In this document: piece after piece, positions 1-64,000 of the stretch
How positions within the stretch are numbered: the stretch's first letter is position 1
How the letters are laid out: each line of letters starts with the position of its first letter
From: Microthyrium microscopicum
Lineage: Eukaryota
Reading direction: 5' to 3'
Length of the DNA stretch: 64,000 nucleotides
Assembly: GCA_010405405.1 (NCBI GenBank)
Contig: MU004241.1
Coordinates: forward strand, 1,151,359 to 1,215,358
Made by a program: the position numbers and the translations under genes
Notes under the pieces: model-generated
The model's input: the letters and a program-made list of their open reading frames with translations, nothing else
Told to the model about the DNA's origin: nothing
Database searches by the model: none

Positions 1-292
1 CGATCAAGTTGAGGTCTTTCCACTCGTACATAAGTAAACTAGCCATCTTGTCGCTGCCTTCTTGTTTTTCGAAAGTGACAAGTATATATGGATCTACCTC
101 TCCACCCCATGATTCTTTACTGTACATTCCGGAACATCGTTGCTGGTCTGCTTCTTTTGAGCTCTGCGGACACCTGTCAGTTCAATCTATCCTCGCCGCA
201 ATCCCAAGAGCTGATCGTACCAGAGCTACTTCTGCAGCGCTTATGAGATTCGCCAGCGAGGCCAAAACTGTGAGTATCGACCATTTCTTCAT
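1..292 (-). CDS. PTM1: PTM1-like (lung seven-TM receptor family) membrane protein, 5' part; runs off window start
   Basis: Manual translation MKKWSILTVLASLANLISAAEVAL|SSKEADQQRCSGMYSKESWGGEVDPYILVTF..., signal peptide, intron 164-220 (GTACGA..CTGAC..CAG); CSGMYSxxxWGGxVDP is typical of fungal Ptm1. Absent from the ORF track. Confidence 0.75.
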
Positions 293-741
293 TGTGTATG
301 TGCTTGCCGTTCAACGGCGGAGGATGCGTAATGGTCCAGTCTCCGCAGTAGGGTGTAGGCTGCAGAATCCAGATAGAGCGTTGGGAGGGCGAGAGGCCGG
401 TCCGTCGATTCTTGTAGGACAGAACTATGTGGGCGTCTGTCTTGTAGCGAAGGCGACTAAGGAAAAGGGTGATGAGGTTGGTAGTGTTAAGCTAGAAGTG
501 AAACTGAACATTTACCAAGAGTTCACTCTGATGCCGAGTCGCATGCGCAAGCTTCAGCCAAGTGTAACCAAAATAGCCAAGCGTCGACCCGCCAAGTGTC
601 CACTAAACCACGAAGAGCACTCTACACCCCTTACATAAGCGAGTCAATCTTCATCTTCAATACTTTATGTCCAATTTTCACTCGTCAGTACCAATCTTGC
701 CACTTCTCGAATCAGGACTTGTTTCTCTGCGCAGTTTCGAA

Positions 742-1851
742 ATGACCACCAACGGTCTCTCTCGACCGTGTAAACGCTGCAACGCCCATGAGGCCGCGCT
801 TGTTGTTCGCAACGAGCCGCTATGCAGGTCGTGTTTCACCATCTACATCAACACTAAAATAATCAAACGCATGGAAGCTTTTAGGACACGTAACTCCGCT
901 GAAGGCCACCGACGAAAGTTACTTTTGCCAATATCCTTTGGTGTATCCTCTACATGCCTGCTGGACGTCCTTAGTCGACATATCAAGCAACAGCAAGATC
1001 GCAACGGACGACCGGGCTATAGTCTGATTCTCCTTCATGTAACAGGGGCCTCACTAAGCACGTCAGCTGGAGAAGAGGACAAAAATATTGAGAAGCTTAA
1101 AGAAGCTTATCCCCAGCATCCTTACTTCGAACTTGATCTATCCAGTGTCTATGACTCGGGACGGTCACTGGACCAAGGAAGTCAGGAAGAGGCGGCTTTC
1201 AAGTTGCAGAGACTTTTAGACAGTGCATCTTCTGCAACGTCAAGATCTGATATTGTATCTGTTCTTCTCACGAGAGCGATTGTCAAGTTCGCCATAGCCC
1301 ACGAGTGCGAAGGCATCCTTTGGGGTGACAGCACCACGAAACTAGCCGAAAAGATTCTTGCTGAATCTGCAAAAGGTCGTGGATTCTCACTTCCCTGGCA
1401 GGTCACAGACGGTGAGACCCCGTATGGCATCAATTTCTATTTTCCTGTTCGCGAGGTTCTGAAGAAGGAACTGTTAGATTTTGCCAAAATGACAGATTCA
1501 CGATTGGTTGACTTGATCTCGGACGAAGCCTTTACTCCTGCTCAAGCCCCAGTAAGCTCCAAAAACACAACCATTGATCTACTCATGAAGCAATACTTCG
1601 AGTCTGTCGAAGAGAGTTATCCAAGCATTGTTTCCAATGTGGTGCGCACGAGTACCAAGTTGCAGCCTTCCGTGGTTGGTCTAAGACGTTGCAAATTGTG
1701 CACTCATCCTGTCACCAAGGAGCAACTTGGTATAGAGAGCTGGGAAGGGACACAGGATTCGGAGAAAGATCCTTCAGGTGATAAACTAGAGCTGTGCTAT
1801 GGGTGCTCAAGGACGATACCGGAATCAGCCATCCCTCTTCTTCCAAGATAA
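742..1851 (+). CDS. NCS2: Cytoplasmic tRNA 2-thiolation protein 2
   Basis: N-terminal CKRC..CRSCF, LLPISFGVSS, ILWGDSTTKLAEKILAESAKGRGFSLPW, YPSIVSNVVRT, C-terminal CKLC..LCYGC; start taken at MTTNG (742), upstream ATG at 667 possible. Confidence 0.9.
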   Translation: MTTNGLSRPCKRCNAHEAALVVRNEPLCRSCFTIYINTKIIKRMEAFRTRNSAEGHRRKLLLPISFGVSSTCLLDVLSRHIKQQQDRNGRPGYSLILLHVTGASLSTSAGEEDKNIEKLKEAYPQHPYFELDLSSVYDSGRSLDQGSQEEAAFKLQRLLDSASSATSRSDIVSVLLTRAIVKFAIAHECEGILWGDSTTKLAEKILAESAKGRGFSLPWQVTDGETPYGINFYFPVREVLKKELLDFAKMTDSRLVDLISDEAFTPAQAPVSSKNTTIDLLMKQYFESVEESYPSIVSNVVRTSTKLQPSVVGLRRCKLCTHPVTKEQLGIESWEGTQDSEKDPSGDKLELCYGCSRTIPESAIPLLPR

Positions 1852-2111
1852 TGATCTTAGCATGAGAACAAAGTAAAAGTATCAATCAAGATTTGTTGCA
1901 TGAACAAAGCAGGTATTTTGGTCATTTGTGCGATTGGCATTACATGAAATCGTTATTTATACAATTTTTGTCCCCCGAAGCGTCAGCCAACCTGTAACTT
2001 TCCAATAAAGTCATTATGGTGGACAGAGTGGTTACTCCTGATACTCATATCATCCTATACTGATATGTGGCATCAGACAGCAAGCATCGCAAGAACTCGT
2101 ACTTCCTTCAG

Positions 2112-4931
<2,820 letters not shown>

Positions 4932-5292
4932 ACTGCTGATAGAAGTCCTGCGGATATGAGAGAAGTAGTGAAACACGGATCGAGATTTTGAAGTTGATTT
5001 CTGACAGTTGGTAAGAGCAATGATGGAAGCTGATGAAGCTGAAGGCGGTTTCAAGGTCAAGGTGACACTAGTGTCAAAGCGCGTCCAAATCTAGAAGAGA
5101 TGCGAGATAGACGCGCTGGCACGTGATATATCTTTGACAAGATCCCTGCTAGCTTTATTTACATAAACCACTGAAGTTTGAACTCACGATCCACACATCC
5201 TCCTGGTCTCTTATCATATTCTTGGGTATACGTAGCAGTAGGGGGCTGTTGCTCTTGCATATGTGTTGTAGTCGGCTATAAGTTAACATTCA

Positions 5293-5976
5293 TTACTCTG
5301 GAGGAATGCCTATCTTACGGGTAATCATGTCCATAATGTCGTCGAGTACACGAAGCTTTCTATCTTGAGTAGCGGCTAGAAGCTGATCCATAGGGGAATT
5401 ATAGGCCATCAGTCTATAGACGTGACATTCTTGATGCTGGCCGTGGCGATGAATCTGGCCCATCAATTGGAACTCATCTTGCTTGTTGTACTGTATCTTG
5501 CAGATGATTAACTTAGAAGCGCAAGTGATGTTGAGACCAACGCCACCAGCTTTCAGTGACATAAGCAGAGGAGAGCTGGTACTATCAATTGCGAAGATAT
5601 GGTGAGCTGTTGAACGCTCATACGCAGTCATTCCACCATCGAACTGATTGATTTCCCGGTCAGGCGAGTCGCGGCGAAGAGCTTCTTGGATGAGGAGGAG
5701 AAAGTAACGCGATTTCGAAGCGATGATGACTTTTCGATCCGAAAAGTCTTTCCGAATTTCCTTGTAGGTTGCTAGGCAAATCGCGACACGCGGCGACGCC
5801 AACTGCTCGTCGCTCATTCTAGCGACCTTGGTACCAGATTGAGCAAGCTTGACGGCATCTGTCTCTTCGACATTGTGTCCTTCCTCCTCTTCATCTTCAA
5901 CTTGAGCCTCAACGGGAGCTAGATCGCCAGCAAGTGTCTCATACTTACAGTACTGTTCTTCGTAACACAGCAGCAC
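5293..5976 (-). pseudogene. SNF2-family helicase C-terminal lobe fragment
   Basis: SPRV..KVIIAS, FDGGMTAYER, LMSLKAGGVGLNITCASKLII, QLMGQIHRHGQHQECHVYRL; no ATG start and no recognisable N-lobe upstream on this strand. Confidence 0.7.
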
Positions 5977-7039
5977 GCATTATTAACGCTTTGTCTCGAT
6001 AGCCGGGCTACGAGAGCTTTTGGATATTAACTTCTCAAAGATGGGAACAATGTGGCTTCTTATTCAAATGATACATCTCAACGGCATGGCTATATAATGG
6101 CGCAACCTTATCATGTCACCCAGACGCTACGCTCGGTCATCGAGTGCTTTATTTGCCATATCGGGCGTTCGGACTGGGAATATTTATTAGATACGATGGG
6201 GATTAAAGCACCTTTTGGTTAGCAGCGGTGGTGGCAGCCATCAGAGTTGATGGGAGTACGCCATTCATTTTACCATGCCGATGGGATGATCAAGAGCACC
6301 TGGCATGTGGGATTAATCAGATATCAGTGAGAAAATCTGCTTCAGTTAGCAATGGCCTAAGGAAACCCTGGTATTCGACTTCGGGTTACTATTCTGCGAC
6401 GAACTGCAAGAAAGAGAGCCAATGAATGAAGCGCTCCCATCAACCAAGCCGTCTCCCATCGGCTACGTTCTGTTTTTGACTGATTGATTTCACATGATTA
6501 CATAAAAATATTCTTGAATTGCGACCGCCATAAGGCTCAAAGATTACTCTTTTTATGGGTGCGGTGGTAGTCATCCCGTTTCACGGGAGCGTGTTACTGA
6601 TTTCGTCCACCTGTTGGCATTTTACGATTGACATATCCTCTCCTACACAGGCAACAATCTCGAGAATACGTAGCAGTAGCGAGTTGCTGCTCTAAAGCAT
6701 CTTTTGTAGCTGCCTTAAAGGTCCACGTCTTAAGACATCAGTGTTCTTGACAAATATAGTAAAGCATATTGCGCGCATATTAAATGCTCCACAAGAGCTT
6801 CCGGAGAAAGCAATATTTAACTGTCGTTAGGGATGACATGCATTGCCCGCTCAGACAGTGTATCTACAGTCTAGGTAGGCACTTACTTCCCAAAGCTCTC
6901 AACAGGCCTTGCTAAATTGTTGAGTAGTACCTTTCATTTCTCAAAACCTCATCTCCCTGCCTTTTTCGGCATACACAACGCTCCTCCCTTTTTTTCAATC
7001 AACCCGTTCATTTCCTGCTACATACTACTGGAAGCCAGC

Positions 7040-8342
7040 AGGAGCGAGTGGGATCATAATCGGCTGTGGAGACTCGGCGCGAAATGTTCTCGATTGTCAC
7101 GAGATGGGAATGGGCAAAACAACCATGGCCTACCTAGCAGACTGGCTGGCAAAGGCTCGAGCAGGACGGAGCTGCTTCACTGTGGTTCTGACCACCCGCA
7201 CCCTGATTCCGCAATGGTTCGAAGAGTCGCAAGTATGCTTCAAAGATGTCAGTTCCTATACCCGTGTTACCGTCCCAAACCTAATTGGCTACTCAGGGTG
7301 AGAAGCCACGAGTCTTTATTCTCGAAAATGCGAAGATCACAGCCCTTGAACTGATTAACGGCGACTGGGACTATATGTTGGCCACCTACGAATTTGTAAT
7401 GGCGCAGTACAAGCGCAAACTGAAGTACGAACAGTACTTGAAATTCGCAATGACCAATAGGGACCCCATGGCCCGCAAAGCCTATGCGAAGGTCAACAAA
7501 CTCCCATCCATCCCTCCAGTCCTTCGTCTTCTTCCGGCCTCTATAGAGACTTCAATTTACTATTTCGGCAGCTCATTGTTGACGAAGCGCACAATTTGAA
7601 GAACTGGCGCGGCGTAAAGCATGCCGCCGTCAAGGCCATGTTTTATGCTTCCCCGGAAATGATTACGGGAACGCCACTGCACAACACCTGGACAGATGTA
7701 CCAGGACTCCTGAACCTATTGCCAAAATGAGCCAGTCCAAGGTCCAAAAATAGTATCTGGGACCTTGTTCTAGTGAGCCAGTCACTGAACAAAACCGCCT
7801 TAAGAAATGGCTATGGAAGAGCTGAGCAAGCCGGGAAACTCATGATTATGGTAGTAGAGAATAACAGTATACTCAGACAATGGCTCAAACGAGTAGCTAC
7901 GCGTTTGCAGGTAGGATGCTTAAGGGGAAGCACTGGAAGTAGATCCATAAGCTCCTGGTTCATATGCAATGTTCCTGCTGTGAAACTTCGACAGACTATA
8001 TACAACGGGGATCTATGTCCAAGTGACGAAGAAATTCAATGGCGCACAGAGGACTTACCAATCCTTCTTTCCACGGTGCCTACCAAGGCAAGCACGGTAC
8101 CGCTACCACCTAGCCCATTGACCAACCGCTACTGATATTGAAGAAAGACTTACAAGACGACGAGAATGGTGAGGAAAATGACGACAAAACCCAGGTCTCT
8201 GTATCAAAGAGAGTGCCAAAACCGTCAGGAACTTAGCCCTTCTCGAGTAGATATGATTATCCAAACCTATCATAAAATCCGAGACACCTGGCGCGATGAG
8301 AAGACCATCGTCTTCTCGAACATCTCGCCTTTGCTCACATAG
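7040..8342 (+). pseudogene. Degenerate SNF2-family ATPase (frameshifts and stops)
   Basis: VLDCHEMGMGKTT (motif I), MLATYE, LIVDEAHNLKN (II) and MITGTPLHNTW (III) lie in different frames; SPSRVDMIIQTYHKIRDTWRDEKTIVFS at 8226-8342 is the start of the C-lobe. Confidence 0.8.
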
Positions 8343-9028
8343 GCGAAGAGATCTGCTGTCCCCTTTCAAGACCAGCCGGCTATGCCCGAATGTTCACCTG
8401 TGCTTCCAAAGTCATTCTCTGTGTCGCAAAGTACAAGACAACAACAAGACGAGATTCAAATGGTCACTTATGCCCACTGTTATGCCAGAAATGCATTTTA
8501 TGAAAACAAGATTCGTTTAAACAAGGCCAACGCGCGCTAAAAAGGAAGCCTTGATATCTCTCGTTGCGGGATCCCTGAAACCGAGATGGGAATTATCAAG
8601 TGCTATGAGAAGCAGTGAGATCTCGCGATGTGAAATCTCATCTCTCAATATGTCTAACCACAAGCGGTAGCTTCCATCGTGTTCGCTGGGCCCCATTGTA
8701 ACTAATGTTTATCCTAGTAAGATCTCTATGAATTTCCCATTGTCGTATCATAACAATATTGGGCTATCGCATCTGGTAGATACCTACCTCTTTATATACA
8801 TTTGGGTCGAGAAATAGATATACCGTTTGAAGTTTCTGTAACAAATTGTCGATGTTAGAAATGTACTTTAGAGGGCTGTAAGCCTCTCTAGCACTAAACA
8901 TTCAATGTATTGTTCTCGTTAACTGATACATGCACGTGAGCAGATTTGAAAAACAGTCTTCTTCTAGTACAATTGTTTAAGGTAGAAGGGAAAGGCTAAA
9001 TAGGCAGGTGTAAGTAGCGTTTGTCGTG

Positions 9029-9036
9029 TATATATA
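9029..9036 (+). promoter_or_regulatory. TATA box of U6 gene
   Basis: TATATATA about 30 nt upstream of the inferred U6 +1 (9060). Confidence 0.65.
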
Positions 9037-9059
9037 CATGTGGTTGACAATTTTGTCTT

Positions 9060-9359
9060 GCCGGAAACGGCATTTGGTCAAATTGAAACGATACAGGTTC
9101 GTTTTTATCTGCACCTTTTGTGGTATTGATCTAACCTGAAGTAGAGAAGGTAAAATTTACATTACGTGCACTGCCGACATGCACTGACCCAATTCTTAGA
9201 TTAGCATGGCCCCTGCACTAAGGATGACACGTGAGCTGCCAACTCAATTTCTATTGATTTACCACTAATCTCTGACAGGCACAATCAAAGAGAGTGAGTC
9301 ACAGCATTGCCATGCAAGCGAATGTATAATTAACAAATAAACAGAGCATACAAGTTTTT
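9060..9359 (+). ncRNA. U6: U6 spliceosomal snRNA with four spliceosomal introns
   Basis: Exons 9060-9096, 9145-9149, 9200-9230, 9279-9293 and 9345-9359 splice to GCCGGAAACGGCATTTGGTCAAATTGAAACGATACAG|AGAAG|ATTAGCATGGCCCCTGCACTAAGGATGACAC|GCACAATCAAAGAGA|AGCATACAAGTTTTT (103 nt), with 5' hairpin, ACAGAGA box, AGC triad and ISL; box A TGGTCAAATTG at 9075-9085. Confidence 0.95.
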
Positions 9360-10273
9360 CAAGCTTATGATTTTTTTTGGACGTCATCAGGCCTGATTTT
9401 TGGCTGCTGAGGTTTGCTTTCACGTATATATAGAGTACTGACAGGTCATGCCTGTAGGCTCCATGTTCAATTCAGCTAGGGGGCAATTTTATTTTAGGCT
9501 CTACTTAATTGATTATAGATCATTCAGTTAAGAAATGAATGAGGACTTCGATAGTGATTTTATTAACTATATTCTAGAAAGTATTGTACTCTATATAAAG
9601 TATATTTCTTCTACCTGCCGTTATTGTACTCTTTTACCTCGAATTGAACCGTGAACCCCTAATGACTTCTAACCTGTATTATATCTAATTAGTACCTCTT
9701 AGAAGGATTATATGGATTTTGCATCGACCAGAACAATACATTTCATTAGCTATTGTAACAATAGTTTATACGGAGTAAGCTTATTTCTAGCGTATTCATT
9801 AGAAATCATGGCATGGCAAAAAGCAGCACCTTATGAGTTACGACAGCTGTGGACTGGCAAAATAATAGGCGCGCTCCCATCAGCTACCTTGGCTCCCATC
9901 CGTTACATTCTATTCAGACGGTAGAAGCCAAAATTTTGCGAGCGAGCGAGATGATGTCCAAATGACTCATGAGGTTTTTACAGTCTGGCTATATTTTGGC
10001 AAAAATGGCAGGAGCAGACCAGCTTCCTCCTCGTTGTGAGAATGCCTCCCATGTGGTTCTGAATCTTGTTCTAACTTCACTCCATGACTTAGGAGGAGGT
10101 TGCAGACGAACCTGGATCTATGGAAAAGGATACTGCGATACCCACGACCGACAGATACCATTGATAACTCTGGATGTGCCAGCTATTTACAGGCGCCGTG
10201 GTTTTACCTTTGAGATTTCGCAGAGCAATGCTTCAATTGCGCTCGATAATCTCTGTCCATTCCAAGCGCTTCC

Positions 10274-10853
10274 TTAACCCACTGTGCCATTTCCCCCGGA
10301 TCTGAAATCCCACATATCGATGAAAACTCTTGATGTGCCACTCCTTGTCAAGATTCCAACTCCAACGACTTGGTTTAGCCAAGCATAAGTCCCATTCGTT
10401 GCGGTCTCAAATTTCGCGCGCAAGACCGAATGTCCGTCAGTCAGTGTCGGGCCTTCTGTTTGAATATAAACATAAGTGCCATCGTCTGTGAGGAGATTGT
10501 AGCGAGCATCCGGTCGGACAATTCCATTCACATCTGTCAGGCGCCAATCCGCGCCAAGATTGAGTATTTTGCCTAAAATCATCAGTATGGTTTGAAAAAG
10601 TCTGAAAACTTGGCCTTGATGAACAATGTCATGGGTATAACTTACCAGAGAACTTAGGGCCCTTGAATGTACCACCAATGATTGGTATAACAACTCGTTC
10701 TTGTCCAACCGGTATTGCTCCCAGTGAGAACCTATCCCCTAATTCTACATCTGCTCTGTATAGCAGTGTTACTGACGGAGGAATAAGAGGGGGAAAAGTG
10801 ACATTCTGCGCCACGGCTAGGCTGATCAAGCCTAAAAGGCTTAAAGAAAACAT
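10274..10853 (-). CDS. Secreted DUF3237/UPF0311-family protein
   Basis: Signal peptide MFSLSLLGLISLAVA; RVVIPIIGGTFKGP, GADW, PDARYNLLTDDG, FETATNGTYAWLN; intron 10573-10645 restores the frame (168 aa). Confidence 0.82.
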
Positions 10854-11508
10854 TACTTTGATGAATTGTGTGTGCTTGGCTTCAATTGTGAAGACAAGAA
10901 GCGAAGAATAGCCTTTTAAAGGTCGATGTAGTTGGAATCTTGAAAGCAAATATAAATTAAAATAGATGAATACTACCGCATTAGTTTTAAAGTTACTGGA
11001 GCCGCTAAATCGATCATGAAAATGCCGCTATAAAGGGCCGAAGGAGGAGAAATATTCAGGGCTCCGTCCCAATTCAGCCTGTGATCACGCATCCCTTGGG
11101 GTTTACTTCTGAAGTGCGATGATTTACGTCCAGGTACATGAGTATGAGTTCTTTCGAGCTCAAGGACACTTACGCGTCCATAATATTGCAAAACTGCACG
11201 CACAAGATCTACGTCAAAACGTCATTTACTCTATTTATTCCTAATAGGAGCCCTTTCCACCAGGAAGAGTTATAAACGAAAAAAAAACATGACCTTCATT
11301 AGTATTAGCTCATCGTGGAGAAACCCGGCAAGCTTGTTAACTCACGATCAGGTATATAGGATAGCATTTTATCACGAACAACAACGATTTTGCAAAAGAT
11401 TCATTAAATCTGGTCTTGAGCCGACGCCTTCTCTCTATATACCGCCCTCTATTACATTATTAACAATTATTGGAATGTTTCTGTGGAGGTGTCCATTGAC
11501 TGAAACAT

Positions 11509-13299
11509 TTAAAGTGCAAACAGACCGCCAACAGCCATGGCTAAGAAACCAACAACTTGGTATTGCGTTCTTATGCTTGCAGCCGCGTTGGTGGTTTGTT
11601 GAGCCGGAACTGACGAAGCACTGATGTTGCCACCCGGAACACCAATAGTGGATAGAGTTGGTGTTGGGTATGATCCAGTTCCATTGCCATTGATTGGGTA
11701 AGGAGGTGCGGTAGCAGCTGGAGCGTTTGGCCCGGGAACGATGCCGACAACGGATGATCCACCGACTACAGCAGAGGTGAACCCGACCTGTGGAACGACT
11801 ACGGTTGTCTGAATGGATGTGGTGTGGAACGAAGAAGGAATGGTCTGTCCGGCGGAAGTTCCGGTGGTGTAGGTGCATGGCACGGTAATTGTTTGGTCAA
11901 TAGAGACTGTCGTGACACCAACTGCCGGCACACCACCGGTTGGACCTGCGGTGGCGGTTACTGTGGGTGCGATGGTTACACTGGAGGGGCAGTTGGTGAT
12001 GATGCCTGGGTTGCTGGGGATGAAGGCGGCGCAGATGCCAACGAGATAAGAGACGGCAGCTTGAATCTCACTTTGCGACTGGCCCCAAGCTGAGAGACAT
12101 TGGTAGACGGAGGAAATCAGCTCAGTATCTTTGCAAAAACAGTCGGGGTTGCTGATATCGGAGCAAGAACTGCTGAACATCCAGGTGGAGAAACACTTGG
12201 GAAGAACATCTGGGCAAGATGTACCTGGAAGACTGCCGGAGCCGGATCCCTTGCTGGGTGAAGCTGGAGTAGCAGATTTGGAAGGAGCGAAGCTAGAGAC
12301 AACTTCTACCGAGGATGATGGGCTTGAACCGCCAGCAGTTACGGACGGGCTTGAGCCACCTACGGGAATAGATGGGCTAGAGCCACCAACAGGAGCAGAA
12401 GGGCTTGAGCCACCTACAGGCATAGAGTATGCTGGGGAAGAATAGACTGGGGCAGACGGGGACTGCTCGGGGACAGAGACTGCTGGGGCAGATGAAGGTG
12501 AGCCTCCTGCTACAGAGGACTCGTAAGAACCACCTGGGCTGGATGGGTGAGCTGAGCCTTTTGGTGGCAAGGACTTTGGAGGTGAAGCTGGTGCAGAATA
12601 CGAAGGAGGCCCAGCTGGAGAGGACGACTTCGGTGGTGAAGCTGGAGCTGAGGTAGTGCCAGACTTTGGTGGAGCTGGGCCATTGCAGTCAAAGTCAACA
12701 CCATAGACATCGAAACCACAGTCACCAGATTCGTGGCTAGCGAGCTGGAAGCCGACGCTCTTAGCTCCACCACATTGTGTGTTGGGTACAGATGTCCCTG
12801 AACTACTGCAGGAGTGTACGAAGGAACAGTCTGATCCGTCTTCCATGGTGAACTGGAATTCGATGTCGACATCCCGGTCTGTAGTAACGTGGAACGTCGA
12901 GGGAGAGAAGGCATCGGAGGAGCCACAAGAGAAGCTAGGTCCTTTGGAAGAGCCTGCACTTCCAGATATGCATTTGCCGCTGAATTGGCTTCCAGTACGC
13001 TTTGAAAGATCTCGTTTTCCTTGCTTGTCGTTGCATGTGAAGCCCGAGAACGAAAATGAACTGTAAGAGCTGAAGGAGCCAGTTGCAAGACTGTCGAAGG
13101 ACCATCCACTCTTTTCTTGATCGGAACACTTGTTGTCGGTATTGGCAGGACAGCTGAAGGAGCCAGAATCTAACCAGTTAAGAAACTAAAAACAGTCAGA
13201 TTAAATTGTGCTTCGCGGAAGAAAGGAAGAACTTACCCCTCCAGCTTGACCTTGGCCAGCCAGCAAGGCTGAAAGGAATAATGTGTGTGAAGCTCGCAT
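11509..13299 (-). CDS. GPI-anchored CFEM-domain cell-wall protein, Mad1 adhesin-like
   Basis: Signal exon, intron 13186-13236, Cys-rich N-domain (SCPANTDNKC), S/P-rich spacer with PVGGSSPS repeats, CFEM-type CPDVLPKC..CSDISNPDCFC..C..GIC, hydrophobic C-terminus. Confidence 0.82.
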
Positions 13300-15043
13300 T
13301 TTGACGAAACGATAGACTAGTAGGTTGATGGAAACGATTGTGTTTGGACCAAATGTACCACGATATAATATCAATATAAACACTTCGGTCAACGAGTGTA
13401 CGGGATGTATTCAGCGAATGAAGATACCAAGAAGAAGAGGTATAAAGAAAACACACAGAGCAAAGAATGAAAGCTTGATACTAGAAGGATGAGTACTCAC
13501 TTCAAATGGAGCAGACTTTCATTTCTACCTTATATCCCATACACACCCAGCTGTTCTATGTCATGCCTCGATAAATTTTAAGGTTGCATCGCCAGGCGGG
13601 ATCGCACAGACGGCATGTCGGGAGGGAAACAAGCAAACGGGAATCTTGAAACAAACAAGTGGATCTTGGTTTGGCCAATGGATGCAGACGCAGAGAGCCT
13701 GACTGGCAACCACGGCCGTTGGTCTCACAAGGTTTCCTCGCATGTTGGTCGATAATCAAAGGAGAGCCATGAGCGAGACGCTGATCGTCCTCTCCAGCGG
13801 CAGGCTTTTCAAACAGAGGGGAGGGAGAGAGGAACAGACAAGAGGCTGCAAATCGCCGTTAGGGATGGCAAGGAAAATGTGGCTAATTTCCATTCTTAGC
13901 AATGGGCTGCCAATTGGCGCTTCTTATTGGCCCATTGGTCAAAAAAGAAGCGGCTGCATTCACCCAATAGGAGAGAGCGGTGGCTACGACTCAAGAGGCT
14001 CAGCGGCCCATACCCAGGAAATCAGACATATGCACGTTTTCGAAACGAGTTTCGAAACATCTTTCAAAGAATTCTTTTCTTTTCATTGATGTTTTGCTGT
14101 TGATGTTTGTCATAAAGCTGCAATCACGGTCCTAGACGTAGCACAACTTGCTGGCTGAGAAGTGGCTTGCTTTAAGTGAAGCTAGCAAGAACATGAGAAG
14201 AGTAGATTTCCACCCTTAAAACTAGAAGACATAAGTCGTTGACATGATCTCTACTCCGGAGTCCGTACGAATGGTACGTCGTTAGGTATCCCATAAAGTC
14301 GCTAAGATAGGGGATGCAGGTACAGCTTTTAGCGACCATGTCCCCTGTGGTTTTAGGCCTCACTCGCTCAATACATGTATATAATCTCCTGCAGGGGTTA
14401 GACATGCAGACCAAATCGACTATTTTCTATTCGATCGAGGTACATTCGTGAGCTTGCGGATATCTTGATTCGCGTTGCTGATCATACTTCGCCTTCTATC
14501 ATTCTATTCATTTGTGCTTCAAATTTCATAGATACTCGGCAATACCTCTGTGCGCTTCCAAAAAATCACCTTTAAGCGACAAATATTACGAGATCGCACG
14601 AAACAAACTGAAGGACAAGTTCAACGGCGCTTGTAACTAAAAGGTGCTTTGACTTCCAATGCCTTTGATACAGCGTCAAGTAGTTCAAGCGTTAAACAAG
14701 GAATTCGTCATCTGCTCAAAAGAGCGTAGACATTGCATTTCAGGGGAGCGTGGTATCTATCTTGTCCAGCTATTGGGAATACGCGTAGTAGTCAAAATGA
14801 TTCGAAGCATTCACCAGAAAATGCTAATAGATTAGCTTAGCTAAAAGTAGGAATAGTAGGTGCATGTATCGCACAAGCAATAGGGTCAACGTACCTTTAA
14901 GGATAGGTACTAAATTGCATTGACAAATTATATTGCAGTGACCTAAGTACCATGGGAATTCCGAGAGCACTCATTAGGACATTGACGTGCGTTGATGAGC
15001 ATCTTTCATTCTTCAGTAGTATACTTTTGCTGCTGTCAATATC

Positions 15044-15871
15044 ATGAAGTCATTCAGCAGTATCTGCATTCTTGGAGTCGCTGTAGGACTAGGGGCAGCC
15101 CAGACCTCACCGGCTTCGTCCAGTGGATCAAGTGCTCTCAGCATCGCTGCCGAATTTCAAGCTAAACTTGATCGCGCCCATAGCGTGTCAAACGACTTGA
15201 CCAATGGAACAGCCTGCAAAGAGATATTGCTTATAGCAGCACGAGGCTCCAATGAGCCTGGAAACATGGTATGAAGAAGCCTTTCTGGCTGGAATCTACG
15301 ATTAATGTCATACAGGGGGAAGCCACTGGGCCAAATATATGTACTCGCTTGACTAAAATATATGGCGCCCGAATTGGCTGTCAAGGAATCAGTGCTGCTG
15401 ATGGTTACTCTGCCAGTGGGATGGACATATCAAAGGCAAAAGGCACTTCCGATTCGGCCATTGCTGGAGGAGTTAAGATGTTCAATTTGGCGCAGTCGAA
15501 GTGTCCGAGTTCTCTCAAGCTGTTCACTGGATATAGGTCAGTACAAAACCCACCAGGAGATCCTTTATTAAAATGCGAGTAGCCAAGGAGCAGCTGTTAT
15601 GCATGGGGCGATCCCACAGCTGTCCGCAGATCTTAAGAAGACATTAGTCGCTGGTGTTCTTTTTGGGGATACTCGAAACACACAAGATAAAGGCCAGATT
15701 CCTGATTATCCCAAGGATCAAGTCTTGATCCTATGTGCTCCAGACGATTACTTCTGTAAGGGACAAAACAGAATGGATATAAGTCATATGTCATATCTGT
15801 CTGATAGTTATTTGGAAAAGGCTGTAGATTTTTTCAAGACTAAAATTGGTGCGGCAAAGAAAATAGCCTGA
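15044..15871 (+). CDS. Cutinase (CE5), three exons
   Basis: Signal peptide; LIAARGSNEPGNM, GYSQG nucleophile motif split by an intron, VLFGDTRN, CAPDDYFC, SHMSY. Confidence 0.9.
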
Positions 15872-15877
15872 ATTATA

Positions 15878-17377
15878 TTACAAATTTAGTGTCGGCGAAT
15901 TGTAATTCTGCTGTTCGAATGCCATAACTTCGGGATACATTTCCATCATCCGCTTGATTTTTTGACTAAGTAGTTCCCGATGCTCGTCTTGTATCCGCGG
16001 AAAGGAGAACAGGAATCGCTTCAAGAACAGCACGTCGTCTGCTCGGTCCAAAATCTCTTTTCGAGAATAAGATGCATTGGGAGCTGCAATCACAACGTCG
16101 GTTATAGTTGTTGTGATTTCCACAAGTTTGTGCAAAACCCCGGTGCCGTGAATGCCGACCGAATGTGGCGTCATTTGACTTAAGAATTGCCGTAGCTGAC
16201 TTGAAAGGCGTAATGGTAGCATCAATGACATTTCCGAGGCCGGATTTGAGGAAAGTAGTAGACCGGAAAGAGCCATTTGCCAAGTCAAAGTTCTCAGCCA
16301 TTGTCTCGTTATAATCAAGTCAGCTTGTTGCATCTCGTTTAGTGACTGAACTTCAGTGTGCCACTGGTCGTCTTCAAACTCTCTGTGCTTTGTTTTGATC
16401 CATTCACATGTGATTGTTGATCGATCTCCAGTCCAGTAATTGAGAAATGTTTCATCAACAAGTATGAAAGTCTTGATGAGTTGATTCCAGCCTCTTTCCG
16501 TTCCGGGTTCGATATCAGGATCAGGATCAGGCAGTGTTAAAAGAGGGCGAAGACAAGTTGGTTTGAAATCTATCAAGGCTGTAAATCGTTCATGAATGAA
16601 ACATTCCCAGTAAGCCCTTTGAAGTTTTGTCTTGTCTGAACTTATATCCAGTAAAGAAGTGTCGTCTGTTCCAACTCCGAGCATATGAAGCATAGTAATA
16701 GCTTCTCGTAAGTAGAAGAAGGCCAGATCGTTCTTATTCAAGCCCATCAAACATATCTCCAGAAATACATTACGCATGATCTTGAGCAGAGTGGGTTCTG
16801 ACTGAAATGCCAAAGGTCGAATATGATCAAGAGATCGCTCAAGTAAAGCTGAAACCCGTTCCTTGATATCCGGGGGAGATTTTGAGCCATCAGCATGGGC
16901 TAGATTGATTGTTACTGCAGCAAAGGCGTAGAGGAAGGAGGTGGCTTCCGCGTCACTGTATAATTTGGGGACACATTGCCGCACAGATGCCTCATCGATT
17001 ACCGGATTGACTGGAAATACACTGGTGAGATACTCCGGAATCAAGTCCAAGAAGAAATTGGCCTCCAGTTTGTCAAATTTCCTAACAATAGCCTCTGCTG
17101 GCACAAGAGTATTGTTCTTTCCAGCATTGGTGTGACTGCGACGTCTTCGAGAGCTATTGGCCGTAGAGTTAAGAGTAACTGCAGGATTTTCCCGGCATTG
17201 TTGTATTACACTGCCTCGAGTAGCTGCTCCTTTCCTAGGCCGTCCCCGAACTATTGGAGTGTAAACACAGGGAATGTCGAAGTGAGCACATTGCTGGCAA
17301 CTTTTCTCCCCATTACATCGAACTTTCCTCCTTTTACAAGAATCGCAAGCTTGGTATTTCTTTCCAGATTTCTCCAT
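15878..17377 (-). CDS. Zn(II)2Cys6 transcription factor, MalR/AmyR-like
   Basis: ACDSCKRRKVRCNGEKSCQQCAHFDIPC; AFFYLREAIT, QQADLIITRQWLRTLTWQ, IHGTGVLHKL; adjacent to maltase and permease. Confidence 0.88.
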   Translation of the reverse strand: MEKSGKKYQACDSCKRRKVRCNGEKSCQQCAHFDIPCVYTPIVRGRPRKGAATRGSVIQQCRENPAVTLNSTANSSRRRRSHTNAGKNNTLVPAEAIVRKFDKLEANFFLDLIPEYLTSVFPVNPVIDEASVRQCVPKLYSDAEATSFLYAFAAVTINLAHADGSKSPPDIKERVSALLERSLDHIRPLAFQSEPTLLKIMRNVFLEICLMGLNKNDLAFFYLREAITMLHMLGVGTDDTSLLDISSDKTKLQRAYWECFIHERFTALIDFKPTCLRPLLTLPDPDPDIEPGTERGWNQLIKTFILVDETFLNYWTGDRSTITCEWIKTKHREFEDDQWHTEVQSLNEMQQADLIITRQWLRTLTWQMALSGLLLSSNPASEMSLMLPLRLSSQLRQFLSQMTPHSVGIHGTGVLHKLVEITTTITDVVIAAPNASYSRKEILDRADDVLFLKRFLFSFPRIQDEHRELLSQKIKRMMEMYPEVMAFEQQNYNSPTLNL

Positions 17378-18699
17378 CACCGGTTTCAACGTGAAAAAGA
17401 TGAGATATGTTTCATTCTCAAGGCTATGGAGTAGGAAGCAATTAATGGAGCAAGCTGGCAAGGCTGGTCATAAGACGGAACCAAGTGCGGGGATAGTGGG
17501 TCTACATTTGCCGTTCGATACTGCTGAGAGCACGCAGAAACGTCAGTGGTTAACGCCTTAAAACAATCGGTGGCTGGCAGGGCAGGTTATAAATTTCAAG
17601 TTCTCAGGTGGTTCTTAGACATTTATGCGGTGGACTAAATATTTGGCACGATCCCATCAACTGCTTCGTGTACCACAGCACTCTTTAACAAGAGCATACT
17701 TCAATTCGTTCGTAGCTGATTGAGGATTTGTAGTTAAATGCATGCGATTGCAAACAGACCGGTCGATATCAAAGCGTACCAGGTGGCATACCGGTAGATT
17801 ACACTTGATCTTTTGAAATCATTAAACAATCTTCTTGGCCGATCTACTTGTTGTTCGCATGCTTGTCTTTCGGGGCGTTTCCGGTGTTTCCCTCATTCTT
17901 GTTTCTCAAACTAACAGGTAGGTCGACGAAGAGGCCCGTCTGAGTCGGTCGAAGATTTTTCGTCGATATCATCATTCGCACTGCCCTGTTGCTTCGAGCT
18001 GCCCGAGCAATTTGACCTGAGAAGTAACTTGAAGCGTAGAGACATTCCTCAACTGACCCTTCATAAACAGCCTTGCTCAACCATTCAAACCCAGCCAAAT
18101 TTGCAGTTGTAAACTGCGACCGAAAGATTGCGTGAAGTCCAAGAACCGCTATATCAGCTCGAAACATCCTCACTGTATGATAGTTATGGAACATACTTGC
18201 TTAACAAGAACGAAACTCTTCGTCAGCCCAACAAGTCTCAGCTATCTCAACATTCAACCTTGAATTTTGACATCCAGTCCTTCATATAAACTCGATCTAT
18301 GTGCATTCCTTTGCCAGTGTCACGGGATGAAAGGATTTACCTAAGTATTCCAGCCATTATAGCATGAAGGGATCTCGCGATCTTGTCGGAGATGAATGCG
18401 ACTTCTATGATGAAAACGGCTGGGGCGACTACGTTGCCACCCACGACGCCAGGACGAGAAGTGTCTTCAACGAATCCGTGGATTTATCTTCGGAGACAAC
18501 ATTTCCAGAGCTATCGACGAGACCATCCTCAAAAGCCAAGGTATGTAAGGTTTGAACTTTCATTTGGATTCAAATATCCCAATGTAGCAGTCGCGTTTCT
18601 TGACTGGAGCCATAAGTTCAATCTAATTTCTAATACAAGACTTTGGAGTCACTCCGCAATTCTCAAGCTCAATCAAGTCAGAGGTCACTAAAATGTATC

Positions 18700-20433
18700 C
18701 TAATTCATGACATAGATTCGGCCCTCGAATGGACATAACTTCGTTTCTTGGCCATCGTAGTTTGATACAAGTGGCTTCTGCTGAGAGATGCCATACTGAT
18801 ATCCATCAAACTCTTGATATTCATCAGTGAAGTTCAGAACAACGACTGCGGAGTCGGCAGCGTTGACTTTCTTGTAGACGTATAGTTTTTCGTCCTCTAG
18901 GTTGAGAGGTTGATAACTTCCATGCACAAAAGTCGATGGGTATTTCTTTCTCAGCCTTAGCATGTTTTTCCAGAAATTGAGGACAGAGTCAGGCTCAGCA
19001 GTCTCCTTCTCAACATTGATATCGGCATAGTTGTCATGGACTCGCTGCCACGGTTTCGAAGAGGTTGTGAAGCCTCCATTCGCCGTGCTATCCCACTGAA
19101 TTGGAAGTCTTCCATGGTCCCGAGCCAGGTACTGAATTGCTTCGAGGGCGCGTTTCAGAGTAGCGGGATCATTGTTAGTTTTCTTGGCCTGATAATTGTA
19201 ATAATTGTTACTGTCAACATCGTTATAGTCATCCATGGTCCAGCTTTTGGGAGCATTGACCATGCCAATCTCCTGACCTTGGTAGATGAACAGCGTGCCA
19301 GAGAGTGTTGCGAGAAGCATTGACAGCATTTTGCCGCTTTTGTTGCGAAGCTCTGGAGTCTTGTCGGAACCAAATCGGGAAATCGACCGAGCCTGATCGT
19401 GATTTTCCATAAAGGCAGTCGTCCACGCGTCCGTGCCGTCTAGCAAATGTTGAGTCCTACCAATTGCTTCTTTGAGCTGAGGAAGAGTCCAGTTATGAGG
19501 TGTGGTGTCAAACTTCTGGTCTTTTCCCATGCCCACATCTACCACGTCGAATTGAAAAGCCATATTCAATTGCTTTTCCCGGGCAGAGACGTATTGAAGT
19601 ACTCTAGCCATGTCTGGGGTACAAGGCGTCTCGCCAACTGTCATAGCTCCGTACTTTTCCAAGACTACGTTCATTTCGTCCAGGTATTGCTTCATCTTTG
19701 GCCCATTGCAGTATAGATGAGCAGCAAGCTGCCAATCACTACTTGCATCGATGATTTCAGCATCACGATATGATGGGTCCTTGCTGTACATATTGACAGT
19801 GTCGACTCGAAATCCATCCATGCCTCGATCCAGCCAGAACTCCATTGCTGATTTGTAGATCGCTTTCCGTGTTTCCGTATTTTCCCAGTTGAGGTCTGGC
19901 TGCTCCGGACAGAACAAATGAAGATAGTATTCCTGTGTTCCCTCGTCCCACTCCCAAACGCTACCGTTGAAATTGCCTCTCCAGTTATTGGGTGGCCTTC
20001 GAGTACCGTTGACATCGTAGGAAGCAGGTCGCCAAATATACCAATCTCTTTTTGGGTTGTCCTTTGAGGAGCGCGACTCCTTAAACCACGCATGCTGGTC
20101 TGATGTATGATTGATGACCAAGTCCCCAATGATTTTCATCCCGCGTTCATGACACCCCTGAATCAAGGCTTCCATATCTGTCAATGTACCGTACGGAGGA
20201 TAGACATCCTCGTAGTTTGATATGTCGTATCCCATATCTACTTGAGGACTATCATACATTGGACAAATCCAAATGGCATCGACTCCTAGACCTTTGATGT
20301 AGTCTAGCTTGGATATGATTCCAGGTATGTCTCCAACACCATCTCCATTGGAATCTTTGTAGCTGGCTGGATATATTTGATAAAAAACAGCCTCTTTCCA
20401 CCACGGGTGGTCCTTGGTTCCTAGGTCTGCCAT
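18700..20433 (-). CDS. Intracellular alpha-glucosidase/maltase (GH13)
   Basis: WWKEAVFYQIYPASY, DLVINHTS, QPDLNW, GFRVDTVN, VGE, ENHDQ, YQGQEIGM; no introns, no signal peptide. Confidence 0.95.
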   Translation of the reverse strand: MADLGTKDHPWWKEAVFYQIYPASYKDSNGDGVGDIPGIISKLDYIKGLGVDAIWICPMYDSPQVDMGYDISNYEDVYPPYGTLTDMEALIQGCHERGMKIIGDLVINHTSDQHAWFKESRSSKDNPKRDWYIWRPASYDVNGTRRPPNNWRGNFNGSVWEWDEGTQEYYLHLFCPEQPDLNWENTETRKAIYKSAMEFWLDRGMDGFRVDTVNMYSKDPSYRDAEIIDASSDWQLAAHLYCNGPKMKQYLDEMNVVLEKYGAMTVGETPCTPDMARVLQYVSAREKQLNMAFQFDVVDVGMGKDQKFDTTPHNWTLPQLKEAIGRTQHLLDGTDAWTTAFMENHDQARSISRFGSDKTPELRNKSGKMLSMLLATLSGTLFIYQGQEIGMVNAPKSWTMDDYNDVDSNNYYNYQAKKTNNDPATLKRALEAIQYLARDHGRLPIQWDSTANGGFTTSSKPWQRVHDNYADINVEKETAEPDSVLNFWKNMLRLRKKYPSTFVHGSYQPLNLEDEKLYVYKKVNAADSAVVVLNFTDEYQEFDGYQYGISQQKPLVSNYDGQETKLCPFEGRIYVMN

Positions 20434-21431
20434 ATCTTGTAATGTCCGAATACTCAATTGAACAGGGCTGAAAGTGTATGGCTGATGTAGAATGTGGTAC
20501 AAGTGGCAGACAGATAAGGCGTTGAGGACTAATTACAGTTATTCCATTGTATGGTGTGGTACGTACCAGAAAATTGAGAATTGCACTTCGCTGTGTTTGT
20601 GGCGAATGTTCCTTGGGTTTAGATTGTTCTTGAGACCAGTATGCCAGGTTTTCCTGCCGTGAACCACGTCGAAGACGCACAAGTACAGTAGCGCAGGCCA
20701 CTAGAGCCCCGCTATGACGGACTTGAAGTCAGGTTCTTCGAACGCATCGAGAGAATCAAGACCGTCTTGTTGAATCTTGAAGTGTGGATTGCAATTGCTA
20801 ATGGCCGAACTTGAACGCTTGCTAGCTGTGATACCAAACGACTCCACCTTCTAGAGGTCGCTGTACTCGCCATAATCGGGATTCCGTTAACAAGATTTAA
20901 ATAGCGTCGTAATTACTACACATGCAGAGTACAGAACAGGCGCTGGTGAGATCCCAATGGCTACCAGTATCGACTATGGGGTAGCGAGCATCATGACGTC
21001 TCGCTGGTCGCGCGCCATTGGGCCGTGGGCCATGTCGGTGCCGACATCTCAAATGGTCTCAGTAATTTTGCTGTAGAAGCCTCGAATTCCTGTAGCATTC
21101 ACTCGCGATGATTAGATTGTTGCACTACCAATTAAGGTTACATAACTGAAGATAAAGAGGTTGGAAAGTTCTGCTCTGCAAGTCAGACCACTCAGGGGCT
21201 AGAAGACGCCACAAAATTTACGCGTCAACACCACGAGTCTCCGTCTACAATCACGTCGAGGATGCTCCAGAAATACAACATGTTCTGATCAGTTGTTAGA
21301 CATCGGTCCGAGTACTAACAAAACGTGCCTTGGATGCACTAAACTGATATCCGATTAATTCCCCGCATTTGAGATCAGTGGCGATTTAGATCGGGGAAAC
21401 CGTAATCAAATCGATATCCCTTACCCATCAT

Positions 21432-21446
21432 CGGATACCATCCCGG
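21432..21446. promoter_or_regulatory. Candidate MAL-activator site CGG-N9-CGG
   Basis: CGGATACCATCCCGG in the divergent maltase-permease promoter; a CreA-type GCGGGG lies on the minus strand at 21361-21366. Confidence 0.35.
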
Positions 21447-22178
21447 ATGCGACCAGTATTTACTCTTTGAGCAATGGGTAAAGGAAGGACTCAGCATTCG
21501 TCAATAGCTTTTCTCGAGGAGTTGATGACCTGATGGCTTCTCGAATAAGTTCTGCGGACTCCCGACTCTATTCGATGACAATATTGGTAAAACGCGGTCG
21601 AACAAGTTTCCGTCAAGAGCACATATCCTTTGGTATGAATAACTCTCTCGCTATTGACCTATCTAATAGGAATCTTATCCCAATACTCTCCCATTGTACC
21701 CAACAAGGGAATGGATGATTGTGGTTGGTTTAGAGCCATGGTTGCTAGCTCAGAACCAGGTGCAATTATGCAGGTCATGGGTTCATGGCATCAGGATCGG
21801 ATGCGAACGCCAACAAGATCGTGGCGCTCTCGAAGGCATGATGTTAATTCATATCACCACCACTTTTGTTCTGGTCCATTTGCTTACTCTATTTGTCTCA
21901 ACTCGGAACCGATAGAAAATGTGTCTGCGGTTGGGGTGAGTTGAATACTGAATACCTTGTTTTCTCTAGACATCTCCCGGACTTCATATCATAATAACAC
22001 AGATATATGAGGTAGCTGGGTATATAAAAGTTGTGTCAATGGCGCACAAGTCCTACAAAGAAGCCAGGATTCGTATCCCAACCGTTCCAGTATCTTTATA
22101 CTGAGCTGTTAACGTGCAGTCAGCCTTCAACTCTTGGCTGAACCCGGTCTCTTTGCTGGATCTTTACATACCATCAAC

Positions 22179-24045
22179 ATGCCTGACTACCTCGAAAAGA
22201 CCGCCTTGCAGCAGGTGGAAGACGATGGTCTTGTCTCAGTCAATTCTGACCAGCTCCGTCGAGCATCAGTCATTGACCCAAACATAAACACATTAGCGCG
22301 AGAAGCTGCCCAGGCCACAGAGAAAGAACATTCCATGACCTTGAGAGAAGGGTTGCAACTTTATCCAAAAGCCTGTTTCTGGTCAGTAGTACTATCGACG
22401 GCCGTTGTAATGGAAGGTCAGTTGCGAACAATCGCGTTTTATCACAGACAATGGTATACTCATGTCTTTCAGGCTTCGACAACATCTTACTGAACAATCT
22501 CTTCGCTTATGCACCATTTCAGAGGAAATTCGGCGTTCAACAGTCCAATGGAACCTACCAACTCACCGCAGCTTGGCAGTCTGGCTTATCTAATGGCGCT
22601 CTGGTAGGAGAGATTCTTGGACTCTTTATCACCGGCATTGTCTCTGAACGATATGGATACCGCAAGACAATCATTGGCGCGCTTCTTCTGGTCATCGCGT
22701 TCGTTTTCATTCCCTTCTTCAGCGACACTATTGTACAGCTTCTAGTTGGCGAAATATTGCTTGGTATTCCTTGGGGTGTTTTTCAAACTATTACCACCTC
22801 TTACGCCGCCGAGGTTTGCCCCAGCAATCTCAGAGCTTACCTGACGTAAGTAGAATCGCACGAAAATCGAAGATGCTTTCGCTAATATCTAAATCCTAGA
22901 ACCTATGTCAACCTCTGTTGGGTCTTTGGTCAACTGATCGCTTCTGGCGTGCTACGAGCCATGGCTGATCGTGACGACAAATGGGGGTACAAAATTCCTT
23001 TTGCTCTTCAATGGATGTGGCCGATTCCAATAATCATCGGAGTGCTCCTAGCTCCAGAGTCTCCGTGGTGGCTTGTCCGCAAAAATCGCATCGATGATGC
23101 CAAAAAGGCACTTTTACGACTCACATCCGTTGGAAAGGATCCCTCATTCAGCGCTGACGAGAACATATCCATGATGCAACACACCACCACACTGGAGATG
23201 GCTGTTTCCGAAGGCTCGTCATACGTTGACTGTTTTCGAGGGATAGATCTCAGAAGAACAGAGATTGTGTGCGTTACCTGGGCAATTCAAACTCTGTGTG
23301 GGTCTACTTTCATGGGATATTCCACTTACTTCTATGAACAAGCTGGTCTATCAGCCACCAACTCTTTCACATTGTCTATGGCACAGTTTGCTCTAGGAGC
23401 AATTGGTACAATATGCTCCTGGGGCTTGATGCAATGGTATGGTCGTCGAACGCTCTCTCTTGCTGGTCAAGTCACAATGACCATTCTTTTGCTCATCATT
23501 GGCTTCCTTGGAATCATATCTCATTCCAATGTAAGTGCACAGTGGGCCATTGGTAGTATGCTTTTGCTCTATACCTTCACATATGACAGCACTGTCGGTC
23601 CAGTCTGTTATTCGTTGGTCTCTGAGCTGAGCTCCACAAGACTTCGCGCCAAGTCGATTGTTTTGGCACGCAACCTGTACAACATTACTGGGTAGGTTTC
23701 GTATTTTAATGACCAAGATTGAGGCTTACTACTTCTAGAATAATCACCAATATCATAACCCCAAGAATGCTCAACCCCACCGCCTGGAATTGGGGAGCTA
23801 AAGCTGGCTTCTTCTGGGCTGGAACATGTTTTCTCAGTTTTGTTTGGACATATTTTCGATTACCCGAGCCAAAGGGTCGAACATATGGGGAACTCAACAT
23901 CCTGTTTAACCAAAAGATCTCGGCACGGAAGTTCAATTCTACCATCGTGGATCCGTTCATGACCCAAGAAGCTCGTCGGGCATCTATCGTGGCCACGAAC
24001 GAAAAAGGAGGAAGCACTCGAATTGACAGTACACTTAAGTTTTGA
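22179..24045 (+). CDS. Maltose/alpha-glucoside permease (MFS sugar porter), four exons
   Basis: WSVVLSTAVVMEG|FD, WGVFQT..YAAEVCP, APESPWWLVR, DLRRTEI, GPVCYSLVSE, LPEPKGRTYGEL; TATATAAAA at 22021. Confidence 0.93.
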
Positions 24046-25383
24046 TGGTTCGAATTCTCTTTCATCTATGGTTCTCATGGTCTATTCGACGAAGTCGCAA
24101 ATAGCTTTACAACAAGATCATCTTGATCAAATAAGGATTATATTTATCGAAAATTAATTTTATCATTTGATAAGGTCTCTTTGATGGATTTTTTTGACAT
24201 CACTTCAATTACGGGTATGTACTTCTTGTACGAATTCATGGACGAAAAACACCCTAGAACGGCGTACATATATACATCAAGAGCCTCAAACTAAGCCAAA
24301 TGCGAATCTAAGAGGCATTTTGCAACAGCTACGGTTGTCACGCTTCCAGTGTATACGAAATTCTGACGATATGGACACTTCGTCTCACTTGTAAGATGCG
24401 TAACCTCACCATCCTATCCAGGTCACTTACAATCATTTCATCTCGTGCGGGGCCCAAGAACTCGTGAATATACACTGTGGATCCATCATCGTACTGCAGT
24501 AAGGATTTGCCTACCTAGGTAGGTAAGGTTCTATATCAGACTCGCTTGCTTGAGATGAATCATCCGCAACTGCATCTAGTTCCTGGTAATGAGGTCCTTT
24601 CACTCGATAGGCTTCAGGCTTGATCATATTCTTCATAGAGTGAAAGAATGTGTCAAAAGAAAGAAACGACTGTGCAGATGCAACGCCTTAAGGCGGTACT
24701 GCGAGAAATTGGTTGCTCATTGATCTGTTGAAGACGACCGCTTAGTCAAGCTCCTCGCGACGCATGATTTGACTTTCCAGGTCGGAAGATCTTGACCAGA
24801 GGGGGACATTGACACAGGAATCATAGTGCTGAGCTGATTGACGGTCTTTTCTAACCATGGGTGGATCTTGATTGACGATGAGAGCGCTGGTGCCAAGCTT
24901 TGTAGGCGCTTGATGTTCTCGGTGATGGAACCACTAACAGCGAACCACTCTGCCATAGTGGTATGGCCTTCATATTTGGTTGTTGATAAGGAAACCCGAC
25001 GAATAAAGCACTCGATAATCAGCGCAATACCTAGTCGAGATCGTAGTCAATGGTAATGTCGATTTTAAAAAGCTCACATGCCTCGAGGCCAGAAAGTGAT
25101 AAAGATAGGGATGATTTTGTCTTCCCCAAGGATCTGGTGCTAGATTTGCGCATTCGATGGGAAACAAAGCACTCGCCGATTAGCGTAGTACTGGGGAGAC
25201 ATCGTGATCGATGGGAGTCTCTGCTGAGATGGCTCCCAAATGGTGTTTATAGTATATTGATTTCATTGCAGACATCTACGGATTTTCATTAGCATTACTC
25301 ATGTCAACCGAATCCGAAAAGGATGTGCTTGTAGTCTAAACACCCAAGTACTCCATTCCTATGCGTAGTTCAGCTCCATCCAT

Positions 25384-26247
25384 CTATTTTCCAAGCGTGA
25401 GGAACAAGCGGTCGCCCACATCACCCATGCCAGGCCGAATCATGCCCTTTTCATCAGTACCTGGATCTATGCCACCCATCCAGATATCCACATAGTCACC
25501 ACATGCCTTGGCGATCTTACGAAGTCCAGTCTCGGTACCTAGCACGCCAATGATGAGGATTTTGTCCGCCTTGCACTCCTGCAGACTCTGGACGGCGCCT
25601 AGACAGGTCACGCCGGTTGCTATGATGGGATCGAGTACGATAGCAAGCTCGACTGGTTGGTCGCCGGTAGCATGGTCGCGCAAATTGTTGTAGTATTCCA
25701 CGGGATTGAGGTTGCCATCGCGGAACATGCCTAAGTGGTTGACCGGCACAGGGTAAGGAAGGAGGGCGGAGACGGCGTCGACCAGACTAAGACCAGAGCG
25801 GAGAATAGGTACGAGGATCAGACGGGAAGGCGAGATGGACTGGACGTCGTATGTGTCACCAAGCGGAGACTTGTCCTAGGTTCAAAAGTTAGCATATTCT
25901 GGTAGTTTATATGACAATCTAGAAGATTGAAATTCGCTGATTGGATGATTTCTTGCTTGCTAGATTGGCTAGAATAGGAGGAAATTGCAGCTGTGGGATA
26001 GTTTGGCATGAGCTGCATGGTGAGAGTGTGAATGGGTTGGTTCCTGCAGACATACCGTTCCATTGTTGACGGGGTTGAGAGAAGCGGCAAGGGCCTCACA
26101 GGCCACCATGGTGCCGACCTCGTGAATCAAGGCCTTGAAGTCGCGAGCATTGGTGGAAGTAGAGCGCAATTGGGATATTTTGGCTTTAATGCAGGGGTGG
26201 GAGGAAATGTGTACATTGGATGGTAGGCTGGATGACGGAGAAGCCAT
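25384..26247 (-). CDS. Uracil phosphoribosyltransferase
   Basis: HPCIKAKISQLR, LVPILRSGL, PRPP loop VLDPIIATG, PGMGDVGDRLF; intron 25876-26055 restores the frame (227 aa). Confidence 0.9.
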
Positions 26248-26785
26248 GGCGGCGGGATTCTGTAGAGGCAATGAACTGGACAGATTGAAAGACTGGTGAT
26301 TGGCTTGCAGATGAATGAAAGCTGAAGAAAAGGTTCTATTCGATGGAACGCTGGAAAAGGGAGAAAATGGGGTAGAGAGTCAGAGAGATGAAGATAGAGG
26401 GGATGGTGGAGGAGGAGCTTGGACGATTTTTAAGACGATCCATGGTGGATGAGGCTGAACTTGAACTTGGCTGAACCCGGACTGCTGAAGATCCTGATAG
26501 ACGACACGTCTGACGCGAATCCTGGTTACCGTGTAGGATAACCGACCACTTACAAGCCCAGAAATTCGTTACAGACACTCTTTTTCAATGTACAATCCAA
26601 TCGGACCGTGTCGGGCGCTGCTATGAGGCTATGAGCTGTCAATAGATCCAAAAGGCGGTGGGATTGGTTGAAATCAAGGCTATCGAGGCTAACAAGCCGG
26701 GATTCCGGCCACCAGCATTCCTTCATGACTCTCACAACCACATCAGAATGTTTCAAAATCCATAGCATTGTACTACTCTACCTCT

Positions 26786-26809
26786 TTCTTCTTCTTCTTC
26801 TTCTTCTTC
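26786..26809. repeat. (TTC)8 microsatellite
   Basis: Direct reading; lies upstream of FEX1. Confidence 0.85.
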
Positions 26810-27059
26810 ATAAAATTCAATTCTATCATCTTCTTACTATTCATATCCGCCACTATTTTAAAGTAATGATTTATATCTGCAGTAGCACGAGAAAGACATG
26901 CAACTTCCTCCTGCGCGCTGCATCTAGCAAAAGCCTCCTCCTTACCAACGCATTCGGCCTCTAATTCGACTATCTGCAAACCTCTCTGCAAAAACTTAAA
27001 AACATGACAGGTCCGTTACTGAAAATACTTCTTGATCTGAGACAGCATTGGAGGAAGCA

Positions 27060-28964
27060 ATGTCTAACCCCACTTCTTCTAGTCCTGCCTTGAGCACGGT
27101 AGATTTGGGTGAACACATACACCGCATTTCTCTGCCATCGCTCGCTGCGAGTTTACTGGTACCTTCGCTACCTCAGCATCCAGTGAGACACTCGACGACC
27201 AATTCTAGGAATCAATCCAGGAACAGCGGTAGGCAGCCAAGCAATCCCGACAGCTACTCGTCTCTATCATCAACCGAGCGAGATCGCGAGAGAGAAAGAG
27301 AACGTCGGCTTCAGCAGCAAAAAAGAACTTCAAACAAAAATCGCCATTCAACCCAGCCCCAGTTTCAACTACCTCCTCCAAGAAGGTCCTCTCAAAAGAA
27401 ATCACGATTCGTTGGTTTTGATGGAATCTACAATCCAAACGCAAGCATGTCAAATTTGGAGGAAGTCTCAGCAGATCTCCCAGTCACGCGACACCGCAAT
27501 TCCGGTGCATCAGAGGGTATCTTCATGCATGGCACAAGCACCGACAACATCGCTGAGCTGTCAGCTCCTTCACCTCTTCCTCGGGATCGAGATCTTGCTC
27601 ATCAAGCTCGACGCAGTCAATTGGATTCCGCACAAGACTACGGATTCGACCAGTCGCAGTATTTGACTCCATCTTCCGAAAAGTACCATGATGACCGACA
27701 CGATTACGATCTGGATGCAGCCCCTCCCCCGTCAGTGAGTCCAATGAGACGATCTAGGATTGAAGGCCCAATAAATCTACCAGCCGGACGAAGTCTTTCA
27801 CGTCTGGATCAAATCGAGCCAGCAGGCGCACATTTCAACGACCATGCCACTCAGCTTTACATAATAGCTTATCTAATCTTCTTTTCTATTCTCGGCACAC
27901 TGGCTCGACTCGGCCTCAAATGGCTCACATTCTATCCTGGAAACCCGGTAAACACTCCTATCTTATGGGCGAACTTTGCTGGTTGCCTTATCATAGGATT
28001 CTTGATTGAAGATCGAAACCTTTTCACTCAAGGCTGGGGAACCAACAATGGGCGATCAACTCCAGCCAGTACACGGGAAAAAGCCTATGAAGAGCATGTC
28101 AAGGTCAAAAAGACCATTCCACTTTACATCGGCTTGGCTGTTGGATTTTGTGGCTCTTTCACCTCATTCTCCAGCTTCATGGAGGATTCCTTTCTAGCCC
28201 TCTCAAACAATCTCCCAACTCCCCAATCCCACCCTTATCCCATGGGTTTCGAAGTACCTAAGCCAGCAACGACTATACATCGCTCAGCTGGCTATGCGGT
28301 ATGCGCTGTACTTGCTGTTATGATAACCACCATCACACTCTCCGTAGCTGGCATCAAAATCGGCTCTCACATCGCCATTGGCCTCGACCCCTACGTCCCC
28401 ACCATCCCCTTCCGGCTCACTCGCAAGTATGTCGACCGCCTCTTCGTTCCCCTTGCCTGGCTTGCCTGGCTTGGAGCCCTCCTACTCGCCATCCTCCCGC
28501 CTGATCGTCCAGGCGGACCTTCAGGAAAGGACTCCTGGACAGCCGAGACCTGGCGTCCGACCATCCTTGCCTGTCTTTTCGCACCACTAGGCTGTCTTCT
28601 ACGCTACTACCTTTCCGTCCGACTCAACAGTATCTCTGCCGCATTGCCTCTCGGCACCTTCGCCGCCAATATCTTTGGCACCGCTGTACTCGGCATGGCT
28701 TACGACTTGAGCCGCGTGCCCATGGGCATGGGCTCAAGTGGCGGTATTGGCGGAGGCCTCGTTGGCTGCCAAGTATTGCAAGGCATCATGGACGGGTTCT
28801 GTGGCTCACTGACCACAGTGTCTACATGGGCGCTCGAAATGGTATCGCTCCATCACCGAGGCTATCTCTATGGTGGTGCCACCGTGACTAGCGCGTTTGC
28901 TCTTATTGTTGTGATCATGGGTAGCGTGCGATGGTCCATTGGCTTCAGTGCAGCTCTGTGTTGA
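27060..28964 (+). CDS. FEX1: Fluoride export channel (tandem CrcB/Fluc domains)
   Basis: GTLARLGL, WANFAGCLIIG, GFCGSFTSFSS, GCLLRYYLS, GTFAANIFG, GFCGSLTTVST; long disordered N-terminus. Confidence 0.92.
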   Translation: MSNPTSSSPALSTVDLGEHIHRISLPSLAASLLVPSLPQHPVRHSTTNSRNQSRNSGRQPSNPDSYSSLSSTERDRERERERRLQQQKRTSNKNRHSTQPQFQLPPPRRSSQKKSRFVGFDGIYNPNASMSNLEEVSADLPVTRHRNSGASEGIFMHGTSTDNIAELSAPSPLPRDRDLAHQARRSQLDSAQDYGFDQSQYLTPSSEKYHDDRHDYDLDAAPPPSVSPMRRSRIEGPINLPAGRSLSRLDQIEPAGAHFNDHATQLYIIAYLIFFSILGTLARLGLKWLTFYPGNPVNTPILWANFAGCLIIGFLIEDRNLFTQGWGTNNGRSTPASTREKAYEEHVKVKKTIPLYIGLAVGFCGSFTSFSSFMEDSFLALSNNLPTPQSHPYPMGFEVPKPATTIHRSAGYAVCAVLAVMITTITLSVAGIKIGSHIAIGLDPYVPTIPFRLTRKYVDRLFVPLAWLAWLGALLLAILPPDRPGGPSGKDSWTAETWRPTILACLFAPLGCLLRYYLSVRLNSISAALPLGTFAANIFGTAVLGMAYDLSRVPMGMGSSGGIGGGLVGCQVLQGIMDGFCGSLTTVSTWALEMVSLHHRGYLYGGATVTSAFALIVVIMGSVRWSIGFSAALC

Positions 28965-29361
28965 TCTTTTCTCTTTCATAATGTTGATATGTGATAATGT
29001 TTTTAAATGATCGGGTAACGTGGGACGGAAACAGAAAAGGACTGGAATGGGTAAGATACCACTTTCTGCGCTGCTTCGAACTTTTATACTTGGGATGACT
29101 TTGTTTCTTGTTGTCGTTATGACTGTTTGATGCCTTTCATCGTTGCTTGTGGACCGAACACCTCAATGGTAATATCTAACTCCGCCTCATGGGTTGTACC
29201 ATAATATTAGTAGTAGTCATGGGCAGTTGTCCACGACTTTATATAGACAAATTGGAAATAGATAGAACTTGTCATATCAAAACGATCCACCAACGTCCTA
29301 ACGACCATCCCAGAATATACAAACAACTCCTCATAACTGTACATTTATCATTTTCAGTTCA

Positions 29362-29667
29362 TCATGTCCTGGTACCATCAACACCATTCAGCGGTGCATC
29401 ACGCGGTTCCTTCTTCTCATTCGACCACCCAGAAGCTTTCAAAGCCCTCACCCGCTCCGCCTCCTTCTTCTGTAGTTTCTTGTTGTATATCTTATACGCA
29501 ATCGCATAAGCTGCAAAAGCTAAGATGAAAAGGCCTTCAATGCATTAGTGGCCCAATTCAAATCATTGCAGTCATACATCCTGCTTACCGATGAAGCCGA
29601 ACATGATACCAAGCTCATGGCCAACGCTTGGAATTGGTATATAAGGCTTTTCTGAGACGGCGGACAT
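29362..29667 (-). CDS. Small single-pass membrane protein (83 aa)
   Basis: MSAVSEKPYIPIPSVGHELGIMFGFI|GLFILAFAAYAIAYKIYNKKLQKKEAERVRAL...; intron 29535-29588 (GTAAGC..CTAAT..AAG) restores the frame. Confidence 0.7.
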
Positions 29668-30202
29668 GTTTGATGATGTTTCTCGGTTTAGTTTGGTTAA
29701 CGATTCTGTATCAAATTGTTTAATTGCCTGTTCGGAAGTCTGGGGATACGGCGGTTTTGTTTTTGGGAGGAAATCGTATGACGTTATGGCGATCACTGCT
29801 GACTTTGCGGGGAAAGGCGTCCTTTTTGCTGTCAGCCTTGCGATTTTGTAGATCACTTACTGGGTTGCGATGAGAACTCTGGATGGATTCGCGTGCTTAC
29901 TACTGGTGCTGGTGATCAGTTGTAGAATAGAATTCTCTCTAGTTGTGAAGCTCCAGATACACGATGAAGTTGGTGGAAGCAGCCTTGTCTGCAGCCTTAT
30001 AGGACAACTCATCAACAACTTTCAAACTAATCTTGCATAAATTGCTTTTGAGTAAATCTATCATGATATACAATCCATAATCCATACCGCAATAACAAAT
30101 ACATATAATAGTACAATGCCATGTCATAAATCTGTACTGTGTTAAACATAAGCCATCATGATAGCAAAACGCTATGCAAAGAAATCCAAGGAAACAAAGC
30201 GG

Positions 30203-31528
30203 TTAATCAGTCTTGAGCACTGACTCGTCACCAGCCCAAATCCCTCTCACAAACTCAATAGTCTTCCCGAACACTTCAATCTTTGCTTGTTTTTCTTCAT
30301 CTTTGAGAAATGAATCTGGGAACTGTGTCCATCCATGTTTCATGGCTGGATATCGCTCGACTCTGAGATGTTTAGTGCGAGTTCCATCTTCCTGCACCTT
30401 TTTAACCCAGGCTTCGCTCTGGTCTGCTAATGAATCATTCTCTGGCAAAACAAGAAGCATACGTGCTGCTGAATGTACTGCTGCCACTGCTGCCAGACCA
30501 GGACTGGCGCGCGGATGACCCGCCATATCGCGTGGAAGATAAGTGGGTGCGAGAAGGTCATCCGTAGCTGCCCAGAAGCTGCGCTTTGATGTGCCTGGGG
30601 TGCCTTCTGACTCGGCGATCAAGCTCTTCTTGGGCCGCTCGGACGGTAGTTGACGCGAGTCGAAGGATGGGTAATAGAGGAGGAATGGAACGGGATGTTG
30701 ATAAGTAGCCCCGAAAATAGAGGGCCAGGTTCTTTCCGTTTCTTCAGTGAGTGATAGAGCAAGATTCAATGCCAAGTTGCCGCCTGAGGAAAATCCCGAA
30801 ACTGATACTCGGCTAGTGTCCAGGTCTATAGATGCAGGAGTTGGTTCGAGGATTGAGGATACCGCTGAAGACATGACGGATTCGGGTGTTGTTGGTCTTG
30901 AAGGGATATGTAACAGATCATCGGCAGGAGCCTTTCGTGCTTGCTTCTTCTCGCGTTTTGACGCCTTTCTAGCACGTCTTTCAGCGTCTTTCTCGAGCTT
31001 TCGTTCTTCTCTTTGGGCTCTTTTGATGGCTCTGGCTTCTTCCTTTTCTCTTTTGCGATCACGCGCGTTCTCAACGATCTTCTTGCGAATTGATTCCCGA
31101 AGAGCGACCCCCGAAGGATGTGAGGGCTCCAGCACTGCGCGCAAAACATCCTCAGCATCTTCAATTGCGGCTGGAAACTTGTAGATAGGTCCCATTCGAT
31201 AATCTACAGTTATAACGACAGCACCCAACTCGCGAGCTAGTCGAGAACAGAAAGGTGCCTGCTCTAAGCAAGAGCCAAGAACGAATCCACCTCCGTGAAA
31301 GTCAATAATCACGGGTAGCTTCTCAGCTTCAGCTGCGGTAAGGTTCTTTTTGATGAAGATGTAGACGGGTATCTTGTAATCGCCACGGGATGGGAGTTCG
31401 ACGTAAATGGGGAATGGGCCTTCGGGGTCTGTCCACTTGAGTACTTGAATAGGTGTTAGGCGAGGAGCTTTTACGAGAGCGGAGCGCCAAAGGACGCCAA
31501 ACGGCTGTGATATCAGAGATTGAAACAT
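30203..31528 (-). CDS. Alpha/beta hydrolase (HSL-like, Abhydrolase_3)
   Basis: DFHGGGF, VDYRMGP..FPAAIED, GFSSGGNLA, ENDSL, KHGW. Confidence 0.88.
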   Translation of the reverse strand: MFQSLISQPFGVLWRSALVKAPRLTPIQVLKWTDPEGPFPIYVELPSRGDYKIPVYIFIKKNLTAAEAEKLPVIIDFHGGGFVLGSCLEQAPFCSRLARELGAVVITVDYRMGPIYKFPAAIEDAEDVLRAVLEPSHPSGVALRESIRKKIVENARDRKREKEEARAIKRAQREERKLEKDAERRARKASKREKKQARKAPADDLLHIPSRPTTPESVMSSAVSSILEPTPASIDLDTSRVSVSGFSSGGNLALNLALSLTEETERTWPSIFGATYQHPVPFLLYYPSFDSRQLPSERPKKSLIAESEGTPGTSKRSFWAATDDLLAPTYLPRDMAGHPRASPGLAAVAAVHSAARMLLVLPENDSLADQSEAWVKKVQEDGTRTKHLRVERYPAMKHGWTQFPDSFLKDEEKQAKIEVFGKTIEFVRGIWAGDESVLKTD

Positions 31529-31808
31529 GATTGAAGTGTTGAAGTGTTGATGCCTTGGGGACCGTAAGGGAAAAGGGTGATGATTCGGAGATATAGCAAT
31601 GAACCTGTAGGAGAGCTGGTGGCAGATGGAACAGAAGATATATGAAAATAAAGTGACGCGTCCGGATAAACGGTAGTACGGAGTAGTTAGACTATTCAAT
31701 GGTACTTTGAGTGTAGAAGGACAAAGGGTCCAAACCTTGCTCAAGTCTCAAGAAGGCTGAGCAGCAATGTACTCTGGCGAAGTAGTACGCTATCGGGTAT
31801 GGAGTACG

Positions 31809-32015
31809 GATATTCAGGTCCTCGTACCTTGCAGCGTATTTCGTATGGGGATCGGAAAGAAGTTGTCCGCTGCTGGTCCAATCGTTACCAGATATTCAGG
31901 CGCTATGCTGCAGCGTATCTCGCACGTAAATCGGACTGAAGATGTTTGCTGCATAAGAGGACCAAGCAGTACCTTCTAGCGTATTTCGTATGTAGCTGGA
32001 CAGACTTGTCGACTG
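31809..32015. repeat. Three degenerate direct repeats (about 70-80 bp spacing)
   Basis: AGCGTATYTCGYAYG core near 31833, 31912 and 31978; GATATTCAGG at 31809 and 31891; GTACCTT at 31824 and 31969. Confidence 0.6.
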
Positions 32016-32312
32016 ATCTTGAAGTTGGCAAGTTGCGACTCACCTGCTGCGATTGATTGGTGATGGTGATAGATGACGTAGCCAGTACGCTAGCATCAGA
32101 ACGGCTAGCTCTCCCGAAGCTTCTAACTCCACTAGTCCCATCTTTGACCCGACGGCTCTGTCGGATGCAGTCGACACTTTTTTCTTGACAGACATCAATG
32201 AACGTCTCTCGTTCTTCTTCTCGGTCGACGTCAATTAATAGATTACAGTTCCAATTGCGGCAACCTGTTCAGCAGTTCAAAGGCTGTGCAATAATGCATT
32301 ACAAACCTTGCC

Positions 32313-33485
32313 ATGAGTAATCTTCACGTCTTGAAACGGCAGTCATTTCGCCTGCTCTCAACCTCGCGTTTTCCCATCGCCTCTGTATCCAATCCGGCAT
32401 TCTCTACCCGAAACGCTTCAACGGGAACTCCAATTGCTTCTGCCGGTATCGCGCCTCTGCCGAATAGATCGCTCATCCACATATCCGGCCGAGATGCTCC
32501 CAAGTTCCTACAAGGCTTGACCACCAATAACGTCGATACCTCACGACTCCATGGCTGGTACACAGCTTTTCTCAATGCTACCGGAAGGGTAGTGACAGAT
32601 GCTTTTGTCTGGCCAGTCATCAAGGATGTTGATTGGGCTTGCTTATTAGATGTTGACGAGACTGTTGCGCAAAGGCTTCAAAGTTATCTGAAAAAGCACA
32701 AGCTGAGGAGCAAGGTATCCATCCGAGTACTCGAAGGCAGTCAAGTCTGGACAGCATGGCGAACAGAAGGTTCCAAAGCCGATCAAGTCTACCAAGCACC
32801 TGATGTGGGAAACGAGCAAAAGACCTTGGGATATCTGCCTGATCCAAGGCTCGCTGGCTTCTCACACAGGCTCATCCTGCCAAAAAATGCCGAACCCGAA
32901 AGTTCTTTGACGAATATTCTTCAACCTTTCTCACAGCTTCAGCTCGCCACTGCCAAACAGTATGACCTCCATCGCTACATCAATGGAGTTCCAGAAGGCC
33001 CAATTGAAATGTTTTCCGAACACTACCAGGTCCATCCCTCGAATCTAGACGTCTTAAATGCTGTGGACTTTCACAAGGGTTGCTACGTTGGCCAGGAGTT
33101 GACCATTCGAACCGAACACACCGGCGTCGTACGCAAGCGGATCCTCCCCATTCAACTGTACCCCACGAACTCATCTGCCCCAGATCAGCTCACGTATTCT
33201 CCAGACGTGATGGATTTTGACAGCTCGACAATCCCACATGAAACGAAGATCGTTTCGACAGGCGGCAAGCGTGAAGCTGCAAAGTGGATTGCGGGGACTG
33301 GCAATGTGGGACTGGCCATGTGCCGCATAGAAACTATGACTGATGTAAAAGTCAGTGCAGAAGGCGGCACCTATACAGAAAGCGCGGAGTTCTTTCTATC
33401 TGAAGATACGGGTCTCAAGGTCAAGGCCTTTGTACCCAATTGGCTTCGCCAGCAGCTATCAATGGCGCGAAAGCCGCGCAGTTGA
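32313..33485 (+). CDS. IBA57: Mitochondrial Fe-S assembly factor Iba57/Caf17 (YgfZ family)
   Basis: Presequence-like N-terminus; GRDAPKFLQGLTTN, FLNATGRV, signature KGCYVGQELTIRT..GVVRKR. Confidence 0.93.
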   Translation: MSNLHVLKRQSFRLLSTSRFPIASVSNPAFSTRNASTGTPIASAGIAPLPNRSLIHISGRDAPKFLQGLTTNNVDTSRLHGWYTAFLNATGRVVTDAFVWPVIKDVDWACLLDVDETVAQRLQSYLKKHKLRSKVSIRVLEGSQVWTAWRTEGSKADQVYQAPDVGNEQKTLGYLPDPRLAGFSHRLILPKNAEPESSLTNILQPFSQLQLATAKQYDLHRYINGVPEGPIEMFSEHYQVHPSNLDVLNAVDFHKGCYVGQELTIRTEHTGVVRKRILPIQLYPTNSSAPDQLTYSPDVMDFDSSTIPHETKIVSTGGKREAAKWIAGTGNVGLAMCRIETMTDVKVSAEGGTYTESAEFFLSEDTGLKVKAFVPNWLRQQLSMARKPRS

Positions 33486-35136
33486 ACGATGCCTGTCCTG
33501 TCTCGCTGCATGATGCAGTTGAGCAAGTTTTTCACAACCAACGCTATTCCTTGCTGTCAGATGGGGTATGGTTTTTAGTAGACTGCGCTTCCCAACTAGC
33601 GGCTAATCTCCCAGACGATGCTATTCCCACACTGGCTCCGTCTAGTAGTGTCATTCTACCAACCCGTCAGTTATGATCAAAACTTGGGCAGTTGACAGAA
33701 TCAAAGCTTGCTACGCCGTAGGCCCGCCAGGAAAGCAAGTATTCGGCGGCTGGCGAAACTATGTCGAGAGTGGGGCTTGTAACTTTCCAGAAAATACGAT
33801 AGTACCGGAACAGATGGCCATTGCATTCTCAAATGCAACCAGCCTGTCACCTCTCCACCCCATTATTCGCCCAAGGAGTTCCATTGTGATATTCGAGTAT
33901 ACTTGGCTTAGGTGTCCTTTTATCTTCCACCTTACTGGGACAAGCACAAACCGCTGAACATGCGAAAGATCAGACAGCATCACTCGAAGCTGCTTGAAAG
34001 ATACCAGCACGATCCTGGATTTGCATCCCCATGCACCTGTTTATGCTTCATAGCAAAACATCACGTGTAGGATCTGCCTCATATGGACAGGGGCTCGAAA
34101 TCTTCACCGTACAGGGTGCCTTAACTTCCTCTCTTGTACTGGGCCAGGCATGGGGCTAAAAGAAGTCAATCAAACGAATAGTACCATCGATAAAAGACAT
34201 CATACGGGCAATTACAGCCAACCTGATCAATTGGGCCTTCAGCCAGAAAATAGTGCAATTTCATGCCTCCCAGATACACATGACTGCGTAAAAAGTACAA
34301 ACTCCATACGCAAAATAGGTGTAATTCACATCACTCTGTGTTCAGGAGCCATTATGGTATTCATGCGTAGGTCTCGTTCGAATAAGGGAGAGCATTCATC
34401 CTGAGTAACTCGCTGCACAAGATACTCGAAGATACGACCGCCGGAGCAACGATTTCTTGAGCAAATTTCTTGAGCAATTCTCTTACGTACTATTGCCCCT
34501 CGGCATGCTTGTGTGCTCATCGTCAGAACTTTCCATCCGAGAAGATCCCAATCTAGCCAGACAATATCGTTATCAACCAGTCTAGATTGGCAGTACTAGT
34601 GGATCCCTTTCAATCCTATGCGCATGACCCTCACCTCAGGCTTCCTGCAGGACGTCGATTCAACCCCAGATTCTACGGCCCGCAGGAATCGTCCTGCCAA
34701 AGCCACCCTTTCCGAGCAATATGCATGATATCCGGTTATCTTCCCGTCCAAGCCGTCCATTCTGGGGGCATGACTTATCTTTGTTGTGCGTTAGTCCAGC
34801 AGGGGCCACTTCAAATTTTCATATGGGTGTCCAATTCTATGCTCAATCCCCGCAGAGGCACTTGTGCGTCCAGGTTGGAGTTGGAGATATCCGAAACGAC
34901 TGTCTCCCCGGCTTATCTCATTGGTTGCGCGACTTATGCGAACAAGGCTGAAAAGCTTGACACTTGTTCGAAATGGCCACAATTGCCACTAGTACTTGAC
35001 AGGGACCAGCTGTCTATAAAGGCGGCTTCTCTCGAGCCAAAATGACTTTCTCTTCATCTCCAAATCTACACTACTACTGCACTTTACAATCAATCAAAAA
35101 CTTAACCTTTTCCAAACCCAACCAACTTCAATCAAC

Positions 35137-35196
35137 ATGGGAGACTGCTCTTGCACCAACTGCCAATGCGCTGGAGAATGCAAGTGCGGCAAATAA
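35137..35196 (+). CDS. Very short metallothionein (19 aa)
   Basis: MGDCSCTNCQCAGECKCGK*: 6 Cys as three CxC, no aromatic residues; TCAACATGG start context, TATAAA at 35015, C/A-rich leader. Confidence 0.82.
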   Translation: MGDCSCTNCQCAGECKCGK

Positions 35197-35709
35197 AGGT
35201 CCGATTTCTCCTCGTCTCAAGTGCCGTTTGGCGTTGCTAACCAGGCTTTTTTGCAGACATGATGGAACTATTCCGCTGAAGACAATCTAACTCTACCGAG
35301 AAGTGACTGCCGTTTGATACTTTTGATGTCACTCTTACCGTCTATCCTTTGGACATGCCAAGTGGGCCTGAAGGAATACGAAATTCCACGCCACTCGACG
35401 GACGCTGGGTGGGAATGGTTCATGTCATTCTCTCATACTCAACCATGGACCAGGTAGCAAAATTTCAGGCCAGAATATAAGATAAAACGCGTCCTTCTGC
35501 CTACAGCATTTTGTCTCGTGACATTCAGTGACGCTCGTTACATCGGTTCATGTCGTGTCTTGCTGCCTGGCCAGTTCCTTTGGGACCGTTCAGACACTCT
35601 AGTGACTAATATAAGAAGGCCACATTGCTCCCATTTCTCGACGCAATTCTTAAGATATTTTCAGGGTCACATCGCCTGCTGATCTTTCAAGCAACAATCA
35701 CTCTCAACC

Positions 35710-36972
35710 ATGTCTTACAGATATCAATCCCAATTTTATGCCAAAAGAACCATGGCTCGAGGCTTGGAGCGCCCATCACCACTCAATTTTCCGCCAAAAC
35801 CAAAGCGTCAGGTACCATTTCAGGCCCGTGATCTCGAATCAACTAACTGGATTAGACTGCCTCCTGAACTCTGGCTGGAAATAACTGATCATCTTCCACC
35901 GAGTAGTGCAGCCGCGCTAGCTTTGACAAGCCAGCATATGTATCAGTGTCTAGAACGGCTGGGCACGTTTGCGAAATTGAAAGGAGATTTGAAAGAACGA
36001 GTGGCCTTGCTCGAACTCTTGGACGACCAGTGCCCGGATCACTTCCTCTGTTCTTACTGTGGAGTTTTCCACTTAAGAAAATGGGGCTTTGAGCAAATCG
36101 TTGCTAGCAATGCACTTTGTGCATACTTTCCAAAGTCATGTCGGATGTGGCGCATGTCGCTATTAGCAAGTCGCGAATACTACCTCAATATTGAAGGGAT
36201 TCAGTTTCACTGGTTTCAACTATACCTTGCCATGCGAAGACATCGACTAGGTTCCGCTTATGGTTCTCCCTTGAGCATAATCAATGATCCGAAAAATAAC
36301 AAGTATCCTGGCACGACCAAACTGTTGGATGCGGCTATATCAGACGATCGACTTCTGTTGCGCTCGAGGTCCTACTGCCAATATATCTCTTCCGATAGCG
36401 ACAGCGACCGCCCCCTCCATCTCTACCGGCCGAGTCGTGAGCAGGAAACGCCGCCTCTTAACGTTGAAAAGGTCATGCACCCCATAGGCGATATTAAAAG
36501 GAAGCAGTGTTTCGACCTGGATTCTGCCTTTTGGGCCGCTCGAACAGCTTTCGAAGAACACTCAAGTAGTGAATGCGCAGACCAGCCCTTCTGCTATTCT
36601 AGTCAGCTCCAAACATGCAAATACTGCCCAACAGAGTGGCGACTAGTTCTCAAACAGCAAATGACCCCTAAAGCGAAATCTAGCTGGCTCTTGCCTCGCT
36701 CAAAGAATGGAAGCAAGTTCCTTATGGTCTTATCTCGCTATATTGAGCTCGGCGAGTGCAAAATAGCGATCAGCAAAGAATGGGTGGCATTAACCAACCG
36801 TCAACCATACCGATATGTGTATTTGCCGGATGATCCAGATGGCCCCCAAGCTCTCCCTCTGTTCGAACACAATACTGAGAGGTCCATAGAAGAACGATTC
36901 GAAAACCAAAGAACCAGATCCGGCCACATTGAGGATATGAAAGAGTTGGAGGATTCAATACATGCATCTTAA
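35710..36972 (+). CDS. F-box domain protein
   Basis: LPPELWLEITDHLPPSSAAALALTSQHM; downstream CSYCGVFH and CKYCPTE motifs common in fungal F-box families. Confidence 0.78.
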   Translation: MSYRYQSQFYAKRTMARGLERPSPLNFPPKPKRQVPFQARDLESTNWIRLPPELWLEITDHLPPSSAAALALTSQHMYQCLERLGTFAKLKGDLKERVALLELLDDQCPDHFLCSYCGVFHLRKWGFEQIVASNALCAYFPKSCRMWRMSLLASREYYLNIEGIQFHWFQLYLAMRRHRLGSAYGSPLSIINDPKNNKYPGTTKLLDAAISDDRLLLRSRSYCQYISSDSDSDRPLHLYRPSREQETPPLNVEKVMHPIGDIKRKQCFDLDSAFWAARTAFEEHSSSECADQPFCYSSQLQTCKYCPTEWRLVLKQQMTPKAKSSWLLPRSKNGSKFLMVLSRYIELGECKIAISKEWVALTNRQPYRYVYLPDDPDGPQALPLFEHNTERSIEERFENQRTRSGHIEDMKELEDSIHAS

Positions 36973-37520
36973 GTCTAGAAGGGTTGAGCAGTTATGTGTT
37001 TTGGTCGTGGAAGGAAAACATCGTTTAGCATCAGAATTATGGGAAGAACTAGAGGTCGCAATGAGGCTGACAATTCGAGTCAATATAATTGGACAATGGT
37101 CAATGAGTATCGTCCTTGGTGTAACTGCAAACATACCAGAACTAGACCATAACGACGATCATCGTGCAGGAATGGTTTTTCTTTCTGCAACGAATAGAAT
37201 CTCTTGCAATTGTCAACCAACCATAAAGCACAGGCTCTGGGGCTTGTCCACTATTAAGTATAAATCCAGGTACAACCAGGTCAATTTTTCAATATTCTTC
37301 GCTTTTTACCATTTCGTTACAAAAATACACATAAGAAGTGTCTAGTCTGATTGAAGATTTCTCTTTGTCCGGAGAATCAACTGTACTCTCCCTGCTTTAT
37401 TCTGACAACCAGCATCGTTTCTATTCGTGTTGCGCACGAGCGAGAAGAGCTATTTATTGAATAAGTAACTATCAGACTGAGTACTTTAAACTTCACTCTG
37501 ACAACTGCCGCAACTGCATC

Positions 37521-38482
37521 ATGTCATCTAACGGTCATCTAAATGGTAGAACTAATGGCGCGGTACACGGCACATCAACACAAGCTGATTCAGACGCTCG
37601 CACGCCGTTACTATCTCATTCCTCAAGAGATCTCGTCTTGGACGTAGCTCCAGATAGAACGCATCACCACGAAGGACACTCCACTATGAGCGAGTATGTG
37701 GAGAGTGCAGTCTTGGGAATGGCTGATGGTCTGACTGTTCCGTTTGCACTTACTGCTGGCTTGTCATCGTGTGTAACTGCGTTATGCTCTAACTATGATT
37801 ATTATACTAACACACTCCCAGGGTTGGCTCATCTCGTCTAGTCATCATTGGCGGCCTAGCTGAGCTTTTTGCTGGAATGATCTCCATGGGTCTCGGAGAG
37901 TGGCTCTCTACCAACACCAAAGCTAAGCAATGGGATGTCGAGATTGAACGTGAGCGGAGAGAAGTACGCGAGTGCCCAAAAGCTGAGGAGGAGGAAATCT
38001 ACGAGATATTTGATGAATATGCGATACCGAGAGAAGATGTCCAGCCTATCGTTGAGCATTTGAAGCGAGATCCAGAGAAGTGGGTGGACGTAAGTTGCAA
38101 GTGTTCGGTGACCGTTCCATGTTGCTAATAAATGTAGTTCATGATGGCGTTCGAATTGAAGCTAGAGAAACCGAAACGGCGTACGGCCGTCATCTGCGCG
38201 ATTGTCATGGGAGTTTCCTACTTTATAGGAGGAGCTATCCCCATGATCCCCTATTTTGTCATGAATGATATCAATGATGCCCTTTTGACGAGCTGTGTAA
38301 TCACGGTCATTGTTTTGATCATTTTCGGTTATGCAAAATCGGCAATCGCTGGTACGGCACAGGCGGAACGTGTATGGAGTGCGGTTCAGACACTGTGTGT
38401 CGGTGTTTTGGCGGCTGGTACTTCTTATGGGATTGTATATGGAATCAATCAAAAGCTGTCAGGTGGTGATGGCTTTCTTTGA
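37521..38482 (+). CDS. CCC1: Vacuolar Fe/Mn transporter VIT1/CCC1 family, three exons
   Basis: LGMADGLTVPFALTAGLS, GLAELFAGMISMGLGEWL, MMAFELKL, SYFIGGAIPMIPY. Confidence 0.9.
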
Positions 38483-38817
38483 AAAGTCAATCACTCATTA
38501 TTTTAGGGGTCATTTGATATTGGATTAATTACACATTTAGTGCGCCCGTTTTCCGCAAGCGGCGTGGACGAATGTTCCCACCGCCTACAATGTATACTAT
38601 GTCGCTCCTGACCTCATATCGCCTGGTTCTTAGTTCCCGATAAATAGTGCATCATATGGTGGTCATCGTACGAGTAAACATCCAAATAGCTCTGTTATAT
38701 GTACAGCAGAGAGTCAATTGCTACGAGTTGTTTGACACTTCAAAAGGTGGTATCTGTATCAGTTTAGTTATATTTGGATACTATAATCCGACATGCTGGT
38801 CACTATACAGGTCCGAC

Positions 38818-41374
38818 CTATCGTCTCTTCCGACGACTTGAAAACTTAAAGCGGAGTTCATCTTCGCTCCCGCCACTGCCTTCACTGGCATCATCACTAT
38901 CTGCAATTCGGCTCCGCTTGGTCTGTCTTTTTGTAGCAGCGGGCGGTGCCTCCGCTGCCCGTTTGTTCGGTCTCTTCTTCGCAGGCGGCATTTCCGGTTC
39001 AGGCGACTCAGACAGACCTGCTTTCTCCTGAGCGCGCCGCACACGCCCAGGCATAGCGCCAAGATCTTTGGACACCGTAGGTCCTTCCTCATCAGAGGAG
39101 GAAAAGTCCGGAATCGTTGTCCCAGTATCGCCATTGTTGGTAGAGCGTCGACCTAGCACGACCTGGGAATCGTTCTCTTCTTCATCATCTTCAGCCGCAA
39201 ATGACGGCCGGCCGTGGGAGGAGTTGGCCGATATTTGCGTATTGCGTGAGGCAGATTTGGAAGGTGCGGTCGCGAAGCGTACTGAGCCTAGTGTATTGTC
39301 ACGCTTGGCTGATTGCTGAAGTGGTACAATCACACGCGTGCCTCGCAAAGGTGCTGGGCCAGTTTCGCCCTTTCTCCGGAACTTCTTGAAATTCTTACGA
39401 CCATTCCACTCGTCGTTCCAGCGGCCATCTAATTGCAAAGCAGCAGACGCTTTGCGAGAGGGAAGAACTTTGATTTCGCCGTATTGGATATGGCTCTTGA
39501 TTGAAGCCATTTCGTCTGCATCTAGCGGCTTCTTTAGATCTTCTTCCTCGCGTCGAGCCTTTTCCTCCTCCTCCACACGCCGGGCACGAGCATCATTCAT
39601 GATATTACGCTCATCATCTTCAGGAGCTGTTTCCTTGTTTACCTTGAGGCGTCGAAATAGCTTGACGGGGGCTGCTGGTGCTTCTTGTTTCATTTTGGGT
39701 GACGACTGAGATTGTGACTGGCTGGTGTCTTCAAGGCCAGCTTCAATTCGACGCCGCTTCACGGCCGCCGCTGCTGGAGCGTTTTCATCCAGACTGGCAC
39801 TGGCAGCGGCTCGTTTGTTCGGTCGCCGAGCCTCAGTAATGGCCTCCAGGCCCGCCATGGCGTCTGAATTTTGCTCAGTATCACCTCCATCTCGCATTTG
39901 TATATCCTCATTATGCTCTTCCTCTACTGCTGGTACAGATGGTCCAGAGGTATCAAACTCGTCGAAGCCCGGAAACCGGCTCTTCGCTCGTCCAAGACGA
40001 AGGCGTCTTGAAAGGGCTGATGACTTGGTTCCTGTGACTGGGGCGGAAGAGGCCACCTTGGGTGGGGACTCTGGCACTGCTTCCAATTGCCGAGCTGAGG
40101 TTTGGTCATTTCTTGGCGGACGTGCAGATGATTCAGCCGTTGAGGGAGCATCTTCGTCCTTCAAAGGCTGTCGCAGTCCGCTTGCATCGTTCATTATGAT
40201 CGGATCCAAGAACTCGTTTTGGAGGACAGAACGTTGTCCAAGCTGCAGATCTGTGGATTGAATAAAGTTGACAAGCCAGTCCTCGTCGCCTGCGGTCGTC
40301 GAAATCCGCACCACAACAACACCTCCACCAGAGTTTCCATCTTCCAACTCGCCAACACCCTTGTCTCCAGCCTTCTGTTTGACATAAGAAACAAAATCCT
40401 CGGGTGAAGTATGACCAAGTTGAAATTTGGAATAGAGAAGAGCTTTCCCGCCACCAGCAGTAATGGGTGCTTGAAGGTTGTCCAGTTGATTCTCAAGGCA
40501 AAATATGAACGTGTAACCATCGAAAACGGATTTTCGATCTGGATTTGGAGCATACAGCTCTGAGGACCGCGGGTTCGGCTCCTTGCCCTCTGCTGGCACG
40601 TACTTGATTGGATCTGGCCAGTACCCCTCATAATCATCCTCAAGCTTTGCCTTTGTTGTATCGTCATCCGCCTCTGCAACCTCACGAATGGCGTCTATGA
40701 ATGCACTGGTGACAATGTACGCTCCGTTGACAAGGCCTTCCAAAGTAGCAGCAATATTGCGTTTGGAAACAACCACGTGCGTTGTATATTTTGAATCGTA
40801 TTCAGAGGTGACCTTAATGTCGAAGGGCTCTACCATGCTCGCCACTCGTTGAAACTCCGCATCATAAGACTTTTTTGACTTGCTGATATACGTAAGAGCG
40901 AGGCCAACGGGGATCCAAATGATTTTAAGACGATCACCCCAGGTGCCCAGTTTGATGGTATGTTCGGGCTTGCTCAGAATCACTGGGCCCGAACTTTGAA
41001 CTCTTGTGTCATCCAGCCATGTTCCTAATTTCGAACCATCTTCTATCGTCAGTCTCGATTTCTTGTCCAGAGCAAGTGCGTTGCCAGCGGGTATGGGGTC
41101 GACGGATAGGATAATGTGCTTTCGCGACACGGATTTGTCGTTGATGCCATGGAACAAACCTAATTGAATCAGTCACCGCTTAAATACTTGTTTATAGTCC
41201 ATACCATTGGCTTCGTCAGGTGCTCGTGCTTTCGTTCTGCCGATGACATGAGTTGTGCCAGGCTTGAGCCACAGACGCTTGTCTTGTGAAATGTCAGCAT
41301 TCGAAGTTATCGAGAAAGGTGCATAAGCACAACTTACAGCCAAAAGCATCTCCGTCGCAATGCAGCACCCACAT
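38818..41374 (-). CDS. NBS1: Nibrin/Nbs1 (MRN complex)
   Basis: Short exons MWVLHCDGDAFG..KRLWLKPG..IGRT, FHA SVSRKH..SKLGT, tandem BRCT-like region, Mre11-binding GRKNFKKFRRK, acidic C-terminal EDELRFKF. Confidence 0.88.
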
Positions 41375-41807
41375 AATGGCTATCGGGCGCGGAGTTCGTT
41401 CATGATAAATGACTGGAAAAAGGGAAGAGATCAAAAGACGCGAGATTTGGTGAGGCCATCATCCTGGATTGAGGTCGCGGTTAGACACGTGTGCACGTGG
41501 TGGTAAATCGACTTTTAGGCACCAGTTCCCAACTACTACGGTATCACGTCGACCGCAATAATTTAGTTGAAGATGCATAGTAGGGAATCTGGGTGGTAAC
41601 TTGGAGGACGCCGAAATTCTAAAACAAGAGAAACAAAACGAATTACTCTATTTCAACTTGGAAGCGGCATTTCTGGTAGTGTAATTTTGATAGAACAACT
41701 CTCCTGGCATTCTGGAACTGGAAAATTATGATCTATATTAATCTATACATTTCGCCTGGGGTATCATAAAACAAATTGAGAAAAGTCGAGAAAGCGAAAA
41801 GCACTTC

Positions 41808-42809
41808 CTAGTCCATGTCATCGAGCTGGCTGCCCATGCCAGCTCTAGGATCGTTCTCGCTCACCATAATTCCTACAAGACATGACTCCAACATGTTATC
41901 CCAATTGACCCACGGGTGTACATCCATAAACAATTTCTCTCCATCCTTTCCCGCTGCTCGCTTGAGTTCTCCTTCTCCACCCGGGTGAAAGGACAAGTAT
42001 GGTGTCATGTTGTATACTCTACCCTTGTATGAAGACCAAGTCGGTCGGCCTTTGCGCCCATTTTTCGCTTTCAGCATGGAAGGGGTGACTCTTTGGAGAG
42101 AGGGCACCCCTGACAGGTTCGAGTTTGTCTTTTGTAGGTTCGCCCAGTCCAGTGGAGAGTGACCAGGGGAAAGTATGACCTTTTTACGAGGGTTTGGTGG
42201 TGGGACGGAGGTTGTGAGTGGTGCAGCGAGTGATGAAGCTGGCGAAGACGAGGGAGGGCCACGATTAGGAAGTGGCCCTGTGGTTGGCACTCGTAATGAG
42301 CTCGATAAAGATGCTACTTTAAGTCCCGTACTCGGAACCCCAAGACGAGGGTTTGCCGTAGTGGAGGCCGGCCGCGGCGGTGGAGGCATTAAAGAAGGTC
42401 CGGTTCGAGGTACAAACAAGGAATTCGCAGAGGAGGAGGTTGGATTCGAAGCACGCTGTGCAGAGTTCAGTGAAGGAAATTGCGGTGGAGGCATTTCAAT
42501 CTCCTCGTCGCTACTATCTTCGTCAATCTGCGCGGGATTGCTGGGTGCCTCGAGTGAAAATTGAGGGACTGGCGCTCCATTCGTAAGCGGTTTTGCCTTT
42601 GGCGTCGCATCTCCATCATCGGTCGCGACTTGTGCCTGAGTACCAATTGGCATTGTGTCATGATCCGGCCGTTGTTGATCTGGCGGGCTTGTCACGGCTG
42701 GTTTTGCAGCTTTGCGCCACCAAGAAGAAATCATATTCCATGCTGCTTCGGGGTCGTAATAGACAAGAAGAGAGGAGATAAGGACTAGAAGAGTGAGTCC
42801 AAGTAGCAT
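41808..42809 (-). CDS. Cytochrome b5-like heme/steroid-binding protein (Irc21-like)
   Basis: N-terminal TM, Pro/Ser-rich linker, KKVILSPGHSPLDWA, GRVYNMTPYLSFHPGG, HPWVNW. Confidence 0.85.
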   Translation of the reverse strand: MLLGLTLLVLISSLLVYYDPEAAWNMISSWWRKAAKPAVTSPPDQQRPDHDTMPIGTQAQVATDDGDATPKAKPLTNGAPVPQFSLEAPSNPAQIDEDSSDEEIEMPPPQFPSLNSAQRASNPTSSSANSLFVPRTGPSLMPPPPRPASTTANPRLGVPSTGLKVASLSSSLRVPTTGPLPNRGPPSSSPASSLAAPLTTSVPPPNPRKKVILSPGHSPLDWANLQKTNSNLSGVPSLQRVTPSMLKAKNGRKGRPTWSSYKGRVYNMTPYLSFHPGGEGELKRAAGKDGEKLFMDVHPWVNWDNMLESCLVGIMVSENDPRAGMGSQLDDMD

Positions 42810-43745
42810 AGCAGCCCGAATAGCGCACAGAATGTTCCTTGCGAGGTGTGCAAGATTATGAGAAATGCGGAACAGTTCTCGAAGACTGCATTTAGGGGTC
42901 TAATTTTAGCCTCCTGCGTGGCCATAGACGCGCGCTTATGGTCTGCTTTGACATCACCTCCTTAAGTCGCGCTTCAAGTTATCTCCAAAGTAACGTATTA
43001 TTAGCACCAAGCTAGATACGCTCAATAATGTTCTCGAGGTTCATCAATTTACTCAGATCCACCTACCCTCAAGCTCGAAGACTCGGGACAAAGTGACCGG
43101 CCGCACTCCATCTACCTCCCTGGCCACGAATTATATCGCTGAGCCATTAAGTGCTTTCTTTGCCATTGAGGTTTCCTTTCCCATCGAGTGGGTTCCGTTT
43201 CTGTTTTACTGCGGAAGCTTGCCTACAAAAACCGACTTTGATGATGAGAGATTAGGTTGGAGCTCTGAAGGGTATAAAGACCTTAACCTGAGGGAACCAA
43301 TGTTTGTGTAGTAGATTGAATAAGCTTGCAAGTCATCACAACTCATTGATCAGAGCTTTTATCTCCATAAAAACACTCTCCCTGCAATGTTTGGTGATGC
43401 GGTGCACCAGGAGATAGCTTTCCGGAATTTAGTCATCCGGGGTCTACCGGGGTGGAATAGGTTAGGATATATCGCCACCATTCTTTGGTTCAATACAACG
43501 CCTGAAAAATATATACAGGATTCCAAGATGGGATTACCTAAATCCGAACTCAGCAATTAGTTTTTGCTGTCGATTAACACAGCAGTTGGTGTCAATGCAG
43601 AAATGTTAGCTCAAAGCACGAGCTTGTATGAGTCGTGATGCAAGCATATTTAAGTTCACGGGGAACGTTTTCCACTTTTATATAACTAAATGAATTTGCC
43701 CTTTCTCATCTTGCATTCATACAACAACCTTGGAATCCGGTCAAG

Positions 43746-44856
43746 ATGGGAAAATACTCACATTATTCGGATGCTGACCCGGAGTTCGCTCCCATTCAGA
43801 ATGATGTCGCAAAAATGATAGATGAAGTGTTCGCGCTTCCATTGGACCAAATGAGGAATGCCTTCTCACAGCCAGGACCACTACCTGAGGATAGTCCAAA
43901 GGATGTTACGACAAAGGATATGGAAATCTCCGTGAGAGATGGCAGCAAAATTGGTATTCGTATATACAAAAGAAAGGGACTTGGAGCAGATGCCTTACTT
44001 TTCCTGGTGTTACATGGCGGAGGTACGTTATAAATCGAAATCGAATTTTACCAAGTGTCAAAGAAGACATCAACTGAATCTGTGAGTCTAGGCTGGGTGA
44101 TAGGTAATCATTCGACCGAAGAGACAATGAATCGATATGTAGCAGGTCTGAACGATGCTGTGGTTGTCAGTGTGGACTACCGCATGTATGTTTTTACTCA
44201 ATTGGTCACTCAATTGTAAGAAGGCTAACATAATGAACAGGGCACCAGAGTTCAGATATCCACATGCAGCTAATGACAGTTTCGATGCTCTCAAATGGTG
44301 CGCCGCAAATGCGAGCACTTTAGGTATTTCTGCCAACCGTATCGTCGTAGGTGGTAGCAGCGCCGGCGGAAATCTCTCAGCAGTCGTCGCACAAATGGCT
44401 CGAGACAATGGCGTTCCAGGAATTCTCGGTCAAGTACTCAATATTCCGGTAACTTGTCATCCCGACTTCTTTCCGAGGGATCGCTATGAGTACAACTCGT
44501 GGACTCAGAATGAGAATGCGCCACTTCTGCCATCCAGGCGGATGGCATTGTTTTGGGACTATTATGTGCCAAAGGGTCAACTACGCCCTGAGGCATACCA
44601 CTCGCCGTTATTGGCGAAAAACCTGAAGGGTCTTCCACCAGCGTTAGTTCAGGTCGCGGGAATGGATCCACTTCGCGATGAAGGAATTGCATACGCAGAT
44701 GCGTTGAAGGAGGCTGGTGTCGATGTGAAGCTGGAAGTTTATGGAGGTGTTCCGCATGGATTTGGGAGCATGCCAAACCTAAGCAAGTCAGTCAAATATA
44801 ATCAAAATGTGGTTGATTTTATCAAGAAGGTAGATCAGGATAAGTCAAAGCTGTAA
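43746..44856 (+). CDS. HSL-family esterase/lipase, three exons
   Basis: HGG|GW, VDYR|APE, GGSSAGGN, AGMDPLRDEG, VPHGF; catalytic triad intact. Confidence 0.9.
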
Positions 44857-45370
44857 AATAGTAAACAAACATTTCTAAAAGAATTGATACTGGTATTGCA
44901 CTCAAGGTGAACCCACCAGTCATAGTAACCAAATATTACACTTTCTGAAATACACGAGGGCAGGTCAACAAGAGAAGAGCTGTGAGAGTGAGCAGCTCAT
45001 AGGGGAACCAACGTCAACTAAAATGTATTTGACGGTTCAGACGTTAGTGAAGAAATGGTATTTCAAGCCACGAGAAATCAAAAGAGTTGTGAATATAATA
45101 GAGATTCAAATTCTCATCGCTACATGGGGTATATACATAAAGATTGACATCCCTTTCAAGGTTACACTAATAGCCTGGCAAGGAAACCATCCGAATAGGA
45201 GATCCTACCATTACTGTAAGTAGTTTCCATGTGGGAGAACTCCTTTATTATTCCAAGCGCCTTAATATCATTATAAATTAACATCCCCAAATCGTTCCCA
45301 TTTTGGTATATGTCCATATTCGAACATAATTAAGGATAGTCATGAATTCATGAAACGTAGGTAATAGTAA

Positions 45371-48300
45371 TTAGAGAATGAACAGTGCCAGCGGTAGCAG
45401 TCCCCTCAGCCATGAGTTGGGCTTGGGCATGACTGCAGCATTGGTGGTCTGTTGGGCTGGTCCGGACTTTGTAGCGGTGGGGTTTGTCAAGACTGTTGTG
45501 CCGCTAGGTCCAATGATGGTTGTTATCCCAGAGCCGACGATGGTCGTGCCGCTGCCTCCGGTTATGGTCGTGCCTGGCACTGGCGTGCCGGCAGCAGTGG
45601 TGGTGGAGCCTCCAGCTGGAGGTGTCGTTCCTCCTGTTCCACTGTTTGTGGCGGGCGTAGCAGGAGTAGCAGGGGTAGCGAATGTGTTGGTGCCTGGAGT
45701 AGCTGGAGTTACTGGAGTAGCAGGCGTCGCAGGCGTCGCAGGAGTCGCAGGAGTCGCAGGAGTCGCAGGAGTCGCCGCTGTGTTGGTACCTGGAGCAACG
45801 GGAGTGGCTGGAGTAGCCGGCGTTGCTGCTGTGGTGGTACCGGGAGCAGCAGGAGTAGCTGATGTGTTCGGTGGCTGTTGCGCGACAGGCGTTGCAGTAG
45901 TCGTAACGGGAGGTTCCTGGGCCGCGGGCGTTGGAGTGTTGACGGGAGCAGCTGGGACTAGAGTTGCCGTGGTGGCAGGTTGTTGGGCCGCGAACGGGGT
46001 ATCGATGGTAGATGTGGCTGCAGTCGCAGTCAATCCACCAACGACTTCTGCTGTAGTGAGAGTCGCTGTAGCAGATGCCGCTGCCTGAGTGCTTTCTGCT
46101 ACTGGATCACAGGATGATACTATTGTCCCTCCCAGCTGAGCCTGGACACCTGGAACCCCTTCGAGATAGTCCACAACCTGAGATGGCAGAACACCTCCGC
46201 CCGGCAATAAGGTCTCTGGATATACCATAGCCGCGAAGTTGGATAGTGCCAAGTTCAGTACTTTACTTGCAGAGGTACATGCTCCATCTGATGCTACACT
46301 GACATAGTCAAACTTCGTATAAGCAACGTAGGTTGTTGGATAAGTCAAAGCAACACCATCGTATTCCCAGGTCAAAACTTGATTGGTTGTGAGAGGTGGT
46401 GGAGGTGCAGTCTCTATGGACGTCGAGGTTGTCACGTAGCCATCTGCGTAGATGGTAGGCTTGATATGCACAGTATTCAAGTAATATATACTTGCAACTA
46501 CAACCGTGGGGTAAACCAACTTCGTTGCATAGCCATCCAATTGACATGGCGGTCCGCCTACATGCGTTAGTGAAGGATCATGATACATTTCAAACGGGAT
46601 TGTTCTTACAAGATGCGGAGGATAGTGGGACGGAACTAGTGATAGTAATGGACACTACCGTACTTGAAGACGTTGTGATAGTCGATGTGGTCAATGTAGA
46701 AGAGAGAATAGAACTTGTTGAAGTCAAAGAACCTGGGCTGCTAGGGCTGGAGGTAAGAATTGATGTTGTCGAAGTAGACGAAATAACACTTGGGGTTGTA
46801 GTGAACGAGCTCGAGCTGCTAGTACTGGAAGGTGGAGTCGATGGGATTGAAGCAGATGACAGAGTGGAAATTGTTGTAACGATGGAGCTTAGACTGGTCG
46901 TACTTGATGAGGGAATCGACGTGGTGGAAGCAGATAAAGTAGAACTTGTGGTGGTCAAAGAACTCGCACTAGTCGTACTTGATAAAGGAGTTGACGTGGT
47001 GGAAGTCGATGAGCTCAAAGTAGTTGTACTAGAGGATGGAATGGATATGATGGAAGTAGATGAGCTAGAACTTGTCGTGGTCAAGGAGCTCGAACTATTT
47101 ATACTCGAGGATGCAGTTGACGTGGTGGAAGTAGGTGAGCTCAAACTAGTTGTACTTGAGGATGGAATGGATGTGGTAGAAGAAGTTGAACTAGAACTTG
47201 ACGATGTAGTTGAAGTTGAGGAGCTCGAAGGTTGCGTTGAACTTGAGTTGGAGCTAAAACTTGAGCTCGAGCTACTCGAACTACTGGAAATCGAAGATGT
47301 AGTCGACGTTGAGGAGGTTGTTGAAGAAATACTTGAGGTCGTGGTACTTGAGAAGCTAGAACTCGTAGATTTTGAACTGCTTGAGCTCGTAGTACTCGAC
47401 GTTGAACTTGATTGACTTGAGCTTGTTGAAGAGGTTGAAGAAGATCTGGATGAAGAAGTGATCTCACTAGAAGACGATGAGCTGGAGGACGATGAGCTGG
47501 AGGACGATGAGCTGGTGGACGACGAGCTGGAAGAGGAGCTAGAGGATGAAGAGCTTGAAGTACTGGTGCTGGATTTTATTGCTGAAGACGAGGACGACGT
47601 GGTACTAGATGACGAGGAAGTAGTGGTAGTCGTCGATGAGGATTTGGTGGAAGTTGTACTAGACGAACTTGATGGTGTACTTGTTGTACTAGTTGTAGAA
47701 CTACTACATTTGGCTGTTGCATAAGGCCAAATACAGTCCGGGCAGCTCTCGCACCACTTGACGCAGGACTCTCCTTCTCGATCTCCACATTCTTCGTTGC
47801 ACGCACCGCTTGGAGATTTCTTATCCCATCCGCAGGAAGGCGTTGGTGGCGTGTAACAAGGAGTAGAGCTACTGGTAGTTTTTGAAGATGATGACGAAGA
47901 ATAGGATGTGATACTAGATGTTGATGAAGACTTTGTGGAAGTTTTGCTAGAAGTTACGGGTTTTGATGTTGTGCTCGAGCTTGAAGAGCTACTACATGTT
48001 GCTGGCGCATAAGGCCAGATGCAGTCCGGACAATTCTCACACCACTGAACGCAGTGCGCATTTGACACATCTCCACATTCTTTGGAGCAAGCGCTGCTTG
48101 GAGTTTTCTTGTCCCAGCCACAGGGAGGAGTGGGCGGCGTATAGCATGGTGCCGAACTGCTGGAAGTCTTCGAAGATGAGTAGACTGGCGAACTCGAGGG
48201 TGTTGAAGATGTTAACGGCTGAGAATATGATGACGGACTGGAAGGTGCTGAAGATGTCACCGGCTGGGAATATGATAGTGGGCTTGACGGTATTGACGAT

Positions 48301-48672
48301 GGAGGAGGCGAAGGCGATCCATATGGAGGCGGCGACGAAGATGCGGATGGACAAGGTTTTGGTTTCCAACACCAGATTCCGCCGTCTAAACAATAATTCG
48401 CACAGTCGTCGGTGCCACGCTTCTTGAATCGAAGTTTATAGCCTCCTGGGTTGCAATAGGCATTGCATGCATCAGTCAAACTATTCGACCATCCGCATGG
48501 AGCTGGTGGTGCTTGTGAATTTGCAACTGAGTTAGGCGTTGCATTGGTGATTACTGAGCTATCTGCCAATTGGTTAGTGACTAGTAAATGAAAGCTTGTA
48601 GGACCAAGAGGACTTACTTTGAGCGTAAACTTGGGCAGCTGAAGCCAGTAGTAGGAGTACTAGTGGTAGCAT
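45371..48672 (-). CDS. Large Ser/Thr-rich GPI-anchored cell-surface protein (1064 aa)
   Basis: Signal exon MLPLVLLLLASAAQVYAQ; introns 48563-48617 and 46558-46609 join the two long ORFs in frame; Cys-rich modules, poly-Ser/Thr stalk, PAT repeats, hydrophobic C-terminus after TTNAA. Confidence 0.82.
45650..45860 (-). repeat. 9-bp coding tandem repeat (Pro-Ala-Thr)n
   Basis: GCAGGAGTC-like units on the + strand. Confidence 0.85.
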
Positions 48673-51303
48673 TGCAGATGTTAAATTTGATAGATATTAA
48701 CAAAAATTGACCCAATCAAATGAACGAGGTAGATTTCATGTCACAATTTCAAAATCAGTAAGCAAACGAAAGTTGAGATTGGAGCCAGTGAGGGATTGAT
48801 CTGCAGGAGTAAGTGTGGTGGGCGGCTCGATATATTGTAAACCATGCTACATGGAGCTTTAAGATCTGGACCAAACCCTGGGATTCGGAATAGTCAAGGC
48901 ACAGCACCAGGCCTACATGACGTGTCAAGGATGTGATGGAACTCCAAGCTCGGATGCAGCTCCAGGAAAGAGGCTCTTGGAAGTGCTCTCGGCTGCAGGA
49001 AGAGCAGCCTCAAGAGACTGACACTCGAGAAGGCTGGGTTCGGCATAGAAATCACATTGATACGAGAGAACTGATGGGGCGAGGTTTGTGTTGTTAACAA
49101 GCAGGCAAAGGCAACTAATTGAGACATACCGTACGGCTGGAAGGAAAAAGCTATTGGATCTTGATAAGCTGGACAGAACTAGCATGGACGGGAACGGTTA
49201 TGTTACAACGTTCGGCCTACTAATCTCGAGCTGGTTACTTCGTCCATCGCGAGGGCTCGAAGACAAGTTGTGCAGGCCATATGCGGGGAATTGTTTTGGT
49301 GGGCAGAATTTGGAGAGTTGTACGAAGAAGAGAGGCGAAGAAGATTGAAAAGTTACTGTTGGGGGTTGAAGTTGCATGAGGCGCAATGGAAAGCTACTGC
49401 AGGAATTTTGGCCAATCAAGAGTCTAAATCATCAGCCTCGAAGCTAAGAACCAATTACAAAACACCGGCAAGTTATATTAGCAGGGATCTAGGGTATAGA
49501 CCATGCAGCGGCATGCCGCAAATAGTGCGTGGTCTCTAAGCTCGTGCTCGTGGTTCCTCTTCTTCAACAATCTCTCCTCCTACAACTTCATTGCAGCGCG
49601 CTTGCCCACGTTGCCCGCCAAGTTCCAACTAAAGAAACTCGGCCTAGTAGTGCTTGTTGAGCTTGATATGCTCCTTACCACCTCAAAGACTGGTGCAAGA
49701 ATGTTCAAAAATACCCATCCTGGGTCATTGCTGGGCTTCAAATTGTCAAAGTATAGGTACGGTACTCGCTTTACCAGCCATCTACTCGACTTTTCCAGGC
49801 GTCTTTCTCCGAGCACGGCGACCGTCAAGGCCCGATTACGATGCAGAAATGTACATTGTTCCTGTTGGCTTAGTAGTCAGCCCATCTCACCGGCCACTTT
49901 GCGGCCAAGCTGTCTGCGCTCAGAGACTTCAGGTTTTTCCTTTCGGTGAGAGAGCGGGGAGCTAATGGGATGTGCCTACAACAGGCTACAGCCTGGTCCA
50001 CTCATACGTTGAGATAAAAAAAGCCTGCAGCTCGAGCTGCTGGTTAGGCCAAGGTTGTCCGAACCTGCCTGGAGAAGTTGAGATGATTCAGCCGCTTCCC
50101 ATGATTGGCTTCGAATTATCCGTATCGCAGTCATGGTTTCGATTTCACTGCGGCCTCTGGCTGGCAGAATATTTTGGGGACCAAGTTTACTTGTGACAAC
50201 TGCACATGAACTTTGCCTGAGTTATATCGTCACACGAAATTGCTCCTGAACGAAATCACAATTCTCTAGGAAACCAGTACCCAACCAACGATATCAGGCA
50301 CAGTTCTGGACCTTTTGCTTGGCCACTCGGAGCCTCATGCTTAGGAAAGTCCCAAAAAATATGCCTCCAACCTAGGTACGTAGACGTAAGTAGTTGCATT
50401 TTCATGCATCAAGAACTTCCAATCCAATGCTGGCGTTTCCTCCTCCACTCTTTTCCCTACCATTCAATTCATCACTGATCCTCTCATGCCTCCCTGGTAA
50501 CTCATCGGATCATGGCCTGGGGTCCTTAACGGGTGTTCTGTGATACGACATGTCCGTTCTGTGTGCTACCATCTGGCCCCCATCATAGTATGCCAATACC
50601 TGCTCAAGTTGCATTCTTCACACTACCCACAGTTTATATCCGTCCTACCGCATCGCTGAACACGGTGTGTATTCTGGGCGTACAAACCACGTCACCCCGC
50701 CACAGGTCAATATATTGCGCAACTTTCTATCTGATCATATCCGCTTGTCATATGCTAGTCAACTTGAGCCCAATACTGTTTGTAGTGCAAGAGCACAATC
50801 CAGCGAGGGTCTCGAACCAATCCAACGCCTTACTGTGCCGCATCCGCAAAGACCTGCGCCCCGTTAGTCAGTCGAATCGACTTGCATGACTTCTTCAGGA
50901 TTTATGCAGCAAAGCGTGGCCAAGAAGTCCGATGCGGCGATGCACCTCGTCAAATCACGTAGCAACCTTACCTTTGCTTTTTCCGTATCGCCTAAATCTC
51001 ATGCCTGAGAGAGAGGTTTCGCTTCCACTTTTCAGAATGTTACTCTTGTGACAAACCAACCTCTTAGCTTTTGTACACTGCAGTGCGGATTGTCAACTGC
51101 CACGCTTGAAGGTTTACATCCTGCATATTGCGGCTGAAACTTACTTTTGTATTTCCCCGGCTCTCCATTCGCACCTATTCGAGGCTCAGGAATTGTGCTC
51201 TGCCCCATTTTCAAGGTCTATGGCGATGCTATCCGTTCGATGTGACTGGTAAATCTGGATTGTTGTCGTTCGGGATACTTCTTTCATCAAGACGTGGGTG
51301 AAC

Positions 51304-53362
51304 ATGGGGTTGTATAAACGAGCGATATCGATTCCGTCCCCCTTCTCAGTACAGACATCCGAGACGTTTGATGGCAATGACGGAAAATGGTCGACCTTCT
51401 TTATCACTGCTGGAAGTTCTCAGCTACAATTTCGAGCTCTGATCTCATCCGCAAGCTACTATTCGAGAGTAATTTCACAGAATGGCTGCAAACAGGGTGG
51501 TACATTCATAGATGGCTGCACTGATTGGAGAGGTGAAGATGGAAATACTGGATATGTTGCTGCCGATAGTTCAACTCGAGATCAAACCGCATCCGGCCAG
51601 TATCAACTTGATATCAACGATAAATATCTTGCCACAGACAATACTTTTGGATTTCCGCCTGATAATCGCAACTCATCGTATACCAAAAACAACAACGCGA
51701 CATTTGATATCGACCAAATAAATATAAGCTCTGGTTCAGCTACGGCTCAAAATCTGGCAATTCCAAACACGCCTTTGGCAGCAACTGTTCAACCTTCTTT
51801 TTTCCTGTCATATATAGGACTTGCTATAGGATCTACCCCAATAGGTTCTGAGCTCACACCGTCTCTACTAGAGACTTTGTATAATGCTTCGTCTATACCA
51901 AGCAAGTCTTTTGCTTACACGGCGGGCGCATATTACAGTAAGTGAATACTCGTGTTTTTGTGTCTTGGTCTAACCTTGATCAGAAAACTACTATGGCTCA
52001 TTGACTCTGGGCGGCTGGGACCAAAATCGAATGGGGAAAATGACTTCAAGCTTTGGGATGCCCACGAATCTTCACAGTATTATACCTCAGGTGACAGTCA
52101 ATAATATCGTTGTCCAGACATCAAAAGGCGACTCAATATCAGTAACCACTACGAACGGTAATACCAACAAATTTCCAGCTGTCATCGAGACTACATTACC
52201 ATTTCTCTACCTTCCAGAATCGATTTGCGATAAGTTTCAGCAGATCTTTGGTCTTACATATGAAGACAGCTCAGGCCTGTATAGAGTTAACAATACTCAA
52301 AGGCAAATCAACATGGGCAGCACCATCACAATAGACGTAAATGACATAAACAACCCGTCAACTTCTTTTGAAATCATTCTACCTTACGCTGCTTTTGATC
52401 TCAATACCTCTTGGCCTATTTCCAACGGATCATACTTTCCTATTCGCAGATCGCCCAGTGCCTCGACAACAAACATCCTCGGCCGGACCATTCTCCAAGA
52501 AACCTACATGGTAGTAAACTACGAAAACCAAACATTTTCCTTGGGTCAAGCCCTCTTCCCATCCTCAAACGATCTTAAACTCGCCCCCATCCTCGCAGAC
52601 AAGTACAACATCTCCCCATCCTCTGGCCTATCAAAAGGTGCAATTGCCGGCATCGTAGTAGGCGCCATCCTCCTCCTCGCAGCCATCGCAGGCCTAATAT
52701 TCTTCTTCCTCCGCCGCAAACGCCGTCGCGCGTCCGCAGAAGCCGATAAAGAGAAAGCTGCCATCGAAGAACAAGACGACGCTGAAAGACGCGCCTCCAC
52801 CATGACTGGCACAACCGTCGGCCGCCCTGGCGCAGACCGCCACTTGAGCGAACTCTCCTCCGACAGCGAACACCCCTCCGGACGTCATGGCCACGGTCTT
52901 TACGAGCTGCCCGAAGAAGGCAAGCCACTCGAACTCGAAGACAAGACTGACACAGCCGCCTGGAGACGCAATTCTGAACTGCGGTCCCAAACTGGCGGAG
53001 GCCGATTCTTCGAGCTCATGGGCGATATGCCAGACACGATGGCTTCAACTGGCTCGACGCCGCGCTTTACGTCTGCAACGCCGGCAATGACACCACCGAC
53101 TGGCACGCCAGCGACTACGTCGGCGGTTTTGGCAAACAACAGGAGCTCCTTCCGCTCATGGAGGAGTAGACGGCGGACGAACTCAGGGGGTGTGTCGCCT
53201 CAGAGTGGGAGCGTGGTGGGAGGAGCGAGTCCTAGTGCGCAGTTTTCTGTTACGCCGGTGAGCCCGAGTCCGCGCAGTCCAAGTCCGACGCAAGCGAATT
53301 TGGTTTCGCAGCAGATATCACCGGATCAGTCGCCTAGGCCAGATGAGCCGAGAACTAGCTGA
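51304..53362 (+). CDS. Membrane-anchored pepsin-like (A1) protein, catalytic Asp residues substituted
   Basis: FDGNDGKWSTF, IPSKSFAYTAGAYY|..LTLGGWD, ILGRTILQETY, TM GLSKGAIAGIVVG..FFLRRKRRR; intron about 51938-51983. Confidence 0.8.
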
Positions 53363-54096
53363 GAAGAAGTTGGAATATGATGAGAGGTTGTTTTATTCAG
53401 CGAGGCGTTGTTGGTTATCGCGGCGATATGATATGATGATTTCAACTGTAAACGAAATGTGTAATCATACCTGATAGGTACAATTTGCTAATACATACCT
53501 GGCTTCAATGCTTAACGAGTATCTTGCTCGTTTTGTGCTTAGCCATGATGATATTGATGTTCTCTTCCAATGCAACTCTGAAAAGGCCGATTTTGGTAGC
53601 ACTTGCAAATAAATGCATCTCGTACTGTTTACATCTCAGCTCTGAAGGAGGCACGAGACTAAAAATAGAACAAGTCACGATGTGCATCACCACTTCCCTA
53701 CAAATGCCTCAATACCCAGCACCGATTGGACTTGCATTATCCTCTTTGATCATTACCTCTTTTGTAATCCTTGAAGGGCAGATCTTGTCTTTGGTTTCGG
53801 CAATAAGCACCGCCTCGCAAGTCGCACCACTTCACCCACACCCAAACAGACAGCATCGTGATCCCGTCCAAGAGGTACGAACATCGTTTGAACGTGATGA
53901 AAATTCCCTTCCAATTATAAATAATTGAGTTTAACCCCCAGGCTTTTGATAAGCCTAGCAACATCCGACCAGCAAAATCAACAACAAGCTCCAACCTAGC
54001 GATAAACACCATAACCAGCAAGCCACACTTTTCTACCAAATTGAACAACCAACATCACTACCGATACTTCCATCTCCCTTAACCAACAAACCGAAA

Positions 54097-54519
54097 ATGT
54101 TCTCCTCCAAACATGGAAAAGCCTCAGAAGAACAAGTCAAACCCCAAAGTGACGCCCTGGCGGGTAAACTTCCGCACTTCACCGACACGCACGGCGTCAT
54201 TACAACAACCATGAACGACCTCCCAGGCTACCGCATCATCAAAGTCCTCGGCACCGTCTACGGGCTTTGCGTGCGCTCCCGCAACATTGGTGCCAATCTA
54301 GCTTCGGGTTTCAAGTCCCTAGCCGGCGGAGAGCTGGGATATTTGACCAACATGTTGTATACGGGCCGTAATCAAGCTGTGGATCGTTTGGTGGGTGAGA
54401 CGATGGGGCGAGATGGAAATGCGATAATTGCGATGCGGTTCGAGAGCAGTGAGGTTGGCGGGTTCTCGCAGGTTTGTGCGTATGGAACGGCGTGTTTGGT
54501 TGAAAGGATCGAGGAGTGA
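54097..54519 (+). CDS. UPF0145/YbjQ family protein
   Basis: TTMNDLPGYRI..LGTVYG..VRSRN, GGEL, GNAIIAMRF, AYGTA. Confidence 0.9.
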   Translation: MFSSKHGKASEEQVKPQSDALAGKLPHFTDTHGVITTTMNDLPGYRIIKVLGTVYGLCVRSRNIGANLASGFKSLAGGELGYLTNMLYTGRNQAVDRLVGETMGRDGNAIIAMRFESSEVGGFSQVCAYGTACLVERIEE

Positions 54520-55172
54520 TATATGGAAATCTTGGGAAGGGGTTCAATAAAGCAAAGCGAATTGAGAAGCCGTGGTATCAGAAATACTAAAGCAGTTGTC
54601 AATACAAGCCATAGCTTTTGAGCCTAAATCTCCGAAGCTCAGAACACGATCCTCTCTGAGAGGAATTTCCATATTGTAACAGGTAAGATTAGGAGCTGTC
54701 TACAAAGATGGAGGAAGTATATTGTTACCCATAAACTGCAATGCCCCTTATCAGCTAGGAGCCCAAATTGAGTGCTTGTTCACTTACAAGGCGTTCCTTC
54801 TTGCAAAATCTCCTCGCCTTGCATGAGAGTATATCCTTTTTGGCAGTCACGGAAATCATGGGGTTCTTCGTTCCTTCCAACAAGAGAAAATCGCATGGTA
54901 GACCGGTTCGTTCCTTCCAGACTTAGACCCATCACCGACAGTCCCTCTAAGGTTCTGACAGTGCTGCCTAGAGGTAACAGATCCGATAAACTAATTCATC
55001 ATAATGGGTATGGGGCCGTCTTTCTCCATCATCCCATATCTTATTTCCACCATCCTGTACTATACCGAGCGCTCACTCCGGAGCTATTCGTGCTGTCACG
55101 CGAGGCATCTCCCCGACGAGTTGCACTGAGAAGGCCCCAATCTTGTCGTTATTGCAGAAACATTCCCTCATT

Positions 55173-56303
55173 ATGCTTGAGAACACAACGACCTGGACTT
55201 TTGCTGACCTATCCGAATCCCCCCCACCATATGACCCAGTCCACGGCACAGGGCCGGATAGTCAAGAGCTATTGTCAGGCTTCGGCGCTGGCCAGGAAAG
55301 AGAAACTGATCCTCGCGCTCGACTTGACACCCACGAACCTGCCGGCACAATGGGCGATCCATTTACTCTCAGTAGTGCCAGTGACGCATCGGAATTAGAG
55401 GATGGTACCTCTGGAGAAGTCATCCTTGCATATGAAGGTGAGCAGTTCTCAGAGAGCGATGATGCTCAGTCAAGTCTATCGGAGATTGAGGGCGACGAAC
55501 TTGATGACTCCGATGGGGACTTCTTTGAGGAAGACGGGACATACGTCCGCACGAAGAATGGTCGCAATGCCAGCTGGCAATGTGCATACGCCGATCAAAT
55601 TCACCAATCTCTCACCTTTCTTGATGTCAAAGCTACAGCTGTCTTTGAGGACATCATTCAGCGATATGTACGTTCTGTAGCTACCCGTCATAGTTTGTTT
55701 TCTAACCTTCTTGTTAGCAAGCCGATACCAAGCCATCGGACTACTATCTGGCTGATTGGGAGATCAAGGACATCGAGCCGTGGAACGAACATGACAAGCA
55801 TACACGATACGCTATGATCGAAGATAAGAATGGTCCCTACTATCTGTTCTCTGAAGAAGAAGAAGAAGGAGACTTTTTCTTCAATCCTCATAATGGATTC
55901 GTATACAGACTGAGGGCCTTCGAAGACGGCCAGATTTGGGTCAAGCTGTCAGGCAAAAAAAGACCAACTCGAAATAAATAGGCTCAGAGACAAAACAAAC
56001 CAGCTCAGGAATGAAGCCATTCAACACTCCGGTTCACGGATTCTCGAACGACTAGACATCATAGAACTGCCTTTGGCGCAAGCTTCGCCCCCTACAGTTG
56101 GTGGCAATACCGAGAAGCTTGAGAGAGTCGAGGACCAGCCTTTGAGGATCGCAGATCTGAAGCAACAGGTAAAGCAGCGTGAGATCGAGCTTGAAGAAAC
56201 GAAGCGAAATTTGGAAGAATGCAAACAAGAGCTGGAATACAGTCTAGAATACTCGGAAGATCTCACCAGACAAATGGAGGATCTCGTCGATCAACTTTCA
56301 TAG
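55173..56303 (+). CDS. Hypothetical acidic protein with coiled-coil tail; apparent frameshift at an A7 run
   Basis: Phase-0 intron 55668-55717; exon 2 is open to a stop at 55979-55981; the coiled-coil frame is open from 55962 to 56303. Confidence 0.5.
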
Positions 56304-56644
56304 CGTTACATATTGTCCTCAGAGTTCTGAAAGCGAGGAGGAAAGAAGTACAATCAAAAGTCAACTTGTTTGCAGATGATGTATTTAGCTGCGTACAGAC
56401 TAACCAATTGATCTTTCCAGAAACTATAACTAGTCAACGAAATCATTGGCGCGCTCCCTTCAAAAATGGTTTCTACCATCGTCGATATTGAAGAGCATAT
56501 GCTCTGCTTCCTATCGTAGTCACAGATGGATTACATCCACTACGCGATCTATGGAGACTGATATGGTTGATAGTAGAGCGCAGCGCCTGTGGGCTATGGA
56601 AGCTGATGGAAGCAAAATCGGCCATTTTGACTATCAGTTGGTTG

Positions 56645-57454
56645 CTAACTTTTGCTCTGTGATGCGAGTCGCCCACAGAGCACTACATCCTCGCCAAGTG
56701 GATGCCATATCGTGTCTCGAAGTCTTGGAGCTGGTAAAACCTGTCCATTGTGAAACTGCCTGTCGGGAGATACTACGACACCTCCTGTTCCTAGCCACGT
56801 AGGCGCAATTGTGACGATCACGCAATCCACCAGAGCCTTATTCTCTGGCTTCAAGAGAGAGTTGATGACTCGTCCTCCACCCTCAATCATCACACTCTTG
56901 ATACCTTCATGCTCCAGAGCGTTGAACACCTTTTCCCATGTGAATCCTCGTTCCAAAACAGTTCCAGAAATCTTGATGAACTTGCCGCCAATCTCAGACA
57001 GCAATGCGACCATCTCTGCTGGGGGTTGTGTGGCCCTTGTAAGCACAAACGGCGCTTTGCCTAAACCTTCCTTCGCCAGTCGAATTACGTGACTATCCGC
57101 TGAAAATTTCCATCGCCCTGATGGATCAAGAATAATGGGCCGGGGCTGCTCATCCACAGATTGAATGTCTCCAAGACGACAGTTCAGGGCGGGGTCATCC
57201 GCAACCGCGGTTCCTACACCGATGAGAATTGCATCGTGCTTGAATCGCAGGTAGTGGGTCATGGCCTTGGATTCGGGGCCAGAGAGAGCTGTTCTGGCAC
57301 CGGGAGCACTGGCGATTTGTGAGTCTAGAGAGGCGGCATATGTGAGAGTTACAAATGGCCTAGGTGAGGATGAGTTCTGCTCCGTCGGCAGATATGGCTG
57401 CAGGAAAGCTCGTTGGTCTTGCGGGAAATCGATGGTTTCTCTGACAGTTCCCAT
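56645..57454 (-). CDS. RIB7: 2,5-diamino-6-ribosylamino-4(3H)-pyrimidinone 5'-phosphate reductase
   Basis: PFVTLTYAASLDSQI, AMTHYLR..HDAILIGVGTAVADDPALNCR, SVMIEGGGRVI, TIAPTWLG. Confidence 0.93.
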   Translation of the reverse strand: MGTVRETIDFPQDQRAFLQPYLPTEQNSSSPRPFVTLTYAASLDSQIASAPGARTALSGPESKAMTHYLRFKHDAILIGVGTAVADDPALNCRLGDIQSVDEQPRPIILDPSGRWKFSADSHVIRLAKEGLGKAPFVLTRATQPPAEMVALLSEIGGKFIKISGTVLERGFTWEKVFNALEHEGIKSVMIEGGGRVINSLLKPENKALVDCVIVTIAPTWLGTGGVVVSPDRQFHNGQVLPAPRLRDTIWHPLGEDVVLCGRLASQSKS

Positions 57455-58174
57455 ATTCGATATTTTTATAATGTGATGAGAGGAAAGAGAAGATGTGAGG
57501 TATTGGTGGTGGTAGACATGAAGTGCAATGGCTACAGAGGTACAAAGTGCAGGGTCCTTTGGAAAACAATCCTACCAGCTGTTTCACACCCCTATTTCCT
57601 TCCTGGTGGCTGTTATTAAAAAAAGAGTAGTTCAGGCATCGGGACTGGGTTTAGGTATAGTCGGTTGATTTCGTGATTGAGACACTTGATGTGACCGAAT
57701 GTGATATAAAATCCATACCAGAAAGGCAAATTGCATAGCAGCAGATTTGATCATTTTCGATGCTTTGATATACAATGGCAACAAGTCGGTTTTCAGATGA
57801 GAAGTAGAGTAAGATTCAAGTGGCCCAGAGTGTTCAGTGCCTGTAATGAAAAAAAAAAAACAGAAAGCATGTACGGGATGAAATTGCATTATGCGTTGTG
57901 TGCGTATTCGTATCCAGCTCAAAACTTTGCCTTGAATACGATATACGCAGCATACAAGGGATCATGTCAGATAAGTAATCAGATGGCAAGCCAATTACTT
58001 CATGCACATAAACATCATTCGGGGTCAAGGTTCAGTGTTAATTAATCTGCTGTCGGTGTCTTGATTTGGTGTGAAGGCGTCGATTCTTAGTTATATTCAA
58101 CTTGCAGCAGATCTCCAGCACTTTCAGCTTGGGTTTCATTATTCTTTCAATCTGATCAACGTGGGCCTTCCAAC

Positions 58175-59043
58175 ATGACATCTACAGCTTCATCCAGAAG
58201 TCAAACTCAAGCTGGTATGCAACATATTCCATCTGACTGGGCTGGTCGTCGACATCTTATGCAACAGATAGAGCTCGCAGGCACTGAAGCCCTCGGTCCA
58301 ATCCCGGAGGGCGTCGAGATATTCTGGTCTACTATCACTTTGCCTGATGGCTGGGGATCGAAAACAAAGATCACACGGCCAAAGAAGATGACTGCATCAG
58401 GGAAACATCCTCTCATAGTCCTATTCCATGGCGGCTCATTCGTTGTAGGAACTCCATATCAACTGAACCGGCCAGCACGCGACTTTGCAGAGAAGTTTGG
58501 CGCAGTTGTTGTCAGTCCAAGCTATAAATTGGCTCCAGAAAACCCATGGCCTGCTCCCATGCGCAGTGCATGGGAAGTCCTGGCTTATCTTGCAAACAAC
58601 GCGCAGAGCGAGTTTGGAGCAAATCTTGACGCCCCAATTGGCGGTTTCATTGTTGGAGGCTTTAGTGCGGGAGCGAATGTCACTGCTGTGCTGGCCGGAA
58701 TTAGCGTGTCTGGCGATGGAGTAGATGCTCCATTAGCCAAGCCGCTCACTGGCGTCTTCATCTCTCTCCCAGGGATGTCTATTGAAGAGACTGTTCCTGT
58801 TGAATACAGGCCACTATGGACCTCCCGAGTTGACAACGCCAATGCCGAAGGGACGATGGAGTGGTGTATGAGAAAGTGCTAGCAAACTGTGGGGTGCGGA
58901 CAAAAATCGACTTATGGAAGGGAGAAGGTCATATAGGGTGGACTGCACAGCCTGGCCCAAGCAATGATGCGCTGTATATGTTGGAACAAGCAACAATGAG
59001 CGGTATGGAATGGTTACTCGCCGGTGTATCTCAAAAGGCCTGA
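58175..59043 (+). pseudogene. HSL-family esterase with internal deletion and frameshift
   Basis: FHGGSF, SYKLAPE, GFSAGAN in the first frame; near 58848 the sequence jumps to RDDGVVYEKVL..GEGHIGW in another frame with no intron signals. Confidence 0.7.
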
Positions 59044-59286
59044 AAATGTAGTCTCGCGCTTGATATCTGTCAGAAGTCAGTCAAAGTGTTCAGTTATGGA
59101 TTTCTGATGGAAAATGTACTAATTCCAGCTGATTTTGGTGAAAACCTCCTCAACCCTCGCAGTACGTTTGATCTGAACCAGTAGTATGACTTGTCAAGCG
59201 CTTTCGATAGAATCCTGTTTGTGTCGTTCCATTTGGGTTCTGATTAACAGCACCTTATCTTACAAAGTCCCTTGCAGGTCCCTGCA

Positions 59287-62200
59287 TCAGCGACGGGTCC
59301 TATTATATTCTGCCCAGAGAGAACTCCAGATTGCTCTCTCATCTGGTCTCATACCAGCATTCATGCCCTTCAGTCCTTCTCTCGGTACAGCCTGCACACA
59401 AGCCCATATTCCTGGCATAAGAGACTTGCGGATTTCCGGGGTCAGACTGCCATTGAGATGCAGGCCACAGAAATGCGCCAGAACGTAAGGTACATACTGG
59501 GCGGCATATTTTCGAGCTTTGCGAATCTCGTCCGTTAGCATCGGATTGTTTCTTGATCGATACATGGACATGGCGCTTGAAACCGTAGGTTCAGTAAGCG
59601 TCAGGAGAACCTTCGCATAATCGGTTCCATGGCTTGAGTCCAGTCCAGATTGACGACTATGTATCCAAGATGGTGCTCTCTGATTCCTCGCTGGAGTGCT
59701 GCCAACGTGGGTACTGAATAGGCAGTTCAACAGTGCTTGGAGAAGAGGAACGAGAAGGTGCATACGACCTCCAATATGCTTTCGATGCAATGAGACGATC
59801 GTACTAGTAATTTGACTTAGCAGACGGTGGACTCTTGCTGCATGTGGCCTCAAGAAATGTTGTGTTCCAGGAGTAGCAAGCTGTATTAACGCAGATATGA
59901 CACTTTCCACTCCGAACTGGGAAACTAAGAAGGGCTATCATGATGGTCACTTTTGGTTTGCTTTAGAGGAAGATTGAAGCTTACCTTTGTGCGCAGAATC
60001 GACAGCATATTGCTAAGTGCATAGCCGACATCATCCACATCTTTCGCTGCTTTTATTCTCTGCGCCAAAGTAGGGAGTATAATTTTCGCCAAGTCTCGTT
60101 GTTCCTGAAAGGCGAAATCATCTAAACACCATCAGTAATCATGTTATAGGAGCGGGTTTGGACATACCAGTGAAGCATCGTAAGAACCGACTATAGGCAA
60201 GAAGAAATCTACTGGAATGCGGGTTGCTTTCATCTGACAACTGAATGAGGGACCCCAACAGCCTTAGGTGTATTGTCTTTTCGTTCCAGATGTTATTGTA
60301 TCGCCGAACCTTCATCTGTCCTTGTACAAGATCGAGGAAATGACGCGGTTCGATATCTGAAGATGGTTAGAAAGGTGTTTCGTAAGTCTTGATTGTACAT
60401 GCCTTGAGACTCAAGAACACGGCATAGTATATTCCAGTTCTTTTTATCCGTCAAAGGTAGATCGGGCTTCAAGTGTGCACGGGAAAGCAGCAACGCGTAA
60501 TCGAGCCTGGATAATGTTGCTGAATTATCTGGGGGTACCCAAGGTGCCTGTGTTGCTGAATTGAAATACCTGTTGAGTATTATCCCTGTTTGTTTGTTAG
60601 CCTTCAGGCGTACAAAGAAGCTACTTATACATATTTTACATACCGTCTTGTTGGTTCTTGCTCTTCAGAGCCCGTTCTTTGATGAAAGGTACGAGTGAAC
60701 GTAACACCCCGTCCAATTTCCAATCTATCGAAGTTGACCACTTTTCTCTTTTGCTAGGCTCAAGAAGCGGCATGACAGCGCGGAAAATTTTATCGACAAG
60801 TGTATCAGGTAGTGGTGGGTAAACCGGGGACGCAACTGAAGAGGGAATGGTACCGTCTTCGTCAACAGCATTGAGGCGCTGCTGAAGCAGAACAAAATAT
60901 GCAAGATTGCTTTGAGCCGGACCAGAAAGATTTTTGATGACCGCTTGACCATGTCCGTCAAAAACTTTGAAGTACTCCTCAACCTTCTCAGCTTCAGGCT
61001 GCGCCAAAGCTTGCCTGGAGAATTGTTAGCTACAGGCAAGAAAGTATCATAAGAAGTAATGATATGGGTACCTCAGAACCCGCGATGCCAGAGCGCCAAA
61101 GATATTATATGCCTCTATAGTGCCCAGGAATTTAGCCAAAGCGGCAAGCTTCCAGAGAACATCCGGATGTTCGAACTGATGGTGTTAGCATAAAATCATG
61201 TGTTGGAGATTGCTGCTTTCATACGAATGCCAAAGGAGTGCGCTCTTCTCGAACCAGCTTTTGTACAAGACACAACCTCTGAAGTGCTTCTTCGGGATCG
61301 TCAGGTGGATTGGTATTGAGAAGTTTTTCCCCCAATGTTTCACGAAGCTCCTTAAAGCCAACAAGCGGATGCTTGAGAAGAAGATCCTGTGCCACTTTCT
61401 CAGAACCTGGTTCACTAAACAGCTCGATAAGGGCCATAAGCCAGGTCACTAAGGATTCAATTAGCATGGCCTCAAGTGGAGAAGTCGTAGCATACAATTG
61501 ACGGCTTTGTCATGTACGGTTACAATGGTTTCTTGCAAAGCATGAAGGCCAGGATCAAAATCCGACTGCTTTGGATTACTTTTCGCTGCTGTTTTGATTG
61601 AGCTTTCTCTAGAGGTGATTACAAGCTGTTTGAAAAGTTTCACTCTTTCGTCGAATTCAAGTGATCTGAAGAATGTCAATATAAGCCGTAAAATGAGTCT
61701 TTGCACATACAGTAAAACGATTGGAAACTTCATAACAATGGCGACTGTTTTGAAGTTTGGAGGTTCTGAGGTCTGGAGTTGTGTAGCAATCTGCTGCTTA
61801 GACGTGTCCGATGGTTCTTCTAGAGAGAAGAATCCAATGGATGCTGTCTGTACCTGTACTTGAACATACGGCTGCAACTTTGGGCTAGTAACCAGTTGTG
61901 TTGTTGCTGTAACGAAAAACAGGTATGCATTATACGCTTCCCAATATGACTTCGTATCTCTAGCAGAAACGCGTTTGGCAGCTGCCTTGTGGGCAACATC
62001 CAGTACTCTTGGATCAAGATAGTAGTTGTTGTCGCCATAGAATTTGGCCTTTGGGTGCATCTCTCGTTGTAACTTACGTATCTGTGTCAAGAGCTGCCAG
62101 ATACGCCCAGCTAGGAGAAACTCGTTCATATCGAGAAGCATGATGTTCTGGAAAAGCTTCCAAAGCTTCAATACCAACGGTTCAATGGCAGAAAGAACTT

Positions 62201-64000
62201 CATCTCGAGATATGTGATCCAAGATCGACTCGATGACCACAACAGCCGCGTAAAGTTCAGAGATTGAATCGACATCTTCGCCCAAGGCCGGGCCGTCTCC
62301 ATTGATGGTCCCGCCCGACACAGCTTCGATGCCAAATTGGCTAGCCATCTTCTGTACCGGAAGGGTATACTTGTCCAACAAGTCCTGGATTTGAGTTGTG
62401 CTTAAACTCTGTGAGACTGCTGACCCTACCATATCAATCAGAGCCGTGTCCAACCAACATATTTGATCGAGAGCATCAGGTGTTAATGTATCAACCGCTT
62501 CAGATATTTGTGTGAACCAAAGTCTAATGAATTGATCAAGCTTTCGAGACTCTCGATATGCAGTCATCAACCCAGCAACGATGTCAAGTATGAATTCACT
62601 GCGTTTCTGATCGTAATAACTTGGAGACGACTCTGTCGGTTTTTCTACAGATTCCCATCGCACATTCGAAATGTGAGATACAATGGCCTGAGTAAATATA
62701 TGAGCTCTCGAGACTTCAGGGGTTTTATCATTAGTGATGGGCTGCTTCCCGGCATCTGCGAACAAACCGCCATCGATTTCCAAGATTATTTTGACCAAGG
62801 GCCACCTCACGCGGTAGAGGGACGATTTGTCTTTGATGGGAGCTTGAATGATTCTTGAGTATCGAATCAAAATTTCTCCCAGCATGGCCTGAGAGATCTC
62901 CAATTTGTATTCCTTTGCCAGCTTGAGCATGTCCTCGAACGGAACTTTCGTAGTGTATTTGGAGGCGGTCTGCTCCGAGCGACCAAAGAAAGAGTACTCA
63001 ACTTGCTCCGAGAGTTTGCCTCCAGAGCATGCCGCCAAAACCTCAAGGACTGATTCGAGCCAGGGTGCCTCTTCCGATCGTTGTTTCGGTGTTGAGCGAC
63101 GTGATCCTTCGATAGCCAAGCGGTAGAATTGAGGAATACCTGACAGAATCAGGCGAGTTTCAGATAGGAGATCCTGCTGATATAGATACGATAAAGTCTC
63201 TTGGAGTGGCTTCCAGCTTTTTACAAGCAATTGTATCATCTGCTCTCTTGTAGTATCTTCTTCATCCTGGTAGCTGAAGAATGATGCTCTTGCAGGAAGC
63301 AAAAGATGCTCCTTGAATAACGAATCCAATTTCTGTCGTACAGAGTCGGCCCTTACCGCCTTCTCTATATCCTGTGTAAAGTTTAAATCGAGCAATCGGC
63401 CGTAGAGCAATATTGACGGGACAAGACAGTAATCTGAAAAAAGTGCTGTAGACGCTCCAGTTTCATCGTCGGCATTGATTGATCGAAGTTTCCAGATCAC
63501 AAAAATCGATTTAAGAAGCCCCGAGGACTGTTCATCGCCTTGTTGAAGGCATTTGACCGAGGCTGTCAATCCAGCGCTGAGCAGTTCTGCGGCGAATTGA
63601 GCAGGAGTTCTGAGAATGGACCTGAAGTGCTCTGATGATATTTTGGAAGACTCCGAGACATGTGTTTGTGCGCCAGCAATGAGCTTTTCGAGAAAGCATC
63701 CCACAAGTTGATAGACATCTTCGGGGCTAAATATCACGGAAGGCTCCAGGGGTTGCTCCATATTGTCATTGTGTCTCTTTCTCTTTCTTCCTTGCTTTTT
63801 GGACTTTCCGGAATCTGAGGTATACTGTGGAGCCTGACCACTTGCCACAAGCGCAGGCTTCCCAGCCTTTTGTGATGCGACCCATTCACCCAGAGTCTTT
63901 TGGATACTTGAAAGTATATTTGCTGAGTTGAGTAGTCTGGCAGAATGAATTCTAGGGACCAAGTCCAGTAGATGGATCAGCAGTTTCCAGCTGAATGGGC
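59287..64000 (-). CDS. URB2: Nucleolar pre-ribosome protein Urb2/Npa2, multi-exon; 5' end beyond window
   Basis: Long helical protein; C-terminal exon HRKHIGGRMHLLVPLLQALL..SLMPGIWACVQ..MNAGM..ERAIWSSLWAEY resembles the Urb2 C-terminal domain. Confidence 0.78.

What the first reader, a model, noticed from the sequence alone, without database searches (positions are those of the whole stretch)
9060..9359. U6 snRNA gene interrupted by four spliceosomal introns, with a 5-nt micro-exon in the catalytic core
Seen: introns 9097-9144 (GTTCGT..CTAAC..TAG, 48 nt), 9150-9199 (GTAAAA..CTGAC..TAG, 50), 9231-9278 (GTGAGC..CTAAT..CAG, 48) and 9294-9344 (GTGAGT..TTAAC..CAG, 51). Intron 1 cuts the ACAG|AGA box and intron 2 lies just before the AGC triad, leaving exon AGAAG. 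Established: introns in fungal U6 are known (one in S. pombe, four in Rhodotorula hasegawae), so the phenomenon is not new, but four is at the high end. Inference: the spliceosome must splice its own catalytic RNA four times from a Pol III transcript, a possible autoregulatory loop. Clustering at the active site fits the reverse-splicing model of intron gain.
Basis: partly seen in the sequence, partly recalled or inferred. Interest (0 to 1): 0.85.

Follow-up and report, generated by a model that had tools for sequence, protein, structure and literature searches.

The report
Fungal U6 gene with four introns
This is a real fungal gene for U6, the catalytic RNA of the splicing machine, itself broken by four short introns that must be spliced out; that is a known fungal oddity, here at the top of the known range.

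Summary
Window 9060-9359 (+) carries five U6 pieces (37, 5, 31, 15 and 15 nt) separated by four GT..AG introns of 48, 50, 48 and 51 nt. Each intron has a branch-site motif 10-12 nt from its 3' end.

- **Independent recovery:** a blind spliced alignment of an intronless metagenomic U6 (Rfam 92.2 bits) found the same four introns. Exon identity was 91 of 99, and the score was 128 against at most 27 in 20 shuffles.
- **RNA evidence:** a contig from a run that behaves as RNA (X5) joins exons 3, 4 and 5 exactly as predicted. Introns 1 and 2, which flank the 5-nt exon AGAAG, have no RNA evidence.
- **Promoter:** the layout is Pol III-like, with a TATA at -31, a T5 then a T8 run, and a B-box-like motif 105 nt downstream.
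- **Open puzzles:** intron 1 holds a T5 run, and the RNA contig runs past three T runs.
- **Rarity:** of 120 related metagenomic U6 genes, 0 have more than two introns.

Verdict: a new member of a known kind, of modest interest. Autoregulation is untested.

The parts
9029..9036 (+). TATA box (TATATATA), 31 nt upstream of the 5' stem-loop
   Evidence: Read. One search places it at -31/-29. Of 68 intronless relatives with 60 nt of upstream sequence, 21 have their nearest TATAWA at -31 to -27, and 32 have no strict TATAWA.
9060..9096 (+). U6 exon 1: 5' stem-loop (GCCG-GAAA-CGGC) through ..GATACAG, the first half of the ACAGAGA box. The true 5' end lies about 9055-9060.
   Evidence: Rfam U6 model positions 1-42 align to 9055-9096 (15.3 bits); spliced alignment.
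9097..9144 (+). Intron 1, 48 nt: GTTCGT..CTAAC (9131-9135)..TAG. Holds a T5 run at 9102-9106.
   Evidence: No RNA evidence.
9145..9149 (+). U6 exon 2: the 5-nt micro-exon AGAAG, which completes ACAGAGA
   Evidence: No RNA evidence.
9150..9199 (+). Intron 2, 50 nt: GTAAAA..CTGAC (9184-9188)..TAG. The 5' splice site is weak, with no G at +5.
   Evidence: No RNA evidence.
9200..9230 (+). U6 exon 3, 31 nt: AUUAGC (AGC triad) and the internal stem-loop sequence
   Evidence: Rfam U6 29.6 bits, E 1.8e-5; the identical 31-mer occurs in 120 metagenomic U6 genes; present in the X5 RNA contig.
9231..9278 (+). Intron 3, 48 nt: GTGAGC..CTAAT (9265-9269)..CAG
   Evidence: Removed in the X5 contig.
9279..9293 (+). 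U6 exon 4, 15 nt
   Evidence: the 14 letters between the two sides of joint 9231->9345 are window 9280-9293. The G is ambiguous between 9231 and 9279.
9294..9344 (+). Intron 4, 51 nt: GTGAGT..TTAAC (9330-9334)..CAG
   Evidence: Removed in the X5 contig. Loci L071 and L082 have an intron at the same position.
9345..9359 (+). U6 exon 5, 15 nt, ending in a T5 run (9355-9359) that is homologous to the terminator of relatives
9371..9378 (+). T8 run, a likely back-up Pol III terminator 11 nt after the T5
   Evidence: relative L098 has the same T5-then-T8 layout.
9397..9401 (+). A third T5 run downstream
   Evidence: Crossed by the X5 contig.
9465..9473 (+). B-box-like motif GTTCAATTC (fits GTTCRANNC), 105 nt after the T5
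   Evidence: There are only 6 sense-strand matches in the 64-kb window. The same motif lies on the sense strand within 100 nt after the terminator in 27 of 99 relatives.
9345..9499 (+). Stretch covered without a break by the spliced X5 contig. This is a 3' extension at least 140 nt past the U6 body.
   Evidence: record 9: 206 nt, mean word depth 387.4.

Best explanation
This is an expressed U6 snRNA gene of a fungus. The neighbouring genes carry Zn2Cys6 and CFEM domains. Its coding sequence is split into five exons by four ordinary spliceosomal introns of about 50 nt.

A precursor of about 300 nt is transcribed from a TATA box at -31. The polymerase is most likely RNA polymerase III, helped by a B-box-like TFIIIC site about 105 nt downstream and terminating at a T5/T8 pair. 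The spliceosome then removes all four introns and leaves a 103-nt U6 with an intact 5' stem-loop, ACAGAGA box, AGC triad and stem-loop sequence.

Shown here:
- The exon-intron structure.
- Conservation of every core position.
- Removal of introns 3 and 4 in RNA.

Inferred:
- Removal of introns 1 and 2.
- Stepwise splicing around the micro-exon. Five nucleotides cannot hold a 3' splice site complex and a 5' splice site complex at once.
- Pol III as the polymerase.
- That this is the working U6 source of the cell.

The confidence given is for the identity as a real, spliced, intron-containing U6 gene. For Pol III as the polymerase I would give about 0.65.
For: - Exact anatomy.
- Blind spliced alignment to an intronless U6 from L018 recovers the same four introns. 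Identity is 91 of 99 and the score is 128, against at most 27 in 20 shuffles. L018 itself scores 92.2 bits on Rfam U6 against a gathering score of 44.
- Against 41 unique intronless relatives, the joined exons depart from columns at least 95% conserved at only 2 of 72. One is an alignment edge and one lies in the 5' stem-loop. 31 of the 72 columns are identical by the way the relatives were found.
- In run X5, a 206-nt contig at depth 387 joins 9231 to 9345 with the 14 letters of exon 4 between, so both introns 3 and 4 are out.
- X5 behaves as RNA. It has depth in only 11 of 30 bins; three contigs on the neighbouring genes have depths 4.9, 10.1 and 205.6 (the U6 contig 387.4). It has zero mismatches on four long pieces. 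It also shows a second 50-nt skip in the neighbouring gene. DNA run X1 carries the introns.
- Promoter motifs: TATA at -31/-29 and a B-box-like motif at 9465.
- The introns have the usual size of this genome. 9 of 16 strict intron-like matches in the window are 40-59 nt, against about 3.3 of 22 in shuffles.
Against: - There is no RNA evidence for introns 1 and 2 or for inclusion of the micro-exon. No X5 contig was laid on 9004-9170. A spliced exon 1-2-3 contig would share a long identical stretch with human U6 (recalled), and the tool drops human-like contigs.
- Intron 2 has a weak 5' splice site (GTAAAA).
- Intron 1 holds a T5 run, a potential Pol III terminator. 0 of 32 introns in related U6 genes have T5 or longer.
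- The spliced contig runs through T5, T8 and T5 to 9499. That is unexpected for Pol III products.
- The unspliced locus fails the Rfam gathering score, and the joined sequence could not be given to cmscan.
- The whole genome is not held, so an intronless U6 elsewhere is not excluded.
Confidence: 0.88

Rival explanations
1. The gene is transcribed by RNA polymerase II, alone or beside Pol III. The spliced, 3'-extended RNA seen in X5 would then be the normal precursor or a by-product. That would make the T runs irrelevant.
For: - The spliced contig crosses T5 (9355-9359), T8 (9371-9378) and T5 (9397-9401) and reaches 9499.
- A T5 run sits inside intron 1, while 0 of 32 relatives' U6 introns have one.
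- From general knowledge, a TATA box serves both polymerases, and spliceosomal introns are normally removed from Pol II transcripts.
Against: - The TATA lies at the U6-typical -31.
- A B-box-like motif lies downstream, as in 27 of 99 relatives.
- The T5 sits at the position homologous to relatives' terminators, with a T8 back-up, as in L098.
- Contig depth is a mean over the whole contig, so the extended form may be rare. The run's library type is not on record, so the extended form may be over-represented if it selects long or polyadenylated RNA.
- 7 of 95 relatives also end in T5, and 85 of 95 have T6 or longer, so T5 may simply be leaky.
Confidence: 0.12
2. This is a decaying or redundant U6 copy. 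The working U6 comes from another locus, perhaps intronless, and this locus is only spliced incidentally.
For: The genome could not be searched. Introns 1 and 2 are unverified, intron 2 has a weak 5' splice site, and a T5 sits in intron 1. The review notes that species may have several U6 paralogs of which only some carry introns.
Against: - No conserved core position is lost.
- Promoter and terminator motifs are kept.
- The spliced RNA contig has depth 387, against 205.6, 10.1 and 4.9 for three contigs on the neighbouring genes. Contig depth is a poor measure of expression.
- All four interruptions keep GT..AG and a branch site at 10-12 nt.
- Rfam at E up to 0.5 finds no second U6 in the 64-kb window.
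Confidence: 0.08
3. Chance resemblance: short U6-like pieces in unrelated DNA.
For: Unspliced Rfam scores are below the gathering score.
Against: Spliced alignment scores 128, against at most 27 in 20 shuffles and 16 on the reverse strand. Identity is 91 of 99 over the full length. The RNA junctions fall exactly where predicted.
Confidence: 0.01

Closest known systems
Schizosaccharomyces pombe U6 gene with one mRNA-type intron (Tani and Ohshima 1989, as described in review PMC5855946, section 14, read)
   Same: A U6 gene interrupted by a spliceosomal intron next to the catalytic AGC triad and removed by the spliceosome.
   Different: S. pombe has one intron; this gene has four, at other positions. 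From recall, not seen in a call: the S. pombe intron carries the B box. Here the B-box-like motif lies downstream of the gene. Five of 32 introns in metagenomic relatives do carry such a motif.
Multi-intron fungal U6 genes: Rhodotorula hasegawae (Tani and Ohshima 1991; four introns is recalled, only the title was seen) and the survey of Canzler, Stadler and Hertel 2016 (not held; known here only through the review)
   Same: [quoted passage not shown] Insertion sites concentrate near the ACAGA box and the stem-loop. Up to four introns occur in one gene.
   Different: I could not compare positions with those papers. Among 120 metagenomic relatives, none shares the positions of introns 2 and 3, the two calls at intron 1's position look spurious, and 2 (L071, L082) share intron 4's position. 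The 5-nt exon and the T5 run inside an intron may or may not have been described; I could not check.
Saccharomyces cerevisiae SNR6 promoter layout (TATA at -30, internal A block, B block downstream of the terminator; recalled textbook knowledge)
   Same: TATA at -31 and a B-box-like motif about 105 nt after the T run.
   Different: SNR6 has no intron. The function of the motifs here is untested.
Trichoderma reesei U6 gene, whose promoter 'with 1st intron' is used to express guide RNAs (table in PMC9518982, passages seen)
   Same: A filamentous-ascomycete U6 gene with introns, used as a Pol III unit.
   Different: Its intron number and positions were not seen.

Membership tests
U6 spliceosomal RNA (Rfam RF00026) | 5' stem-loop followed by a conserved single-stranded stretch | tested here: met
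   model positions 1-42 align to 9055-9096; the fold gives a 4-bp stem with a GAAA loop.
U6 spliceosomal RNA (Rfam RF00026) | ACAGAGA box | tested here: met
   present once, at position 34 of the joined exons, and absent from the unspliced DNA.
U6 spliceosomal RNA (Rfam RF00026) | AGC triad and internal stem-loop sequence | tested here: met
   9197-9230 matches the model consensus from position 46 almost letter for letter; the same 31-mer occurs in 120 U6 genes.
U6 spliceosomal RNA (Rfam RF00026) | Score at or above the family's gathering score (44 bits) | not testable with these tools
   The unspliced DNA gives 29.6 and 15.3 bits for two pieces and nothing at gathering. cmscan takes only the window or loci, so the joined RNA could not be scored. 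The intronless relative L018, 91 of 99 identical, scores 92.2 bits.
U6 spliceosomal RNA (Rfam RF00026) | 3' end in a U run | tested here: met
   T5 at 9355-9359, at the position of relatives' T runs.
Fungal U6 genes with mRNA-type introns | Interruptions with GT..AG ends and a branch-site motif | tested here: met
   4 of 4.
Fungal U6 genes with mRNA-type introns | Introns removed from the RNA at the predicted junctions | tested here: inconclusive
   introns 3 and 4 are removed in one X5 contig. Nothing was laid on introns 1 and 2 or on the micro-exon.
Fungal U6 genes with mRNA-type introns | Pol III transcription unit (TATA, B box, T-run terminator) | tested here: inconclusive
   The motifs are present. 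But intron 1 holds a T5 run, and the RNA contig crosses three T runs.

The most novel reading that the evidence does not exclude
This is the only U6 gene of the fungus, so every spliceosome depends on four prior splicing events. One of them rebuilds the ACAGAGA box from a 5-nt exon. The T5 run in intron 1, together with the read-through past T5/T8/T5, would mean one of two things. Either output is set by leaky Pol III termination (attenuation inside an intron), or the intron-laden gene has moved partly or wholly to Pol II transcription.
Probability: 0.1. Interest if true: 0.6.

Novelty: new member of a known kind. Interest (0 to 1): 0.3.

Why it matters
U6 is the catalytic RNA of the spliceosome. 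Introns inside it are the classic argument that excised introns can reverse-splice into nearby RNA and return to the genome.

This locus adds a case at the top of the published range. It has four introns, two of them inside the ACAGAGA-to-AGC core, leaving a 5-nt exon.

It also supplies something the 2018 review says is lacking: RNA evidence that such predicted introns are really removed, here for two of the four.

It is a handy natural substrate for two questions. How is a 5-nt exon spliced? How does a Pol III gene tolerate a T5 run inside an intron? It does not change the picture of U6 biology.

Tried and rejected
- **Whole-genome search for other U6 copies:** no genome is held, so copy number is open.
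- **Weak hint only on copy number:** in DNA run X1 the depth over 9004-9504 equals that of the single 7050-nt contig spanning the locus. So no second contig with the exon-3 sequence was laid. An intronless copy could have been dropped as human-like.
- **RNA holders:** no listed holder is on record as RNA. X5 is 'RNA?' by guess, and I call it RNA from its behaviour.
- **Cover of exon 1, intron 1, exon 2 and intron 2 in X5:** none was laid. This is no evidence either way.
- **X6/X7 (organism C):** they match only 9199-9231. This is the conserved U6 core of another organism and says nothing about this gene.
- **cmscan of the joined sequence:** not possible with these tools.
- **Papers not held:** Canzler 2016 and Takahashi 1993. 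Intron positions in published species were therefore not compared.
- **Literature searches:** the listings gave no title or abstract on U6 genes with more than four introns or with a micro-exon. Most listed papers were not opened, and the held library lacks the key papers.
- **Earlier notes of this scan:** nothing bearing on this locus.
- **tRNA scan:** none found, so the repeat at 9856-9913 is not a tRNA.
- **Position-35 'introns' in L040 and L049(-), 226-233 nt:** on inspection these are U6-like copies whose 5' part is replaced by GC-rich sequence. I count them as spurious.
- **Why the X5 contig stops at 9201:** no explanation tried fits exactly. It stays unexplained.

Full report
**What is there.** Window 9060-9359 (+) reads as five U6 pieces separated by four short interruptions. 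The exons are 37, 5, 31, 15 and 15 nt, 103 nt in all.

| Intron | Coordinates | Length | 5' splice site | 3' end |
|---|---|---|---|---|
| 1 | 9097-9144 | 48 nt | GTTCGT | TAG |
| 2 | 9150-9199 | 50 nt | GTAAAA | TAG |
| 3 | 9231-9278 | 48 nt | GTGAGC | CAG |
| 4 | 9294-9344 | 51 nt | GTGAGT | CAG |

Each intron has a YTRAY branch motif with its A 10-12 nt from the 3' splice site. The ACAGAGA box does not exist in the genomic stretch and appears once after joining. Intron 1 cuts ACAG|AGA. Intron 2 lies between AGAAG and AUUAGC, three bases before the AGC triad.

**Rfam on the unspliced DNA.** The whole window gives no hit at gathering scores. With permissive settings two U6 pieces appear. One is 9197-9258 at 29.6 bits and E 1.8e-5; its real match is exon 3, and the rest runs into intron 3. 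The other is 9055-9096 at 15.3 bits, covering model positions 1-42. No second U6 appears in the 64 kb at E up to 0.5.

**Independent recovery of the introns.** The 31-base exon 3 was used as an exact pattern on metagenome contigs. Most instances are plain, intronless U6 genes. One of them, L018, scores 92.2 bits on Rfam U6.

I wrote a spliced aligner whose introns need only GT..AG ends and a length of 30-400 nt. I aligned the 100-nt L018 U6 to window 8900-9500. It returned exactly the four introns above, after query positions 35, 40, 71 and 86. Exon identity was 91 of 99. The score was 128, against 8-27 for 20 shuffles and 16 for the reverse complement.

I then aligned the joined exons with 41 unique intronless relatives (67 instances). 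The joined exons depart from columns at least 95% conserved at 2 of 72. One is an alignment edge and one lies in the 5' stem-loop. 31 of those columns are identical by the way the relatives were selected. There is no sign of decay.

**RNA evidence.** Seven public runs hold part of window 7000-12000. Four are DNA runs of the probable source, and one (X5) is guessed to be RNA. Laid on 7000-12000, X5 has depth in 11 of 30 bins. Three contigs on the neighbouring genes have depths 4.9, 10.1 and 205.6, and the U6 contig has 387.4. Four long pieces have zero mismatches. X5 also has a 50-nt skip in the neighbouring gene. This is the behaviour of a transcriptome of the same species.

One X5 contig (206 nt, depth 387.4) covers 9201-9231 and then 14 letters that equal window 9280-9293. 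It then covers 9345-9499. So exons 3, 4 and 5 are joined exactly as predicted, and both introns 3 and 4 are gone. DNA run X1 carries the introns in one 7050-nt contig.

Nothing from X5 was laid on 9004-9170. The tool silently drops contigs that resemble human DNA, and a spliced exon 1-2-3 contig would share a long identical stretch with human U6 (recalled). Introns 1 and 2 and the micro-exon therefore remain inferred from conservation and splice signals.

**Transcription signals.**
- **TATA box:** TATATATA sits at 9029-9036, at -31 from the stem-loop. 21 of 68 intronless relatives have their nearest TATAWA at -31 to -27, and 32 have no strict match.
- **Terminator:** the gene ends in T5 (9355-9359), followed by T8 (9371-9378) and another T5 (9397-9401). 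Among 95 relatives with a T run, the first run is T4 in 3, T5 in 7 and T6 or longer in 85, with T7 the commonest at 42. L098 has the same T5-then-T8 layout.
- **B box:** a B-box-like GTTCAATTC lies at 9465-9473, 105 nt after the T5. The window has only 6 sense-strand matches to GTTCRANNC. In 99 relatives with enough flank, 27 of 29 sense hits fall within 100 nt after the terminator, against 7 of 13 antisense hits.

This layout resembles the yeast SNR6 promoter (recalled).

**Two observations that do not fit a simple Pol III picture.**
- Intron 1 holds a T5 run (9102-9106). 0 of 32 introns of at most 120 nt in related U6 genes have T5 or longer; 4 longer, doubtful calls were dropped. By comparison, 2 of 11 intron-like 40-70-nt matches in this window do.
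- The spliced RNA contig crosses all three downstream T runs.

The most economical reading is that T5 is a leaky terminator in this lineage. Extended read-through forms may also be over-represented in the run, whose library type is not on record. Pol II transcription is a live rival.

**How unusual is it?** Among the 120 metagenomic instances, the aligner calls no intron in 88, one in 28, two in 4 and three or more in 0. Four instances are truncated or score low. The search required an intact exon 3, so introns inside it could not be seen.

Intron calls cluster after query positions 21-24 (13 of 36) and 72-77 (8 of 36). Position 86, that of intron 4, is shared by L071 and L082. Positions 40 and 71 are shared by none. 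The two calls at position 35 are spurious.

The review PMC5855946 (section 14, read) summarises Canzler et al. 2016. [quoted passage not shown] A table in PMC9518982 mentions the T. reesei U6 promoter 'with 1st intron'. Canzler 2016 itself and the early Rhodotorula papers are not held. That R. hasegawae has four U6 introns is recalled.

**Verdict.** This is a genuine U6 gene with four spliceosomal introns, two of them confirmed at the RNA level. The kind is known, and this gene sits at the top of the known range. Its noteworthy details are a 5-nt exon in the catalytic core, a T5 run inside an intron, and a 3'-extended spliced RNA. The autoregulation and reverse-splicing ideas are published hypotheses that this locus neither tests nor contradicts.

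Noticed in passing
window 9856-9913: A short dispersed repeat of about 45-55 nt. At least seven other contigs of DNA run X1 match it at roughly 83-89% identity, and summed depth there is 792 against 109.5 elsewhere. X5 and X7 contigs match it too. It lies just upstream of where the neighbouring gene's RNA contig starts (9882). It is not a tRNA.
   Followed up: partly
window 10034-10085: The X5 contig skips 50 nt in the neighbouring gene. The ends are reported as TG..CA, with 2 letters fitting either side. From the sequence, none of the three possible registers gives GT..AG; a shift of +1 gives GT..AT. A CTAAC lies inside. This may be a non-canonical 3' splice site or an alignment quirk, at depth 4.9 only.
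   Followed up: partly
L015, L049, L040 (metagenome loci): U6-like copies whose first 30 nt or so are replaced by a GC-rich hairpin-like sequence. In L015 and L049 they lie about 300 nt from a normal U6 copy, in inverted orientation. These may be variant or chimeric U6 paralogs of some GC-rich fungus.
   Followed up: partly
L033, L060, L077, L091, L110 (metagenome loci): Introns of related U6 genes that carry a B-box-like GTTCRANNC motif near their 5' end. This resembles the S. pombe arrangement as I recall it.
   Followed up: no
window 9199-9231 versus runs X6/X7: A 2699-nt contig of another, GC-rich organism matches only the U6 core, with 1 mismatch, and is unlike the window immediately upstream. 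The letters shown before the match do not read like the ACAGAGAAG that precedes it in intronless U6 genes. That U6 may therefore also be interrupted near the position of intron 2, but it is unclear whether the tool shows the adjacent letters.
   Followed up: no
window 5456-5545 (-): A weak snoU36a-like C/D box hit, 26.6 bits and E 0.43. It lies inside an ORF with a helicase C-terminal domain. Probably chance.
   Followed up: no
window 9201: The spliced X5 contig ends exactly 31 letters left of the joint, at 9201 rather than at 9197-9198. A spliced-versus-unspliced fork at intron 2 would be expected at 9197-9198. The cause is unknown. It could hint at a second U6 variant in the RNA or be a property of the contig builder.
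   Followed up: no
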